Part shown: positions 1 to 64,000 of the stretch, piece by piece
Layout of the letters: each line of letters opens with the position of its first letter
Position numbering within the stretch: the stretch's first letter is position 1
Assembly (NCBI RefSeq): GCF_044324875.1
Contig: NZ_CP172185.1
Direction: 5' to 3' (one strand)
DNA length: 64,000 bases
Source of the DNA: Escherichia coli
GTDB lineage: Bacteria; Pseudomonadota; Gammaproteobacteria; Enterobacterales; Enterobacteriaceae
Made by a program: the position numbers and the translations under genes
The notes under the pieces: generated by a model
Database searches by the model: none
What the model saw: only the letters and a program-made list of their open reading frames with translations
What the model was told of the DNA's origin: nothing

Positions 1-528
1 ATAGAAGCGGCACGCACCAATATCATTCAGGCGCAAACTCGCGTCGAAGCCGCGCAAGCCACTGAACGGCGTATTGCCGCAGATATCGATGACAGCGAAC
101 TGAAAGCCCCGCGTGACGGACGCGTGCAGTATCGGGTTGCCGAGCCAGGGGAAGTGCTGGCGGCAGGCGGTCGGGTACTGAATATGGTCGATCTCAGCGA
201 CGTCTATATGACCTTTTTCCTGCCAACCGAACAGGCGGGCACGCTGAAACTGGGCGGTGAAGCACGGCTGATCCTCGATGCCGCGCCAGATCTGCGTATT
301 CCTGCAACCATCAGTTTTGTCGCCAGCGTCGCCCAGTTCACGCCAAAAACCGTCGAAACCAGCGATGAACGGCTGAAACTGATGTTCCGCGTCAAAGCGC
401 GTATCCCACCGGAATTACTCCAGCAGCATCTGGAATATGTCAAAACCGGTTTGCCGGGCGTAGCGTGGGTGCGGGTGAATGAAGAACTTCCGTGGCCTGA
501 CGACCTGGTGGTGAGGTTGCCGCAATGA
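1..528 (+). CDS. yhiI: HlyD-family membrane fusion protein, 3' portion (gene begins upstream of window)
   Basis: Open frame from base 1 to the TGA at 526-528; position immediately upstream of rbbA with ATGA stop/start overlap; C-terminal sequence resembles HlyD-type periplasmic adaptors. Confidence 0.75.
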
Positions 529-3260
529 CGCATCTGGAACTGGGTCCCGTCCCGCCTGTCGCGCAACTGGCGGGCGTGAGCCAGCATTATGGAAAAACCG
601 TTGCGCTGAACAATATCACTCTCGATATTCCGGCCCGCTGCATGGTTGGGCTGATTGGTCCGGATGGCGTCGGGAAGTCGAGTTTATTGTCATTGATTTC
701 CGGTGCTCGTGTCATTGAGCAGGGCAATGTGATCGTGCTGGGCGGCGATATGCGCGACCCGAAGCATCGTCGCGACGTTTGCCCGCGCATCGCCTGGATG
801 CCGCAGGGGCTGGGCAAAAACCTCTACCACACCTTGTCGGTGTATGAAAACGTCGATTTTTTCGCTCGCCTGTTCGGTCACGACAAAGCGGAGCGGGAAG
901 TGCGAATCAATGAGCTGCTGACCAGCACCGGCTTAGCACCGTTTCGTGATCGTCCGGCAGGGAAACTCTCCGGCGGGATGAAGCAAAAACTTGGGCTGTG
1001 CTGTGCGTTAATCCACGACCCGGAACTGTTGATTCTTGATGAGCCAACAACGGGGGTTGACCCGCTCTCCCGCGCCCAGTTCTGGGATCTGATCGACAGT
1101 ATTCGCCAGCGGCAGAGCAATATGAGCGTGCTGGTCGCCACCGCCTACATGGAAGAGGCCGAACGCTTCGACTGGCTGGTAGCGATGAATGCCGGAGAAG
1201 TGCTGGCAACCGGCAGCGCCGAAGAGCTGCGGCAGCAAACGCAAAGCGCCACGCTGGAAGAAGCATTTATAAATCTGTTACCGCAAGCGCAACGCCAGGC
1301 GCATCAGGCGGTAGTGATCCCACCATATCAACCTGAAAACGCAGAGATTGCCATCGAAGCGCGCGATCTGACCATGCGTTTTGGTTCCTTCGTTGCCGTT
1401 GATCACGTCAATTTCCGCATTCCACGCGGGGAGATTTTTGGTTTTCTTGGTTCGAACGGCTGCGGTAAATCCACCACCATGAAAATGCTTACCGGACTGT
1501 TGCCCGCCAGCGAAGGTGAGGCGTGGTTGTTCGGGCAACCGGTTGATCCAAAAGATATCGATACTCGCCGTCGGGTGGGCTATATGTCGCAGGCGTTTTC
1601 GCTCTATAACGAGCTCACCGTGCGGCAAAACCTGGAGTTACATGCCCGTTTGTTTCACATCCCGGAAGCGGAAATTCCCGCAAGAGTGGCTGAAATGAGC
1701 GAGCGTTTTAAGCTCAACGACGTTGAAGATGTTCTGCCGGAGTCATTACCGCTCGGCATTCGCCAGCGGCTTTCGCTGGCGGTGGCGGTGATTCATCGCC
1801 CGGAGATGTTAATCCTCGATGAGCCTACTTCTGGTGTCGATCCGGTGGCGAGGGATATGTTCTGGCAGTTGATGGTCGATCTCTCGCGTCAGGACAAAGT
1901 GACTATCTTCATCTCCACCCACTTTATGAACGAAGCGGAACGTTGCGACCGCATCTCCCTGATGCACGCCGGAAAAGTGCTTGCCAGCGGTACACCGCAG
2001 GAGCTGGTTGAAAAACGCGGAGCCGCCAGTCTGGAAGAGGCATTTATCGCCTATTTGCAGGAAGCGGCAGGGCAGAGCAACGAAGCCGAAGCGCCGCCTG
2101 TGGTACATGACACCACCCACGCGCCGCGTCAGGGATTTAGCCTGCGCCGTCTGTTTAGCTACAGCCGCCGCGAAGCACTGGAATTGCGCCGCGATCCGGT
2201 CCGTTCGACGCTGGCGCTGATGGGAACGGTGATCCTGATGCTGATAATGGGTTACGGCATCAGTATGGATGTGGAAAACCTGCGCTTTGCGGTGCTTGAC
2301 CGCGACCAGACCGTCAGTAGCCAGGCGTGGACGCTCAATCTCTCCGGTTCCCGTTACTTTATCGAACAACCACCGCTCACCAGTTATGACGAGCTGGATC
2401 GCCGGATGCGTGCGGGCGATATCACGGTGGCGATTGAGATTCCACCCAATTTCGGGCGCGATATCGCGCGTGGTACGCCTGTGGAACTCGGTGTCTGGAT
2501 CGACGGTGCGATGCCCAGTCGTGCCGAAACGGTAAAAGGTTACGTGCAGGCTATGCACCAGAGCTGGCTACAGGATGTGGCGAGCCGACAATCCACACCC
2601 TCCAGCCAAAGCGGGCTGATGAACATTGAGACGCGCTATCGCTATAACCCGGACGTAAAAAGCCTGCCAGCGATTGTTCCGGCGGTGATCCCGCTTCTGC
2701 TGATGATGATCCCGTCAATGCTAAGCGCCCTTAGCGTGGTGCGGGAAAAAGAGTTGGGGTCGATTATCAACCTTTACGTGACTCCCACCACCCGTAGCGA
2801 ATTTTTGCTTGGCAAACAGCTACCGTACATCGCGCTGGGGATGCTGAACTTTTTCCTGCTCTGCGGCCTGTCGGTGTTTGTGTTTGGCGTACCGCATAAA
2901 GGCAGTTTCCTGACGCTCACCCTGGCGGCGCTGCTGTATATCATCATCGCCACCGGAATGGGGCTGCTGATCTCCACCTTTATGAAAAGCCAGATTGCCG
3001 CTATTTTCGGTACGGCGATTATCACGTTGATCCCGGCGACACAGTTTTCCGGGATGATTGATCCGGTAGCTTCGCTGGAAGGTCCAGGACGCTGGATCGG
3101 CGAGGTTTACCCGACCAGTCATTTTCTGACTATCGCCCGTGGGACGTTCTCGAAAGCGCTGGATCTGACTGATTTGTGGCAACTTTTTATCCCGCTGCTG
3201 ATAGCCATACCGCTGGTGATGGGCTTAAGCATCCTGCTGCTGAAAAAACAGGAGGGATGA
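525..3260 (+). CDS. rbbA: Ribosome-associated ATPase RbbA: two ABC ATPase domains fused to an ABC-2 permease domain
   Basis: 911-aa ORF with two Walker A motifs ([18 protein letters not shown]), two ABC signature motifs ([16 protein letters not shown]) and a hydrophobic C-terminal permease domain. Confidence 0.9.
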
Positions 3261-4384
3261 TGCGCCATTTACGCAATATTTTTAATCTGGGTATCAAAGA
3301 GTTGCGCAGTCTGCTCGGTGATAAAGCGATGCTGACATTGATTGTCTTCTCGTTTACGGTGTCGGTATATTCGTCAGCGACCGTCACGCCAGGATCATTG
3401 AACCTCGCGCCGATCGCCATTGCCGATATGGATCAATCGCAGTTATCGAATCGGATCGTTAACAGCTTCTATCGTCCGTGGTTTTTGCCACCGGAGATGA
3501 TCACCGCCGATGAGATGGATGCCGGACTGGACGCCGGACGCTATACCTTCGCGATAAATATTCCGCCTAATTTTCAGCGTGATGTCCTCGCCGGACGCCA
3601 GCCAGATATTCAGGTGAACGTCGATGCCACGCGCATGAGCCAGGCATTCACTGGCAACGGTTATATCCAGAATATTATCAACGGTGAAGTGAACAGCTTT
3701 GTCGCGCGCTACCGTGATAATAGCGAACCGTTGGTATCGCTGGAAACCCGGATGCGCTTCAACCCGAACCTCGATCCCGCGTGGTTTGGCGGGGTGATGG
3801 CGATCATCAACAACATTACCATGCTGGCGATTGTGTTGACCGGATCGGCACTGATCCGCGAGCGTGAACACGGCACGGTGGAACACTTACTGGTGATGCC
3901 GATAACGCCGTTTGAGATCATGATGGCGAAGGTCTGGTCGATGGGGCTGGTGGTGCTGGTGGTGTCGGGATTATCGCTGGTACTGATGGTGAAAGGCGTG
4001 CTGGGCGTACCGATTGAAGGCTCGATCCCGCTGTTTATGCTGGGCGTGGCGCTGAGTCTGTTTGCCACCACGTCAATCGGCATTTTCATGGGGACGATAG
4101 CGCGTTCGATGCCGCAACTGGGGCTGCTGGTGATTCTGGTGCTGCTGCCGCTACAAATGCTTTCCGGTGGATCCACGCCGCGCGAAAGTATGCCGCAGAT
4201 GGTGCAGGACATTATGCTGACCATGCCGACGACACACTTTGTTAGCCTCGCGCAGGCCATTCTCTACCGTGGTGCAGGATTCGAAATCGTCTGGCCGCAG
4301 TTCCTGACACTGATGGCAATTGGCGGCGCGTTTTTCACCATCGCACTGCTGAGATTCAGGAAGACAATTGGGACAATGGCGTAA
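3257..4384 (+). CDS. yhhJ: ABC-2 family transporter permease
   Basis: ATG at 3257 overlaps the rbbA stop (ATGA) and gives 375 aa starting MMRHLRNIF; the ORF-track start at 3176 would overlap rbbA by 85 bp and is probably an artefactual extension. Multi-pass hydrophobic C-terminus. Confidence 0.85.
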
Positions 4385-4394
4385 ATACAGTTGC

Positions 4395-4427
4395 CCGATG
4401 CGTAAGCTTATAGGGTCTACGCATCGG
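4395..4427. terminator. Perfect 10-bp inverted repeat (CCGATGCGTA / TACGCATCGG) between convergent yhhJ and the aldolase gene; candidate bidirectional terminator
   Basis: Inverted repeat read directly from the sequence, 11 bp after the yhhJ stop and followed by a T-rich tract (TACAATTTATTG). Confidence 0.4.
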
Positions 4428-4474
4428 TACAATTTATTGAATTGTAGTTGTTTTACGCCGCATCCGGCGAAGAT

Positions 4475-5326
4475 TTACTTAACCAACCGATGCCCCTCAT
4501 TCATCATCAGGATTTTGCTATACACATCTTCCTCGACGGCGTTTTTTGCTGATGCCATCACTCGTGCCAGATTCGCCTCGTTGTGATTATTCACATACGC
4601 TTTGCCGACGGCGGTGATAAACGCTTTGCGCAGATCGCTGGCGATATTTACTTTAGCGACGCGATAATTAACAAAGCTGCGTAATATTTCCGGGGCGATA
4701 CCGGAGCCGCCGTGAATAACCAGCGGCACCGGGCAGACTTCGGCAATGCGCTTCAGCAGGGGGATATCGATACGCGGTATATCGTCCAGGCCATGAACGT
4801 TGCCAATAGAAACTGCCAGCATGTCGCAACCGGTGCGCTCGACAAAGGTCTTCACCTTTTCCGGTTCCGTTTTGCAATCGGCTTCGCTGACGTGATCATC
4901 TTCTTTGCCGAGAATCGCCCCCAGCTCCGCTTCAACCGGTACGCCATAGGATTTACAGAAATCGACAGCTTCCTGGGTGAAAGCGATATTCTCTTCAAAA
5001 GATAATGCGGCACCGTCAATCATGACCGAGGTAAAGCCCGCGCGCACCGCCTGTTTAACATCCTCCTGAGTTTTCCCGTGATCCAGATGAAGACTGACCG
5101 GAACATCCATTTTATCGGCGTGACGTTTCACGATTTCATAAATGTAATCGTATCCCGAGAGTTGTGCATTGGTGGGCGCAATCTGAATGAAGTTGGGTAA
5201 TCCTGAACGCTCAATGGCGTTTAAAATTGAAATCGTCGTCTCCAGATTGGTGGTATTAAACGCGCCCGCTAATACCCGTTTTTCCTGAATGCGGTCGAGC
5301 AGTATCCGTCCATTAACTAATGGCAT
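4475..5326 (-). CDS. Class II ketose-bisphosphate aldolase (FbaA/GatY/KbaY family)
   Basis: 283-aa ORF with class II aldolase hallmarks: metal-binding His-containing motifs (LHLDHG, VIHGGSG) and an N-terminus typical of tagatose/fructose bisphosphate aldolases. Confidence 0.8.
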   Translation of the reverse strand: MPLVNGRILLDRIQEKRVLAGAFNTTNLETTISILNAIERSGLPNFIQIAPTNAQLSGYDYIYEIVKRHADKMDVPVSLHLDHGKTQEDVKQAVRAGFTSVMIDGAALSFEENIAFTQEAVDFCKSYGVPVEAELGAILGKEDDHVSEADCKTEPEKVKTFVERTGCDMLAVSIGNVHGLDDIPRIDIPLLKRIAEVCPVPLVIHGGSGIAPEILRSFVNYRVAKVNIASDLRKAFITAVGKAYVNNHNEANLARVMASAKNAVEEDVYSKILMMNEGHRLVK

Positions 5327-5356
5327 TTGAAAACCTCATCTTTTAATATCAGTTAA

Positions 5357-5626
5357 TTATTCAGCTTCACCGAAGCGATCACGAAATAAGGCGGTGAGAG
5401 TTTGTATTGCCTCATTTTCATCATCGCCTTCGCAGCGTATTTCCACCGTTTTGCCGCCTTTTATTCCGGCGCGCATAATATTCATCATGCTGGTGGCATT
5501 AATATCATTACCCTCATAATGCAGCGTCACTTTACAGCTAAACTTTTTGGCGGCTTTCACCAGACACGCCGCCGGACGTGCATGCAGGCCAGTACTGTTT
5601 CTGACCTCCACGGTTTTACTCAACAT
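5357..5626 (-). CDS. HPr-family phosphocarrier protein (PTS paralogue)
   Basis: 89-aa ORF with the HPr active-site context NSTGLHARPAA (phosphorylatable His) and HPr-like size. Confidence 0.8.
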   Translation of the reverse strand: MLSKTVEVRNSTGLHARPAACLVKAAKKFSCKVTLHYEGNDINATSMMNIMRAGIKGGKTVEIRCEGDDENEAIQTLTALFRDRFGEAE

Positions 5627-7124
5627 AGTGCTCCTCCCGATGGTGTAATGGCATCACGCCTTCTTGCTGTAATTTCAACTGATACCAGCTTTTCCATTTG
5701 TGCTGATAACGCTGTAATTGATGGTATCTCGCCCGATTCGGTAACAAACGTTGGGCTATGGTAACTTGCGGCGGTGGAATATCCGGTGCGGCAGTTAATA
5801 ATGCTCCGACAGAAACCGCCTCGTTAAATGCAATTGCTTCAACCGGACGCTGTAAAATATCCGCTTTTAATTGCAGCCAAAGGGGATTTTGGGTTGCCGG
5901 ACCTATCACTTTTAACGCGCTGGTGCCAGGCACATTAAAACAGGCGAAGCAGTTGGCAAATTCCATGGTTAATCCCAGTGAGACGCTGGCAATTAACATG
6001 TCGATATTTAACGTATCGCCAAGCCCATAAAATAATCCACGAGTATGGCGATTTTTATAGGGCGAACCCGAACCGCGAAGATGTGGAATAAAGAGGGGAA
6101 TGTCATCGAGCGACCAGTTCCCCGCCAGGTAATCCGCATGTCCGCGAGTAAGTGATGCGGCGATCTCCTCATCGGTTAGCCGGAACGTGTTACGCAGCCA
6201 CTCCAGAGCGAAACCGCCCACGGGCAGCGACGCAAACAGGGTGAACTGGTTTGCAAGCGAATAACAGCCGTTTGCCAGCTTGTCACGTTTGGCCTGTTCA
6301 TCCAGCGTCGGTTGTGTATCCAGTTGCAGAATGCCTTCTGTGGTCCCCGTCGAGTTAAGGATATCGCCCGGCATCATCTGCAACGCTCGCGCACCCACCA
6401 TATGGTCATGTCCGGCCAGCGTCACGCTGACCGGTTGCGAGAACCCAAGCGTTTTGCAGAGCGACTCGCTGACCCATCCGGCGTGTTCGCCTGGCTGCAC
6501 CAATGGCGCAAATGCTGAACAGGGAACGTGTAACAACGCCGCCGCTTTCGCTGACCATTCGCCTTTGCGCACGTCAAGACACAGCGTGCGGCTGGCTAAG
6601 GTGATATCCGTGCGCTGTTCGCCGGTCAGCCGCCAGAGCAGTACTTCCGGCGCATGTAGCCAACGCAGGCCGCGGCGATTACGCAGTGGGTAATGTTCCA
6701 GCAACCAACGCATTTTGAAGGCAGAGTAATTGCTGTGCAGCGGTAACCCGCAAATGTCATAAAGTGCCGCACTGTCTGCCTCGCTAAGTGTTGCCAGATA
6801 CTCTTCACCGCGACGGTCATACCATGCCAGCATTGGCGTCAGGATCTCGCCATGCTCGTCAAGGAACACGCCTGACTCGCCAAAACTGGCAATGCTTATC
6901 CGCCTGACTGGCAGCGGCGAAGCGGCGTTCAGTTGCGCTATCGCCTGGCGGACCTCCTGCCAGAGGGCGTCGATATCGAAATCGACATTGCCCTGTGGGG
7001 AGATCTGTTTTGCCGTCACGAATTTATGCGCGCCCAACGTCGTTGCGTCCAGGCAGGAAAAGCAGGTGACTTTGCAATTGGTGGTGCCAATATCGATAAC
7101 GATAGCTGCGCTGTTATCAGGCAT
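5616..7124 (-). CDS. FGGY-family carbohydrate kinase
   Basis: 502-aa ORF; N-terminal DIGTTNCK nucleotide-binding motif and internal GHDH and GTTEG motifs typical of the glycerol/xylulose/fuculose kinase superfamily. Confidence 0.8.
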   Translation of the reverse strand: MPDNSAAIVIDIGTTNCKVTCFSCLDATTLGAHKFVTAKQISPQGNVDFDIDALWQEVRQAIAQLNAASPLPVRRISIASFGESGVFLDEHGEILTPMLAWYDRRGEEYLATLSEADSAALYDICGLPLHSNYSAFKMRWLLEHYPLRNRRGLRWLHAPEVLLWRLTGEQRTDITLASRTLCLDVRKGEWSAKAAALLHVPCSAFAPLVQPGEHAGWVSESLCKTLGFSQPVSVTLAGHDHMVGARALQMMPGDILNSTGTTEGILQLDTQPTLDEQAKRDKLANGCYSLANQFTLFASLPVGGFALEWLRNTFRLTDEEIAASLTRGHADYLAGNWSLDDIPLFIPHLRGSGSPYKNRHTRGLFYGLGDTLNIDMLIASVSLGLTMEFANCFACFNVPGTSALKVIGPATQNPLWLQLKADILQRPVEAIAFNEAVSVGALLTAAPDIPPPQVTIAQRLLPNRARYHQLQRYQHKWKSWYQLKLQQEGVMPLHHREEHYVE

Positions 7125-8475
7125 AAACCGTGCTCCGCGTCATTCGGAAAATACCATACAGTACCAGGGCGATAACCGGCACCAGACCAATGGCGATGAG
7201 ATTGCCGTTGAAGATTTCCAGCAGCCAGAAGCGGAACGGGTTACCGCCATCAAGGAAACTGGAGACCTGGCCGCTGGAGCCTTCGGCAAATTTGAAATTA
7301 ACGTCTTTCGCCATTCCGGTAATAAACGGCGCGATTTTAGTCGCAATCCACAGATCGGCAATAATCACCGGAATCGCCGCCAGAACGGTGCGGAAAATGT
7401 TGCCACGGCTGGCTAAAGCAATCATCGACGCCATTACCGCCAGGTTGGCAAGGTCGCCAAGCGGCAGGACTTCATTACCCGGAAGGACAAACGCGATAAA
7501 GACCGAGATTGGCGTCAGCAGCAGGGCGGTGGAGATAATCGCTGGGTTACCTACGGCAACGGCGATATCCAGGCCGATATAGAGATCGTCACGGTCAGGG
7601 TATTTGGCATTGAGATACTTTTTAATGGCTTCAGACAGCGGTAATAAACCTTCCATCAGAATGCGAACCATGCGTGGCAGGATGAACATCACACCGCCAA
7701 TGCTGATGCCAAGCAGCAAGACTTTTTTGAAATCGTATCCGGCAATTACGCCGAGCAGAATGCCCAGAATAGTACCAACCATCATCGGTTCGCCGAATAT
7801 GCCAAACTTTTTCTGTACGGTTTCCGGATCGATATGAATACGATTGAGGCCGGGGATATGGTCGATGATTTTGTCGACCAACAGACCGACCGGAAAGAAC
7901 ACCACCGAAGAGAGCGTCGGCAAAGAGATCCCTTCCAGGCCAAAGTATTTTTGTACCAGTGGCGCAGACCAGTCGGCGAGTTTAAGTACTACCACCGCAG
8001 CAATCGCCGCTGCCAGCAAACCAAAGAACAGGCTGCCGGTGCTGTAATAAACCAGCGTACCGGCAAGGGCAAAATGCCAGTAGTTCCACATATCTACGTC
8101 AACGGTGCGGGTTTTATTTAACGCCAGCATCGCCACGTTAATCAGAATAGTCAGGGGAATAACAAACGGGGCAATTGGCGAACCCCATGTAATAGCGGAA
8201 AGCGGCGGCCAGCCTAAATCCACCACCGGTAAATTAATTCCGGTGCGTTCAACCATCGCCTGGGCCGCTGGCCCGACATTGCTGGTAAGAATATCGAAAA
8301 TGGCATAAATACCGACAAAACCAATGCCGACCGTTAATGACGAACGTAAGGCTTTAGCGGGTTTTACTTTAAAAAAGAGAGCAAGAATAAATAACACCAA
8401 CGGCAACATTACCGTGGGACCAAATCCCAATATATATTGCACAATATTATAGAGGGTATGCGCGATATCGTTCAT
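7117..8475 (-). CDS. PTS EIIC permease, galactitol (Gat) family
   Basis: Polytopic membrane protein of about 452 aa, GatC/SgcC-like. Start chosen at the ATG at 8475, preceded by AAGAGG 7 nt upstream; the ORF-track start at 8505 lacks a ribosome-binding site. Confidence 0.8.
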   Translation of the reverse strand: MNDIAHTLYNIVQYILGFGPTVMLPLVLFILALFFKVKPAKALRSSLTVGIGFVGIYAIFDILTSNVGPAAQAMVERTGINLPVVDLGWPPLSAITWGSPIAPFVIPLTILINVAMLALNKTRTVDVDMWNYWHFALAGTLVYYSTGSLFFGLLAAAIAAVVVLKLADWSAPLVQKYFGLEGISLPTLSSVVFFPVGLLVDKIIDHIPGLNRIHIDPETVQKKFGIFGEPMMVGTILGILLGVIAGYDFKKVLLLGISIGGVMFILPRMVRILMEGLLPLSEAIKKYLNAKYPDRDDLYIGLDIAVAVGNPAIISTALLLTPISVFIAFVLPGNEVLPLGDLANLAVMASMIALASRGNIFRTVLAAIPVIIADLWIATKIAPFITGMAKDVNFKFAEGSSGQVSSFLDGGNPFRFWLLEIFNGNLIAIGLVPVIALVLYGIFRMTRSTVYA

Positions 8476-8551
8476 AATAAACCTCTTTTTCAGGCGAGAG
8501 CGCACCTCGCGTTAGCGCCTGATGGAGTGGGTTGAAATTAATTATTATTAA

Positions 8552-8833
8552 TTACTTTTTAAGGATCGAAACAATTTGCGCCAGTACTTTCTCTTCGCCA
8601 ATACCGGTAATAATCGGCAAGCCGTTAACCACCGGGACGTCGAGTTCATAAGGCACTTTAGTCGTTGAGACTACCAGTGCTACGCCGTCAGTATTTCCAG
8701 GTAAAGAGGCAACGTTGGTTTGGGAATAATTGACGTTAAGACCGTGCTCTTTACAATATTCCATGACTTTTTCTGTTACCGCCGTGGATGTGGCAATACC
8801 CGTGGCGCAGACAAATAAAATGGTTTGACTCAT
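8552..8833 (-). CDS. PTS EIIB component (galactitol-type, Cys phosphorylation site)
   Basis: 93-aa ORF beginning MSQTILFVCATGIATS, the conserved N-terminal Cys motif of GatB-type EIIB. Confidence 0.8.
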   Translation of the reverse strand: MSQTILFVCATGIATSTAVTEKVMEYCKEHGLNVNYSQTNVASLPGNTDGVALVVSTTKVPYELDVPVVNGLPIITGIGEEKVLAQIVSILKK

Positions 8834-9303
8834 ATTTCACCTCGTTCTTTCATTTTGTTTAAGATTACTGTGTGTATTTCTGTTGTTTCCATCGTAAGCA
8901 GGGCGCGCATAAAGGGCGTATCCTGAATCATCTCCATAATCCAGCCCAGGGCATTTAATTGTTTATTACTTTCACTTAAGGCGAGCAAAAAAATCACCCT
9001 GACATGTACGGGGTCAGGATCGCCGCCCATATCGGCAAACTCTACCGGTTCCGGAAGGATGCCGACGGCAATTGCATTGTGCCTGACATATTTATGGTCC
9101 GTGTGCGGAATGGCGACGCACGGTGGTTCGGTAGGCAGCCCCGTTGGGTACGTCGCCTCACGTTTCAGTACGTGATCGGCAAAATCAGGGACCACCAGCT
9201 CAGCAGCAACCAACGGTTGCGCTAACTGACGGATGATCTGTTCAACGCTTAACCCTGCCGGAAGTCGTTGAATATAATTTTCCTGAAACTGTATGCCTTG
9301 CAT
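8830..9303 (-). CDS. PTS EIIA component (fructose/mannitol-type EIIA-2 fold)
   Basis: About 157 aa; start at the ATG at 9303, preceded by GAGGAA; contains the conserved His region (AIPHTDHKYV). Stop overlaps the EIIB start. Confidence 0.75.
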   Translation of the reverse strand: MQGIQFQENYIQRLPAGLSVEQIIRQLAQPLVAAELVVPDFADHVLKREATYPTGLPTEPPCVAIPHTDHKYVRHNAIAVGILPEPVEFADMGGDPDPVHVRVIFLLALSESNKQLNALGWIMEMIQDTPFMRALLTMETTEIHTVILNKMKERGEI

Positions 9304-9327
9304 TTTATTCCTCATAAAAAAGTGTAT

Positions 9328-10074
9328 TTAACTCAATTCCCGCCGTTGCAGCACGGTGCCCAGATAATATTTATTTCCTTTTAACCAGACGTTGCCAAAC
9401 TCAACGGGTAACTCTCGGGAGAAAAAGACTAATTGCTCCAGATGCAAAACGGGTGCATCTTCACAGATATCTAAAAAATGACCGCGTTCATTACCAATTA
9501 ATCGCGCGGCATAGCGACTTTCCGAGTAACGAATTTTTCTTTTCGACAAACTTTCTATTGTTGGAAATAAATTGTGTTGATTAAAATCGATTTCCACGAT
9601 GCCGGGGCATAGCTCAATATTGATACGGTTCTCTATCAGCATCGCTTTTTCATCACCAATTGAACGTAAACGCTCAAGGTAAAGAATATCCTGACCGGGC
9701 GTTATTCTTAATTTCTCTGCCACATAACGATTAGCCGGTTCAATCCGTGACGTAATAACTTCAGTGGTAAAGTGTATTTTCTGGCTTTCCAGCGATTCCG
9801 CGAATGACAATAATCCTTCACCTAACGGATATGCCACGTTCTCTTTTTTGACAAATGTTCCCTTCCCCTGGACCTGAATCAACACGCCTTGTTTTACCAG
9901 TTGGGCGACAGCTTTTTTAACGGTTCCCCGACTCACTTCCAGCATATCCATAATCTGGTATTCCGAAGGAATGCGATCGTCTTCCACCAGATCCCCGGTA
10001 TAAATATTTTCTCTTATCCACTCCACCACTTGTTGATAGAGCGGTATTTGTGACGACTTACTCAATGATTTCAT
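9328..10074 (-). CDS. GntR/HutC-family transcriptional regulator (winged-HTH plus UTRA effector domain)
   Basis: N-terminal GntR HTH signature (IPSEYQIMDMLEVSRGTVKKAVAQLVKQGVL) and a C-terminal UTRA-like domain; ATG at 10074 is preferred over the GTG at 10083. Confidence 0.8.
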   Translation of the reverse strand: MKSLSKSSQIPLYQQVVEWIRENIYTGDLVEDDRIPSEYQIMDMLEVSRGTVKKAVAQLVKQGVLIQVQGKGTFVKKENVAYPLGEGLLSFAESLESQKIHFTTEVITSRIEPANRYVAEKLRITPGQDILYLERLRSIGDEKAMLIENRINIELCPGIVEIDFNQHNLFPTIESLSKRKIRYSESRYAARLIGNERGHFLDICEDAPVLHLEQLVFFSRELPVEFGNVWLKGNKYYLGTVLQRRELS

Positions 10075-10096
10075 GGCGCGCACCTGAACATTTACA

Positions 10097-10122
10097 GTTG
10101 TCTATGGACAATCATGGACAAC
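10097..10122. promoter_or_regulatory. Candidate operator: inverted repeat GTTGTC...GACAAC containing the palindrome TTGTC-TATG-GACAA and a direct repeat of ATGGACAA
   Basis: Read directly from the sequence, 23 bp upstream of the HutC-family regulator start; HutC-type operators are commonly GT/AC-containing palindromes. Confidence 0.3.
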
Positions 10123-10272
10123 TTCAAGCGTATAGTAGGTGAACAGGCGAAAAAGAGGATCGAAGCGTCTCACATTTTAGGGGACTAAATCGTGATCAAA
10201 AAAATGTGACGTGAGTCGATATTTGGCAGAAGTCTACTGCGCCGTCAGGAAATAACGGCGCGTTGGGAGGTG

Positions 10273-13075
<2,803 letters not shown>

Positions 13076-13079
<4 letters not shown>

Positions 13080-14020
13080 GCGTGGGCTCCTTCATGACGA
13101 CGAATGCGCGGGTCCAGCGCGGCGTTGAGCAAATCAACAATCAAATTACAGACCACAAAAACCACCACCATCATCAGCGTAAAGCACTGGATCACCGGAT
13201 AGTCACGGTTAAAAATCGCCGACACCGCATAGCGCCCGACGCCCGGCCAGGCAAAGATGTTTTCGATAATCATCGTCCCGCCAATCAGTTCGCCAATGTG
13301 CATCCCCACGGCGGTGATCATCGGCAGCGAGGCATTGCGCAGAATATGACGACGTTCGGTCTGTTTGTCATTCAGGCCGCGTAGCCGCGCCCAGGTCACG
13401 TGACGCTGACCGGCGACGTCCAGCATGCTGGCGCGCAGTAGCCGTGCATTAATCGCCAGCGACATAAAGGCAATGGAAACCGCAGGCAAAATGATGTGCT
13501 GCCAGCCGCCGTAGCCCATCGCGGGTAGCCATTGCAGATATACCGAAAACGCCATCACCAGCAAAAACGCCAGCCAGAAGTTGGGCATCGACACGCCGAG
13601 AAACGCGATGAAACGTACGGCGAAATCCGGCAGACGATCGCGATGGCGCGCCGCCCAGATACCGAGCGGTACGGAAGTGAGCAGAATTAATACCAGCGCG
13701 GCACCTGCAAGTTCCAGCGTGGCGGGCAGGAAGTTCAGCATATCGTCCAGCACCGGGCGTTGGCTGGCGAATGAGATACCAAAGTCAAGATGCAGCGCCT
13801 TCCACAACCAGGTGCCGTACTGGACATACAGCGGCTGATCCAGCCCCAGCATGGTGCGTGTAGAGGCCAGCATCTCCGGCGTCGGCGGCAGGTTAGACAG
13901 ACGCAGATAATCGAGCGCCGGGTCGCCGGTGCCGAGGCGCAGCATCAGAAAAATGATCACCGAGGCGGCGAGCACCATCGGGATCAGCAGCAGAAAGCGG
14001 CGTAATACGTAACGCAACAT
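13076..14020 (-). CDS. nikB: Nickel ABC transporter permease NikB
   Basis: DppB/OppB-type permease, 314 aa. Confidence 0.9.
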
Positions 14021-15594
14021 TAAGGTTTCACCGGTTTAATCTGTTCGAACGGAATTTCGGTGGCGATCGGCGCGTAGGGGATGTTACCCAGCTCCGGTTT
14101 TGATACCACCATCATTGAGATGTAACTGATAGGCAGATAAACCGCCTCGTCATGCAGACGGGTCAGAATGTCGCGATACAGCGCCTGACGTTGCGTTTCG
14201 TCATGGGTCGCCAGCACTTCGCCGATCTCTTTATCAATTAGCGGCTTGTCGGCTAATCCTTGCTGTGCCTGGAAATCAGCGTGCGACGGTACGCGCATTG
14301 AACTCAGGAAGGCGTGTGGATCGTATGGCGCGCCCCAGGTGCGGTGGAAAATCATGCCAAAACGACCGTCGCGCTGACGAGCATAGATACTGCTCTCTTC
14401 TTCGCCAATCAGCGAGACATCTGCGCCAATCTGGCGCATATCAGCCTGAATGATTTCCGCCATCGATTTGCTTAACGCATCGGTGCCGATGAACGACAGT
14501 TCAATGCGCAGCGGCTGACCATTTTTCTCGCGGATGTCTTTGCCCGCAGGCAACGTCCAACCGGCTTTTTCCAGCAACGCTTTCGCTTTCTGCGGATCGT
14601 ACTGGCGCGGTTTCAGGCCGAGGTTGGCATAGGGCACAGAAGGAGCAAACAGGGTGTCTGCGACCTGCTGGGTGCCATACAACGCGTTATCAATCAGCGA
14701 TTTTTTGTTTACCGCGTAATTGAGTGCTTCACGTACGGCCAGCTCGTTGGTGGGGGCTTTGGCAGTATTGAGCGCCAGCATCACGGTTTCGATCGGCTGT
14801 GACAGTTGGGTATGGTAAGCCGGGTTCTGGCTAAAGCGGGCGAAGGTATCGAGCGGTAATAACCCTTCGTTTCCGTACAGCAGGTCGATATCGCCAGTTT
14901 CAAACGCCACCGCGCGGGTAGTCGGGTCCGGGATGACGTTAAAAGTGATCTTCTTAATCGCCGGCTTCTCGCCCCAGTAGTTTTCGTTACGGACAAAGAC
15001 ATCGTACTGATTCAGTTTCGATTCCTGCAAAACCCACGGCCCGGTGCCAATCGGCGCTTTAATTCCGTTCATGGTTTCATGGTTTTTAAACTGCGAGGGG
15101 GCGATAAAACGGAAAGGGCGTGGCAGGGCCAGTTCTTGCAGGAAAGGATAGTAGGCGCTTTTCAGGGTGATTTGCAGCTCTGTTTTACTGAGTGCTTTGA
15201 CATCAACAATCTGGTTTGCCAGCTCCAGCCAGGCGTGACGTTGACGGTTATCGAGCACTGCGCGGAAGTTTTCTGCCGCCGCCTCTGCATCAAACGGTTC
15301 GCCGTTGGAGAATTTCACGTCATCACGCAGGGTGAAGGTCCAGGTTTTGCCATCTTCCGAATGGGTCCAGCTTTTTGCCAGCCACGGGATCACCGAACCG
15401 TCTGCCTGATATTTCACCAATGGTTCATAAACCATGCTCTGGGCGAACATCTGGTTAGGCGTGTAAAGGTGCGGGTTTAGTGGCCCGACATTCACCGGCC
15501 AGGCGGTGGTGATTTCATCTGGTGCAGCGGCATGGACGATAAAAGACGCACAAGCCAGCAGCGCAAATAGAGTGCGGCGGAGTGTAGAGAACAT
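14020..15594 (-). CDS. nikA: Periplasmic nickel-binding protein NikA
   Basis: 524-aa family-5 solute-binding protein with an N-terminal signal peptide. Confidence 0.9.
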
Positions 15595-15631
15595 GGTAAC
15601 CCCAATGGATTAAAATAGATGGCGGAAATAA

Positions 15632-15659
15632 GTATGACGATTTTAAGTATTCGTCATAC
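15632..15659 (-). promoter_or_regulatory. NikR operator (GTATGA-N16-TCATAC) in the nikA promoter
   Basis: Exact match to the known NikR operator half-sites with 16-bp spacer, 38 bp upstream of the nikA start codon. Confidence 0.75.
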
Positions 15660-15704
15660 TGATTACCTGTTCTGGATCAATAGATGGGCAGTCGGGTGGG
15701 CGGA

Positions 15705-16292
15705 TCAGTTAACTGAATCGATCCATTGCACACTGTCGGCGGAGAGCGTAAAGGGGGTAGGGGTGCAGATCGCCAGGCTTAAATTTTCTAGCTGACAATG
15801 GCTGACTGACAGTGATGAGTGATAGGTGCTGTCTACGCTGACGATTTGCCAGGCGCTGCCGCCACGCTGTTTAACGATGGCTTCTTTGCGCGTCCAGATG
15901 CGCCAGAACATTTCCAGTTGCTGATCGGGATGCACGGCGTCCATCTCAGCGTGTTCCCCGAGGCTGAACACGGCGTTCGCCAGCCAGCGCCAGTTGGCGC
16001 GCGGGCGAATCACTTCGATATCGCAGCCGACTTCGCCTTCATCGCTCAACAGCAGGGCGATATCGTCACCGCTATGGCTTAAGTTGAACCATAGCGGCGT
16101 TTCCGGCGCGAATGCCGGTTTGCCTTGTTCGCCATAGATGATCTCCGGTAGCGGGGAAAGCGTGTGCGAAAGTAATGCACGCCCCGCCAGCCAGCGTTCG
16201 CGTCGTGGACCTTGCGGTGCTTGATCGCGTAAAGCCGGTGGCAGTGGAGCTGCGCTTAAGGTCGAAACTTTCCCCAGAACTATCCGATACAT
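15705..16292 (-). CDS. acpT: 4'-phosphopantetheinyl transferase AcpT
   Basis: 195-aa product starting MYRIVLGKVSTLS; its start lies 1 bp after the stop of the upstream ketosynthase gene, so it is the terminal gene of the cluster transcription unit. Confidence 0.85.
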   Translation of the reverse strand: MYRIVLGKVSTLSAAPLPPALRDQAPQGPRRERWLAGRALLSHTLSPLPEIIYGEQGKPAFAPETPLWFNLSHSGDDIALLLSDEGEVGCDIEVIRPRANWRWLANAVFSLGEHAEMDAVHPDQQLEMFWRIWTRKEAIVKQRGGSAWQIVSVDSTYHSSLSVSHCQLENLSLAICTPTPFTLSADSVQWIDSVN

Positions 16293-16293
16293 A

Positions 16294-17523
16294 TCAGGGC
16301 CAACGTTTAATGATGATGGATGTATTAATGCCGCCAAAGGCAAAGTTGTTACTCTGCAAAAACTCACAATCAACCTTGCGGGCTTCATGCATGATGTAAT
16401 CCAGCGCGCCACAGTTCGGGTCTGGTTTATTCAGGTTTAGCGTAGGCGCAAACCAACCTTCGCGCATCATTTGCAGACTCATCCAGGCTTCGAGCGCGCC
16501 ACAGGCACCAAGCGTATGACCAAAATAACTTTTCAGCGAGGAGAGCGGCACATTATCACCGTAAATGGTTGCTGTCGCCAGACTTTCTGCCATATCACCA
16601 CGATCGGTCGCCGTACCATGCGCCGAAATATAGCCGATATCACTTGCACTTAACCCGGCGATTTTTAACGATTTTTCCATACAATATTGCATGGTCTCAC
16701 GCTGAGGCTGGGTAATATGTGCCGCGTCGCAGTTAGTCGCAAAGCCGACGATTTCACCGTAAATGGTCGCGCCGCGCGCTTTGGCGTGCTCCAGTTCTTC
16801 AAGAATCAGCGTACCTGCGCCTTCACCAATCACCAGCCCGTCGCGGTTTTCATCGAACGGTGAAGGTGTGGTTTTCGGCGCATCATTGTGCTGGCTGGTG
16901 GCGAAAAGTGTATCAAATACCGCTGCTTCTGAAGGGCATAACTCTTCGGCACCACCAGCAACCATCACCGTTTGATAACCGTGGCGAATGGCTTCCCACG
17001 CATAACCGATCGCCTGGCTGCCGGAGGTACAGGCGCTGGAGGTCGGGATCACCCGCCCGCGCAGGCCGAAAAACAGACCGGTATTAACGGCGGTGGTGTG
17101 CGGCATCATCTGTACATAGGTGGTGCCGGTGATGTTATTGGTGTGCTTTTCCGTCAGCATGGTGGCAAATTCGCTCACCGGACCGGTACTGCCGGTCGAT
17201 GAACCGTACGCAATGCCCGTTTCGCCGCTGGTTAATATCGGATCGCCAATCAATCCTGCCTGCTCTAACGCCAGCTCGCTGGCACGGGTCGACATTTGCG
17301 ACACGCGGCCCATCGCACGGATACGCTTGCGGGTGTAGTGCTCCGGTAGCGTGAAATCATCAACAGGCGCGCCAAGCAGGGTGTGCAGACCATCGTAGAC
17401 CTGCCACTCCGGCATTTTGCGCACTGCATTCTCATACGCCAGCAGACGCGCGGAAACGTCCTGCCAGTTTTCACCAAAGGCAGTCACGCCGCCCATTCCT
17501 GTAATCACTACGCGACGTGTCAT
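16294..17523 (-). CDS. Beta-ketoacyl-ACP synthase (FabB/FabF-like; ApeR-like by gene order)
   Basis: 409-aa thiolase-fold ketosynthase with active-site Cys (TSSACTSGS) and C-terminal His residues. Confidence 0.8.
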   Translation of the reverse strand: MTRRVVITGMGGVTAFGENWQDVSARLLAYENAVRKMPEWQVYDGLHTLLGAPVDDFTLPEHYTRKRIRAMGRVSQMSTRASELALEQAGLIGDPILTSGETGIAYGSSTGSTGPVSEFATMLTEKHTNNITGTTYVQMMPHTTAVNTGLFFGLRGRVIPTSSACTSGSQAIGYAWEAIRHGYQTVMVAGGAEELCPSEAAVFDTLFATSQHNDAPKTTPSPFDENRDGLVIGEGAGTLILEELEHAKARGATIYGEIVGFATNCDAAHITQPQRETMQYCMEKSLKIAGLSASDIGYISAHGTATDRGDMAESLATATIYGDNVPLSSLKSYFGHTLGACGALEAWMSLQMMREGWFAPTLNLNKPDPNCGALDYIMHEARKVDCEFLQSNNFAFGGINTSIIIKRWP

Positions 17524-18251
17524 AACATCCCTCCGTTGATGGAAATAACCTGGCGGGTGACGTAACCCGCAATATCAGACATTAAATAGCTGGCAAGCCC
17601 GGCAACTTCTTCCGCCTGGCCCATGCGTTTCATGGGGATCATCGACATTGCCTCTTTCAGGGCGCTCTCTTCCATTTCGATCATCCCGGTATCAATAAGC
17701 CCCGGCGCGATGCAGTTGACGGTGATTTTGCGCTTCGCGAGTTCGATAGCCAGTGCTTTTGTTGCGCCGATAATTCCGGCTTTGGCAGCGCTGTAGTTCA
17801 CCTGTCCGCGATTGCCCATCACGCCGGAAACCGAGGACAGCGTGATGATGCGTCCACCCTGGCGTGTGCCGATCATCGGCATAATGCACGGCTGAATAAC
17901 GTTGTAGAAACTGTCGAGATTGGTGTGGATCACCGCATCCCAGTCGTCATCGCTTAAAGCCGGAAAAGCGGCATCGCGGGCGATCCCGGCGTTACTAACC
18001 ACGCCGTACCAGGCACCGTTTTGCGCGATTTCGTGCTCCAGCACTTCCCGACACTGTTCGCGGTTTGCGACGTCGAAACTGAGCAAACGCCCGTTACCCC
18101 CGTTGGCGACAATGGCATTTAGCGTTTCCTGAGCGCCTGTGGCGTCACGGTGATAGTGAACGCCAATATTAAAGCCGTCTGCCGCCAGTTGGCAGGCGAT
18201 GGCGCGACCAATGCCTTTGCTGGCACCAGTAACCAGAACTGAACGACTCAT
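17520..18251 (-). CDS. 3-oxoacyl-ACP reductase, SDR family (FabG-like; ApeQ-like)
   Basis: N-terminal TGASKGIGRAIA Rossmann motif and YSAAK catalytic motif. Confidence 0.85.
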   Translation of the reverse strand: MSRSVLVTGASKGIGRAIACQLAADGFNIGVHYHRDATGAQETLNAIVANGGNGRLLSFDVANREQCREVLEHEIAQNGAWYGVVSNAGIARDAAFPALSDDDWDAVIHTNLDSFYNVIQPCIMPMIGTRQGGRIITLSSVSGVMGNRGQVNYSAAKAGIIGATKALAIELAKRKITVNCIAPGLIDTGMIEMEESALKEAMSMIPMKRMGQAEEVAGLASYLMSDIAGYVTRQVISINGGML

Positions 18252-18715
18252 CAGGACGCTCCTTGTTGAAACAGGGTGGTAAGTTCTTCCGCGGTCGGCT
18301 GGAAGGTGTTAATGCGGCCCGTTGCCGTGCCGTTGTTGATGCTGCACTCAAAACTGCCGAAGCGATCGTCTTGCATCAGGAGTTTGACGGTAATGGTCAG
18401 CGTCTGGCCTGCGGGCAGAATGCCAGCGGCGCAAAGCAATTCACGTGCGCCCAGTACCATCCCTAACTCAATACTGTTTTTGCCCTGCTGGTGGCGATGC
18501 CAGCCAGACCAGACGCCGACGGTTTGCGCCATCAATTCAAGGGCAAACCAGCCAGGGAGATTGCCGTCCGGGTCGAGAAACGGTGCCAGTACGCCACTGG
18601 GCGAGACCGTTACACGGCACACCGCGCTGTCATCGCTGACGCTCACCACTTCTTCCAGCAGTAACATGGGCGCGTCGTGGGGCAGATAAGCGCCGGGGGA
18701 TAAATAGTGGCTCAC
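18251..18715 (-). CDS. Hotdog-fold beta-hydroxyacyl-ACP dehydratase (FabA/FabZ-like; ApeP-like)
   Basis: 154-aa hotdog-fold protein between the KR and KS genes; 1-bp overlap with the reductase gene. Confidence 0.7.
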   Translation of the reverse strand: MSHYLSPGAYLPHDAPMLLLEEVVSVSDDSAVCRVTVSPSGVLAPFLDPDGNLPGWFALELMAQTVGVWSGWHRHQQGKNSIELGMVLGARELLCAAGILPAGQTLTITVKLLMQDDRFGSFECSINNGTATGRINTFQPTAEELTTLFQQGAS

Positions 18716-19890
18716 GAAACCCTCCCGAGCAGAATGCTGGCGTTATTGCCGCCAAAGGCGAAGGAATTGGACAGGATCACCGGACGTGCCAGCGGCTGTG
18801 GTTGTTCGATAATGCCGCACGGTGGCAGCGTGGGATCGCGCGGCGACAGGCTGAAGTCCTGAGCGGGCAGCGGTAAATCACGCTCTAAGATCAACATACT
18901 GATTGCCGCTTCGGTAATGCCCGCTGCGCCCAGCGTGTGTCCGGTCAAATGTTTGGTGGAGCTGCACGGTACGCGTTCGCCAAACAGGGCGTTTACCAGC
19001 ATCGATTCAATCTGGTCGTTGAGTTGTGTGGCGGTGCCGTGCAGGTTGATATAGCCCACCTCATCCGGCGTAAGCTGCGCATCAGCCAGCGCCTGGTTAA
19101 TGGCGCGAATTGCGCCTTCGCCCTGTGGATGCGGGGCCGAAATATGATAAGCGTCGCTCGATTCACCGACGCCCAGCAAGGCGATGGGCTGCGGTTCGCG
19201 GGTCAACAGCATCAGCCCCGCACCTTCGCCAATGGTGATGCCCGCGCGGTCACGACCAAACGGCTGACATAAGGTTGGCGAGAGCGATTCGAGGCTGTGA
19301 AAACCGTTAATCGGCATTCGGCTCAGGGTGTCTGCACCACCCACAATGGCGGCATCGACCAGCCCCGCCTCGATAAGCCTGCGCCCGCTGATCATCGCTC
19401 TGGCACTGGAGGAGCAGGCGGTTGAAAGGGTATAAGCTGGGCCGTCGAGCGCCAGCCAGTGGCTGAGAAAACGCGACGGATCGCCGAGCTCTTGTTGTGC
19501 ATAGTGCCACGTGGTGCTCGGCTGCCCGTGGGTGCGCAGGTTAACGTGCGTGTCGCCTTCATGCAGGCCGGAGGTGCTGGTGCCAAGCACAATCGCGATG
19601 CGCTCGCGGCCATATTTCGCAATAGCGTCATCAACCTGCGGCTGGATCTGCGCCAGCGCCGCCAGCAGGATCTGATTGTTGCGCGAGCGGTGCGCAGCGA
19701 ATTTTTCCGGGATAACCGGAAGCTCGCCATCCACGCCAGCCAGGACCGCCTGCGGATGCCCCTGCAACCAGCCTGCGCGCGGGCGCATGCCGGGAGCGAC
19801 ACCGCGAGTCAGGTTGGCTGCGATATCGTCAAGGTTATTTCCCAGGGCGTTGATCATGCCGACGGCGGAAATGTAAATCATATCAGTCAC
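18712..19890 (-). CDS. Beta-ketoacyl-ACP synthase (ApeO-like elongating ketosynthase)
   Basis: 392-aa ketosynthase with active-site Cys (STACSSS) and conserved His motifs. Confidence 0.8.
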   Translation of the reverse strand: MTDMIYISAVGMINALGNNLDDIAANLTRGVAPGMRPRAGWLQGHPQAVLAGVDGELPVIPEKFAAHRSRNNQILLAALAQIQPQVDDAIAKYGRERIAIVLGTSTSGLHEGDTHVNLRTHGQPSTTWHYAQQELGDPSRFLSHWLALDGPAYTLSTACSSSARAMISGRRLIEAGLVDAAIVGGADTLSRMPINGFHSLESLSPTLCQPFGRDRAGITIGEGAGLMLLTREPQPIALLGVGESSDAYHISAPHPQGEGAIRAINQALADAQLTPDEVGYINLHGTATQLNDQIESMLVNALFGERVPCSSTKHLTGHTLGAAGITEAAISMLILERDLPLPAQDFSLSPRDPTLPPCGIIEQPQPLARPVILSNSFAFGGNNASILLGRVS

Positions 19891-20467
19891 CTAAATATTG
19901 AATGGTGATGTGGTATTTAAAGACATGCTGTTCAATGCTGATTGGCACGCGTTTTCCCTGGCGATTCAGATAGGTGATTTCCGTGACCAGTTTGCCGCTG
20001 GCGTTACGCAGTTCGCGTTTGTCACCGTTGTCGCGAAGCGTCCATCCAGCGGGGAGTTGCGGTTGCCAGGCGCTAATCGGCCAGTGGCTAAGCATCACGT
20101 CAGCCAGCACCTGACTTGCGGGCGGCAACTGTGGGACGACGATGGATTGCTCGGCGCGTAGCCCTTGCGCATCGTAGGTCACCAGAAACAGACGAATGCC
20201 GACCGACGACAGCCCGGCAAGGGTGATTTTCTGGTCGTCGGCGTTAAGCATCACTAGCAGAGACTGGGTTTTGCCGTTGAAGCTGCCGCTCAATAGTTGC
20301 TGGGAATTAACGGCGGGCGAAATCCCTGGTGCCGGCAGCGTGATGCGCGTGCCAGGTTGCAGCCACGCCTGTGGGCGACCTTCCTGTTCCGGTTGCGAGT
20401 GGCTACAGCCGGTGAGGATAAGCGTAGCGGTCAGGGCGAACGCTCGCCAGAATGTGGGTTTGATCAT
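19883..20467 (-). CDS. Lipoprotein of the cluster export module (ApeN-like)
   Basis: Signal peptide with lipobox LTGC near the N-terminus; overlaps both flanking genes. Confidence 0.65.
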   Translation of the reverse strand: MIKPTFWRAFALTATLILTGCSHSQPEQEGRPQAWLQPGTRITLPAPGISPAVNSQQLLSGSFNGKTQSLLVMLNADDQKITLAGLSSVGIRLFLVTYDAQGLRAEQSIVVPQLPPASQVLADVMLSHWPISAWQPQLPAGWTLRDNGDKRELRNASGKLVTEITYLNRQGKRVPISIEQHVFKYHITIQYLGD

Positions 20468-22782
20468 TTTTTTGTTCTCTTTTTATCGGGCATAGCCAGC
20501 GGCGAAAGCAGGAAGGCGGTGAAAATACCGCTCACCAACACAATGCCAAAACTGCTGATGGCCTGGGTGGCGCTGAATACCAGCATTCCCAGCGCCAGCA
20601 AGGTGGTGAGCATTGCCAGCGTGATCGCCAGTAGGGAAGTTAACGGTGTACCGCGCGGATTACTGAAAAACAGCGTGTAATTGATGCCGATGCCAAGCAC
20701 CAGCACCAGCGCCAGTAGCGAAAAGAGATTCACCGCCTGCCCGCTCATCGCCAGCACTGCCAGACCGCAGCCCAGCGAAAGTACCGAAGGCACCAGGCTG
20801 ATAAGCCCTTTGCGCCAGCCGAGGCGGGCCACTGCGCCGCAGGCAATCACCGCCAGCGCCACCAGCAACAAACCGGTTAAGACGTAGCGGTAAAGTGCGA
20901 ACAACTCATCAAAGGTGCTTTTGCGATCAACCCAGGCAATGCCGCCAGGGTAATCGCTGGCGATTTCCTGCAACAACGCGCTACTTTTAACCCCTTCAAC
21001 CGGCACCAGTACGCCGCTTTCGCCGTTTTTCAGCGTCAGCCACAGCAGACGCCAGCCTTCACTGGCGGGGCTTGCCAGCCATTCATCGACCTTCACTGGC
21101 ATGGCGTTGAGATCCGGATTCACTGCCGCCAGCCCGGCATTTTGCAGTGCTTTTGTTACTGTCGGGGCAGCCGTTTTCAGCAGATGTAAATCTTCCTCCT
21201 GCCGCGCCAGGGAGTTCAGCGGAATGGTGCGGTAGTTGCTGATAAGCCCCTCTTTTTTCGCATTCTCCAGCGAGGCGGTAAATTTCTCCAGCCGCCGCAA
21301 TGTTTGCTGTGGAGAGTCGCCGTAAACTACAAACCATTTTTGATCGACGCTTTGTCCGGTCAGGGCGGTAATGGCTTTCTCTTGGGCCAGAATATGCTGC
21401 GGTAGCGCCTGTAACTGCGAGATATCGTCGTCGACGCGCAGCATTGACATCCCCGCCAGCGAAAACAGCGCCAGCGCGACGGGCAGACCCAGCGACAGTT
21501 TTTTATTACGCCGCCACGCAGCCAGCCAGCGCAGCATCAGCGCCATCGCCGGAACCGGACGCACCGGCAGGCCACGGCACAGCCACGGATGCCAGAACAG
21601 GACGGTCAGACAGGAGGCGCTCAACCCGACGGCGGCAAAAATCGCCATCTGGCGAATGCCGGGGAAGGGGGCGAGCATCATAATCAGATACGCCGCCACG
21701 GTGGTGAGCAGCGCCAGCAGCAGGGCATTGCGCACTTTCGCCAGGCTTTGCCACGGCGAAACGTCATTGCCGTGCACCATCCGCTCGGTGAGGTAATAGA
21801 GCGTGTAGTCAGCGGAAATGCCGATAACGCTCATGCTCATCACCAGCGTCATCAGGTGTAATTCGCCGAAAATCAACAAGGTGGCGACCGTTCCCGCCAG
21901 CGCGCCGATGCCGATGGAAATCACGCAAAGCAGCAATGGGCGTAAAGAGCGGAACACCGCCACAATCAGTAATATCACCCCCAGCAGCGTTGCCACGCCC
22001 AGGTTGGAGATATCCTGCTTCGCCTGTTGGCTGGCGTAATCGCTGTAAAACACCGTGCCGCGCGAGAGCAACTGCGCCTGCGGGTAACGCGTTTTCAGAT
22101 CCTTTTCCAGCGTATTCAGGGTCGTGATGAGCTGGTGGGTTTGCTGCATATCAAACGACGATCCCGCCAGTTCGCCGTGCAGCAGATACCAGTAGTTGCC
22201 CTGGGGATCCTGCGTCACCAGCCAGCCGTCCATCAGCCGCAAACGCTGGCCGTTTTTCGCCATCGCCAGCTGCGAGCCACGCATTAACATCAGCGGATCG
22301 TTTTGCAGCTCCTTACCGCTTACCCCGGAGAACGCAGAATAAAGCTGGGAGAGGATCCACTGCGCCTGCGCTTCGCCGCCGTTTTGCAGGCGCGCGCGGG
22401 TGTCGGGGTCAACCAGGCCGTTGCGGTGCTGCCAGAAAAACGCTCCCCACGCCTGCTGGCTGGCGGCATCCATTGGCCCTTTAACGTCGCCGAGCGCAGC
22501 GGATTTTTGCAGCAGCGTCAGCCACTCCTGAGCCACCCTGGGATTAGCCTCTTTACCGGGGCTGACCAGCCACACCAGTTGGCGGTCCAGACGCTGCATA
22601 AAGCCGTCATTCAGCGCTGGAGGAATATCGCCCATCGCCTGTTTGGGTAACATAGCCAGCACGCTACTGTTCAGTCGTGATTGCGGCAACAGGATCAGCA
22701 ACGCCGCCGCCATGACCAGGCAGACGATCCCCCATAACAGCGCCGGGCGTTTACTGGGCGGCAAAACGTTGGCGTTCGTCAT
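20464..22782 (-). CDS. MMPL/RND-superfamily exporter (ApeM-like)
   Basis: 772-aa protein with two blocks of transmembrane helices separated by large soluble domains, typical of MMPL-type lipid exporters. Confidence 0.8.
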   Translation of the reverse strand: MTNANVLPPSKRPALLWGIVCLVMAAALLILLPQSRLNSSVLAMLPKQAMGDIPPALNDGFMQRLDRQLVWLVSPGKEANPRVAQEWLTLLQKSAALGDVKGPMDAASQQAWGAFFWQHRNGLVDPDTRARLQNGGEAQAQWILSQLYSAFSGVSGKELQNDPLMLMRGSQLAMAKNGQRLRLMDGWLVTQDPQGNYWYLLHGELAGSSFDMQQTHQLITTLNTLEKDLKTRYPQAQLLSRGTVFYSDYASQQAKQDISNLGVATLLGVILLIVAVFRSLRPLLLCVISIGIGALAGTVATLLIFGELHLMTLVMSMSVIGISADYTLYYLTERMVHGNDVSPWQSLAKVRNALLLALLTTVAAYLIMMLAPFPGIRQMAIFAAVGLSASCLTVLFWHPWLCRGLPVRPVPAMALMLRWLAAWRRNKKLSLGLPVALALFSLAGMSMLRVDDDISQLQALPQHILAQEKAITALTGQSVDQKWFVVYGDSPQQTLRRLEKFTASLENAKKEGLISNYRTIPLNSLARQEEDLHLLKTAAPTVTKALQNAGLAAVNPDLNAMPVKVDEWLASPASEGWRLLWLTLKNGESGVLVPVEGVKSSALLQEIASDYPGGIAWVDRKSTFDELFALYRYVLTGLLLVALAVIACGAVARLGWRKGLISLVPSVLSLGCGLAVLAMSGQAVNLFSLLALVLVLGIGINYTLFFSNPRGTPLTSLLAITLAMLTTLLALGMLVFSATQAISSFGIVLVSGIFTAFLLSPLAMPDKKRTKK

Positions 22783-23356
22783 CGGTCAGTTGCGCTGGCG
22801 TCAGTTGATGTTGGGTAAGAGCGATATCGGTGCGATCGCCCTGTTTATCATTAAGCTGAATGCTCTCCAGATAGGTTTGCCCGGCGAGATCGATGGTGTT
22901 GAAAATTTTATCCAGCGGCGTGGTGGTCGGCGTCAGGCGCAGTGTCCAGCGGCCTTCGCCTTTGTCAGCAAATTCGACGCGGAAATTTTGTTCCAGCACT
23001 TTGCGATCGGCCTGGAACAGCGCGCGCAGCAGGTGGTTAAACTGGAACATCTGCGGGTTATTTTCTGCCGTGATGATTTGCGGCGGCTGACCGTTGATCA
23101 CCTGCACCATGCGTTTATCGTCCAGCAATAGTTGCATGGGAAATGGTGAGGTTTGATCCCACAACAGCCCCTGGTCGCGGGCGATCAACATCTGGCCCTG
23201 AGATCGTAGCGGCTGCGGCAGATCTTTAATCGTCCGGGTTTGATCGAAATGAGCGCGGATCACCGGCTGTTCGGTAAAGCGTTGCTGAAGATCGTCCAGG
23301 TTCAGGGCGCTCACAAACGGGCTAATCAGCAGCGCCAGCAGTGGTAAAAATTTCAT
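22751..23356 (-). CDS. LolA-like outer-membrane lipoprotein carrier family protein (ApeL-like)
   Basis: 201-aa secreted protein with a cleavable signal peptide; position next to the MMPL exporter. Confidence 0.65.
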   Translation of the reverse strand: MKFLPLLALLISPFVSALNLDDLQQRFTEQPVIRAHFDQTRTIKDLPQPLRSQGQMLIARDQGLLWDQTSPFPMQLLLDDKRMVQVINGQPPQIITAENNPQMFQFNHLLRALFQADRKVLEQNFRVEFADKGEGRWTLRLTPTTTPLDKIFNTIDLAGQTYLESIQLNDKQGDRTDIALTQHQLTPAQLTDDERQRFAAQ

Positions 23357-23775
23357 GGTTTGACTCCCATGCGTTCAAACAAAATATCGGGGCTGACAAA
23401 GCACAGTTCGCGGCTTTGCTCGTCGACCGCGACCTGAATGGTGTATCCGGTGGTGGCGCGTTTGCCCGTTTCGGCATCGAAAATCTGATAGCCAATCCGC
23501 AGACGGTTTTCGAACTCTTCGATATGTGCACGCACGCGGATGCGTTGCTCAAAGGTGAGGGCGTGGCGATATTTCACCCGCGCATCGACCACTGGCCACA
23601 AATAACCGGACTCTTTCATCTGCCGATAGCCGTAATTGAACTGGTTGAGCAGCGCCTCGCGGGCCACTTCAAAGTAGCGAAAATAGTTACCGTGCCAGGC
23701 CACGCCCATCATATCGACGTCGTGAAAGGGAATGGTCAGCTCGACTTCAGCGGTAAATCGGGGATCGTTAAGCAC
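23353..23775 (-). CDS. Hotdog-fold acyl-CoA/acyl-ACP thioesterase (4HBT-like; ApeK-like)
   Basis: 140-aa protein resembling YbgC/4-hydroxybenzoyl-CoA thioesterase family members. Confidence 0.7.
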   Translation of the reverse strand: MLNDPRFTAEVELTIPFHDVDMMGVAWHGNYFRYFEVAREALLNQFNYGYRQMKESGYLWPVVDARVKYRHALTFEQRIRVRAHIEEFENRLRIGYQIFDAETGKRATTGYTIQVAVDEQSRELCFVSPDILFERMGVKP

Positions 23776-23778
23776 CCT

Positions 23779-25455
23779 TTACTCCTTGTCCTGGACTTCC
23801 GGCAGTTGCCAGAAATCGAAAAAATTAAACCAGTCGAGGGGCGACTGGAGCGCGTAATGTTCCAGACGCGCGGCGTAATGATCGATAGCGTTTTGCAGCG
23901 CCTGCTGGCGTTCGCCACGCGGCAACAGCAGCGGGTCGGCAAAGGTTTCGCAGTGAATATGCAGCTTGCCGTGCTGGCGCAGGGCGAAAATCAGATTCAC
24001 CGGGCAGCGCAAAATAGACGCAAGAATAAACGGCCCCTGTGGGAAAGGCGCAGGCTGGCCCATAAACGGACTCCAGCAGACGCGCCAGTCGCCGCCGCGT
24101 TGCGGGTTGACGGCGATGCGGTCACCGACAATCGCCACCCATTCGCCGTTATCCAGCTTCTCTTTCAGCAGGATGGCGGTTTCCGGGCCGATATCTGTTA
24201 CCGGGAGCAGGTTGATGCCTGCCTGCGGGGCCATCTCCTGCATTATCTGTTTAAAGCGTTGGGCGTTTTCGCTAAACACCAGCGCGTTAATGGTTTTGTA
24301 GCCCTGAATTTTTGCCAGCGCCCGGCACACTTCCACATCGCCAAGATGCGAGGCCAGCAGCAATTTGCCGCGCGGATCGCTGACGTTAAGTGCCGCTTCT
24401 GCGCCTGGTGCAAACAGCACATCACGCCCGAGTTGCAGCTCGCCGCGCCAGCTGGCGATTTTGTCGAGCATGGCGTTGCCGAAACGTAGAAAATGCTGAT
24501 AGCTGTTGAGTTTTGCTGCCTGTGGTTGTTGTTGGCGCACACGGGCGAGCCAGTCTTGCGACGCTTTACGTGCACGAGCAGCGGTGAGCCAGTAGACGCC
24601 CACCACCGGGTAAAGCAGCGCGGTAAACGCAGTTCTTCCCAGCAGACGCCAGACCAGCAGCATCAGGCGCATTCCCCATAACCCTTTCACTTCGCTCTGC
24701 CGCGCCCAGTGGCTGGAAGAGTGGCGCATCAGCAGTGAAGGAATACGCGGCAACATGCCGAAAAACAGACGTGTGTGCATCAGCGAGATGCGGACGTTAT
24801 CTTTCAGGGCATCAAAATGCGAAAGCCCGTCCAGCGGATAGGTGACGCGGGTCGGCACGAAATAACTGGTATTTCCCTGCCAGTAGAGGCGCACCATCAC
24901 TTCGGTGTCAAAATCCATCCGCTTGCCGATGGTAGCGTATTTTGCCAGTTGCAGCGTTGGCGCAACCGGATAAACGCGAAAGCCGCACATACTGTCTTTC
25001 AGTTGCAGGGAGAGCGTTTCGATCCATACCCACACGTGGGTGACCCAGCGCCCGTACAGCCGTGAGCGGGGGATGGAGTCATCGTAAATCGGCTGGCCGG
25101 AGATCAGCGCCGCAGGCTGCTGTTCAGCGAGTGCCAGCAGTTTAGGGATGTCTTCAATCGCGTGCTGACCGTCAGCATCCACCTGCACCGCATGGCTGAA
25201 GCCCGCGTCTGCCGCTGCCTGTAAGCCACGCATCACTGCCGCGCCTTTGCCTGCGTTTTCTGCCAGGCGAATTAAGGTCACGCCAGGCTGTTCGGCAACC
25301 AGATTATCCAGTTGCTGTTGCGTGGCGGCATCGCTGCCGTCATCCACTACAATACAGGGCAGATTAAATGGCTTAAGACGCGCCAGCACGCCCGGCATCA
25401 TCGCGCCGTGGTTGTAGCAGGGGATCAACACGCAGGGAGAAAAGTTTACCGACAT
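23779..25455 (-). CDS. Bifunctional glycosyltransferase family 2 / lipid A-type acyltransferase fusion (ApeJ-like)
   Basis: 558 aa: N-terminal GT-A fold features (VDDGSDAAT, DADGQH) followed by a C-terminal domain resembling lauroyl/myristoyl (HtrB/LpxL-type) acyltransferases. Confidence 0.7.
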   Translation of the reverse strand: MSVNFSPCVLIPCYNHGAMMPGVLARLKPFNLPCIVVDDGSDAATQQQLDNLVAEQPGVTLIRLAENAGKGAAVMRGLQAAADAGFSHAVQVDADGQHAIEDIPKLLALAEQQPAALISGQPIYDDSIPRSRLYGRWVTHVWVWIETLSLQLKDSMCGFRVYPVAPTLQLAKYATIGKRMDFDTEVMVRLYWQGNTSYFVPTRVTYPLDGLSHFDALKDNVRISLMHTRLFFGMLPRIPSLLMRHSSSHWARQSEVKGLWGMRLMLLVWRLLGRTAFTALLYPVVGVYWLTAARARKASQDWLARVRQQQPQAAKLNSYQHFLRFGNAMLDKIASWRGELQLGRDVLFAPGAEAALNVSDPRGKLLLASHLGDVEVCRALAKIQGYKTINALVFSENAQRFKQIMQEMAPQAGINLLPVTDIGPETAILLKEKLDNGEWVAIVGDRIAVNPQRGGDWRVCWSPFMGQPAPFPQGPFILASILRCPVNLIFALRQHGKLHIHCETFADPLLLPRGERQQALQNAIDHYAARLEHYALQSPLDWFNFFDFWQLPEVQDKE

Positions 25456-25829
25456 AGGCGGATCTTCCCGCTACTGGCGGTGTGGCGGGCGTCACCGTCG
25501 TGACGCTGATAGCTAAAGCTCAGAATCTGGCGTTCTTCCTGCCAGTTAAGCGTGAGCGTGACGCGGTTGTCCGGCAGCAACGGGGACTGGAATTTGATGT
25601 TCTGAATAGAGTGAAAACGCCAGCCAGGCGCGAGCAGAGTGAGCGCGTAGCTCATCGCCCAGTCGATTTGTGCAACTCCTGGGAGTAACGGCTGCACGGC
25701 AAAATGGCCGCGAAACCAGAACAGATCTGCCCTGAGATGCAAAACAATCTCAAGGTGATTCGCTTGTGCCTGATGGCGCTCGATTTCATGGGGCTTCATG
25801 AAATAACTCCTGTAATTGCGCATAGACAC
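25446..25829 (-). CDS. Hotdog-fold dehydratase (ApeI-like)
   Basis: 127-aa hotdog-like protein overlapping both neighbours. Confidence 0.6.
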   Translation of the reverse strand: MSMRNYRSYFMKPHEIERHQAQANHLEIVLHLRADLFWFRGHFAVQPLLPGVAQIDWAMSYALTLLAPGWRFHSIQNIKFQSPLLPDNRVTLTLNWQEERQILSFSYQRHDGDARHTASSGKIRLCR

Positions 25830-27147
25830 GCTTGTTCATACTGTTTACTGGCATTTCATCAATAACGCGCCAGTAACGCGGAATAGCAACTGGCTCCAGC
25901 GTCGGGCGCAGTAATCGCCGCCAGGTCATTTCCTGGCTATGCCCGCCGCCGTTCTGCCATTGCAGGCGAGCTTCGTCATCCAGCACCAGCAAAACGCCGA
26001 TGCTCTGACGCCCGCCGCGCGTAACGGGAACTGCCGCCGCCTCGCGAATGCCGTCCAGCGCCAGCAGACGTTGTTCTACTTCCTGCAGAGAAATACGTTT
26101 TTCTTCAATCTTAACGATGCGCCCACGACGCCCCATCAGATGGAACTGACCGTCCTGGCTAAACTGCAAGAGATCATCGAGTAACAGGCCGTTATCTTCC
26201 GCTATCAGCGGTGAAAAGAGACGAAATGCTTCACCTTCGGCCTGGAAGTGCATACCTGGAAAGGGCAGCCAGCGGCGTTGCTCTTGTTCGCGGTAACGCC
26301 AGGCAATGACGCCGGTTTCCGTGCTGCCGTAGATTTCATCAGGCCAGACGCGCAGCCAGCTCGCGGTGTGTTTTACGTCCTGCCACGGCAGCTCACCGCC
26401 AGCAGAGAGAAGCACCTGAACGGGCGGCGGAGAAAGCTGGGTATCCAGCCGTTTCAAAAATGCCGGGCTGCTGATGAAGATATAGCGATGCTGGTGACTC
26501 AATGCGGCAAACTGTTCGACATACCAGAGCATGGCGGCGTGCAGCGGTAATCCCAGCGCCATTGGCAGGAAAACGCGAAAAGTCAGGCCGTACAGATGCT
26601 GCGGCAATACGGAACCGACGACACGACATCCGGCAAGACGTGCGCCTAATCGTTCAGCCAGCAGTTCTGCTTCACGGTCCAGCAAATGAACAGGTTTAAT
26701 TACCCGCTTTGGCTGCCCCGTAGAACCGGAGGTAAATAGCTCGATATAAGCGTCTGGCGCTATAGCGGCAAAGGTGAATGATTGTGTCGCGACTTGTGGG
26801 GAACTTGCTACCAACAGCAATGAACCTTGCCAGTTAAGATCGCTGTCGCTAAGTACACCATCGAACAGTTCACGTTGTTCATTAAGCTGGATGACACGGT
26901 TATGCCCCGGAAGCACCGGCGTTTTTCCGGCGTGTAGCGTGGCAAGCAGGGCAACGATAAACAAATAACTGTTCTCAAAGCACAGCGCCCAGCGTTCACC
27001 CGGCTGTTGCTGCAAGCGGCAGATAAGTTGCGCGACATCGTGACGCAAATCGCCCAGTGTCCACGAGCTTTCGTCCAGCCACGCAATGGGCGTGTCATCA
27101 GGGCGTGGCGCAGTCAGCCAGCGTGCAAGCGGTAAGGTCTGCTTCAT
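25786..27147 (-). CDS. AMP-dependent synthetase/ligase, acyl-ACP synthetase-like (ApeH-like, likely aryl starter activation)
   Basis: Adenylate-forming enzyme motifs (TSGSTGQPK AMP-binding motif); start set at the ATG at 27147, immediately after the upstream gene stop, rather than the ORF-track start at 27186. Confidence 0.75.
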   Translation of the reverse strand: MKQTLPLARWLTAPRPDDTPIAWLDESSWTLGDLRHDVAQLICRLQQQPGERWALCFENSYLFIVALLATLHAGKTPVLPGHNRVIQLNEQRELFDGVLSDSDLNWQGSLLLVASSPQVATQSFTFAAIAPDAYIELFTSGSTGQPKRVIKPVHLLDREAELLAERLGARLAGCRVVGSVLPQHLYGLTFRVFLPMALGLPLHAAMLWYVEQFAALSHQHRYIFISSPAFLKRLDTQLSPPPVQVLLSAGGELPWQDVKHTASWLRVWPDEIYGSTETGVIAWRYREQEQRRWLPFPGMHFQAEGEAFRLFSPLIAEDNGLLLDDLLQFSQDGQFHLMGRRGRIVKIEEKRISLQEVEQRLLALDGIREAAAVPVTRGGRQSIGVLLVLDDEARLQWQNGGGHSQEMTWRRLLRPTLEPVAIPRYWRVIDEMPVNSMNKRVYAQLQELFHEAP

Positions 27148-27725
27148 GAGCGATCTCTTTTTATCACCTGACGGCGCACCAGCCATTCACCTGCCATTAA
27201 CGTTCCCATCAAAAAATAAGCAATCATGCCGTTCCAGGCGGTCCATAACGACATATCGCCATAAAGCGCGGTAAAGAGGGCAATTCCGCCGTTAATGATG
27301 AAAAAGCCGCACCAGATTTGCGTGACACGGCGGGTATAGCGCACGCCCTTTTCCGGGAGGTCTGGCTCCTGCAAACGTGCCAGCCGCTCAACTATCGGCA
27401 TTGTCGACCACAGCGAACCGCCAAAAACCGCCAGCATGATCGCGTTAACCACTACCGGGTAAAACAGCAGTAGCTGGTGCGTTTTCAACAGAAAGCTGGC
27501 GACACACAATGCGATGCCCACGACAGCGACGATTTGTGTGACGGCTTGTAGCGGCCCCGCCCGGCGACGGGTCTGGCGCAGGCGCAACAATAGCAGCAAC
27601 GCTATTAGCGGCAACAACCAGTGCAGGCCGTTATGCGCCAGGCCAAACCAAATCACAAACGGCCAGGCGAGCAGCAATAATCCAGTCAGCAGCTTAATCA
27701 TCGGTAGCGAGCGAATGCCCGACAT
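27144..27725 (-). CDS. Integral membrane protein of the cluster (ApeG-like)
   Basis: 193-aa hydrophobic protein with several predicted transmembrane helices. Confidence 0.6.
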   Translation of the reverse strand: MSGIRSLPMIKLLTGLLLLAWPFVIWFGLAHNGLHWLLPLIALLLLLRLRQTRRRAGPLQAVTQIVAVVGIALCVASFLLKTHQLLLFYPVVVNAIMLAVFGGSLWSTMPIVERLARLQEPDLPEKGVRYTRRVTQIWCGFFIINGGIALFTALYGDMSLWTAWNGMIAYFLMGTLMAGEWLVRRQVIKRDRS

Positions 27726-27729
27726 CAGA

Positions 27730-27981
27730 TCAGGCTTCTTGTAGCAGGCGTTCTACAGCCTCTACGACATCCTGAACTGTGCGCACTGCTTTAAACTCTT
27801 CCGGCTTGATTTTCTTACCGGTTTTCTTTTGCAGGTGCACAATCATGTCAACGGCGTCGATGCTGTCCAGTTCCAGATCTTCGTACAGGCGCGCTTCAGG
27901 TTTGATGTCCTGCGGATCGATTTCAAACAGCTTAACCAGCAGGGCTGAGACTTCCTGATAGACGGTTTGTTGTTCTGTCAT
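27730..27981 (-). CDS. Acyl carrier protein (second of a tandem pair; ApeF-like)
   Basis: 83-aa protein with the phosphopantetheine attachment motif LELDSIDAVD. Confidence 0.85.
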   Translation of the reverse strand: MTEQQTVYQEVSALLVKLFEIDPQDIKPEARLYEDLELDSIDAVDMIVHLQKKTGKKIKPEEFKAVRTVQDVVEAVERLLQEA

Positions 27982-27992
27982 GATGGCTTTCC

Positions 27993-28250
27993 TCAGGCGC
28001 GTTGCGCAGCAATGAAAGAGGCCAGAGTGGCGACGGAGAAAAAGTGCTGACGCATCTCTTCGCTTTCGGCTGAGAGCACCACGCCGTACTCATTTTTTAC
28101 TGCCAGTCCCAGTTCCAGGGCATCGATGGAATCCAGTCCTAAACCGTCGCCGAACAGCGGCGCATCGGTCTCGATATCATCAGGAGTCAACTCGTCCAGA
28201 TTGAGGGTGCTGATGATGAGGTTTTTAATTTCCAGATAAAGCGCTTGCAT
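27993..28250 (-). CDS. Acyl carrier protein (first of a tandem pair; ApeE-like)
   Basis: 85-aa protein with motif LGLDSIDALEL around the conserved Ser. Confidence 0.85.
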   Translation of the reverse strand: MQALYLEIKNLIISTLNLDELTPDDIETDAPLFGDGLGLDSIDALELGLAVKNEYGVVLSAESEEMRQHFFSVATLASFIAAQRA

Positions 28251-29064
28251 TATTTATTCCTGAGAGAGGTAAACAACCTTGTTGTAATAGAAGCAAAAGA
28301 TGCCGGTTTAACTGCCTTGCTGCCAGCGCCGGTTCTTGTGAAGTTGCATCGTAAAATTTATTGATTTCAACCCGACCATGGACTTCAACCGTAAAAAACG
28401 GCCGGTCAGGTGGAACGTCATACCATTTACTTTGTTTATCCAGCAGATGCTCGCTACAGCCGATCGTCACGATGCGTAAATCGCTGGCACAGCGCACGGC
28501 AATATTCGCCGCCCCGCGCTGCAGCGTCATTTTTTCACCGGGCTTCGTTCGCGTGCCTTCGGGGAAAATCAGGATAGTGTCACCCTGTGCCAGTCGCTGT
28601 TGGCAGCGGGGTAACAGGGTTTCAGCTTCGCTGTTGATTAAATAATCTACCGCCCGCACGACGCCGCCAAGAAAAGGATTTTTTAACAGCGCGCTTTTCA
28701 CCAGGCAGTCAGTTTCTGGCATGACTGACGCCAGCAGCACGTAATCGATCAGCGTGGGATGATTGGCTACGACGAGGCAACCGCGTTCCTGACGTAAAAT
28801 TTCAGCGCCATCAATACGATAATCCAGCACGCCAAGCCCTTTCGCGACAGTTAAAAACAGGCGAAAACTGGCGGCAATGCTGCGACGCGCCAAACGACGG
28901 CGGCGGGAAGTATCCCACACCAAAACTAACAATATGTTAAACCACACGACAGAAAGCAGCAGGCCGCCGAGACCAAACAGGGCAAAACATAACCCGGTCA
29001 TGACCAGTCGCCAGGTCCACTCCAGACGTGACATCAGCTTACTCATCTGCGGCTCCAGCGCCAT
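28225..29064 (-). CDS. Lysophospholipid acyltransferase family protein (PlsC/LPLAT-like; ApeD-like)
   Basis: N-terminal transmembrane segment and acyltransferase motifs (NHPTLIDY, FPEGTR). Confidence 0.75.
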   Translation of the reverse strand: MALEPQMSKLMSRLEWTWRLVMTGLCFALFGLGGLLLSVVWFNILLVLVWDTSRRRRLARRSIAASFRLFLTVAKGLGVLDYRIDGAEILRQERGCLVVANHPTLIDYVLLASVMPETDCLVKSALLKNPFLGGVVRAVDYLINSEAETLLPRCQQRLAQGDTILIFPEGTRTKPGEKMTLQRGAANIAVRCASDLRIVTIGCSEHLLDKQSKWYDVPPDRPFFTVEVHGRVEINKFYDATSQEPALAARQLNRHLLLLLQQGCLPLSGINNASALSGN

Positions 29065-29789
29065 TGCACGCGCTCGCCAGGCAGTGAAAATGCGTCTGCA
29101 TTTTGTAAATAATGCTGTAAAAACAACATGCTTTGCGGCAGTGATGTTTCATTGCCCGCAATGGCTGACTGCGTTTCACATTGCCAGTCATCGCCAGATT
29201 CAATCACCAGCGCGACGGCGTACGGCCAGGTCGGCATTTCTGATGGCAGTTGTGGGTGATAAAACTCGGGCAGAAAACCGTCAAAATCGACCATCAACAC
29301 GCGCTGGTATCCCGCTTGTAACAGGCTAAGCACTTCACACAAACCTTGCTGGAAAGTGTCGCGACCAGCAGAAAGCGATGACGAAACTATCGGCTGTTTG
29401 GCCGCAATGGTCAGGTTACCCACGGAAGAGTTGTGTACGGAGAGCGCGAAGTCGGTCGGAGAAAGCGCCTGTTCGGTTGCCAGTGCATGAACAATGCGGT
29501 AATTGCGCTCCAGTTCGCCATGACGACTGGTATACAAAACGGCGTCTGGCTGATGGCGGCGTAGCATTGCCAGACCGCATTCAACAGCCAGTTTGCTGCC
29601 TGAACTAAGGCGGCGGGCGGTCATCATTGGCAGTTCACTTAATTTTGCCAACGGCGCGGCAGGGTCAATCGCCCACGGCTGGCGCGACCATGCTTGCCAT
29701 TGCTGCGCTTCGCTAAGTCCAGGCGCCAGTGCCTGCCAGTCGGTAATATTTAATGTAAATTTCATCAACGCGCGCCCGCGGTAAACCAA
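29043..29789 (-). CDS. Ketosynthase-related protein lacking an obvious active-site Cys (chain-length-factor-like; ApeC-like)
   Basis: 248-aa protein with thiolase-fold similarity, shorter than a canonical KS; pairs with the upstream KS in this cluster type. Confidence 0.6.
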   Translation of the reverse strand: MVYRGRALMKFTLNITDWQALAPGLSEAQQWQAWSRQPWAIDPAAPLAKLSELPMMTARRLSSGSKLAVECGLAMLRRHQPDAVLYTSRHGELERNYRIVHALATEQALSPTDFALSVHNSSVGNLTIAAKQPIVSSSLSAGRDTFQQGLCEVLSLLQAGYQRVLMVDFDGFLPEFYHPQLPSEMPTWPYAVALVIESGDDWQCETQSAIAGNETSLPQSMLFLQHYLQNADAFSLPGERVQWRWSRR

Positions 29790-29805
29790 AATTATTAAGT
29801 GACGA

Positions 29806-30873
29806 TTATTTCTTTTGGCATATCAAAAGTGTATGCCCAACGCCTAAATTATCGTGGCGCTCTGCTACCTGGAATCCTGCTTTATTCAGATAGTCGTAAA
29901 ATTTCTCTGCACTATAGAAACGGCTGTTACCGTTTGCCATGCAGGTAAAATAAAGTGAGGACGCGTTCAGGCTAAATGATGCTGCTTCAAACCGCTGCGC
30001 ATCCCAGAACAACTCCATGATGCAAACTTTTGCGCCAGGCTTCATTACGCTGGCGATTTTGCTGAGTATGCTAATTATTTGTTCGGGTGAAAAACAGTCT
30101 AAAAATTGGCTCATCCACCAGATATCAGCCTCGCCCGGTAATGGGGCATCGCTTAGCATATCCACCGCATGGAAATCTATGCGATCAGAAAAACCTGCAT
30201 TCGCGATATTTTCTTTCGCTAGTACGATTTGTTGTGGCAGATCTAATAACGTCACGGCGATGTTTTCATTGTATTTGCAGCAACGCAAAGCCCACTTACC
30301 CGTATTGCCGCCTACATCGTACAATGTTGTGGGGTTGTTGGCGAATACATAAGGCAGTGCGGCGTTAAATGCGCCATCTGAATAGTAATGATCAAACGCA
30401 AACCAGCTTTCACGAGCGGCGTCTGGTAATTGTGAAAGTGCCGGATATATCGTCGACCAGTCGCCAAATACTTTTAACCCGGACGGTTTTCCTTCATTGA
30501 GTGAATCGGCGAGGAAGAAGAGCCCCTGGTAACAGACATCCTGGGTGAAATCCATATTCACGCGAGTCATAGTGTCATGCAGGAGGTAATGACCGATTTT
30601 CGCCAGGTAATACATTCCCTCTTTACAGGTAATAATTCGCCCGCTTAAGCCCATATCTAACAGAACGCTGGCCGCATATTCGTTGATATGGCTATGTTCG
30701 GTGATATCAGCCAGCGTTGCGCCATGTTTGCCTTGCCGATCCAGATATGAAAGTACACCCGCATTACGTAGGCAGAGTGCTGTTTGAAAAAGCATAGGGG
30801 CAAAGGCAATGCGTTGAGCTTCGGTAATCGCATCCAGTGCGCTAAGAGAATCCTGTTCGTACATGTTGGGCAC
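29806..30873 (-). CDS. SAM-dependent O-methyltransferase (ApeB-like)
   Basis: 355 aa with a class I methyltransferase Rossmann motif (LYDVGGNTG). The ORF-track start is a GTG at 30873; the ATG at 30864 is an alternative. Confidence 0.75.
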   Translation of the reverse strand: MPNMYEQDSLSALDAITEAQRIAFAPMLFQTALCLRNAGVLSYLDRQGKHGATLADITEHSHINEYAASVLLDMGLSGRIITCKEGMYYLAKIGHYLLHDTMTRVNMDFTQDVCYQGLFFLADSLNEGKPSGLKVFGDWSTIYPALSQLPDAARESWFAFDHYYSDGAFNAALPYVFANNPTTLYDVGGNTGKWALRCCKYNENIAVTLLDLPQQIVLAKENIANAGFSDRIDFHAVDMLSDAPLPGEADIWWMSQFLDCFSPEQIISILSKIASVMKPGAKVCIMELFWDAQRFEAASFSLNASSLYFTCMANGNSRFYSAEKFYDYLNKAGFQVAERHDNLGVGHTLLICQKK

Positions 30874-30932
30874 AACCTGTTAAGAGGGAATTAAATTATT
30901 ATCGGACCGCAGCGGCCCGACTTTAGGAAGAA

Positions 30933-31322
30933 TTATAAATCTGCGCCCGCTGACAAATTCAGTTGAATATCTTTGTCGAGATTGCGGACCCAGCGATTGT
31001 AGTTTTTATGAATTTGTCCGCCTGACGCTTGTAGGTTCTGGCTATTTTCATAATTGATATCGTAGCTGGATGCCGTGTAGTTAATGCGAATTTCGGCTGA
31101 ATGATCGCGTGACTGTTGACGTGCTTTAATTACGCCTTGTCCGGCTTCGGACATAATCCATTTGCGTTCAACGCCAGCTTTCAGAATCGCTTTTTTCACT
31201 TGTTCCTGGGTATGACCAGCGCTGACGGTTGAGTGAACCTGATCAATTGGCGCAGTACGCGCGCAACCCGCTAAAGCACCCACAACAGCAATAGCCGCAA
31301 ACCATTTCATGTAATGTCTCAT
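30933..31322 (-). CDS. Small lipoprotein, first gene of the cluster (ApeA-position)
   Basis: 129-aa ORF with signal peptide and lipobox LAGC; AT-rich promoter-like region upstream. Confidence 0.6.
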   Translation of the reverse strand: MRHYMKWFAAIAVVGALAGCARTAPIDQVHSTVSAGHTQEQVKKAILKAGVERKWIMSEAGQGVIKARQQSRDHSAEIRINYTASSYDINYENSQNLQASGGQIHKNYNRWVRNLDKDIQLNLSAGADL

Positions 31323-31651
31323 TAGAACCCCATTAAAGTATTGTTTTTACGAGTAAAGCAAGATTTAACTGTAATTGCTGGCATCACTATTCTTTATTTA
31401 GCGAAAAAATTACTTGTGAGATAAGTCAGTAAGTGCACATCAGAGTAAAAATTTCTGAAATGACTAAATTACTGCCAGCGGGGACCAACTATAAGTGAGT
31501 GAGAAAAATGAGGCAATAAAAATAACACAATGTTATCAGTGCATTCTTTGAGAAGGATTTAATCGCTATTCGGCGTTTATATATATTTGACTTAAGGAAT
31601 GGTTTTTATAAATTAATTGTCTGAATAATGTTTCTTCATTTCCTCAAATCA

Positions 31652-31682
31652 AATGGCCACTGTTAGATAAACGGTGGCCATT
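31652..31682 (-). terminator. Hairpin (AATGGCCAC ... GTGGCCATT) 20 bp downstream of the yhhT stop; candidate intrinsic terminator
   Basis: 9-bp perfect inverted repeat with 13-nt loop read from the sequence, followed on the transcribed strand by a T-rich tract. Confidence 0.4.
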
Positions 31683-32068
31683 GCCTGCTCAGGAGGTGCT
31701 ATTAACCCGGTAATCGACTTTTCGGTCTGCCCGGTCCCAGTAAAATCGCCAGTTTGCTACCGCCTTTGGTGGTTTCCATCCAGATTTTACACACGCTGGT
31801 TAATGGTACCGAAAGTAGCATCCCTACCGGGCCGAGCAGCCATCCCCAAATTAACAATGAAAGAAATACCACCATGGTGGACATCCCCAGGCGATGGCCC
31901 ATCATCCGTGGTTCTAAAATATTGCCGATGACCATATGGACCACTAAAAACAATGCGCCGACCAGAATACATTCGTAAACGCCATTAAACAGCAGCACCT
32001 GAATCATTGGCGGGGTGATGCTGCCAACTTACTGATTTAGTGTATGATGGTGTTTTTGAGGTGCTCCA

Positions 32069-32344
32069 GTGGCTTCTGTTTCTATCAGCTGTCCCTCCTG
32101 TTCAGCTACTGACGGGGTGGTGCGTAACGGCAAAAGCACCGCCGGACATCAGCGCTATCTCTGCTCTCACTGCCGTAAAACATGGCAACTGCAGTTCACT
32201 TACACCGCTTCTCAACCCGGTACGCACCAGAAAATCATTGATATGGCCATGAATGGCGTTGGATGCCGGGCAACTGCCCGCATTATGGGCGTTGGCCTCA
32301 ACACGATTTTACGTCACTTAAAAAACTCAGGCCGCAGTCGGTAA
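32069..32344 (+). CDS. insA: IS1 InsA protein
   Basis: 91-aa ORF starting [32 protein letters not shown] (zinc-finger/HTH region of InsA). Confidence 0.95.
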
Positions 32345-32766
32345 CCTCGCGCATACAGCCGGGCAGTGACGTCATCGTCTGCGCGGAAATGGACGAACAG
32401 TGGGGCTATGTCGGGGCTAAATCGCGCCAGCGCTGGCTGTTTTACGCGTATGACAGGCTCCGGAAGACGGTTGTTGCGCACGTATTCGGTGAACGCACTA
32501 TGGCGACGCTGGGGCGTCTTATGAGCCTGCTGTCACCCTTTGACGTGGTGATATGGATGACGGATGGCTGGCCACTGTATGAATCCCGCCTGAAGGGAAA
32601 GCTGCACGTAATCAGCAAGCGATATACGCAGCGAATTGAGCGGCATAACCTGAATCTGAGGCAGCACCTGGCACGGCTGGGACGGAAGTCGCTGTCGTTC
32701 TCAAAATCGGTGGAGCTGCATGACAAAGTCATCGGGCATTATCTGAACATAAAACACTATCAATAA
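32263..32766 (+). CDS. insB: IS1 InsB reading frame (expressed as the InsAB' transposase by -1 frameshifting)
   Basis: 167-aa frame overlapping insA in the -1 frame, ending IKHYQ; standard IS1 organisation. Confidence 0.9.
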
Positions 32767-33647
32767 GTTGGAGTCATTACCCATTGGCGGTACGGCGGAA
32801 ATTACCGCGCCGATATTGGGCACGTAGTTGAGCAAAAACGCCAGTACTGCCCACATCAGCGCAAACTGTACGCCCATTAGCGCCAGCCCCAGCCAGACGA
32901 TTACGCCTGTCCATAAACTTAGCAGCGTCTTTAACGCCAGATAATGCGAAACACCTTTTAAGGCGCGGTGTAGTCCGGCGATGTGAATCTGTGGATTATT
33001 CAACGCAAAACGCATTTTGTAAGGGACGTGGCGCACTTCAAACAGCATGAAAACTACGGTCATCACCAGCAAAAGCACGCTCGCCATTGCCCCGGAAAGC
33101 CCGGTCATTAGCGCCGTGGTGAAGGTAACCACTTTTTCCGAGTCCATCCGCTGCAGCATTCGCTCCGGTGACATATGCAAATTAAGAAAAGGCAACATCT
33201 CCTGCAATTTAAAAAGTTTGCGCGTTAGCTCCTTATTAAACTTCGGCAGCATAGAGATAAATTCGTTAAACGATGCCGCCAGTACGCCAACCAGCGCGGT
33301 TAGTGCGATCAGCATCACCACCACCACAATCGTAATGGCAACGGGGCGTTGTACTCCCCGACGAATAAACCAGGTGACGAGCGGGTTGAGGACGATGGCA
33401 AAAAACAGCGCCAGTAACAGCTGCACAATGATATCTGCCGCTGCGTGAATTCCCGCGAGGATCACTACCAGCGAGGCCAGCTTGAGCAGAATGTGCATGC
33501 CCGTTTTATCGGGTTGAGGGGTTTCCATTGGGGCTTCCTTGTGACTTTTTGTATTAAGTGTAGCGGGAGTCACGCCAGCAATATTCTGATTCTTACTGCT
33601 GATTTTCACGTCAGCACGTGGTAAAAATGAAACACTGTTGTAAAAAT

Positions 33648-34865
33648 GTGGTGATCCTCATGCCCGAACCCGCGCTAAACGGATTGCGCCTGAATTTGCG
33701 CATTGTCTCCATTGTCATGTTTAACTTCGCCAGCTACCTCACCATCGGGTTGCCGCTCGCTGTATTACCGGGCTATGTCCATGATGTGATGGGCTTTAGC
33801 GCTTTCTGGGCAGGATTGGTTATCAGCCTGCAATATTTCGCCACCTTGCTGAGCCGCCCTCATGCCGGACGTTACGCCGATTTGCTGGGACCCAAAAAGA
33901 TTGTCGTCTTCGGTTTATGTGGCTGCTTTTTGAGCGGTCTGGGATATCTGACGGCAGGATTAACCGCCAGTCTGCCCGTCATCAGCCTGTTATTACTTTG
34001 CCTGGGACGCGTCATCCTTGGGATTGGGCAAAGTTTTGCCGGAACGGGATCGACCCTGTGGGGCGTTGGCGTGGTTGGCTCGCTGCATATCGGGCGGGTG
34101 ATTTCGTGGAACGGCATTGTCACTTACGGGGCGATGGCGATGGGTGCGCCGTTAGGTGTCGTGTTTTATCACTGGGGCGGCTTGCAGGCGTTAGCGTTAA
34201 TCATTATGGGCGTGGCGCTGGTGGCCATTTTGTTGGCGATCCCGCGTCCGACGGTAAAAGCCAGTAAAGGCAAACCGCTGCCGTTTCGCGCGGTGCTTGG
34301 GCGCGTCTGGCTGTACGGGATGGCGCTGGCACTGGCTTCCACCGGATTTGGCGTTATCGCCACCTTTATCACGCTGTTTTATGACGCTAAAGGTTGGGAC
34401 GGTGCGGCTTTCGCGCTGACGCTGTTTAGCTGTGCGTTTGTCGGTACGCGTTTGTTATTCCCTAATGGCATTAACCGTATCGGCGGCTTAAACGTGGCGA
34501 TGATTTGCTTTAGCGTTGAGATAATCGGCCTGCTACTGGTTGGCGTGGCGACTATGCCGTGGATGGCGAAAATCGGCGTCTTACTGGCGGGGGCAGGGTT
34601 TTCGCTGGTGTTCCCGGCATTGGGCGTAGTGGCGGTAAAAGCGGTTCCGCAGCAAAATCAGGGGGCGGCTCTGGCAACCTACACCGTATTTATGGATTTA
34701 TCGCTTGGCGTGACCGGACCACTGGCTGGGCTGGTGATGAGTTGGGCGGGCGTACCGGTGATTTATCTGGCGGCGGCGGGACTGGTCGCAATCGCGTTAT
34801 TACTGACGTGGCGATTAAAAAAACGGCCTCCGGAACACGTCCCTGAGGCCGCCTCATCATCTTAA
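33648..34865 (+). CDS. yhhS: MFS-family transporter
   Basis: 12-TM MFS protein. Start is uncertain: in-frame GTG at 33648 (405 aa, the length I recall for the K-12 protein), ATG at 33660, or the ORF-track start at 33618. Confidence 0.75.
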   Translation: MVILMPEPALNGLRLNLRIVSIVMFNFASYLTIGLPLAVLPGYVHDVMGFSAFWAGLVISLQYFATLLSRPHAGRYADLLGPKKIVVFGLCGCFLSGLGYLTAGLTASLPVISLLLLCLGRVILGIGQSFAGTGSTLWGVGVVGSLHIGRVISWNGIVTYGAMAMGAPLGVVFYHWGGLQALALIIMGVALVAILLAIPRPTVKASKGKPLPFRAVLGRVWLYGMALALASTGFGVIATFITLFYDAKGWDGAAFALTLFSCAFVGTRLLFPNGINRIGGLNVAMICFSVEIIGLLLVGVATMPWMAKIGVLLAGAGFSLVFPALGVVAVKAVPQQNQGAALATYTVFMDLSLGVTGPLAGLVMSWAGVPVIYLAAAGLVAIALLLTWRLKKRPPEHVPEAASSS

Positions 34866-34868
34866 AAC

Positions 34869-35426
34869 TTACTGAATAACCAGCGTATTAATGATGTTTT
34901 CTGCGGTGGTCTGCGCTTTTTGCTGATCGTCAGCGGGCAGCGTAATTTGCATGGTCAGCAGTTGATTACCCACGTTACCCAGAATAACGGAAGAGTACGC
35001 CGTCTGGCCTTTCGCGGAGATAATGCTGTCTAACTGCTGCATTTTGTGACCTTTCAGCTCAATGGCTTTATTGGTTACCACTTGCAGCTGCGGATCGCGG
35101 CTACGTTGCTGATCTTCCAGACGCTTCGCCAGCACCGCCAGATCTTCTTTCGGGTCATCGCCCATGATGACGATGACTGCTTTCTGCCCGGTGGCATCGG
35201 ACCAGACATGCATGTTATTGGCCTGCGTTCCCAGCTTACCGCTCTGGTCGGTCATATCCGCTGGCAGCGAGAAACTTAACTTGCCATCAAGCAGGTTGAC
35301 GGGATTCCCGGTAGCGTTACTTTCCGCGACCGAACCCTGCGCCGTAGCGTTAGTGTCTTTATCATCACAGGCCGCAAGCCCCATAACCAGCAGGCCAATT
35401 CCGACATATTTAACCAGATTGCGCAT
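34869..35426 (-). CDS. dcrB: Periplasmic lipoprotein DcrB
   Basis: 185-aa product starting [22 protein letters not shown] (lipobox LAAC). Confidence 0.85.
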
Positions 35427-35498
35427 TGACTTCTTCCTTTCGATAAACGGCCATAACGGCTCATTCATCCATCTTATCACAACTCTGATAACGAACCT

Positions 35499-36164
35499 TT
35501 AACTCGCCTGCAAAGCGTTGATTTCAGATTTATCTGCCAGTCTTTTCAACAGCATATTGAGTAATACGCCATACATTGGCAGGAAGAAAACGATACTGAT
35601 TAACACTTTGAAACAGTAATCGACCAGCGCGATTTCCATCCAGTGTTCAGCCATAAAGGCATCGGGGCTACGCCAGAAGGCAATGAAGAAGAAGGCCAGT
35701 GTGTCGCTGACGTTACCGAACAGTGTGGACGCTGTCGGTGCCAGCCACCAGCGGCGACTCTGACGCAGGCGGTTAAAAACGTGCACGTCGAGGATCTGGC
35801 CCAGCGCGTAGGCCATGAAACTGGCGGTGGCGATACGGGCGACAAACAGGTTGAAGTGAGCGAGTGCGCCGAATCCCTGCCAGGAGCCCATATAGAACAG
35901 CGACGAGATGACGTAGGAGATCAGCAACGCCGGGATCATCACCGCAAAGATGATACGACGGGCCAGCGGTGCGCCAAAAATACGCACAGTCAGGTCGGTA
36001 GCAAGGAAAATAAACGGAAAGCTAAACGCGCCCCATGTGGTATGGAAACCAAAAATGGAGACGGGAAGCTGAACCAGATAGTTACTGGAGGTGATCACCA
36101 GAAGATGAAATAACGATAACCAGAACAACGCCTTATAGCGTTGCGTTTGCGAGAAAACGTTCAT
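35499..36164 (-). CDS. yhhQ: Queuosine-precursor transporter family membrane protein
   Basis: 221-aa polytopic membrane protein at the conserved position between dcrB and tusA. Confidence 0.85.
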   Translation of the reverse strand: MNVFSQTQRYKALFWLSLFHLLVITSSNYLVQLPVSIFGFHTTWGAFSFPFIFLATDLTVRIFGAPLARRIIFAVMIPALLISYVISSLFYMGSWQGFGALAHFNLFVARIATASFMAYALGQILDVHVFNRLRQSRRWWLAPTASTLFGNVSDTLAFFFIAFWRSPDAFMAEHWMEIALVDYCFKVLISIVFFLPMYGVLLNMLLKRLADKSEINALQAS

Positions 36165-36385
36165 ATTGTACCTTTTTGATTAACCATTGGGGTGAGGGAA
36201 CCCAATACGTACGACACGCTATTTTACCTTGATTAAATAACGTTCTTACCCTTTTTTCGAGCCGCCGCATGATACTGCTTTACGTTGACAATGCAATGGT
36301 TAATTTTCACGCAATCGTTAACCTGGTTTGCTTACGGACTCACAGGGCGTAAACTAGCGCCGTTTTTTTAAGTGATGAGAAGAAA

Positions 36386-36631
36386 ATGACCGATCTCTTT
36401 TCCAGCCCTGACCACACACTCGACGCGCTTGGCCTGCGCTGCCCGGAACCGGTGATGATGGTGCGCAAAACCGTGCGCAATATGCAGCCTGGCGAAACGT
36501 TGCTGATTATCGCCGACGATCCGGCCACTACCCGCGATATTCCTGGGTTTTGTACCTTTATGGAACACGAACTGGTTGCTAAAGAGACGGATGGATTGCC
36601 TTATCGTTATTTGATTCGCAAAGGCGGTTGA
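36386..36631 (+). CDS. tusA: Sulfur carrier protein TusA
   Basis: 81-aa protein with the conserved CPxP motif ([11 protein letters not shown]). Confidence 0.95.
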
Positions 36632-36732
36632 TGGGGAAAGATTGGCTTCGATGCCGCCTTTTCCCCTCACCCTAACCCTCTCCCCAGAGGAGCGAGGGGA
36701 CCGATCGCGCTCAATGTTGCGATCGGTTTGCC

Positions 36733-38931
36733 TTATCTCCTGCGCAACAGCCTTAACGCATTCGCCGTCACCAGCACCGTCGCACCGGTATCTGCCAGCA
36801 CTGCCAGCCACAGTCCGGTCATCCCTAACAGCGTCGTGACGAGGAAAACGCCTTTCAGCCCCAGCGCAATAGTGATGTTCTGGCGGATATTGGCGTGAGT
36901 GGCGCGTGCCAGTTCAATCATTTGCACCAGGCCGCGCAGGTGGTTATGGGTTAATGCTGCATCGGCGGTTTCCAGCGCCACGTCTGTGCCACTGCCCATT
37001 GCAATCCCGATGGCGGCGGCTTTCATCGCTGGCGCGTCGTTAATACCGTCACCGACCATCGCCAGCGGCGCATGTTGATTCAGTTCGGTTACCGCTTTGA
37101 CTTTATCTTCCGGCAATAGGCCCGCTTTAAACTCCAGCCCCAGTTCCCCGGCAATTGCCGCCGCTGCGCGTGGATTATCGCCGGTGAGGATCACCCCTTT
37201 GACGCCCAGCGCGTTCAGTTCACTGATAGCAGTTGCAGCATCGGCGCGCAGGGTATCCTGCAACGCAATGACACCAAGCACGTCATCATTACGTACTACC
37301 AGCACTACCGTTTGCCCGGCGCTTTCCAGTTCATTAATCAAACCAGCAAATGCAACAGCGGGATGTTTCCCTGCAGCGCATATCAACACGCGCTCACCGT
37401 TAACCTGCGCTTCAATGCCAGACCCAACCAGCGCCCGCTGTGATTGGGCGGCGGGAATGGCGAGTTCAGCAACCTGTGCTTCTCGCACGATGGCTTGCGC
37501 CAGTGGATGCGTCGCGCCTTGCTCGACCGCCGCTGCCAGTGTCAGCAGTTCAGATTCACTAATACCCGTTGCCGGATGAATCGCGGTAACGCGCGGTTTA
37601 CCGACGGTCAGCGTACCGGTTTTATCAAACGCCACCTGGGTAACACGACCTAGTTGTTCCAGCGCCGCACCGCCTTTAATCAACGCCCCACGACGCGCTG
37701 CTGCTGCCAGCCCGGAGGTTATCGCCGCAGGCGTTGAGATAACTAACGCACACGGGCAACCAATCAGCAGCAGCGTCAGCCCTTTATAAATCCACTCTTG
37801 CCAGCTGGCGGCAAACAGCAGCGGCGGCACCAGCGTTACCAGCAGGGCGACGGCCATAATCGCGGGCGTGTAGATACGGCTGAAACGGTCGATAAACCGC
37901 TCAATGGGGGCGCGACGCTCTTCGGCTTCTTCGATCAGTTTCAGAATCCGGTCAATGGCGCTGGCACCCGGTTCTGACAGCACTTCCAGCGTTACCAGAC
38001 GGTCTACGCTGGTGGCTCCAGCAGGGACTTTATTGCCCGTTGCGCGCTCCACCGGAATAGATTCGCCGGTCAGGGCGCTTTCATCAAAACTGGCAAACGG
38101 TGAGAGCAGTTTACCGTCGGCAGGCAAACGTCCACCTGCGGCGACTTCAATCACATCGCCAGGGCGTAGGCTGTTAATCGCCACCTCTTCCCGCTCACCG
38201 TTACGCAGGCGCGTGGCGGTTTCTGGTTTCAGCGCCATTAACGCGCTAACGCCCTGACGCGCGCGGCTGGCGGCCCAGCCTTCCAGTCGTTCACCAATCA
38301 AAAACAGCAGCAACACCATCGCAGCTTCAGCCGTTGCGCCAATAAACAGCGCACCAATAGCGGCTACGCTCATTAACGTTTCAATGGCGAAGTAGCTGCC
38401 GGATTTGATCAGCCGTAATGCCTGACGAGCAATCGGGTACAGCCCAACCAGCGTGGTCGCGATAAACGCCAGTTGCCCGAACGGATGATTAAACTGCTCC
38501 AGACCCCAGCTGATTGCCATCATCACGATTAGCGTAATCAGCGGCAAATTCTCTTTCAGGCGTGATGTTTGCGGTTCGTCGGCGGCCTGTTCATCGCGCA
38601 GGGAATAGCCCGCTTTTTGCACCGCAGATTCAACCTGGGCACGGATGTCATTGTCGGCATCGACCACCAGTTTTTCGGTGGCGAACAACACCTGCACCTG
38701 ATTCACGCCTGCAAGCTGGCGCACGGCATTTTCTACCTTGCGCGCACAGGCGGCGCAGTCCATGCCGCTGACTTTCCAGCTATAGCGGGTGCCGGAGACG
38801 TTTTCAGAGAGAGTTGGCGTGCTGGAACATGCGCCGTCGCAGCAACAGTCGTTGGCGTTCTGTACCGTGGTTAGCGGTTTGAACGCAGCAAATTGAGGGG
38901 CTTTCTTGCCGTGATTGTCAGGAGTCGACAT
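36733..38931 (-). CDS. zntA: Zn/Cd/Pb-exporting P1B-type ATPase ZntA
   Basis: 732 aa with N-terminal metal-binding GMDCAAC motif, CPC transmembrane motif, DKTGT phosphorylation site and GDGINDAP hinge motif. Confidence 0.95.
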   Translation of the reverse strand: MSTPDNHGKKAPQFAAFKPLTTVQNANDCCCDGACSSTPTLSENVSGTRYSWKVSGMDCAACARKVENAVRQLAGVNQVQVLFATEKLVVDADNDIRAQVESAVQKAGYSLRDEQAADEPQTSRLKENLPLITLIVMMAISWGLEQFNHPFGQLAFIATTLVGLYPIARQALRLIKSGSYFAIETLMSVAAIGALFIGATAEAAMVLLLFLIGERLEGWAASRARQGVSALMALKPETATRLRNGEREEVAINSLRPGDVIEVAAGGRLPADGKLLSPFASFDESALTGESIPVERATGNKVPAGATSVDRLVTLEVLSEPGASAIDRILKLIEEAEERRAPIERFIDRFSRIYTPAIMAVALLVTLVPPLLFAASWQEWIYKGLTLLLIGCPCALVISTPAAITSGLAAAARRGALIKGGAALEQLGRVTQVAFDKTGTLTVGKPRVTAIHPATGISESELLTLAAAVEQGATHPLAQAIVREAQVAELAIPAAQSQRALVGSGIEAQVNGERVLICAAGKHPAVAFAGLINELESAGQTVVLVVRNDDVLGVIALQDTLRADAATAISELNALGVKGVILTGDNPRAAAAIAGELGLEFKAGLLPEDKVKAVTELNQHAPLAMVGDGINDAPAMKAAAIGIAMGSGTDVALETADAALTHNHLRGLVQMIELARATHANIRQNITIALGLKGVFLVTTLLGMTGLWLAVLADTGATVLVTANALRLLRRR

Positions 38932-38966
38932 GGCATCCTCCGGTTAAGTTTTTTCTCATTAACCGA

Positions 38967-38998
38967 AGGATACACTCTGGAGTCGACTCCAGAGTCAA
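38967..38998 (-). promoter_or_regulatory. zntA promoter with ZntR operator dyad (TTGACT -35, CTCTGGAGTCGACTCCAGAG dyad in an extended spacer, -10 element)
   Basis: Reverse complement reads ACTTGACTCTGGAGTCGACTCCAGAGTGTATCCTTC, matching the known MerR-type PzntA architecture; -10 lies 36 bp upstream of the zntA start. Confidence 0.8.
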
Positions 38999-39004
38999 GT
39001 TTTA

Positions 39005-39631
39005 TCAGAGATACAGCGAGCGGACGATGAGGAAATGACCGGCAAAGTAGCAGGCCGCAGCAATCGCGTTGTCCGCACGGAAGCGTCGGCGATAGTGACT
39101 ACCCAGCCAGACAAAGTTACTGATAAATAGCAACGAAGCGCCGACAAACGCAGAGAGCGCCGGAGCGGTCGGACGGAAGAACCACAGTTCACCTGCCAGC
39201 CACACCATCACCAGCGTCATGCCGATAAACGTGCAGATAGGCCAACGATACTCTTCCAGACGCGTCCAGATAATCGCCAGTAACAGCGCGCCCAGAACCA
39301 GCAACACCAGTGGCAGAGGCCAGAAGAAAGAGAGCGTCATCTGACTGGCGAAATAGATGGTGTACAGCAGGTGCGAGAGGAAAAACGCGCCGATGGCGTA
39401 CATCAGACGTTGACGTGGCAACAGGGTTAGCGCATCGCCCAGCAGTGAGGCGCACAGCCCCGCCAGCACCAGATAGCTAATGGCGTCGAACATTGGCGCT
39501 TGCCAGGCCAGTAACAGCAGGAGAAGAAGGGTTAACGGTTTAAACACCCAGCGTTGCCAGGTTGGCCCACGATACGATGCATCCACAGATAGCCATGCGG
39601 AAAGACAGACAGCGATAAACGACCAAAGCAT
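39005..39631 (-). CDS. yhhN: YhhN-family integral membrane protein
   Basis: 208-aa polytopic membrane protein at the conserved position. Confidence 0.85.
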
Positions 39632-39771
39632 CTTAGTTCCTTGAATTCGTTATTTTTTCGTAAGCGGAATGCCTACGGTCTTGCTTCCAGTTTAGTGGCG
39701 AGGGTGGACGGATGACAACACCATAACTGGCAGGGTATGCTTATTTCCGCATTTTCCGATGAGGGATAAAG

Positions 39772-40131
39772 ATGAGCAAACCACCTCTTTTCTTTATTGT
39801 TATCATTGGCTTAATCATCGTCGCCGCATCGTTTCGTTTTATGCAACAGCGACGGGAAAAAGCTGATAATGATATGGCACCACTCCAGCAAAAGCTGGTG
39901 GTGGTGAGCAACAAGCGGGAAAAACCGATTAACGATCGCCGTTCGCGCCAGCAGGAAGTGACTCCGGCAGGCACCAGTATGCGCTATGAGGCAAGCTTCA
40001 AACCGCAAAGCGGAGGAATGGAGCAGACGTTTCGCCTCGACGCCCAGCAATACCACGCCCTGACAGTGGGTGATAAAGGTACGCTGAGCTATAAAGGAAC
40101 GCGCTTTGTCAGCTTTCTAGGCGAACAATAA
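39772..40131 (+). CDS. yhhM: Small membrane-anchored protein YhhM
   Basis: 119-aa ORF with an N-terminal transmembrane helix; conserved position and sequence. Confidence 0.8.
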   Translation: MSKPPLFFIVIIGLIIVAASFRFMQQRREKADNDMAPLQQKLVVVSNKREKPINDRRSRQQEVTPAGTSMRYEASFKPQSGGMEQTFRLDAQQYHALTVGDKGTLSYKGTRFVSFLGEQ

Positions 40132-40133
40132 GG

Positions 40134-40406
40134 TTATTTTTTAACTTTAAATTTCTTCTGCCAGACCAGTAGTTCAAACACGCCGAAAAGGAAAATCCGC
40201 ACCTTTTCGGCGGTGGTCATCTGCGGGCCATCATTCGGTAAAGTGGATTTCAATAGCGCCAGCTGCATACCATGCATCAGCACGGTAAAAATCAGCGCCA
40301 CGTTAACAAAAATATTCAGCGGGCGTGGGAAGGGATGCACCAGGTTGAGGATTAAAAATCCCCAAACGCAGAGCATTAACAAACGACCAATATTAATCAG
40401 CATCAC
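40134..40406 (-). CDS. yhhL: Small inner-membrane protein YhhL
   Basis: 90-aa two-TM ORF; stop overlaps the rsmD start region. Confidence 0.75.
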   Translation of the reverse strand: MMLINIGRLLMLCVWGFLILNLVHPFPRPLNIFVNVALIFTVLMHGMQLALLKSTLPNDGPQMTTAEKVRIFLFGVFELLVWQKKFKVKK

Positions 40407-40989
40407 TTTCTCCTTGTGCTTCGCGTTGATACAGCCGATAAGCCACCTGACCCGCCACTTTTTCCCGATGTAATGACCAGTTTGCCGGAACAGTGGGCAG
40501 ACCGTTTTCTACTTCGCTTTCGACATAAATCAGGGCTTCGTCAGCCAGCCAGCCGTTATCTTCCAGTAAATTTATCGTCTCTTCTAACAATCCACGGCGG
40601 AACGGTGGATCGACAAACACGATATTATGCGGTGTGCCTTTTTGCGCCAGGAATGACATCGCGTTGCTGTTCACCACGCGTGCATTGCCTGCTTTTAGTG
40701 TCGCCAGGTTCTTAATTAACTGCTGAGAAACCGCGCGATCCATCTCAATCAACGTGGCCCCCGCAGCGTAGCGCGATAACGCTTCCAGCCCCAGCGCGCC
40801 GCTTCCGGCGAAGCAATCCAGACATTGGGCGTCAACAATGACCGGAGCCAGCCAGTTAAACAACGTTTCGCGTACGCGGTCGGTGGTGGGGCGCAGACCC
40901 GGGCTATCAGGAACCGGGAGTTTACGGCCTCGCCACTGCCCGCCAATAATGCGGATTTGGCCGCTGCCGGAATGATTCGGTTTTTTCAT
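40393..40989 (-). CDS. rsmD: 16S rRNA (guanine966-N2)-methyltransferase RsmD
   Basis: 198-aa class I methyltransferase with the DCFAGSGALGLEA SAM-binding motif and DPPF catalytic motif. Confidence 0.9.
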   Translation of the reverse strand: MKKPNHSGSGQIRIIGGQWRGRKLPVPDSPGLRPTTDRVRETLFNWLAPVIVDAQCLDCFAGSGALGLEALSRYAAGATLIEMDRAVSQQLIKNLATLKAGNARVVNSNAMSFLAQKGTPHNIVFVDPPFRRGLLEETINLLEDNGWLADEALIYVESEVENGLPTVPANWSLHREKVAGQVAYRLYQREAQGESDAD

Positions 40990-41138
40990 GATAAATTGCT
41001 CAATCCGCCAGATAACACATACTTGCAGGCGGTGATGTGAATTAAGTTAAGTGATAGACTATTTCATCATTTTTTTAGCTGCTATGTACATAGCGTTAAC
41101 GCTGTGCCGTGAAGCAACAGCGAGGAGTGTAGTCGCAA

Positions 41139-42635
41139 ATGGCGAAAGAAAAAAAACGTGGCTTTTTTTCCTGGCTGGGCTTTGGTCAAAAAGAGCAGAC
41201 CCCGGAAAAAGAGACAGAAGTTCAGAATGAACAACCGGTTGTAGAAGAAATCGTTCCGGCGCAAGAGCCTGCGAAGGCTTCTGAACAAGCCGTTGAAGAG
41301 CAGCCGCAGGCGCATACTGAGGCCGAGGCGGAAACTTTTGCTGCCGACGTTGTGGAAGTCACTGAACAGGTTGCTGAAAGTGAAAAAGCGCAGCCTGAAG
41401 CGGAAGTCGTTGCACAGCCGGAACCGGTCGTAGAAGAAACGCCGGAGCCAGTGGCTATCGAGCGTGAAGAGCTGCCGTTGCCGGAAGACGTCAACGCCGA
41501 AGAGGTTTCGCCAGAAGAGTGGCAGGCCGAAGCGGAAACCGTAGAGATTGTCGAAGCGGCGGAAGAAGAAGCGGCTAAAGAAGAAATCACCGATGAAGAG
41601 CTGGAAGCACAGGCGCTGGCTGCCGAAGCAGCAGAAGAGGCGGTGATGGTGGTTCCTCCGGCAGAAGAAGAGCAGCCGGTGGAAGAAATCGCTCAGGAGC
41701 AGGAAAAACCGACCAAAGAAGGTTTCTTCGCGCGCCTGAAACGCAGCCTGTTAAAAACCAAAGAAAATCTCGGTTCCGGATTTATCAGCCTGTTCCGCGG
41801 TAAAAAAATCGACGATGATCTGTTTGAGGAGCTGGAAGAGCAGCTGTTGATCGCCGATGTGGGCGTGGAAACCACACGTAAAATTATCACCAATCTGACG
41901 GAAGGCGCATCCCGCAAGCAGCTTCGTGATGCCGAGGCGCTCTATGGCCTGCTGAAAGAAGAGATGGGTGAGATTCTGGCGAAAGTCGATGAGCCGCTGA
42001 ATGTTGAAGGTAAAACGCCGTTTGTGATCCTGATGGTGGGCGTCAACGGTGTGGGTAAAACCACGACGATTGGTAAGCTGGCACGTCAGTTTGAGCAGCA
42101 GGGTAAATCGGTGATGCTGGCGGCGGGCGATACTTTCCGTGCAGCAGCGGTTGAGCAGCTTCAGGTCTGGGGTCAGCGCAACAATATTCCGGTGATTGCA
42201 CAGCATACCGGGGCGGATTCCGCCTCTGTTATCTTCGACGCCATTCAGGCAGCTAAAGCGCGTAATATCGACGTCCTGATTGCCGATACCGCCGGACGCC
42301 TGCAGAACAAATCGCACCTGATGGAAGAGTTGAAGAAAATCGTCCGCGTGATGAAGAAACTCGACGTTGAAGCGCCGCATGAAGTTATGCTGACTATTGA
42401 TGCCAGCACCGGGCAGAACGCGGTAAGCCAGGCCAAACTGTTCCACGAAGCCGTTGGCTTAACCGGCATCACGCTAACGAAACTGGACGGCACGGCGAAA
42501 GGCGGGGTAATTTTCTCGGTGGCTGACCAGTTTGGTATCCCTATCCGCTACATTGGTGTCGGCGAACGTATTGAGGATTTGCGTCCGTTTAAGGCGGACG
42601 ACTTTATAGAGGCACTTTTTGCCCGAGAGGATTAA
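41139..42635 (+). CDS. ftsY: Signal recognition particle receptor FtsY
   Basis: Acidic Glu/Ala-rich N-terminal A domain followed by an NG GTPase domain (GVNGVGKTTT, DTAGR, TKLD motifs). Confidence 0.95.
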   Translation: MAKEKKRGFFSWLGFGQKEQTPEKETEVQNEQPVVEEIVPAQEPAKASEQAVEEQPQAHTEAEAETFAADVVEVTEQVAESEKAQPEAEVVAQPEPVVEETPEPVAIEREELPLPEDVNAEEVSPEEWQAEAETVEIVEAAEEEAAKEEITDEELEAQALAAEAAEEAVMVVPPAEEEQPVEEIAQEQEKPTKEGFFARLKRSLLKTKENLGSGFISLFRGKKIDDDLFEELEEQLLIADVGVETTRKIITNLTEGASRKQLRDAEALYGLLKEEMGEILAKVDEPLNVEGKTPFVILMVGVNGVGKTTTIGKLARQFEQQGKSVMLAAGDTFRAAAVEQLQVWGQRNNIPVIAQHTGADSASVIFDAIQAAKARNIDVLIADTAGRLQNKSHLMEELKKIVRVMKKLDVEAPHEVMLTIDASTGQNAVSQAKLFHEAVGLTGITLTKLDGTAKGGVIFSVADQFGIPIRYIGVGERIEDLRPFKADDFIEALFARED

Positions 42636-42637
42636 CA

Positions 42638-43306
42638 ATGATTCGCTTTGAACATGTCAGCAAGGCTTATCTCGGTGGGAGACAGGCGCTGCAGGGCGTT
42701 ACGTTCCATATGCAGCCGGGTGAGATGGCGTTTCTGACCGGTCATTCCGGCGCAGGGAAAAGTACCCTCCTGAAGCTGATCTGTGGGATTGAGCGGCCCA
42801 GCGCCGGGAAAATCTGGTTTAGCGGCCATGACATCACGCGTCTGAAAAACCGTGAAGTTCCGTTTCTGCGCCGCCAGATTGGCATGATTTTCCAGGATCA
42901 CCATCTACTGATGGACCGTACTGTCTACGATAACGTGGCGATCCCGCTGATTATCGCTGGTGCCAGCGGTGACGATATTCGTCGCCGGGTGTCGGCGGCA
43001 CTGGATAAAGTCGGGCTACTGGACAAAGCGAAGAACTTCCCTATTCAGCTTTCGGGCGGTGAACAACAGCGTGTTGGCATTGCCCGCGCGGTGGTGAATA
43101 AGCCCGCGGTACTGCTGGCGGACGAACCGACTGGTAACCTGGACGACGCGTTGTCAGAAGGGATTTTACGTCTGTTTGAAGAGTTTAACCGCGTTGGGGT
43201 AACCGTATTGATGGCAACGCACGACATCAACCTGATTTCGCGGCGTTCCTATCGCATGCTCACCCTGAGCGATGGTCACTTGCATGGAGGCGTGGGCCAT
43301 GAATAA
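42638..43306 (+). CDS. ftsE: Cell division ABC transporter ATP-binding protein FtsE
   Basis: Walker [10 protein letters not shown] and signature LSGGEQQR; 222 aa. Confidence 0.95.
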
Positions 43307-44357
43307 GCGCGATGCAATCAATCATATTCGGCAGTTTGGCGGGCGTCTGGATCGCTTCCGTAAATCGGTCGGCGGCTCTGGCGACGGCGGTCGTAACGCG
43401 CCGAAACGCGCGAAATCCTCGCCAAAACCGGTAAATCGCAAAACCAACGTTTTCAACGAACAGGTACGCTATGCCTTCCACGGCGCATTGCAGGATCTGA
43501 AAAGTAAACCGTTCGCCACGTTTTTAACGGTGATGGTTATCGCCATCTCCCTGACGCTGCCCAGCGTCTGTTATATGGTGTACAAAAACGTTAACCAGGC
43601 GGCGACGCAATATTATCCGTCACCGCAAATCACTGTTTACTTGCAAAAAACGCTGGACGATGACGCCGCTGCGGGTGTGGTGGCACAGTTGCAGGCCGAG
43701 CAAGGCGTGGAGAAAGTGAACTATCTTTCTCGTGAAGACGCACTGGGCGAGTTCCGTAACTGGTCTGGTTTTGGTGGTGCGCTGGATATGCTGGAAGAAA
43801 ACCCGCTTCCGGCAGTGGCGGTGGTGATCCCGAAACTCGATTTTCAGGGGACAGAATCACTGAATACGCTGCGTGATCGTATCACCCAGATCAACGGCAT
43901 TGACGAAGTGCGGATGGATGACAGCTGGTTTGCCCGTCTGGCGGCGTTAACCGGGCTGGTCGGGCGCGTTTCCGCGATGATCGGCGTGTTGATGGTGGCA
44001 GCAGTGTTTCTCGTCATCGGCAACAGTGTGCGTCTGAGCATCTTTGCTCGCCGTGACTCCATTAACGTGCAGAAACTGATTGGTGCGACGGATGGTTTCA
44101 TCCTGCGCCCGTTCCTGTACGGTGGCGCACTGCTGGGATTTTCTGGCGCATTGCTGTCATTAATTTTGTCAGAAATTCTGGTACTGCGTTTGTCATCGGC
44201 GGTTGCGGAAGTGGCACAGGTTTTCGGAACAAAGTTTGATATCAATGGCTTATCGTTCGATGAATGCCTGCTGTTGCTGCTGGTATGCTCGATGATTGGC
44301 TGGGTGGCAGCGTGGCTTGCCACGGTACAACATTTACGCCACTTTACGCCTGAATAA
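43299..44357 (+). CDS. ftsX: Cell division ABC transporter permease-like protein FtsX
   Basis: 352-aa product starting [15 protein letters not shown]; start overlaps the ftsE stop; ORF-track start at 43272 is an upstream extension. Confidence 0.9.
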
Positions 44358-44601
44358 TAAAAGCGTGTTATACTCTTTCCCTGCAATGGGTTCCGTAGCA
44401 GGGAAAGAGACCCCGTTGTCTCTTCCCGGTATTTCATCTCTATGTCACATTTTGTGCGTAATTTATTCACAGCGTTGCATTGAACTTGTGGATAAAATCA
44501 CTGTCTGATAAAACAGTGAATGATAACCTCGTTGCTCTTAAGCTCTGGCACAGTTGTTGCTACCACTGAAGCGCCAGAAGATATCGATTGAGAGGATTTG
44601 A

Positions 44602-45456
44602 ATGACTGACAAAATGCAAAGTTTAGCTTTAGCCCCAGTTGGCAACCTGGATTCCTACATCCGGGCAGCTAACGCGTGGCCGATGTTGTCGGCTGACGAG
44701 GAGCGGGCGCTGGCTGAAAAGCTGCATTACCATGGCGATCTGGAAGCAGCTAAAACGCTGATCCTGTCTCACCTGCGGTTTGTTGTTCATATTGCTCGTA
44801 ATTATGCGGGCTATGGCCTGCCACAGGCGGATTTGATTCAGGAAGGTAACATCGGCCTGATGAAAGCAGTGCGCCGTTTTAACCCGGAAGTGGGTGTGCG
44901 CCTGGTCTCCTTCGCCGTCCACTGGATCAAAGCAGAGATCCACGAATACGTTCTGCGTAACTGGCGTATCGTCAAAGTTGCGACCACCAAAGCGCAGCGC
45001 AAACTGTTCTTCAACCTGCGTAAAACCAAGCAGCGTCTGGGCTGGTTTAACCAGGATGAAGTTGAAATGGTGGCCCGTGAACTGGGCGTAACCAGCAAAG
45101 ACGTACGTGAGATGGAGTCGCGTATGGCGGCACAGGACATGACCTTTGACCTGTCTTCCGACGACGATTCGGATAGCCAGCCGATGGCTCCGGTGCTCTA
45201 TCTGCAGGATAAATCATCTAACTTTGCTGACGGCATCGAAGATGATAACTGGGAAGAGCAGGCGGCAAACCGTCTGACCGACGCGATGCAAGGTCTGGAC
45301 GAGCGTAGCCAGGATATCATCCGCGCGCGCTGGCTGGACGAAGACAACAAGTCCACGTTGCAGGAGCTGGCTGACCGTTACGGTGTTTCCGCTGAGCGTG
45401 TGCGCCAGCTGGAAAAGAACGCGATGAAAAAACTTCGCGCTGCCATTGAAGCGTAA
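44602..45456 (+). CDS. rpoH: RNA polymerase heat-shock sigma factor sigma-32
   Basis: 284 aa with sigma-70 family regions 2 and 4 and the RpoH box region ([18 protein letters not shown]). Confidence 0.95.
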
Positions 45457-45477
45457 TTTCCGCTACTCAGCAGAGAA

Positions 45478-45509
45478 CCCTGGATGAGAATCCGGGGTTT
45501 TTGTTTTTT
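45478..45509 (+). terminator. rpoH intrinsic terminator (stem CCCTGGA/TCCGGGG with one G-U pair, followed by TTTTTGTTTTTT)
   Basis: Hairpin plus U-tract read directly from the sequence, 22 bp after the rpoH stop. Confidence 0.7.
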
Positions 45510-45727
45510 GGACCTCTGCAATAATCAGTTTCCCCCTCCGGCAAAACGCCAATCCCCACGCAGATTGTTAATAAACTGTCAAAATAGCTATTCCAATATC
45601 ATAAAAATGGGGTATGTTTTAGCAGAGTATGCTGATAAAGCACGGGCAGTCATGCATAAAACGAAATAAAGTGCTGAATCACAACACCACAACACACGTA
45701 ATAACCAGAAGAATGGGGAACCTCAGG

Positions 45728-46831
45728 ATGAACATGAAGGGTAAAGCGTTACTGGCAGGATGTATCGCGCTGGCATTCAGCAATATGGCTCTGGCAGAAG
45801 ATATTAAAGTCGCGGTCGTGGGCGCAATGTCCGGTCCGGTGGCCCAGTACGGTGACCAGGAGTTTACTGGTGCTGAGCAGGCGGTTGCGGATATCAATGC
45901 TAAAGGTGGTATCAAAGGCAACAAACTGCAAATCGTGAAATATGACGATGCCTGTGACCCGAAACAGGCGGTTGCGGTGGCGAACAAAGTCGTTAACGAC
46001 GGCATTAAATATGTGATTGGTCACCTCTGTTCTTCATCAACGCAGCCAGCGTCAGACATCTATGAAGATGAAGGCATTTTAATGATCACCCCAGCGGCAA
46101 CCGCGCCAGAGCTGACCGCTCGTGGCTATCAGCTGATCCTGCGCACTACCGGCCTGGACTCCGACCAGGGGCCGACGGCGGCGAAATATATTCTTGATAA
46201 AGTGAAACCGCAGCGTATTGCTATCGTCCACGACAAACAGCAATACGGCGAAGGTCTGGCGCGTGCGGTGCAGGACGGCCTGAAGAAAGGCAATGCTAAC
46301 GTGGTGTTCTTTGATGGCATCACCGCCGGGGAAAAAGATTTCTCTACGCTGGTGGCGCGTCTGAAAAAAGAGAATATCGACTTCGTTTACTACGGCGGTT
46401 ATCACCCGGAAATGGGGCAAATCCTGCGTCAGGCACGCGCGGCGGGGCTGAAAACTCAGTTTATGGGGCCGGAAGGCGTGGCTAACGTCTCGCTGTCTAA
46501 CATTGCGGGCGAATCAGCGGAAGGGCTGCTGGTGACCAAGCCGAAGAACTACGATCAGGTTCCGGCGAACAAACCAATTGTTGACGCGATCAAAGCGAAG
46601 AAACAGGACCCAAGCGGCGCGTTCGTCTGGACCACCTACGCCGCGCTGCAATCTTTGCAGGCGGGTCTGAATCAGTCTGACGATCCGGCTGAAATCGCCA
46701 AATACCTGAAAGCGAACTCCGTGGATACGGTGATGGGGCCGCTGACCTGGGATGAGAAAGGCGATCTGAAAGGCTTTGAGTTCGGCGTATTTGACTGGCA
46801 CGCCAACGGCACGGCGACCGATGCGAAGTAA
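45728..46831 (+). CDS. livJ: Leu/Ile/Val periplasmic binding protein LivJ
   Basis: 367-aa product starting [11 protein letters not shown] with a signal peptide; close paralogue of the livK product found 2 kb downstream. Confidence 0.9.
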
Positions 46832-46888
46832 TCATTAATCGGCAACTTGGAGTTGCCGCCAAATTGCTAATATCGAGTACGTTGCTTC

Positions 46889-46990
46889 ATGCCGGATGCG
46901 GCGTATACGCCTTATCCGGCCTACAAGATCCAAAGAAATCAGTAAATTGCAGCACACATTGTAGGCCTGATAAGCGTAGCGCATCAGGCA
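46889..46990. repeat. Pair of REP (repetitive extragenic palindromic) elements in inverted orientation (BIME-like)
   Basis: GCCGGATGCGGCGTATACGCCTTATCCGGCCTACA and TGTAGGCCTGATAAGCGTAGCGCATCAGGCA consensus REP units between convergent livJ and panM. Confidence 0.8.
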
Positions 46991-47030
46991 ATTTCTCGTT
47001 GGTCGTCACTTTTGAAATCAAACTTGACGA

Positions 47031-47414
47031 TTAACGCTTCTCCCAGCCGCCCTGTTGTGCCGTAAATCCCAGAGCCTGCATAAACGCTGTCATCACACCG
47101 CGATCTTCCACGCCAGCATCCGCCATCCACCAGCCTAAAACGCCAGGATTGGTACGCAAAACCTCTTCCAGCAGATATTGCCCCACACCGCGACGGCGGG
47201 TGACTTCCCGCACACGTAGAGAATCCAGTGCCCCCTCGGTGCCGCTTAAGGTTACCCGCACGGCCGCTAGGAGGCGCTCGTTAAAACGCGCGGCGTAGAT
47301 ACGGTGGTTATCGTCAACCTGTAAAGAGGAAGGGGAATACTCCGGCCAGATCTTTTGCAGGTCAATCCGGTCCTGGTCGCTAAAGTTTTCTAATCGAATG
47401 ATGGTCAGCTTCAT
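47031..47414 (-). CDS. panM: GNAT-fold PanD maturation factor PanM
   Basis: 127-aa GNAT-family protein at the conserved position between livJ and livK. Confidence 0.85.
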   Translation of the reverse strand: MKLTIIRLENFSDQDRIDLQKIWPEYSPSSLQVDDNHRIYAARFNERLLAAVRVTLSGTEGALDSLRVREVTRRRGVGQYLLEEVLRTNPGVLGWWMADAGVEDRGVMTAFMQALGFTAQQGGWEKR

Positions 47415-47837
47415 GGGTAACCCGTGTAAATCACAAAAGAGGAACCAGTGTAGCGAAATAATTTAATCGGAGGCTTTCTCTTTTTTATTTCTTTTGGCAG
47501 GTGATTAATTTTTTTTCAGCAATAATTACAAAGTTAAAACATTAGAGAATGAAAAATGTCCAGCATAATCCCCTGAATGGTAGTGAATTATTCTGCCCTT
47601 TGTTCCGTTATTTTATGCTGACAACGGTGCTTTTTTCTGTTTATCTATCAATTAATTCAGAATATTATCTGTTCTTAATCGACTGAAAAATAGGGATTTT
47701 AATCGCTATTATCACAAAATACTGCGCTAAACCCTTAATCAGACAGGTAAAAACAGCGCAGTATAAAAAAAGAACAGCCTGATTTGTTAACACATAAAAA
47801 CAAAGCAACACAACATTACGAGTGGGGATTTTTGACT

Positions 47838-48947
47838 ATGAAACGGAATGCGAAAACTATCATCGCAGGGATGATTGCACTGGCAATTTCACACACCGCT
47901 TTAGCCGACGATATTAAAGTTGCCGTTGTCGGCGCGATGTCCGGTCCGATTGCTCAGTGGGGCGATATGGAATTTAACGGCGCGCGTCAGGCCATTAAAG
48001 ACATTAATGCCAAAGGGGGAATTAAGGGCGATAAGCTGGTGGGCGTGGAATATGACGACGCCTGCGATCCGAAACAAGCCGTTGCGGTCGCCAACAAAAT
48101 CGTTAACGACGGCATTAAATACGTCATCGGCCATCTGTGTTCCTCCTCTACCCAGCCTGCTTCAGATATCTACGAAGACGAAGGTATTCTGATGATCTCG
48201 CCGGGAGCGACCAACCCGGAGCTGACCCAACGCGGTTATCAACACATCATGCGCACTGCCGGGCTGGACTCTTCCCAGGGGCCAACGGCGGCAAAATACA
48301 TTCTTGAGACGGTGAAGCCCCAGCGCATCGCGATCATTCACGACAAACAACAGTATGGTGAAGGGCTGGCGCGTTCGGTGCAGGACGGATTGAAAGCAGC
48401 CAATGCCAACGTCGTTTTCTTCGACGGTATTACCGCCGGGGAGAAAGATTTCTCCGCGCTGATCGCCCGCCTGAAAAAAGAAAACATCGACTTCGTTTAC
48501 TACGGCGGTTACTACCCGGAAATGGGGCAGATGCTGCGCCAGGCCCGTTCCGTTGGCCTGAAAACTCAGTTTATGGGGCCGGAAGGTGTGGGTAATGCGT
48601 CGTTGTCGAATATTGCTGGCGATGCTGCCGAAGGCATGTTGGTCACTATGCCAAAACGCTATGACCAGGATCCGGCAAACCAGGGCATTGTTGATGCGTT
48701 GAAAGCAGACAAGAAAGATCCGTCCGGGCCTTATGTCTGGATCACTTACGCGGCGGTGCAATCTCTGGCGACTGCCCTTGAGCGTACCGGCAGCGATGAG
48801 CCGCTGGCACTGGTGAAAGATTTAAAAGCTAACGGTGCGAACACCGTGATTGGGCCGCTGAACTGGGATGAAAAAGGCGATCTTAAGGGATTTGATTTTG
48901 GTGTCTTCCAGTGGCACGCCGACGGTTCATCCACGGCAGCCAAGTGA
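47838..48947 (+). CDS. livK: Leucine-specific periplasmic binding protein LivK
   Basis: 369-aa product starting [11 protein letters not shown], highly similar to LivJ; first gene of livKHMGF. Confidence 0.9.
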
Positions 48948-48994
48948 TCATCCCACCGCCCGTGAAAAACGGGCGGGTTTAGAAAGGTTACCTT

Positions 48995-49921
48995 ATGTCT
49001 GAGCAGTTTTTGTATTTCTTGCAGCAGATGTTTAACGGCGTCACGCTGGGCAGTACCTACGCGCTGATAGCCATCGGCTACACCATGGTTTACGGCATTA
49101 TCGGCATGATCAACTTCGCCCACGGCGAGGTTTATATGATTGGTAGCTATGTCTCCTTTATGATCATCGCCGCACTGATGATGCTGGGCATTGATACCGG
49201 CTGGCTACTGGTGGCGTCGGGATTCGTCGGCGCAATCGTCATTGCCAGCGCCTACGGCTGGAGTATCGAACGGGTGGCCTATCGCCCGGTGCGTAACTCT
49301 AAGCGCCTGATTGCGCTCATTTCCGCAATCGGCATGTCCATCTTCCTGCAAAACTATGTCAGTCTGACCGAAGGTTCGCGCGACGTGGCGCTGCCCAGTC
49401 TGTTTAACGGTCAGTGGGTGGTGGGCCATAGCGAAAACTTCTCTGCCTCTATTACCACCATGCAGGCGGTGATATGGATTGTTACTTTCCTCGCCATGCT
49501 GGCGCTGACGATTTTCATTCGCTATTCCCGTATGGGGCGCGCCTGCCGTGCCTGCGCGGAAGATCTGAAAATGGCGAGCCTGCTTGGCATCAACACCGAT
49601 CGGGTGATTGCGCTGACCTTTGTGATTGGCGCGGCGATGGCGGCGGTGGCGGGTGTGCTACTCGGTCAGTTCTACGGCGTCATTAACCCCTACATCGGCT
49701 TTATGGCCGGGATGAAAGCCTTTACCGCTGCGGTGCTCGGTGGGATTGGCAGCATTCCGGGAGCGATGATTGGCGGGCTGATCCTGGGGATTGCGGAGGC
49801 GCTCTCTTCTGCCTATCTGAGTACGGAATATAAAGATGTGGTCTCATTCGCCCTGCTGATTCTTGTGTTGCTGGTGATGCCGACCGGTATTCTGGGTCGC
49901 CCGGAGGTAGAGAAAGTATGA
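48995..49921 (+). CDS. livH: Branched-chain amino acid ABC transporter permease LivH
   Basis: 308-aa polytopic permease; operon position. Confidence 0.9.
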
Positions 49922-51195
49922 AACCGATGCATATTGCAATGGCGTTGCTCTCTGCCGCGATGTTCTTTGTCCTCGCTGGCGTCTTTATGGGCGTGCAACT
50001 GGAGCTGGATGGCACCAAACTGGTGGTCGACACGGCTTCAGACATCCGTTGGCAGTGGGTGTTTATCGGCACGGCGGTGGTCTTTTTCTTCCAGCTTTTG
50101 CGACCGGCTTTCCAGAAAGGGCTGAAAAGCGTTTCCGGACCGAAGTTTATTCTGCCCGCGATTGATGGCTCCACGGTGAAACAGAAACTGTTCCTCGTGG
50201 CGCTGTTGGTGCTTGCGGTGGCGTGGCCGTTTATGGTTTCACGCGGGACGGTGGATATTGCCACCCTGACCATGATCTACATTATCCTTGGCCTCGGGCT
50301 GAACGTGGTGGTAGGTCTTTCTGGTCTGCTGGTGCTGGGGTACGGCGGCTTTTACGCCATCGGCGCTTACACTTTTGCGCTGCTCAATCACTATTACGGT
50401 CTGGGCTTCTGGACCTGTCTGCCGATTGCCGGGTTAATGGCGGCGGCGGCGGGCTTCCTGCTCGGCTTTCCGGTGCTGCGTCTGCGCGGTGACTATCTGG
50501 CGATCGTTACCCTCGGTTTCGGCGAAATTGTGCGCATATTGCTGCTCAATAACACTGAAATCACTGGTGGCCCGAACGGAATTAGTCAGATCCCGAAACC
50601 GACTTTCTTCGGCCTCGAGTTCAGCCGTACCGCCCGCGAAGGCGGCTGGGACACGTTCAGTAATTTCTTTGGCCTGAAATACGATCCCTCCGATCGCGTT
50701 ATCTTCCTGTACCTGGTGGCGTTGCTGCTGGTGGTATTAAGCCTGTTTGTCATTAACCGCCTGCTGCGGATGCCGCTGGGCCGTGCGTGGGAAGCGTTGC
50801 GTGAAGACGAGATCGCCTGCCGTTCGCTGGGCTTAAGCCCGCGTCGTATCAAGCTGACTGCCTTTACCATTAGCGCTGCGTTTGCCGGTTTTGCCGGAAC
50901 GCTGTTTGCTGCGCGTCAGGGCTTTGTCAGCCCGGAATCCTTCACCTTTGCCGAATCGGCGTTTGTGCTGGCGATAGTGGTGCTTGGCGGTATGGGCTCG
51001 CAATTTGCGGTAATTCTGGCGGCAATTTTGCTGGTGGTGTCGCGCGAATTGATGCGTGATTTCAACGAATACAGCATGTTAATGCTCGGTGGTTTGATGG
51101 TGCTGATGATGATCTGGCGTCCGCAGGGCTTGCTGCCCATGACGCGCCCGCAACTGAAGCTGAAAAACGGCGCAGCGAAAGGAGAGCAGGCATGA
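49918..51195 (+). CDS. livM: Branched-chain amino acid ABC transporter permease LivM
   Basis: 425-aa permease; start overlaps the livH stop. Confidence 0.9.
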
Positions 51196-51959
51196 GTCAG
51201 CCATTATTATCCGTTAACGGCCTGATGATGCGCTTCGGCGGCCTGCTGGCGGTGAACAACGTCAATCTTGAACTGTACCCGCAGGAGATCGTCTCGTTAA
51301 TCGGACCTAACGGTGCCGGAAAAACCACGGTCTTCAACTGCCTGACTGGATTCTATAAACCCACCGGCGGCACTATTTTACTGCGCGATCAGCATCTGGA
51401 AGGTTTACCGGGGCAGCAAATTGCCCGCATGGGCGTGGTGCGTACCTTCCAGCATGTGCGTCTGTTCCGTGAAATGACGGTAATTGAAAACCTGCTGGTG
51501 GCACAGCATCAGCAACTGAAAACCGGGCTGTTCTCCGGCCTGTTGAAAACGCCTTCTTTCCGTCGCGCCCAGAGCGAAGCGCTCGACCGCGCCGCTACCT
51601 GGCTTGAGCGCATTGGTTTGCTGGAACATGCCAACCGTCAGGCGAGTAACCTGGCCTATGGTGACCAGCGTCGTCTGGAGATTGCCCGCTGCATGGTGAC
51701 GCAGCCGGAGATTTTAATGCTCGACGAACCTGCGGCAGGTCTTAACCCGAAAGAGACGAAAGAGCTGGATGAGCTGATTGCCGAACTGCGCAATCATCAC
51801 AACACCACTATCTTGTTAATTGAACACGATATGAAGCTGGTGATGGGAATTTCGGACCGAATTTACGTGGTCAATCAGGGGACGCCACTGGCAAACGGTA
51901 CGCCGGAGCAAATCCGTAATAACCCGGACGTGATCCGTGCCTATTTAGGTGAGGCATAA
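51192..51959 (+). CDS. livG: Branched-chain amino acid ABC transporter ATP-binding protein LivG
   Basis: Walker [10 protein letters not shown]; 255 aa. Confidence 0.9.
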
Positions 51960-51960
51960 G

Positions 51961-52674
51961 ATGGAAAAAGTCATGTTGTCCTTTGACAAAGTCAGCGCCC
52001 ACTACGGCAAAATCCAGGCGCTGCATGAGGTGAGCCTGCATATCAATCAGGGCGAGATTGTCACCCTTATTGGCGCGAACGGGGCGGGGAAAACCACCTT
52101 GCTCGGCACATTATGCGGCGACCCGCGCGCCACCAGCGGGCGAATTGTGTTTGATGATAAAGACATTACCGACTGGCAGACGGCGAAAATCATGCGCGAA
52201 GCGGTGGCGATTGTCCCGGAAGGGCGTCGTGTTTTCTCGCGGATGACGGTGGAAGAGAACCTGGCGATGGGCGGTTTTTTTGCTGAACGTGACCAGTTCC
52301 AGGAACGCATAAAGTGGGTGTATGAACTGTTTCCGCGTCTCCATGAACGCCGTGTTCAGCGGGCGGGCACCATGTCCGGCGGTGAGCAGCAGATGCTGGC
52401 GATTGGTCGCGCGCTGATGAGCAACCCGCGTTTATTGTTGCTTGATGAGCCATCGCTCGGTCTTGCGCCGATTATCATCCAGCAAATTTTCGACACCATC
52501 GAGCAGCTGCGTGAGCAGGGGATGACCATCTTCCTCGTCGAGCAGAACGCCAACCAGGCGCTAAAGCTGGCGGATCGCGGCTACGTGCTGGAAAACGGTC
52601 ATGTAGTGCTCTCCGATACCGGCGACGCGCTGCTGGCGAATGAAGCGGTGAGAAGTGCGTATTTAGGCGGGTAA
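51961..52674 (+). CDS. livF: Branched-chain amino acid ABC transporter ATP-binding protein LivF
   Basis: 237-aa product starting MEKVMLSFDK; Walker A GANGAGKTT and signature MSGGEQQM. Confidence 0.9.
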   Translation: MEKVMLSFDKVSAHYGKIQALHEVSLHINQGEIVTLIGANGAGKTTLLGTLCGDPRATSGRIVFDDKDITDWQTAKIMREAVAIVPEGRRVFSRMTVEENLAMGGFFAERDQFQERIKWVYELFPRLHERRVQRAGTMSGGEQQMLAIGRALMSNPRLLLLDEPSLGLAPIIIQQIFDTIEQLREQGMTIFLVEQNANQALKLADRGYVLENGHVVLSDTGDALLANEAVRSAYLGG

Positions 52675-52690
52675 TAACACGTTGATTGAT

Positions 52691-52710
52691 AAGGAGTCAA
52701 AAGACTCCTT
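52691..52710 (+). terminator. Hairpin AAGGAGTC-AAAA-GACTCCTT after livF; candidate terminator
   Basis: Perfect 8-bp inverted repeat 17 bp after the livF stop; only a weak U-tract follows. Confidence 0.45.
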
Positions 52711-52736
52711 TGAGACAGGTTACAAATGTAAAATTG

Positions 52737-52835
<99 letters not shown>

Positions 52836-52984
52836 TGAAACGATGAGCAATCTGTAGAGTTTGATTCAGACCTTCTATTTTTCCCGCTTATCCGTGCCCC
52901 ATCTCCCATTTTCCCTCACCCGTACCGTCACCGCCTTGTCATCTTTCTGACACCTTACTATCTTACAAATGTAACAAAAAAGTT

Positions 52985-53020
52985 ATTTTTCTGTAATTCG
53001 AGCATGTCATGTTACCCCGC
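52985..53020 (+). promoter_or_regulatory. ugpB promoter region with candidate PhoB-binding (Pho box-like) repeats
   Basis: CTGTAAT ... TGTCATG motifs upstream of ugpB resemble Pho box half-sites; exact boundaries not resolved by eye. Confidence 0.35.
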
Positions 53021-53071
53021 GAGCATAAAACGCGTGAATTCGCGCATTCGGTACAACAAGAGAGATAAACG

Positions 53072-54388
53072 ATGAAACCGTTACATTATACAGCTTCAGC
53101 ACTGGCGCTCGGACTGGCGTTAATGGGGAATGCACAGGCAGTGACGACCATTCCGTTCTGGCATTCTATGGAAGGGGAACTGGGTAAAGAGGTGGATTCT
53201 CTGGCCCAACGTTTTAACGCCGAAAACCCGGATTACAAAATTGTACCGACCTATAAAGGCAACTACGAACAGAATTTAAGCGCGGGGATTGCCGCATTTC
53301 GTACCGGCAACGCGCCTGCTATTTTGCAGGTTTATGAAGTTGGCACCGCCACCATGATGGCGTCGAAAGCCATTAAACCAGTATATGACGTGTTTAAAGA
53401 GGCGGGGATTCAGTTCGATGAGTCGCAGTTTGTGCCGACGGTTTCAGGTTACTACTCCGACAGCAAAACCGGCCACTTACTCTCCCAGCCGTTCAACAGC
53501 TCGACTCCCGTTCTCTATTACAACAAAGACGCCTTCAAGAAAGCCGGTTTAGACCCGGAACAGCCGCCGAAAACCTGGCAGGATCTGGCGGACTATGCCG
53601 CGAAACTGAAAGCCTCCGGTATGAAGTGCGGCTACGCCAGCGGCTGGCAGGGCTGGATCCAACTGGAAAACTTTAGCGCCTGGAACGGTCTGCCGTTTGC
53701 CAGCAAAAACAACGGCTTTGACGGCACAGACGCGGTGCTGGAGTTCAACAAGCCGGAGCAGGTGAAACACATCACTATGCTCGAAGAGATGAACAAGAAG
53801 GGCGATTTCAGCTACGTCGGGCGTAAGGATGAATCCACTGAGAAGTTCTATAACGGTGATTGCGCGATGACCACTGCCTCTTCCGGTTCTCTTGCCAACA
53901 TTCGCGAGTACGCCAAATTTAACTACGGCGTAGGCATGATGCCTTACGACGCCGATGCGAAAGATGCACCGCAAAATGCCATTATCGGTGGAGCCAGCCT
54001 GTGGGTAATGCAGGGTAAAGATAAAGAAACTTATACGGGTGTGGCGAAGTTCCTCGACTTCCTCGCGAAGCCAGAAAACGCTGCCGAGTGGCATCAGAAA
54101 ACTGGTTATCTGCCAATCACCAAAGCGGCGTATGACCTGACCCGTGAGCAGGGCTTTTATGAGAAAAACCCAGGGGCGGATACCGCGACGCGTCAGATGC
54201 TGAACAAGCCGCCGTTGCCGTTCACCAAAGGGTTGCGTCTGGGCAATATGCCGCAGATCCGCGTGATTGTGGATGAAGAGCTGGAGAGCGTGTGGACCGG
54301 TAAGAAGACGCCACAGCAGGCGCTGGATACTGCCGTTGAGCGTGGAAATCAGTTGCTGCGCCGTTTTGAGAAATCGACGAAGTCTTAA
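53072..54388 (+). CDS. ugpB: sn-glycerol-3-phosphate periplasmic binding protein UgpB
   Basis: 438-aa solute-binding protein with signal peptide; operon position. Confidence 0.9.
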
Positions 54389-54396
54389 TCAGTGTA

Positions 54397-54466
54397 ATGT
54401 CGGATGCGTTTCGCTTATCTGACCTGGCATCGCGTGTAGGCCGGATAAGCGAAGCGCATCCGGCAC
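54397..54466. repeat. REP element pair between ugpB and ugpA
   Basis: GTCGGATGCGTTTCGCTTATCTGACC and GTAGGCCGGATAAGCGAAGCGCATCCGGCA REP-consensus units. Confidence 0.8.
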
Positions 54467-54485
54467 AGTTCAGGAATTAACCGTA

Positions 54486-55373
54486 ATGTCATCATCCCGT
54501 CCGGTGTTCCGCTCGCGCTGGCTGCCTTATTTGCTGGTCGCGCCGCAGCTCATCATCACCGTTATCTTTTTTATCTGGCCTGCGGGCGAAGCGTTGTGGT
54601 ACTCGCTACAAAGCGTCGATCCGTTTGGTTTCTCCAGCCAGTTTGTCGGCCTGGATAACTTCGTCACGTTGTTTCATGACAGCTACTATCTCGACTCCTT
54701 CTGGACGACGATAAAATTCAGCACCTTTGTCACCGTCAGCGGTTTGCTGGTATCGCTGTTCTTCGCAGCGCTGGTGGAGTACATCGTGCGCGGCAGCCGT
54801 TTATATCAAACCTTAATGCTGCTGCCGTATGCCGTGGCTCCCGCCGTTGCCGCCGTATTATGGATCTTCCTGTTTAACCCCGGTCGCGGGCTGATCAACC
54901 ATTTTCTCGCTGAGTTCGGCTACGACTGGAACCACGCGCAAAACAGCGGTCAGGCGATGTTTCTGGTGGTGTTTGCCTCGGTGTGGAAGCAAATTAGCTA
55001 CAACTTCCTGTTCTTCTATGCCGCGCTGCAATCCATACCCCGTTCGTTGATCGAAGCCGCAGCCATCGACGGTGCAGGCCCGATTCGCCGCTTCTTTAAG
55101 ATTGCGCTGCCGCTTATCGCTCCGGTGAGTTTCTTCCTGCTGGTGGTGAACCTGGTATACGCCTTCTTCGACACCTTCCCGGTGATCGACGCCGCCACGT
55201 CCGGCGGGCCGGTTCAGGCCACCACGACGCTGATTTATAAGATTTACCGCGAAGGCTTTACCGGACTGGATCTGGCTTCGTCTGCCGCGCAGTCGGTGGT
55301 GTTGATGTTCCTCGTCATCGTGCTGACGGTGGTGCAGTTCCGCTATGTTGAAAGCAAGGTGCGTTACCAATGA
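54486..55373 (+). CDS. ugpA: sn-glycerol-3-phosphate ABC transporter permease UgpA
   Basis: 295-aa MalF-type permease. Confidence 0.9.
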
Positions 55374-56215
55374 TTGAGAACCGTCCGTGGCTGACAATAT
55401 TCAGCCATACCATGCTGATCCTCGGGATCGCGGTGATCCTCTTCCCGCTGTACGTGGCGTTTGTCGCGGCGACGCTGGATAAACAGGCCGTCTACGCCGC
55501 GCCGATGACGCTCATCCCCGGCACGCATCTGCTGGAAAATATCCACAACATCTGGGTAAACGGGGTAGGTACGAATAGCGCGCCGTTCTGGCGGATGTTG
55601 CTTAACAGCTTTGTGATGGCGTTCAGCATTACGCTCGGCAAAATTACCGTCTCGATGCTCTCGGCATTTGCCATTGTCTGGTTTCGTTTTCCGCTGCGTA
55701 ACCTCTTCTTCTGGATGATTTTTATCACTCTGATGTTGCCGGTTGAAGTGCGTATTTTCCCGACGGTGGAAGTCATCGCCAATCTGAAGATGCTCGACAG
55801 CTACGCCGGCTTAACGCTGCCGCTGATGGCCTCGGCGACCGCCACCTTCCTGTTCCGCCAGTTCTTTATGACGCTGCCGGATGAGCTGGTGGAAGCCGCG
55901 CGGATCGACGGCGCATCACCCATGCGTTTCTTTTGCGACATCGTTTTTCCGCTGTCCAAAACCAATCTGGCGGCGCTGTTTGTGATCACCTTTATCTACG
56001 GCTGGAACCAGTATTTGTGGCCGTTGTTGATTATTACCGATGTGGATCTCGGCACCACCGTGGCAGGGATTAAAGGGATGATCGCCACTGGCGAAGGCAC
56101 CACGGAATGGAACTCGGTGATGGCGGCGATGTTGTTAACGCTGATCCCTCCGGTGGTGATTGTTTTAGTGATGCAGCGTGCCTTCGTGCGCGGCCTGGTC
56201 GATAGTGAGAAATAA
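55370..56215 (+). CDS. ugpE: sn-glycerol-3-phosphate ABC transporter permease UgpE
   Basis: 281-aa MalG-type permease; start overlaps the ugpA stop. Confidence 0.9.
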
Positions 56216-56216
56216 G

Positions 56217-57287
56217 ATGGCAGGACTGAAATTACAGGCAGTAACCAAAAGCTGGGATGGCAAAACCCAGGTCATTAAACCGCTGACCCTTGATGTGGCG
56301 GATGGCGAATTTATCGTGATGGTCGGGCCGTCTGGCTGCGGGAAATCGACGTTATTGCGAATGGTGGCCGGACTGGAGCGGGTAACGACGGGCGATATCT
56401 GGATCGACCGCAAGCGTGTCACCGAAATGGAGCCGAAAGATCGCGGGATTGCGATGGTGTTCCAGAACTACGCGCTCTATCCGCATATGAGCGTAGAGGA
56501 GAATATGGCGTGGGGGCTGAAAATTCGCGGCATGGGCAAGCAACAAATTGCCGAACGTGTTAAAGAAGCGGCGCGCATTCTGGAGCTGGACGGCCTGCTT
56601 AAGCGCCGCCCGCGTGAGCTATCTGGCGGTCAGCGTCAGCGTGTGGCGATGGGGCGTGCGATTGTGCGTGAGCCGGCAGTGTTCCTGTTTGATGAGCCGC
56701 TCTCTAACCTCGATGCCAAGTTGCGTGTGCAGATGCGTCTTGAACTGCAACAGCTGCACCGTCGCCTGAAAACGACTTCACTCTACGTTACCCACGATCA
56801 GGTTGAGGCGATGACGCTCGCCCAGCGAGTAATGGTGATGAACGGCGGCGTTGCCGAACAGATTGGCACGCCAGTTGAAGTGTACGAAAAGCCCGCCAGC
56901 CTGTTTGTGGCGAGTTTTATCGGCAGTCCGGCGATGAATCTGCTGGCAGGGCGTGTGAATAACGAAGGTACGCATTTCGAACTGGACGGCGGTATCGCGC
57001 TGCCGCTAAACGGTGGCTACCGTCAGTATGCCGGGCGTAAAATGACTCTCGGCATTCGCCCGGAACATATAGCGCTAAGCTCGCAGGCAGAAGGCGGCGT
57101 ACCGCTGGTGATGGACACGCTGGAGATCCTCGGCGCTGATAATCTGGCGCACGGACGCTGGGGCGAACAGAAGCTGGTGGTTCGGCTGGCGCATCAGGAG
57201 CGCCCGACAGCAGGCAGCACGCTGTGGCTGCATCTGCCAGAAAATCAGCTGCATCTTTTTGATGGTGAAACAGGACAACGAGTATGA
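56217..57287 (+). CDS. ugpC: sn-glycerol-3-phosphate ABC transporter ATP-binding protein UgpC
   Basis: 356-aa product starting MAGLKLQAV; Walker [10 protein letters not shown] and signature LSGGQRQR. Confidence 0.9.
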
Positions 57288-58027
57288 GTAACTGGCCTTA
57301 TCCCCGCATCGTCGCCCATCGTGGCGGCGGTAAACTGGCCCCGGAGAACACCCTGGCAGCAATCGACGTCGGGGCAAAATACGGTCATAAGATGATCGAA
57401 TTTGACGCGAAGTTATCGAAAGATGGCGAGATCTTCCTGCTCCATGACGACAATCTTGAACGCACCAGCAACGGCTGGGGCGTCGCGGGCGATCTGAACT
57501 GGCAGGATTTACTGCGCGTGGATGCAGGCAGTTGGTACAGCAAAGCGTTTAAAGGTGAGCCGCTACCGTTGCTTTCGCAGGTGGCGGAACGCTGTCGCGA
57601 ACACGGGATGATGGCGAATATCGAAATCAAACCCACCACTGGCACCGGGCCATTAACGGGCAAAATGGTGGCGCTGGCGGCACGCGAACTGTGGGCCGAT
57701 ATGACGCCGCCGCTGCTGTCATCGTTTGAGATTGATGCTTTAGAAGCTGCACAACAGGCTGCACCGGAACTGCCGCGCGGTTTGTTGTTGGATGAGTGGC
57801 GCGACGACTGGCGAGAACTGACCGCGCGACTGGGCTGCGTCTCTATTCATCTCAATCATAAGTTGCTTGATAAAGCGCGAGTGATGCAGTTGAAAGACGC
57901 CGGATTACGGATTCTGGTTTATACCGTCAATAAACCCCAGCGCGCGGCAGAGTTGCTGCGCTGGGGCGTGGATTGCATCTGCACCGATGCGATTGACGTG
58001 ATTGGTCCGAACTTTACGGCCCAATAG
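57284..58027 (+). CDS. ugpQ: Glycerophosphodiester phosphodiesterase UgpQ
   Basis: 247-aa GDPD-family enzyme starting [16 protein letters not shown]. Confidence 0.9.
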
Positions 58028-58454
58028 TTTTCAACGGTATATCAGGCTGCGGCGTGCTGGGCTGATTCAGCATGTCGCCGTTTCTCCTCTCCGGCAACAT
58101 ATGCTGCTGATTCAACGAACTATCCGGATTACGGTTGCTGTTTAACATCCCGCCGTTGGTATTGGGCAGCATTTGCTGCCGGGCGGGATTTCGCTCCCCC
58201 GGCTGTGACTGCAACACCCGCTGAGAATTATTGTTTATCTGGTTTTCTAAATGCTGTTGTTGCAACTGAGTTTGCGTTTTCAGTTGCTGATTCAGCATCC
58301 CTTTTTGCTGGATTTGCTGCGTCTGCATTTGAGTCTGCATCCGCTGCTGACTGGGGATCTGATACCCCGGCTGGTTAGGGTTGTTCAGAGTATTAATGGG
58401 CTGTGCAAAGCCGACAAACGGCAGGAGTGCCGTAAGAATCAGAAGTCGTTTCAT
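58014..58454 (-). CDS. yhhA: Secreted Gln/Asn-rich low-complexity protein YhhA
   Basis: 146 aa with signal peptide followed by an extremely Q/N-rich low-complexity sequence. Confidence 0.75.
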
Positions 58455-58573
58455 CGCGTATCCTCCTCTGAAGATATTCTTTAAGTTTACTCCTTTCCTG
58501 CAATCATCAGGATTAATTCAGAGTTATATACCAGGCTTAGCTGGGGTCGCCCCTTAATCTCTGGAGAATAACG

Positions 58574-60316
58574 ATGATAAAACCGACGTTTTTACGCCGG
58601 GTGGCCATTGCTGCTCTGCTCTCAGGAAGTTGTTTTAGCGCCGCCGCCGCGCCTCCTCCGCCACCTGTTTCTTATGGCGTGGAGGACGATGTCTTTCATC
58701 CGGTACGCGCGAAACAGGGGATGGTGGCGTCTGTAGATGCTACTGCCACTCAGGTGGGGGTGGATATCCTCAAGGAGGGTGGGAATGCCGTTGATGCCGC
58801 CGTGGCGGTGGGCTACGCGCTGGCGGTAACGCATCCGCAGGCAGGGAATCTGGGCGGTGGTGGTTTTATGCTGATCCGCTCGAAAAATGGCAATACCACC
58901 GCTATCGATTTCCGCGAAATGGCACCCGCCAAAGCGACCCGCGATATGTTCCTCGATGACCAGGGCAACCCGGACAGCAAAAAATCACTCACTTCGCATC
59001 TGGCCTCCGGTACGCCAGGTACGGTCGCAGGTTTCTCGCTGGCGCTGGAGAAGTACGGCACCATGCCGTTAAATAAAGTGGTGCAGCCGGCGTTTAAACT
59101 GGCACGCGATGGTTTTATCGTTAATGACGCGCTGGCTGACGATCTCAAAACCTACGGTAGCGAAGTGTTGCCGAATCACGAAAACAGCAAGGCTATCTTC
59201 TGGAAAGAGGGCGCGCCGCTGAAAAAGGGCGACAAGCTGGTGCAGGCGAACCTGGCAAAGAGCCTGGAGATGATTGCCGAAAACGGCCCGGACGAATTCT
59301 ACAAAGGCACGATAGCGGAACAGATTGCCCAGGAGATGCAGAAAAACGGTGGCTTGATCACTAAAGAAGATTTAGCGGCGTATAAAGCGGTCGAACGTAC
59401 ACCGATTAGCGGCGATTATCGCGGGTATCAGGTTTACTCCATGCCACCGCCATCTTCCGGCGGGATCCATATCGTACAAATCCTCAATATTCTGGAAAAC
59501 TTCGATATGAAGAAATACGGCTTTGGCAGCGCCGACGCGATGCAAATCATGGCAGAAGCTGAGAAATATGCCTACGCCGACCGCTCGGAATATCTTGGCG
59601 ACCCGGATTTTGTCAAAGTTCCGTGGCAGGCGCTGACCAATAAAGCCTATGCCAAATCTATTGCCGATCAAATCGATATCAATAAAGCGAAGCCATCCAG
59701 CGAAATTCGCCCCGGCAAGCTTGCGCCTTATGAGAGTAATCAAACTACCCATTACTCAGTGGTGGATAAAGACGGCAACGCGGTAGCGGTGACCTATACG
59801 CTGAACACCACCTTCGGGACGGGCATTGTCGCGGGCGAGAGCGGTATTCTGCTTAATAACCAGATGGATGATTTCTCCGCCAAACCTGGCGTACCGAACG
59901 TTTACGGGCTGGTGGGTGGTGACGCCAACGCGGTCGGGCCGAATAAACGCCCGCTGTCGTCGATGTCCCCAACCATTGTGGTGAAAGACGGTAAAACCTG
60001 GTTAGTGACTGGTAGCCCAGGCGGTAGCCGGATCATCACTACCGTGCTGCAAATGGTGGTGAACAGCATCGATTATGGTATGAATGTCGCCGAAGCGACC
60101 AATGCACCGCGTTTCCACCATCAGTGGTTGCCGGACGAACTGCGCGTCGAGAAAGGATTTAGCCCGGATACGCTCAAGCTGCTGGAAGAAAAAGGTCAGA
60201 AAGTAGCGCTGAAAGAGGCGATGGGCAGCACACAAAGCATTATGGTTGGGCCGGACGGCGAGTTGTACGGCGCATCCGATCCGCGCTCGGTGGATGATTT
60301 AACGGCGGGGTATTAA
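58574..60316 (+). CDS. ggt: Gamma-glutamyltranspeptidase
   Basis: 580 aa with signal peptide and the conserved Thr-containing autoprocessing region (NQTTHYSVVD). Confidence 0.95.
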   Translation: MIKPTFLRRVAIAALLSGSCFSAAAAPPPPPVSYGVEDDVFHPVRAKQGMVASVDATATQVGVDILKEGGNAVDAAVAVGYALAVTHPQAGNLGGGGFMLIRSKNGNTTAIDFREMAPAKATRDMFLDDQGNPDSKKSLTSHLASGTPGTVAGFSLALEKYGTMPLNKVVQPAFKLARDGFIVNDALADDLKTYGSEVLPNHENSKAIFWKEGAPLKKGDKLVQANLAKSLEMIAENGPDEFYKGTIAEQIAQEMQKNGGLITKEDLAAYKAVERTPISGDYRGYQVYSMPPPSSGGIHIVQILNILENFDMKKYGFGSADAMQIMAEAEKYAYADRSEYLGDPDFVKVPWQALTNKAYAKSIADQIDINKAKPSSEIRPGKLAPYESNQTTHYSVVDKDGNAVAVTYTLNTTFGTGIVAGESGILLNNQMDDFSAKPGVPNVYGLVGGDANAVGPNKRPLSSMSPTIVVKDGKTWLVTGSPGGSRIITTVLQMVVNSIDYGMNVAEATNAPRFHHQWLPDELRVEKGFSPDTLKLLEEKGQKVALKEAMGSTQSIMVGPDGELYGASDPRSVDDLTAGY

Positions 60317-60323
60317 GGTTAGC

Positions 60324-60347
60324 GGCCCTCTTCGTGGGAAGAGGGCC
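60324..60347. terminator. Perfect hairpin GGCCCTCTTC-GTGG-GAAGAGGGCC between convergent ggt and yrhB
   Basis: 10-bp perfect inverted repeat 8 bp after the ggt stop and 7 bp before the yrhB stop. Confidence 0.5.
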
Positions 60348-60353
60348 GTATTG

Positions 60354-60638
60354 TCAGGGCAAGCCGAAGGTAGCCTTTTTTATTTCATAATCCTGTAGAT
60401 ATTCTTCCAGCGGCTTTGCCGTTCCAAGGGAATGAATTTCACCACTGTCTTTATCAATAATAAAAGGTGCGTTACCGGCTAAGCGCGCGGCCTCATCACC
60501 AGATTCAAGAAATTCTTGTGATTCGAAACAGAAATACCAGCCCTGGCTAAAACGTCCATGCAGAGTGATGACGACAGGGAGATCTGCATCATCAAGGTAA
60601 TGGTTCGCTTTCGCGAATGCGTCGTGATAAGTAATCAT
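60354..60638 (-). CDS. yrhB: Small protein YrhB
   Basis: 94-aa ORF starting MITYHDAFAKANHYLDD, recognised as the K-12 YrhB sequence. Confidence 0.8.
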   Translation of the reverse strand: MITYHDAFAKANHYLDDADLPVVITLHGRFSQGWYFCFESQEFLESGDEAARLAGNAPFIIDKDSGEIHSLGTAKPLEEYLQDYEIKKATFGLP

Positions 60639-61087
60639 AATTATAATAAATATTATTGTTGAACGTTATATTATTATTCTTGCGTTATACTTTGAGAAAA
60701 GGCGTGTTCATCTTCGTCAAAGATATTATTAAATGCTGGTTTTGAAAAAAGTTCATCGGATAATATACAGTCACGAAATAAGTATCTGCTAATATTTTGT
60801 GATTTCTTTTTCAGAACGTCGAACGGGATTTTCTTATTTAAGATATCAGAATCTTATGATTCGGGTGAAATTCTAACTAAATCAACATGTCACTAAAATC
60901 ATCATAGCCATTAGCTATTTCGGCTAAAATAGAGATTACATGTCTTCGGTCCATCTCACTTAAGGAGTGTAGTTCCGTTGTAAGTTTTTCCATAGCTTGC
61001 ATTGCTAAGTTTCGAACAAGGAATTTTCTGCTGGTAATCTCTAAAAAGATGGCATGGTTTACAATGATTTTTGTTATCTTTTGATTA

Positions 61088-61582
61088 TTATGAACAACTG
61101 TCCATGATTTCGTTTAAGAATGAAGAGAAATCACTAAACGAACTGAATATATTTTCGGTGCCAATATTATCTCTAATTTCAAAAAAGTTATTTTTAATGT
61201 CATAAGTAAATATTGAAATGCTATCATCCCCGATCACTAACCGTTCTTGTAGATCAGGGTTTATGAAATCATCATTATTTCTATAAAATTCATTTACGGT
61301 AAAAAGGTTTTTAACTGAAGGTTCTGGAATCGAGAGGCTAAATAATCGTAATCCATTAACTTCGAATCCATCCATTGCTCTTAAAAAAGTAAGATAATCA
61401 GGTTGATTCTTAAAAAGAATACTAACTTCATTACATAACTTCTCCAGGCAATTAGTTGAATTAGAATTAAATTCTATTTGGATTATACTTTCAATAAATG
61501 ATTCCTTGAGCGGTGCTTCAAATGGATAGTCTAAATCATTCATCATTTTTTTTAATTTATTTATTTGGGTTTTAGTCATCAT
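61088..61582 (-). CDS. Candidate immunity protein for the upstream Hcp-toxin (YrhA-like, apparently intact here)
   Basis: 164-aa ORF in a very AT-rich segment; its start overlaps the toxin stop by 4 bp (ATGA), the usual effector-immunity arrangement. Confidence 0.6.
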   Translation of the reverse strand: MMTKTQINKLKKMMNDLDYPFEAPLKESFIESIIQIEFNSNSTNCLEKLCNEVSILFKNQPDYLTFLRAMDGFEVNGLRLFSLSIPEPSVKNLFTVNEFYRNNDDFINPDLQERLVIGDDSISIFTYDIKNNFFEIRDNIGTENIFSSFSDFSSFLNEIMDSCS

Positions 61583-62757
61583 TTTGTGGGTTCCATAATA
61601 TTTTTCATGGGAGGATAAATTGAGCCAGATGGAATGGCCCAGGGAGTGATTTTGCTTTCACCTACTAATATTCCCTTAGCTATTCGTGATTGCATGTTAG
61701 TAAAAACTTTATGATATGGTTCGTTTTCGATTAATACTAAATTTTCGAAATCATTAGTACCACCATCATCTAGAGATAGTTTATGGTGAACATTATAATT
61801 TAGAGGAACATTGCCCTTTCTCATTCTTAAAAGGTCTTCGGCGTTGAATCTTCCAGATGCTTCGGAGGTTTTTGCAAGTTTGATAAGAAAATTTTTTCTT
61901 ACAGTTTTATTAAACTCCTTTCGTAAGTTAGCTAAGTCTTTTGAAGGTCTCTTAATGTATATTATTTCTATTATGTCTATACCATCAAGAAGTTTTTGTT
62001 GACCTCTAAGTTTGCCTAAATAACTATTTATTTCTGTATATGTATCAACATTAGAACGCTTTGTTAAAAGAATAGATGCTGTTGCTATCGCTATGCCCGC
62101 TGTTTTTTCATTTAGTATTTGATCATAGCCTTTTATTGCATCTCCACCCAGTTTTTCCGCAGTATCTCTGAATCCTTCAATGTTCCCATTGTATACGCCA
62201 CCAGCAGCAAGTAGCCTGCCAATAGCTTTGCTGTTTAACGTTTTGAAACGATTATTTGTTTGGTTTTTTGAATTTGGTAAAAACAAACGGTTATAATTTT
62301 CAGGGAGTGCCAAATAGCTGAACTCGGTATTTGCGATAAGATGTTGACAGAGGATAAATTCATAACTAACAGTTATTGTTTCTGTATCCAGTTGATTTTC
62401 AATGATCTGATGATGAATAGCCGATAAAAAAGCGCCTCTTAGTTGTATATAATAATACTTTTCCCATCTACCAAATCTATTGATTCTATAAAAGTCAAAT
62501 TCCATAAATAATTGCTCATTATTGTTAATGGAATTAATAAGTAATGGAGTGCTTTTATCAATTAATTTACAAAATGTCATACCCTGTAACTGTGAACCAA
62601 GTCCCGTATTAGTAATTCTATTTGCGAGTGAGAATGTAAATATTTCATCCTCATGCCCACTCTGCCAGCGATTACCTATAGATTCAGTAGTCCCACAACC
62701 TGCGGAGATGTTTCCTTGTTGTTCTCCCGTTACTGTCAGGTAAACAATATTACTCAT
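61579..62757 (-). CDS. yhhZ: Hcp-domain protein with a C-terminal HNH-like nuclease extension (Hcp-ET-type T6SS effector; YhhZ-like)
   Basis: N-terminal 160 aa resembles Hcp (VYLTVTGEQQGNISAGC ...); C-terminus carries an HNH-like motif (NYNVHHKLSLDDGGTNDFENLVLIENEPYH). Confidence 0.7.
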   Translation of the reverse strand: MSNIVYLTVTGEQQGNISAGCGTTESIGNRWQSGHEDEIFTFSLANRITNTGLGSQLQGMTFCKLIDKSTPLLINSINNNEQLFMEFDFYRINRFGRWEKYYYIQLRGAFLSAIHHQIIENQLDTETITVSYEFILCQHLIANTEFSYLALPENYNRLFLPNSKNQTNNRFKTLNSKAIGRLLAAGGVYNGNIEGFRDTAEKLGGDAIKGYDQILNEKTAGIAIATASILLTKRSNVDTYTEINSYLGKLRGQQKLLDGIDIIEIIYIKRPSKDLANLRKEFNKTVRKNFLIKLAKTSEASGRFNAEDLLRMRKGNVPLNYNVHHKLSLDDGGTNDFENLVLIENEPYHKVFTNMQSRIAKGILVGESKITPWAIPSGSIYPPMKNIMEPTK

Positions 62758-62992
62758 CCCTGAAAAGTCCTTTTATGGCATGCTATTTTATTAATGGCAC
62801 TATTATGCTTGTTAATTGTTATTTATTTACTCTAGGAAATTGTAGGCGTATATATTAATAATAAAATATTACACTTTAGGACGTAATTATGAGGTAAATC
62901 TCAATATATTTATTGGGCAAATAAATACATTAAAGGAAGATATGCCGATTTTGAATGACGCCCTTTTTCCATCTCAGAAAAAGGGCACTATC

Positions 62993-63481
62993 TTACTTCA
63001 CCCGTGCCATATAATACGCATCGACATATTCACCATTACGTAATGCGTACTTTTTGCCAGTCCCTTCAATCTCAAAGCCGAATTTTTTATAGACCTTAAT
63101 TGCTGGCGCGTTATCGACGAACACCGTTAGCTCAATACGATCTACCCGCAACCAGTTGTCGCACATTTCAATCATCTCTCGCATCAGGGCGCTGGCGACG
63201 CCGTGATTCTTCCAGCGGGCGTCGACACAGATACCAAAATCGGCAACATGACTGCGGCGCGGGCGTTGTTGCACGTCAATGGTGAGATGTCCTACGACGA
63301 TTCCATCAATACAGGCGACTAACTGCTTGATGCCGGGACGATCGGCGAGTCGCTCCTGCCACATATGATCGGAAGGATGAGGCACCTGTAGTGTGTTGCA
63401 ATACACCTCCGGCTGGGCGTGAATCTGCCTGATGGCCTCGTAATCGCGCGTTTCAGCATGGCGTATCACTATCTCACTCAT
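62993..63481 (-). CDS. yhhY: GNAT-family N-acetyltransferase
   Basis: 162-aa product starting MSEIVIRHAE with the acetyl-CoA binding motif (HGVASALMREMIEM). Confidence 0.85.
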   Translation of the reverse strand: MSEIVIRHAETRDYEAIRQIHAQPEVYCNTLQVPHPSDHMWQERLADRPGIKQLVACIDGIVVGHLTIDVQQRPRRSHVADFGICVDARWKNHGVASALMREMIEMCDNWLRVDRIELTVFVDNAPAIKVYKKFGFEIEGTGKKYALRNGEYVDAYYMARVK

Positions 63482-63814
63482 TCCTTTGTCCTCTTTGGGG
63501 TAAATGTCCCTTTCAACATCATTGACTTTCAAATGCGAGTCAAATGCATTTTTTTGCAAAAAGTGTTGGACAAGTGCGAATGAGAATGATTATTATTGTC
63601 TCGCGATCAGGAAGACCCTCGCGGAGAACCTGAAAGCACGACATTGCTCACATTGCTTCCAGTATTACTTAGCCAGCCGGGTGCTGGCTTTTTTTTTGAT
63701 CTTTCGTTTTCAATTTATCCACGGGAAGTGCTTGTGTTCGTTATGCGCACTCCAGTAGGAACCACGTCCGCTTTGCGCTAAGGTATAAATAACCACCTTA
63801 AAAAGGACGAAATC

Positions 63815-64000
63815 ATGGTCATCAACTGCGCCTTTATTGGCTTCGGCAAAAGCACCACCCGTTACCATCTGCCGTATGTACTTAACCGCAAGGATAGCTG
63901 GCATGTCGCGCATATTTTTCGCCGCCATGCGAAGCCGGAAGAACAGGCTCCCATTTACTCTCATATCCATTTCACCAGCGATCTCGACGAAGTGCTAAAC
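63815..64000 (+). CDS. yhhX: Gfo/Idh/MocA-family oxidoreductase, 5' portion (runs off the window end)
   Basis: ATG at 63815 opens MVINCAFIGFGKSTTRYHLPYV, a Rossmann NAD(P)-binding N-terminus, with no stop before the window end. Confidence 0.7.
   Translation, partial: MVINCAFIGFGKSTTRYHLPYVLNRKDSWHVAHIFRRHAKPEEQAPIYSHIHFTSDLDEVLN

Follow-up and report, generated by a model that had tools for sequence, protein, structure and literature searches.

YhhA of Escherichia coli, an exported Gln/Asn-rich protein with a predicted helical core of fixed length and a tentative role as a soluble stress protectant

Introduction

What could be the use of an exported protein whose mature chain is built largely from glutamine, asparagine, leucine and proline? 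The question is raised by a gene on the minus strand of the window, as we call the whole stretch of 64,000 nucleotides of Escherichia coli DNA that was analysed. A first-pass annotation of this DNA had named the gene yhhA and had compared the composition of its product with that of prion-like or amyloid-forming proteins. yhhA is a core gene whose product is abundant in stationary phase and forms part of the general stress response, and its role, once learned, would add a piece to the understanding of periplasm maintenance in cells that have stopped growing. The gene is already known and no new kind of system is revealed. Our analysis adds the anatomy of the protein (a signal peptide, a conserved N-terminal motif, a predicted polar helix of fixed length and a predicted disordered tail confined to certain lineages). 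It also defines the putative ancestral DUF2756 core from short Erwinia-type homologues and supplies computational evidence against reading YhhA as an amyloid, a prion, a coiled coil, an effector or a CpxP-like or spanin-like protein.

Identity, distribution and gene order

The reading frame (58014..58454, minus strand) runs from an ATG over 146 codons to a TAA stop, and its product is 100% identical to YhhA of strain K-12. It matched the DUF2756 profile of Pfam (PF10956) with 202.9 bits (cut-off 21, E=1.1e-60) along profile positions 1-105 of 105, and the NCBIfam equivalog NF007675 (PRK10350) with 265 bits (cut-off 136), residues 1-146 being covered. Of 5426 complete E. coli genomes, 5424 have yhhA annotated between ggt and ugpQ, among them K-12 and B strains, which are devoid of the LEE type III secretion system. 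Both profiles and these annotations confirm the name given on first reading and, judged by its sequence, the frame is E. coli yhhA, an already catalogued gene. It is a monocistronic core gene, and DUF2756 is a small family limited to Enterobacterales, many non-pathogenic members of which carry homologues.

In the window yhhA is accompanied by ggt, ugpQ, ugpC and yrhB, with ggt transcribed divergently and ugpQ convergently, an order found throughout E. coli. The ggt-yhhA-ugpQ arrangement recurs in Salmonella, Buttiauxella, Enterobacteriaceae bacterium 4M9, Erwinia psidii and two metagenomic short forms. We rejected a functional tie of yhhA to either neighbour on grounds of synteny, since the genes are divergent or convergent and not co-transcribed, and ggt is missing in L012 and L004; the arrangement is treated here as apparent ancestral synteny only.

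Composition and repeats

The first reading had described a mature part dominated by Q, N, L and P, and these four residues indeed account for 57% of its 129 residues (Q 22.5%, N 14.0%, P 10.9%, L 9.3%). Q and N alone reach 36.4%, ∼4.4 times the background of 8.2% calculated over the window's 61 long ORFs (binomial tail 4e-19), the other long ORFs containing at most 18.6% in any 129-aa stretch. This bias characterizes the family: 22 homologues, drawn from distant lineages, have Q+N contents of 28-49%. Cys is absent, aromatics are represented by one residue (0.8%), and charged residues contribute 12%, Met 5.4% and Gly 5.5%. The protein is strongly hydrophilic, with a GRAVY of −1.05 at full length and −1.40 in the mature form (family range −1.0 to −2.2).

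The loose repeats that had also been reported turned out to be weakly present. The longest homopolymer runs are QQQ or NNN, Tandem Repeats Finder detected nothing at the DNA level between 57900 and 58600, direct repeats in the DNA are short (10-20 nt) and dispersed, and the best internal match of the protein to itself (z=2.9 against shuffles) was reached by 1.3% of the shuffled sequences. The clearest repeat was a two-copy unit of ∼23 aa, QQ(H)MLP-x3-4-NG-x-MLN, recognized by protein self-alignment and by direct repeats in the DNA. Copy 1 comprises aa 93-115 (58110..58178, minus strand; direct repeats D3, D5 and D8, 72-nt spacing) and is absent in E. albertii P0037, and copy 2 comprises aa 116-138 (58041..58109, minus strand), with H118, M119, L120, G126, M128 and L129 invariant or near-invariant among 20 homologues.

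Protein anatomy and predicted structure

Residues 1-17 (58404..58454, minus strand) display the n/h/c anatomy of a signal peptide, with K2 and R3, then a hydrophobic core of 13 residues, and with small residues occupying positions −3 (G15) and −1 (A17). All 20 homologues compared share A17, Q18 and P19. These features uphold the earlier assignment of a signal peptide, predicted to be of the Sec type and to be cleaved after A17, before Q18, leaving a mature protein of 129 residues. In agreement with export, YhhA has been co-extracted with periplasmic proteins (PMC9731836).

The mature protein would begin with an Asn/Pro-rich motif (aa 18-33; 58356..58403, minus strand), delimited by conservation and low dN, in which N21, N24, N25, P26, N27, P29 and Y31 are invariant or near-invariant in the same homologues; AlphaFold2 (AF2) gave it no secondary structure and a pLDDT of about 50-60. 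It is followed by a Gln-rich core predicted to be helical (aa 34-86, ending QRVLQSQPG; 58197..58355, minus strand). The AF2 model, a single-chain prediction on a low-complexity sequence, consists of one Gln-rich helix at residues 34-82 with pLDDT 71-87 and an overall pTM of 0.24, and elsewhere pLDDT is below about 55; the helix could be only transiently populated. Residues 35-84 constitute the only proline-free stretch of the protein. From NPSQQRMQxQM to QRVLxSQPG (PS..QPG distance), the core measures 53 aa in 71 proteins (51 unique sequences), short Erwinia-type forms included, and this length is kept even at about 35-45% identity. Such persistence suggests that the 53-residue Gln-rich core is the ancestral part of the DUF2756 family.

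Hydrophobic periodicity within the helix gave a Fourier power of 5.2 at 3.67 residues and 6.2 at 5.0, and the power of 0.35 at 3.5 residues led us to discard a canonical heptad coiled coil. A tandem helix-linker-helix model computed with AF2 to probe self-pairing (pTM 0.34, helix pLDDT down to 66-69) contained no confident packing, which is weak negative evidence.

The C-terminal portion is an Asn/Gly/Pro/Met-rich tail predicted to be disordered (aa 87-146; 58017..58196, minus strand; pLDDT 44-52). It carries the two MLP/MLN repeats and is present in Enterobacteriaceae and missing from the short forms of 87-103 aa, which stop soon after SQPG. A conserved motif at its end (aa 135-146; 58017..58052, minus strand), (T)PQ(P/A)xIPLKT(I/V)xP, is retained in most Enterobacteriaceae homologues and in every E. 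coli indel variant. Overall, the models depict YhhA as a predicted soluble polar helix with a floppy tail. The view of an exported product unlike an enzyme holds, and this low-complexity, Q/N-rich protein is largely disordered by prediction, with a FoldIndex of −0.22 and a pLDDT <50 outside residues 34-82. Sequence and profile searches of the PDB yielded no matches, either with the full-length alignment (E≤1) or with the mature-core alignment (E≤10).

Selection and natural variation

Relative to K-12, yhhA carries 11 nucleotide differences, all synonymous (dN=0, dS=0.13), and its dN/dS against Salmonella is ∼0.075, with dS saturated. Mass spectrometry has revealed the protein in STEC, in Salmonella and in one ESBL E. 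coli strain. Because the K-12 differences are all synonymous, dN/dS is low and the protein is detected, yhhA is a real gene under constraint. Against Salmonella, dN was 0.089 for the N-terminal motif, 0.11 for the helical core and 0.335 for the tail, compared with 0.097 for the neighbouring enzyme gene ugpQ, and the N-terminal motif had a dN of 0.0 against Buttiauxella. By this measure, helix and N-terminal motif are constrained as strongly as ugpQ. The family keeps its sequence position by position across genera, beyond mere composition, and an alignment of 20 homologues from different genera has 32 invariant columns.

Homologues in a collection of 5.8 billion proteins include many length variants of 96-165 aa, and natural helix alleles changed by −10, −17 and +17 residues occur. 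In-frame length polymorphism was nevertheless dismissed as a major trait of the gene, which measured exactly 441 nt in all 59 complete E. coli genomes of an even sample, so that length variants are rare, probably under about 2%. A few natural strains have lost yhhA or carry it truncated, and rare indel alleles are present; the fitness contribution of yhhA may therefore be small.

Upstream region, expression and abundance

A Shine-Dalgarno sequence, GGAGGA, lies 6 nt 5′ of the ATG (58461..58466, minus strand) and is invariant in a spacer alignment of five genera. Farther upstream, that alignment contains a conserved block, GTAAACTTA, in which we infer a candidate σS-type −10 element, TAAACTTAA (58481..58489, minus strand), which includes TAAACT (58484-58489) and resembles the σS −10 consensus, TATACTTAA. 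A third element of the divergent ggt-yhhA spacer is an invariant block of 10 nt, TAAGCCTGGT (58530..58539, minus strand), identical in E. coli, Salmonella, Buttiauxella and Enterobacteriaceae bacterium 4M9. A scan for σ70 consensus promoters upstream of yhhA returned none.

Published data place the gene within the RpoS network. A SELEX peak of the RpoS holoenzyme has been mapped to the ggt/yhhA spacer (PMC5493296), yhhA figures among the members of the RpoS regulon that are switched on when the temperature is shifted down (PMC4057180), and its expression rises together with that of rpoS at the transition to stationary phase (PMC2241611). It is also induced by a LolCDE inhibitor (PMC5105897) and by multiple stresses (PMC9501238), and sub-MIC β-lactam raises YhhA at the protein level (PMC9927464). 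When stationary-phase cells were extracted in PBS at 60°C for 30 min, YhhA was among the top 15 proteins of the extract, recovered in soluble form after 0.22 µm filtration (PMC9731836).

The amyloid and prion question

On the reading that goes back to the first-pass annotation, YhhA would be secreted as a functional amyloid or prion-like protein and would polymerize through its Q/N-rich region, for example in the biofilm matrix. Several properties agree with this idea. Prion-like domains call for Q/N enrichment over at least 60 aa, and the 36% that YhhA maintains over 129 aa falls in their typical range, not far from the 44% of the N domain of Sup35, the yeast Q/N-rich prion, with which it also shares low complexity and extensive predicted disorder. 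Q-rich helices are in principle convertible to β-aggregates. Like CsgA and other secreted functional amyloids, YhhA is small, Sec-exported by prediction and Q/N-enriched, and its expression is linked to RpoS.

However, the prion and aggregation scores came out below threshold. In our own re-implementation of a PAPA-style score, with a threshold of 0.05, YhhA obtained −0.018, while the controls Sup35N (0.10) and CsgA (0.078) passed in the same script; an AGGRESCAN-type analysis found no hot spots in mature YhhA versus three in the CsgA control. High PAPA values need few Pro and charged residues. Proline attains 11% in YhhA as opposed to 4% in Sup35N and 2% in CsgA, aromatics 0.8% as opposed to 18% in Sup35N, and the charged fraction also exceeds that of Sup35N. 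Functional amyloids would be expected to have a β-rich repeat fold or aggregation-prone segments, whereas the AF2 model of YhhA is composed of helix and coil instead of the β-solenoid of CsgA, and the sole proline-free segment is precisely the one predicted to be helical. No match of YhhA to the curlin repeat (Curlin_rpt, PF07012), Fap or any other amyloid family was obtained in Pfam at E≤1, and no dedicated nucleator or export genes (csgB/E/F/G- or fap-like) occur among the neighbours of yhhA. Unlike Sup35N, YhhA is extracytoplasmic and conserved position by position, and its abundance in soluble form after mild heat extraction and filtration (PMC9731836) also speaks, if indirectly, against a polymer. 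Taken together, these data make the amyloid reading very unlikely.

A periplasmic stress protein and its rivals

We favour, tentatively and at somewhat less than an even chance, the view that YhhA is a Sec-exported protein of the RpoS regulon with a Gln-rich helix of fixed length, acting as a soluble stress protectant. As a member of the RpoS general-stress regulon, yhhA is induced on entry into stationary phase, after cold downshift, and by stress to the envelope or from antibiotics, and YhhA might then function as a soluble, highly hydrated periplasmic protein resembling hydrophilin/LEA-type protectants, coating or spacing envelope components stoichiometrically once growth stops. Contacts could be made through the conserved helix, with the tail serving as a flexible, entropic extension, and the protein would be neither an enzyme nor an amyloid polymer. 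With hydrophilins and LEA-like RpoS-dependent stress proteins YhhA has in common its marked hydrophilicity, predicted disorder with helical propensity, lack of Cys, induction by stress and in stationary phase, abundance and solubility on heating. In contrast to them, it is periplasmic rather than cytoplasmic and rich in Gln/Asn rather than Gly/Lys/Glu, and the two share no sequence homology. The definition of hydrophilins that Garay-Arroyo et al. reportedly gave in 2000 combines Gly >6% with a mean hydrophilicity index >1 (a Kyte-Doolittle mean below −1). The GRAVY values of YhhA agree with the latter, and its Gly content stays short of the former (1-5% in the short forms, 1-12% in homologues overall), which speaks against a protectant of this type. 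Hydrophilins are further expected to accumulate under water deficit; the papers examined here describe induction of yhhA through RpoS, in stationary phase, by cold and by envelope stress. By analogy, then, YhhA may be called a hydrophilin-like periplasmic protectant or a binding helix with low confidence. The Gln-rich periplasmic linker of FtsN, a flexible or extended low-complexity spacer, is functional in E. coli, and YhhA likewise brings Q-rich low-complexity sequence into this compartment, although it has neither a transmembrane anchor nor a terminal globular domain and its Q-rich part is conserved in sequence and length and predicted to be helical.

The residue-level conservation and fixed length of the helix are no less compatible with a specific partner or ligand than with a non-specific shield. 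YhhA could accordingly be imagined as an adaptor or regulator, whose helix and terminal motifs dock on one envelope partner (for instance another protein, a sugar polymer or peptidoglycan) in order to modulate or tether it in stationary phase. The 32 invariant columns, a helix dN equal to that of ugpQ, the core length fixed across divergent homologues and the survival of PQPxIPLKTxxP in every in-frame indel variant all plead for such docking. Nevertheless, yhhA has no operon partner, its only conserved neighbours being the divergent ggt and the convergent ugpQ, the high abundance of the protein is better suited to a bulk role, and the short DUF2756 forms lack tail and C-terminal motif altogether. 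We regard the adaptor as a serious though rather unlikely competitor of the protectant. Still less probable, and in our opinion doubtful, is a variant of the protectant in which the helix (53 residues, ∼80 Å if fully helical) would be a polar single helix of a new type in the periplasm, which self-associates reversibly through hydrogen bonds of Gln side chains into an envelope-protecting gel- or condensate-like phase at high concentration, as in stationary phase or upon water loss. If true, this would constitute a bacterial extracytoplasmic analogue of LEA/CAHS-type desiccation protectants and a softer, reversible form of the earlier aggregation idea.

The conserved methionines of YhhA (RMQTQM, GMLN three times, QHMLP) might alternatively scavenge oxidants such as HOCl or bind soft metals such as Cu(I) and Ag(I) in the periplasm, as disordered Met/His-rich proteins of that compartment do, and M39, M43, M53, M103, M119 and M128 are invariant or near-invariant. 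Three of ten short forms also gave sub-threshold matches to Metal_resist in Pfam (E about 1e-3; best 20 bits against a cut-off of 29.2), but once the signal peptide was removed only 2 of 21 members still matched, with E≥0.034. Moreover, several short forms contain 1-3% Met, His is scarce in YhhA, without MxxH/HxxM arrays, and regulation of yhhA specific to copper, silver or oxidative stress was not found in the literature examined, so that we give this function very little credit. The same figures led us to reject kinship with CpxP, Spy and ZraP (LTXXQ, Metal_resist), which resemble YhhA in being small, stress-induced, helical periplasmic proteins with Q-rich helix starts, though no helical hairpin is predicted for YhhA; a mature-only DUF2756 profile retrieved no Spy, CpxP or ZraP chain from the PDB at E≤10. 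A relationship to Rz-like i-spanins was set aside as well, since the PHROGs matches of some full-length short forms (E 3e-4 to 0.02) dropped to none on mature sequences. Both kinds of match are, from their large disappearance on mature sequences, driven by the hydrophobic N-terminus of the short forms. When the short form P0173, which is embedded in a phage, was compared with a phage database, nothing matched. Finally, yhhA has been called an experimentally validated EPEC effector (bioRxiv 10.1101/364117), and the accompanying S/TQ-QS/T cluster analysis would make YhhA a type III secretion effector mimicking ATM-kinase S/TQ substrates in host cells; its S/T/Q/N-rich, Cys-free sequence does resemble those of secreted substrates. 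Effectors of this class are expected to have no Sec signal and a distribution tied to T3SS-bearing strains, whereas YhhA is predicted to have a cleavable Sec signal peptide of canonical form, the A-QP junction of which is invariant, its gene is core in E. coli, LEE-less strains included, and occurs in many non-pathogens, and it is controlled by RpoS like housekeeping stress genes. We excluded YhhA from the class and find the effector role hardly credible.

The convergent 3′ ends of yhhA and ugpQ

An Rfam scan of positions 57500-59000 at E≤1 gave no match and no sign of an RNA element. The convergent coding ends of yhhA and ugpQ overlap by 14 bp according to the ORF coordinates (58014..58027, no strand assigned). 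The extent of this overlap is variable: it is 4 bp in Salmonella, and elsewhere the two ends are separated by 1 to about 700 bp. The yhhA-ugpQ pair has been described as a candidate excludon (PMC12288877).

Identity and selective constraint of yhhA

Our analyses show or strongly support that the yhhA product is a soluble, abundant periplasmic protein, exported by Sec, linked to RpoS and under constraint, in which a conserved polar helix is followed by a disordered tail. The ORF (58014-58454, minus strand) starts with an ATG downstream of a strong Shine-Dalgarno sequence, GGAGGA (58461-58466), and encodes 146 aa that match Pfam DUF2756 with 202.9 bits (cut-off 21) and the NCBIfam equivalog PRK10350 with 265 bits (cut-off 136). 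Its DNA was matched in 5424 of 5426 complete Escherichia coli genomes, always chromosomal, annotated as yhhA and flanked by ugpQ and ggt; the arrangement in K-12 is identical to that found here, and all 11 nucleotides (of 441) that differ from K-12 are synonymous. Against Salmonella, dN was 0.216 for yhhA, 0.097 for ugpQ and 0.073 for ggt, with a dN/dS for yhhA of about 0.075 (dS saturated). Constraint on the N-terminal motif (dN 0.089) and on the helix (0.11) is on a par with that on ugpQ, while signal peptide and tail (0.34) evolved about three times faster. Taken together, the synonymous-only differences from K-12, the low dN/dS and the regional constraint indicate that yhhA is a genuine reading frame kept by purifying selection; antisense ORFs at the locus are by-products of its CAG/CTG-rich sequence.

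The 441-nt allele was present in 59 of 59 complete genomes sampled. Many rare E. coli alleles from public assemblies and metagenomes (proteins P0001-P0035 and P0092) have lost or duplicated 3-50 residues in frame within the Gln-rich helix (58197-58355), giving lengths of 96-165 aa; the endpoints fall on short motifs that recur in the sequence, QQQH among them. The same sources also contain frameshifted and truncated versions. In one complete genome, E. coli A16 (NZ_CP028758.1), a deletion takes the 3' half of yhhA together with the 3' end of ugpQ, and frameshifts run across the ugp operon, while two of the 5426 complete genomes had no yhhA match whatever. Natural loss of yhhA is possible and very rare. 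E. coli C41(DE3) carries Pro97Leu in the conserved LPNT motif (codon 97, ~58164-58166), a change considered by the authors irrelevant to tolerance of membrane-protein overexpression (PMC4632034).

Composition and predicted structure

The N-terminus of YhhA has a pair of basic residues and a hydrophobic core of 13 residues; positions −3 and −1 are occupied by small residues, QP follows, and A17, Q18 and P19 are invariant in the alignment of homologues. The mature protein of 129 residues contains 22.5% Q, 14.0% N, 10.9% P and 9.3% L, no Cys and a single aromatic residue. Its Q+N content of 36% exceeds the background of the long ORFs in the window (8.2%) with a binomial tail of 4e-19, and no 129-aa stretch in the other long ORFs surpassed 18.6%. 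The first-pass annotation, which described a signal peptide followed by a sequence dominated by Q, N, L and P, was thus correct on both points. The loose repeats that it also reported are weakly developed: a two-copy protein unit and short, dispersed DNA repeats are present, while Tandem Repeats Finder returned 0 repeats at yhhA. The best internal self-match of the protein reached z=2.9 versus shuffles, the clearest repeat being QQ(H)MLP..NGxMLN (aa 93-115 and 116-138), and no polyQ or polyN run exceeded three residues. One tail-repeat copy is missing from the Escherichia albertii protein.

An AlphaFold2 model built on a 20-sequence alignment (mean pLDDT 60, pTM 0.24) predicted a single helix at residues 34-82 (pLDDT 71-87), with the rest non-regular (pLDDT about 44-59); the helix matches aa 35-84, the sole long segment free of proline. 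In the core, hydrophobic positions return approximately every 5 residues (Fourier power 6.2 at period 5.0, as against 5.2 at 3.67 and 0.35 at 3.5), hence the core is not a canonical heptad coiled coil, nor is it a cleanly amphipathic helix. A helix-(G4S)6-helix tandem construct was predicted as two separate helices (pLDDT down to 66-69, pTM 0.34), which, as weak evidence, lends no support to self-pairing. No solved structure related in sequence to YhhA or DUF2756 was found, even at E<=10.

The DUF2756 family and its locus

A word-indexed search returned 467 proteins, all 467 of them DUF2756, from named sources in Escherichia, Salmonella, Citrobacter, Enterobacter, Yokenella, Phytobacter, Buttiauxella and Dryocola. 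When 1.84 billion representatives were searched exhaustively with a profile, only 79 clusters emerged at E<=1e-3, including many fragments, so that the family is tiny. The weak profile matches included short forms of 87-103 aa, as in Erwinia psidii, all above the Pfam cut-off. In these the signal peptide is retained, as are an N-rich stretch and the core NPSQQRMQxQM ... QRVLxSQPG, and the C-terminal tail is missing. PS and QPG lie 53 residues apart in the 71 DUF2756 proteins fetched (51 unique sequences), a spacing seen even in the distant short lineages among them (identity about 35-45%). The compositional bias is likewise family-wide (Q+N 28-49%, Cys absent, aromatics nearly absent).

The gene order, with ggt divergent from yhhA and ugpQ convergent with it, is kept across the span from Escherichia to Erwinia and also in short forms from metagenomes; beside the DUF2756 gene, ggt is absent in locus L012, and both ggt and ugpQ in L004. 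A functional tie to ggt or ugp was rejected, given these losses and the lack of co-transcription; since yhhA is not co-transcribed with ggt or ugpQ, the shared position reflects ancestral synteny only. In Erwinia psidii (L001, 3680-4750), genes for an AvrPphF/HopF-family type III effector and a CesT-type chaperone are inserted between ggt and the DUF2756 gene, the locus being otherwise conserved. In a contig of JGI metagenome 3300012995 (L003, 5001-5264), the gene for an 87-aa short form, P0173, lies amid phage head and packaging genes, flanked by genes for a large terminase and a protease-capsid fusion and adjoining a 4HBT thioesterase gene and two small ORFs. This placement is like that of a moron; the phage genome collection held no P0173 homologue.

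Regulatory elements and expression

The divergent ggt-yhhA spacer (58455-58573) is of near-constant length, 112-123 bp, in four genera, across which two blocks are invariant. The first, TAAGCCTGGT (58530-58539), without obvious assignment, could serve ggt or yhhA. The second, GTAAACTTA (58481-58490), about 30 nt upstream of the yhhA ATG, resembles the sigma-S −10 consensus, and no sigma-70 consensus promoter was found at yhhA; judged by its sequence, GTAAACTTA is a candidate sigma-S promoter element of yhhA. An RpoS-holoenzyme SELEX peak is located in the same spacer (PMC5493296), yhhA rises alongside rpoS on leaving exponential growth (PMC2241611), and it is named among the RpoS-regulon genes induced by cold downshift (PMC4057180). 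Induction has also been reported under acid shift (PMC2270276, PMC7824302), several stresses (PMC9501238) and a LolCDE inhibitor (5.6- to 9.9-fold; PMC5105897). MS has detected the protein in Salmonella and in an E. coli ESBL strain, in which its level goes up under sub-MIC beta-lactam. It is also among the 15 most abundant proteins in stationary-phase STEC extracts, for which cells were heated in PBS (60 °C, 30 min) before centrifugation and 0.22 µm filtration (PMC9731836). These MS and extract data indicate that YhhA is abundant, exported and recovered soluble.

At their 3' ends, the coding sequences of yhhA and ugpQ overlap by 14 bp (58014-58027), an extent specific to E. coli (4 bp in Salmonella; elsewhere the two ends stand 1 to about 700 bp apart). 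A terminator-like hairpin (58049-58078, plus strand) lies 22 nt past the ugpQ stop, inside the yhhA coding sequence. No such site was found for yhhA itself, hence its transcript probably continues antisense into ugpQ. The pair is listed as a candidate excludon (PMC12288877), and a sigma-28 (RpoF) SELEX peak has been reported within ugpQ, just downstream of yhhA (PMC5493296).

Possible function of YhhA

The gene, the family and the odd composition are already known from public databases and at least one preprint; what is added here is the anatomy of the protein with its ancestral core of 53 residues, the short forms, and negative results for several readings, though none of this is likely to surprise specialists. 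YhhA may be a highly hydrated, non-enzymatic envelope protein of stationary phase, for which we rank first a putative hydrophilin- or LEA-like protectant role because the protein is abundant, extremely hydrophilic (mature GRAVY −1.40), heat-soluble and induced by stress. Its Gly content, 5.5%, is below the 6% of the formal definition, so the proposal is that YhhA works like a hydrophilin, not that it is a member. An adaptor for a specific partner comes a close second, favoured by conservation of individual residues and by a helix of fixed length. That YhhA forms a reversible, Gln-mediated gel or condensate acting as a protectant in the periplasm seems improbable.

The prion-like or amyloid character suggested in the first-pass annotation found no support. 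A PAPA-style score (own script, threshold 0.05) was −0.018 for YhhA, versus 0.10 for Sup35N and 0.078 for CsgA with the same script, and an AGGRESCAN-style scan of the mature protein gave 0 hot spots versus 3 in CsgA. Proline amounts to 11% and aromatics to 0.8%, the sole proline-free stretch is predicted helical, conservation is position-specific, the Pfam search gave no curlin-type match, nucleator and export genes are absent nearby, and the protein is recovered soluble from the 60 °C filtered extract (PMC9731836); we give this reading hardly any credence. The claim that yhhA encodes a type III effector (10.1101/364117) is very unlikely, considering its canonical Sec signal and its presence in essentially all E. 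coli, K-12 included. A Met-rich scavenger or metal binder would fit the conserved Met positions, but His/Met arrays are absent, several short forms are Met-poor and supporting regulation was not found in the literature consulted, making this role of low probability.

Three short forms matched Pfam Metal_resist at E of about 1e-3; on mature sequences 2 of 21 did so, at E of at least 0.034, and with an empty PDB profile search a CpxP/Spy/ZraP-like protein was rejected. An Rz-like spanin was likewise discarded, the weak PHROG matches being gone on mature sequences. A ppApp photoaffinity probe captured YhhA among only six proteins of an E. coli lysate (PMC9310846), a capture that for a periplasmic protein is most likely non-specific.

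What the first reader, a model, noticed from the sequence alone, without database searches (positions are those of the whole stretch)
60639..62992. Compositional island boundaries around the Hcp-toxin module
The spacers at 60639-61087 and 62758-62992 and the two genes between them are strongly AT-rich relative to the backbone, with no ORF of 60 aa or more in the 450-bp spacer. A GCCCTTTTT/AAAAAGGGC hairpin at 62960-62986 abuts the yhhY stop. The spacer may hold decayed immunity-gene remnants or regulatory RNA.
Basis: seen in the sequence. Interest (0 to 1): 0.3.

Follow-up and report, generated by a model that had tools for sequence, protein, structure and literature searches.

The report
Dead immunity gene beside Hcp toxin
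This AT-rich block is the well-known E. coli yhhZ-yrhA-yrhD-yrhB toxin/immunity locus between ggt and yhhY, and its "empty" 450-bp spacer holds the broken remains of an extra immunity gene that is still intact in Citrobacter, so it is an ordinary gene graveyard.

Summary
Window 60639-62992 has 31.8% GC against a 54% backbone. The 449-bp spacer has no ORF of 60 aa or more, and a 9-bp-stem hairpin sits 6 nt past the yhhY stop.

The region is the known E. coli locus ggt / yrhB (Imm35) / yrhD / yrhA (immunity) / yhhZ (Hcp-HNH, "Hcp-ET1") / yhhY. The spacer itself is found in 3804 of 5426 complete E. coli genomes; the whole block covers 3757 of them.

New detail: window 60677-60835 (- strand) is a start-less, 3'-truncated remnant (residues 2-54 of 86) of an "ORF86" gene. 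In Citrobacter and Budvicia, ORF86 lies 1-2 nt after a different polymorphic toxin domain, which is the immunity position.

The rest of the spacer is the K-12 "yrhD" ORF. Here it is cut by TAT>TAG, it shows no purifying selection, and it has no relatives outside E. coli. No regulatory RNA is supported.

The step at 60638/60639 is a junction between cassettes, not the island edge. The variable region really begins at about 60349, so yrhB is inside it, and ends at the yhhY stop codon. The hairpin lacks a U-tract and occurs only in the allele that carries the island.

This is ordinary decay in a polymorphic-toxin locus and of low interest.

The parts
60323..60348 (.). G+C-rich hairpin shared by the convergent genes ggt and yrhB; true left edge of the variable region
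   Evidence: Perfect 11-bp inverted repeat. Folds at -25.4 (+ strand) and -22.2 (- strand) kcal/mol, z = -4.6 and -6.6. Homology with the O157 allele and with Citrobacter resumes at 60346-60348.
60354..60638 (-). yrhB, an intact Imm35-family orphan immunity gene; it belongs to the variable region despite its intermediate GC (0.449)
   Evidence: Pfam Imm35, E = 1.2e-22, 80 bits against a cut-off of 27.5. Annotated YrhB. Absent from the empty-site and O157 alleles. The Citrobacter homologue has the same GC, 0.463.
60639..60676 (-). AT-rich yrhB leader; replaces the last third of ORF86 and the Shine-Dalgarno sequence seen in Citrobacter
   Evidence: In the DNA alignment, E. coli diverges from Citrobacter after ORF86 codon 54-55. 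Citrobacter has AGGAGG before yrhB and E. coli has none.
60670..60698 (-). Promoter-like site TTCTCA-17-AATAAT upstream of yrhB
   Evidence: Consensus scan only. A sigma-S RNA polymerase SELEX peak is listed between yrhD and yrhB in K-12 (PMC5493296). My mapping of that peak is approximate.
60677..60835 (-). Pseudogene remnant of ORF86, the immunity gene of an uncharacterised toxin domain ('toxX'): residues 2-54 of 86, start codon lost (ATG>AAT), 3' third missing
   Evidence: tblastn 41-49% identity, E 1e-11 to 1e-15 and 1e-9 to 1e-11. Smith-Waterman score 107 against a shuffle mean of 23, z = 19.3. Gapless protein alignment. DNA alignment. BLASTP against the Budvicia homologue E = 4e-9.
60838..60993 (-). 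Equivalent of the K-12 yrhD ORF (51 codons), here cut by TAT>TAG at codon 39 (stop at 60877-60879); origin unknown, probably not a functional gene
   Evidence: Annotated as a pseudogene in the identical strain 7/2. All 12 changed codons among 3 lineages are nonsynonymous or nonsense. Only E. coli hits among 1.84e9 representative proteins.
60994..61087 (-). Gap between yrhA and yrhD; open in the yrhD frame, no assignable origin
   Evidence: Most divergent sub-segment of the spacer against UPEC 536 (89.4% identity).
61088..61582 (-). yrhA, the intact immunity-position gene of the Hcp-HNH toxin; it overlaps the yhhZ stop by 4 nt. K-12 carries IS1 after the equivalent of 61192.
   Evidence: 66% identical to the C. 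youngae gene in the same position.
61146..61175 (-). Sigma-70 promoter-like site TAGAGA-18-TATATT inside the 3' end of yrhA, pointing into the spacer
   Evidence: Scan. The same hexamers are listed as the constitutive RpoD promoter of yrhD, with an H-NS flag, in genomic SELEX (PMC3946193).
61579..62757 (-). yhhZ (annotated tssD), an Hcp fused to an HNH-type toxin domain ('Hcp-ET1' type); the switch between conserved and polymorphic parts is near 62138
   Evidence: Pfam T6SS_HCP E = 1.3e-12. HNH E = 0.005, below the cut-off. His-Me finger group 32 (PMC5714182). DNA homology to all Citrobacter loci runs 62757-62138 only; with the HNH-type locus L015 it continues to 61099.
62758..62992 (-). AT-rich region upstream of yhhZ (GC 0.298); specific to the island, with no Citrobacter counterpart
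62960..62986 (-). Hairpin 6 nt downstream of the yhhY stop, without a U-tract
   Evidence: Not called as a terminator. Conserved in K-12 and 536 with a GGGC>GGGT change that keeps pairing only on the - strand RNA. Absent from the empty, yrhB-only and O157 alleles.
62993..63481 (-). yhhY, a backbone GNAT acetyltransferase; its stop codon is the right edge of the variable region
   Evidence: Pfam Acetyltransf_1 E = 8e-18. Alleles diverge at or immediately after the stop codon. Citrobacter homology ends at 62993.

Best explanation
The AT-rich block is a chromosomal polymorphic type VI secretion effector locus in the variable ggt-yhhY slot of E. coli. Reading the - strand, it holds yhhZ (Hcp fused to an HNH nuclease), yrhA (its immunity gene) and a tail of leftover immunity cassettes.

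The 449-bp spacer is that tail's graveyard. Its yrhB-proximal part is a dead copy of ORF86, the immunity gene of a different toxin domain (toxX) that occupies this locus in Citrobacter. Its yrhA-proximal part is the E. coli-only 'yrhD' pseudo-ORF of unknown origin. yrhB (Imm35) is the last cassette and is still intact.

Most likely history (inferred): an Hcp-toxX / ORF86 / yrhB arrangement like that of Citrobacter freundii had its toxin end replaced by the HNH/yrhA cassette. The recombination used the conserved hcp 5' part, with the breakpoint near 62138. ORF86 was left without a partner toxin and then decayed.

The GC steps are junctions between cassettes that each keep their own composition, not insertion scars. 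What the spacer still does (inferred) is carry transcription and promoters into yrhB, and bind H-NS as AT-rich DNA. The hairpin at 62960-62986 most likely marks or stabilises the 3' end of the yhhY transcript and partly insulates yhhZ.
For: Shown:
- Locus identity and gene names.
- Hcp domain, and Imm35 for YrhB.
- Several alleles occupy the same slot: full island in 3757 genomes, yrhB only, a DUF4225 cassette, and an empty site.
- The same slot in Citrobacter carries Hcp-ET loci with different toxin ends. The shared hcp 5' segment is 620 nt.
- ORF86 starts 1-2 nt after the toxX stop in C. freundii-group genomes. It also follows an Rhs-toxX gene in Budvicia at 57% identity, E = 8e-37.
- The E. 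coli spacer matches ORF86 residues 2-54 with z = 19. The start codon is lost and the 3' end is missing in all three lineages examined.
- yrhD is broken independently in the window (TAG at codon 39) and in UPEC 536 (ATG>ATA plus a stop at codon 23). There are 0 synonymous changes among 12 changed codons.
- The spacer diverges 4.5-8.2%, against 1.0-2.4% for yrhA.
- Each cassette has the same GC in both genera: yrhA 0.285 and 0.291, ORF86 about 0.31 and 0.32-0.33, yrhB 0.449 and 0.463.

From the literature:
- Hcp-ET1 is an HNH DNase delivered by T6SS2 and neutralised by ETI1 (Ma et al. 2017, as summarised in PMC6730261).
- RpoD and RpoS SELEX sites and H-NS binding at yrhD/yrhB (PMC3946193 and PMC5493296).
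- 'Promoter islands' in yhhZ and yrhA (PMC3661553).
Against: - The order of events is inferred from three arrangements, not reconstructed on a tree.
- The immunity function of ORF86 rests on gene position only. It has no Pfam family, and its structure model failed (pLDDT 44).
- The 250-nt yrhD part has no identified ancestor, so about half of the spacer is explained only as 'not under selection'.
- The spacer is exactly 449 nt in three lineages despite up to 8% substitutions, which could hint at some constraint.
- No transcription data were available for this strain.
- The HNH Pfam hit for YhhZ is below the gathering score.
Confidence: 0.8

Rival explanations
1. yrhD is a real small-protein gene, as annotated in K-12 (51 aa), and the spacer exists to encode it. 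The window strain simply carries a recent null allele.
For: NCBI annotates 'protein YrhD' in most genomes, and the K-12-like allele is intact and common: 3020 of 3804 genomes fall in the 95-99% identity band. A SELEX RpoD promoter is assigned to it. The frame is open for 82 codons in K-12, P about 0.04-0.07 against shuffles.
Against: There is a nonsense codon in the window lineage, and start loss plus a stop in UPEC 536. All 12 changed codons are nonsynonymous or nonsense. No homologue outside E. coli exists among 1.84e9 representative proteins, and there is no Pfam hit. The open-frame length is not significant in the window or in 536, P = 0.14-0.42.
Confidence: 0.05
2. The spacer encodes a regulatory RNA, either a small RNA or a structured leader that controls yrhB or the toxin/immunity genes.
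For: It lies upstream of yrhB and is probably transcribed: promoter-like sites and SELEX peaks are present, and no terminator is predicted between yrhA and yrhB. Its length is conserved without indels in three lineages.
Against: No Rfam family matches at E <= 1, except a spurious snoRNA hit inside yrhA. Fold z-scores are -0.95 (sense) and -1.9 (antisense), both unremarkable. The substitution rate is higher than in the flanking genes. Part of the spacer is demonstrably a dead protein gene.
Confidence: 0.07
3. The block 60639-62992 is a single, recently inserted foreign island, and the two AT-rich spacers are its insertion boundaries.
For: There are sharp GC steps at both ends. E. coli shows a presence/absence polymorphism, including an empty site. 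The right edge coincides exactly with the yhhY stop.
Against: yrhB, outside the AT-rich block, is also absent from the empty-site and O157 alleles, so the left edge is at about 60349. There are no flanking direct repeats, integrase or tRNA. Several Citrobacter species carry homologous cassettes in the same slot, so the slot has been occupied for a long time with cassette turnover. GC is a property of each cassette and is conserved across genera.
Confidence: 0.08

Closest known systems
[quoted passage not shown] 2017; in K-12, yhhZ / yrhA
   Same: Same genes and same chromosomal position. There is an Hcp domain at the N-terminus, an HNH-type C-terminal domain, and an immunity-position gene that overlaps the toxin stop by 4 nt. 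The literature equates the orphan Hcp-HNH with Hcp-ET1.
   Different: Nothing essential. In this window yrhA is intact, whereas K-12 has IS1 in it, and yrhD carries a stop. I did not align the window protein directly to the published Hcp-ET1 sequence.
Orphan toxin/immunity cassette arrays downstream of polymorphic toxins (Rhs and CDI 'orphan' modules; poly-immunity loci described by Zhang et al. 2012)
   Same: A live toxin/immunity pair is followed by further immunity genes from other toxin types (ORF86, Imm35 YrhB). There is a conserved 5' toxin scaffold with swappable 3' ends, and the cassettes are AT-rich.
   Different: No remnant of the displaced toxin's 3' end could be found in front of the ORF86 remnant: the toxX profile gives no hit. 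One of the orphan immunity genes is dead rather than kept.
K-12 small ORF yrhD (b4612-type 'protein YrhD' annotation)
   Same: It occupies window 60838-60993 at 97.4% DNA identity.
   Different: It is truncated here by TAG at codon 39, and my comparison argues it is not a conserved gene at all.
Rho-independent terminators
   Same: The hairpin at 62960-62986 sits directly after a stop codon and has a stable stem.
   Different: There is no U-tract on either strand, so it fails the terminator scan. By contrast, Citrobacter has a canonical terminator after yhhY, GGGCGA..TCGCCC followed by TTTTT.

Membership tests
Hcp-ET polymorphic T6SS effector locus | N-terminal Hcp (T6SS_HCP) domain | tested here: met
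   PF05638, E = 1.3e-12, 48.6 bits against a cut-off of 23.5, residues 18-139.
Hcp-ET polymorphic T6SS effector locus | C-terminal toxin domain (HNH / His-Me finger for ET1) | tested here: inconclusive
   Pfam HNH E = 0.005, 17.3 bits, below the cut-off of 21.4. YhhZ is classified as His-Me finger group 32 in PMC5714182.
Hcp-ET polymorphic T6SS effector locus | Conserved N-terminal scaffold with alternative C-terminal domains among relatives | tested here: met
   Most relatives in the scan (seven Citrobacter/Salmonella loci) match residues 1-220 to 1-234 only. DNA homology stops at 62138 except in the HNH-type locus L015.
Hcp-ET polymorphic T6SS effector locus | Immunity gene immediately downstream of the toxin | tested here: met
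   yrhA overlaps the yhhZ stop by 4 nt. The same pair occurs in C. youngae.
Hcp-ET polymorphic T6SS effector locus | T6SS-dependent delivery and toxicity | not testable with these tools
   Literature only (PMC6730261).
Decayed orphan immunity gene (ORF86 remnant) | Significant homology to a gene that sits in the immunity position of a polymorphic toxin | tested here: met
   z = 19.3. tblastn E 1e-11 to 1e-15 and 1e-9 to 1e-11. ORF86 lies 1-2 nt after toxX on an Hcp scaffold (Citrobacter) and on an Rhs scaffold (Budvicia).
Decayed orphan immunity gene (ORF86 remnant) | Loss of coding integrity | tested here: met
   Start codon ATG>AAT, only residues 2-54 of 86 retained, an extra stop in K-12. 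No intact copy in 5426 complete E. coli genomes by blastn.
Decayed orphan immunity gene (ORF86 remnant) | The intact homologue actually neutralises its toxin | not testable with these tools
   No family annotation. The AlphaFold model was unusable, pLDDT 43.7.
Imm35 immunity family (YrhB) | Pfam PF15567 match above the gathering score | tested here: met
   80.2 bits against 27.5. The Citrobacter homologue scores 68.6 bits.
Intrinsic (Rho-independent) terminator (hairpin 62960-62986) | G+C-rich stem followed by a U-tract | tested here: not met
   The stem is present, but there is no T-run on either strand and the scan does not call it.
Known regulatory RNA families (Rfam 15) | Covariance-model match in either spacer | tested here: not met
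   In 60200-63700 the only real match is RyhB at 63632-63696, outside the finding.
Functional small protein YrhD | Intact ORF under purifying selection with homologues | tested here: not met
   Stop at codon 39 here. 0 synonymous changes among 12 changed codons. E. coli-only hits.
Classical integrative genomic island | Flanking direct repeats, integrase or tRNA target | tested here: not met
   No meaningful flanking repeats and no integrase ORF. Only the presence/absence polymorphism is met.

The most novel reading that the evidence does not exclude
The spacer may not be mere debris. It is exactly 449 nt, with no indels, across E. coli lineages that differ by up to 8%, and it is probably transcribed from sigma-70 and sigma-S sites. 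It could therefore have been re-used as a long leader, or a cis-acting H-NS / sigma-S switch, that controls the orphan immunity/chaperone gene yrhB. A dead immunity gene would then have become regulatory DNA.
Probability: 0.07. Interest if true: 0.35.

Novelty: new member of a known kind. Interest (0 to 1): 0.15.

Why it matters
Mostly housekeeping.

- It argues that the K-12 'gene' yrhD is probably not a gene.
- It identifies the neighbouring sequence as a dead orphan immunity gene.
- It shows that the sharp GC step at 60639 is a junction between cassettes, not an insertion boundary.
- It points to an uncharacterised toxin/immunity pair (toxX / ORF86) that moves between Hcp and Rhs scaffolds in Citrobacter and Budvicia. 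This pair could be tested experimentally.
- It documents ggt-yhhY as a long-lived, hypervariable slot for T6SS cargo in Escherichia and Citrobacter.

None of this changes how polymorphic toxin loci are understood.

Tried and rejected
1. The fused conceptual translation of the spacer found only E. coli fragments. This held for the 5.8e9-protein word-indexed search and the exhaustive HMMER search of 1.84e9 representatives. The ORF86 family was not among the hits listed at E <= 0.001 and was found only through synteny.

2. Pfam on the fused translation gave nothing at E <= 1.

3. By eye, yrhD looked like the 3' end of the displaced toxX domain (RRLIIRGNA/RKFLVRNLA, SLGDR/SEMDR). This is rejected. 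BLASTP gave no alignment at E <= 100, Smith-Waterman z was 0.4, and a profile HMM built from the toxX query plus its 56 homologues scored about 0 bits on all six frames of three lineages.

4. yrhD as a decayed duplicate of the yrhB (Imm35) N-terminus is unresolved. z = 3.3, P about 0.01 against the Citrobacter YrhB only, and z = 1.0 against E. coli YrhB. This is not significant after correcting for 8 tests.

5. The AlphaFold2 model of ORF86 from a 17-row alignment had pLDDT 43.7 and pTM 0.31. It was too poor for a fold search, so none was run.

6. A blastn 'distant' search of C. youngae ORF85 against all complete E. coli genomes gave no match. No intact copy was detected in E. coli, and the remnant itself is below DNA-level detection.

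7. A search for flanking direct or inverted repeats as insertion scars found only short AT-rich chance matches.

8. ORF294, the gene between yhhY and hcp in Citrobacter, has no remnant in spacer 62758-62992.
Full report
**Observation.** The composition claim holds. The backbone (1-60300) is 54.0% GC. Spacer 60639-61087 is 30.7%, yrhA 28.5%, yhhZ 34.0% and spacer 62758-62992 29.8%. yhhY returns to 51.3% and ggt is 54.6% (profile). The lowest-GC 2354-nt window of the whole 64 kb starts at 60627. The spacer has no ORF of 60 aa or more; the longest is 41 aa at 60877-61002 on the - strand. The hairpin GCCCTTTTT(9 nt)AAAAAGGGC is at 62960-62986, 6 nt from the yhhY stop. As - strand RNA it folds at -16 to -17 kcal/mol, z = -2.9. 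Perfect 9-bp hairpins are not rare: there are 5 distinct ones in the window against about 2.5 hits in shuffles.

**What the locus is.** The window ends in the E. coli region ugpC-ugpQ-yhhA-ggt / yrhB / yrhD / yrhA / yhhZ (annotated tssD) / yhhY / yhhX. Strain 7/2 is 100% identical over the spacer, and there yrhD is annotated as a pseudogene. K-12 has the same order, with IS1 inside yrhA after the equivalent of window 61192. YhhZ has an Hcp domain (E = 1.3e-12) and a sub-threshold HNH hit. YrhB is a clear Imm35 immunity-family protein (E = 1.2e-22). YhhY is a GNAT acetyltransferase. The literature classes YhhZ as an Hcp-fused His-Me finger nuclease (PMC5714182). The orphan Hcp-HNH with its downstream gene is the Hcp-ET1/ETI1 effector-immunity pair delivered by T6SS2 (Ma et al. 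2017, as summarised in PMC6730261 and bioRxiv 2024.03.05.583533). The region has already been flagged as a genomic island (PMC3309015). It has also been described as H-NS-bound 'promoter islands' (PMC3661553).

**True boundaries.** The spacer occurs in 3804 of 5426 complete E. coli genomes and the whole block in 3757. Other genomes have different contents in the ggt-yhhY slot:
- a 60-bp empty junction (L004),
- yrhB alone (L005),
- a DUF4225 cassette in O157:H7 (L006),
- IS1-damaged versions (L007 and K-12).

All alleles share sequence up to the ggt terminator hairpin (60323-60348) and diverge just after it. On the other side they diverge at the yhhY stop codon, which itself varies among TAA, TGA and TAG. 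The variable region is therefore about 60349-62992. yrhB is inside it although its GC is 44.9%.

**Comparison with Citrobacter.** A scan of one genome per species with YhhZ found Hcp-ET loci in the same yhhY-ggt slot in several Citrobacter species.
- C. youngae (L015): yhhY-ORF294-Hcp~HNH-YrhA-ORF85-ORF87-ggt.
- Citrobacter sp. FP75 (L009) and the C. freundii-group genomes sampled (L020-L025; the ORF86 cluster P0014 is recorded on 238 contigs): yhhY-ORF294-Hcp~toxX-ORF86-YrhB(Imm35)-small ORF-ggt. ORF86 starts 1-2 nt after the toxin stop.

DNA homology to E. coli covers four stretches:
- yhhY up to 62993;
- the first 620 nt of hcp (62757-62138) in every locus;
- onward through yrhA (to 61099) only in the HNH-type locus;
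- yrhB (60639-60383), and then the backbone again from 60348.

This is the signature of a polymorphic toxin: a constant 5' scaffold with swappable 3' toxin and immunity cassettes. Each cassette keeps its own GC in both genera: yrhA 0.285 and 0.291, ORF86 about 0.31 and 0.32-0.33, yrhB 0.449 and 0.463. That explains the sharp step at 60638/60639.

**Anatomy of the spacer.**

*(a) Window 60677-60835 (- strand)* translates to KKIPFDVLKKKSQNISRYLFRDCILSDELFSKPAFNNIFDEDEHAFSQSITQE. This aligns without gaps to residues 2-54 of ORF86. The evidence is 41-49% identity with tblastn E of 1e-11 to 1e-15 or 1e-9 to 1e-11. The Smith-Waterman score is 107 against a shuffle mean of 23, z = 19.3, and the alignment is. 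The start codon is AAT instead of ATG. The last third of the gene, and the AGGAGG ribosome-binding site that precedes yrhB in Citrobacter, are missing in all three E. coli lineages examined. K-12 has a further stop.

The toxX domain also occurs at the end of an Rhs protein in Budvicia aquatica. It is followed 2 nt later by an 87-aa protein that is 57% identical to ORF86, E = 8e-37. That protein also matches the E. coli remnant, E = 4e-9. ORF86 therefore travels with toxX across scaffolds, which is the usual genomic criterion for a cognate immunity gene.

*(b) Window 60838-60993* is the K-12 yrhD ORF (51 codons). Here TAT>TAG cuts it at codon 39. UPEC 536 has lost the ATG and has a stop at codon 23. 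All 12 codons that differ among the three lineages are nonsynonymous or nonsense. The open frame is not longer than chance in AT-rich DNA, except marginally in K-12. No relative exists outside E. coli. Its origin is unresolved.

*(c) Divergence.* The spacer diverges 4.5-8.2% between lineages, against 1.0-2.4% for yrhA and 2.4-3.2% for yhhZ. This points to relaxed constraint.

**RNA and promoters.** No Rfam family matches either spacer; RyhB at 63632-63696 lies outside the finding. The spacer folds no better than shuffles, z = -0.95 sense and -1.9 antisense. It is probably transcribed. The motif TAGAGA-18-TATATT at 61175-61146 is the constitutive RpoD promoter assigned to yrhD by genomic SELEX, with an H-NS flag (PMC3946193). 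A sigma-S SELEX peak lies between yrhD and yrhB (PMC5493296), near the promoter-like TTCTCA-17-AATAAT at 60698-60670. No terminator is predicted between yrhA and yrhB. The remaining role of the spacer is thus most plausibly that of leader and promoter DNA for yrhB. That is an inference.

**Hairpin and right spacer.** The hairpin is conserved in K-12 and UPEC 536 with one change (GGGC>GGGT). That change keeps a G-U pair only on the - strand, which is the yhhY-sense RNA. The hairpin is absent from the empty, yrhB-only and O157 alleles. It has no U-tract and is not called as a terminator. In Citrobacter, yhhY is followed by a canonical terminator (GGGCGA..TCGCCC TTTTT) that shares the 9-mer GCCCTTTTT with the E. 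coli hairpin. The E. coli hairpin may be a rebuilt remnant of that terminator. This is speculative. Spacer 62758-62992 has no counterpart in Citrobacter, where ORF294 sits instead.

**Mechanism and verdict.**

Shown:
- This is a polymorphic Hcp-ET effector/immunity locus in a hypervariable chromosomal slot.
- It carries a dead ORF86 immunity gene and an unselected yrhD ORF between the live yrhA and yrhB genes.

Inferred:
- A toxX/ORF86/yrhB arrangement was overwritten by the HNH/yrhA cassette through recombination in the conserved hcp 5' part.
- The orphaned ORF86 then decayed.
- The AT-rich remnant now serves as H-NS-bound leader DNA.

This is the known behaviour of polymorphic toxin loci, found here in a locus whose genes already have names. 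The only additions are the identity of the ORF86 remnant, the doubt cast on yrhD, and the uncharacterised toxX/ORF86 pair. Interest is low.

Noticed in passing
window 63632-63696 (+): RyhB small RNA (Rfam RF00057, 83 bits, E = 2e-15) with its terminator at 63671-63689, just beyond yhhY.
   Followed up: no
window 31270-32350: A low-GC patch (31.27-31.73 kb) lies next to a 101-aa ORF (31702-32007, -) whose N-terminal part appears to be missing. An IS1 insA-like ORF starts at 32069 (+). This looks like an IS1 insertion that K-12 may not share.
   Followed up: partly
window 47360-47900: A second low-GC patch. It is the intergenic region upstream of a 387-aa ORF (47784-48947, +) that looks by eye like the periplasmic binding protein LivJ; no family search was run.
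   Followed up: no
L006 (E. coli O157:H7 Z570) 740-2570: In O157:H7 the same ggt-yhhY slot holds a different AT-rich cassette: a DUF4225-domain protein plus an unannotated + strand ORF of about 120 aa. This suggests the slot collects different cargo.
   Followed up: partly
L020 2746-4258; L026 2501-3788: An uncharacterised toxin domain ('toxX', no Pfam) is fused to Hcp in Citrobacter and to Rhs in Budvicia. In both it is followed within 1-2 nt by an ORF86-family protein. By eye toxX contains HVHPDGTLRSSLGD, which fits the JAMM-like pattern HxHx7SxxD; no profile supports this.
   Followed up: partly
L005 1040-1148 (yrhB-only allele): The 109-bp spacer between yrhB and yhhY in this allele shares a 15-nt string (TAAGTCGTGCTTTTT) with the DUF4225 gene of the O157 allele. 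It may be another cassette remnant or chance.
   Followed up: no
window 60639-61087 versus L002 and L003: The spacer is exactly 449 nt in three lineages that differ by 4.5-8.2%. There are substitutions only and no indels.
   Followed up: no
L008, L017: Two 'non-enterobacterial' records in the species-representative genome set carry 96%-identical E. coli yhhZ DNA on short contigs: a Flavihumibacter MAG and Alkalicoccobacillus porphyridii. This is most likely assembly contamination.
   Followed up: no
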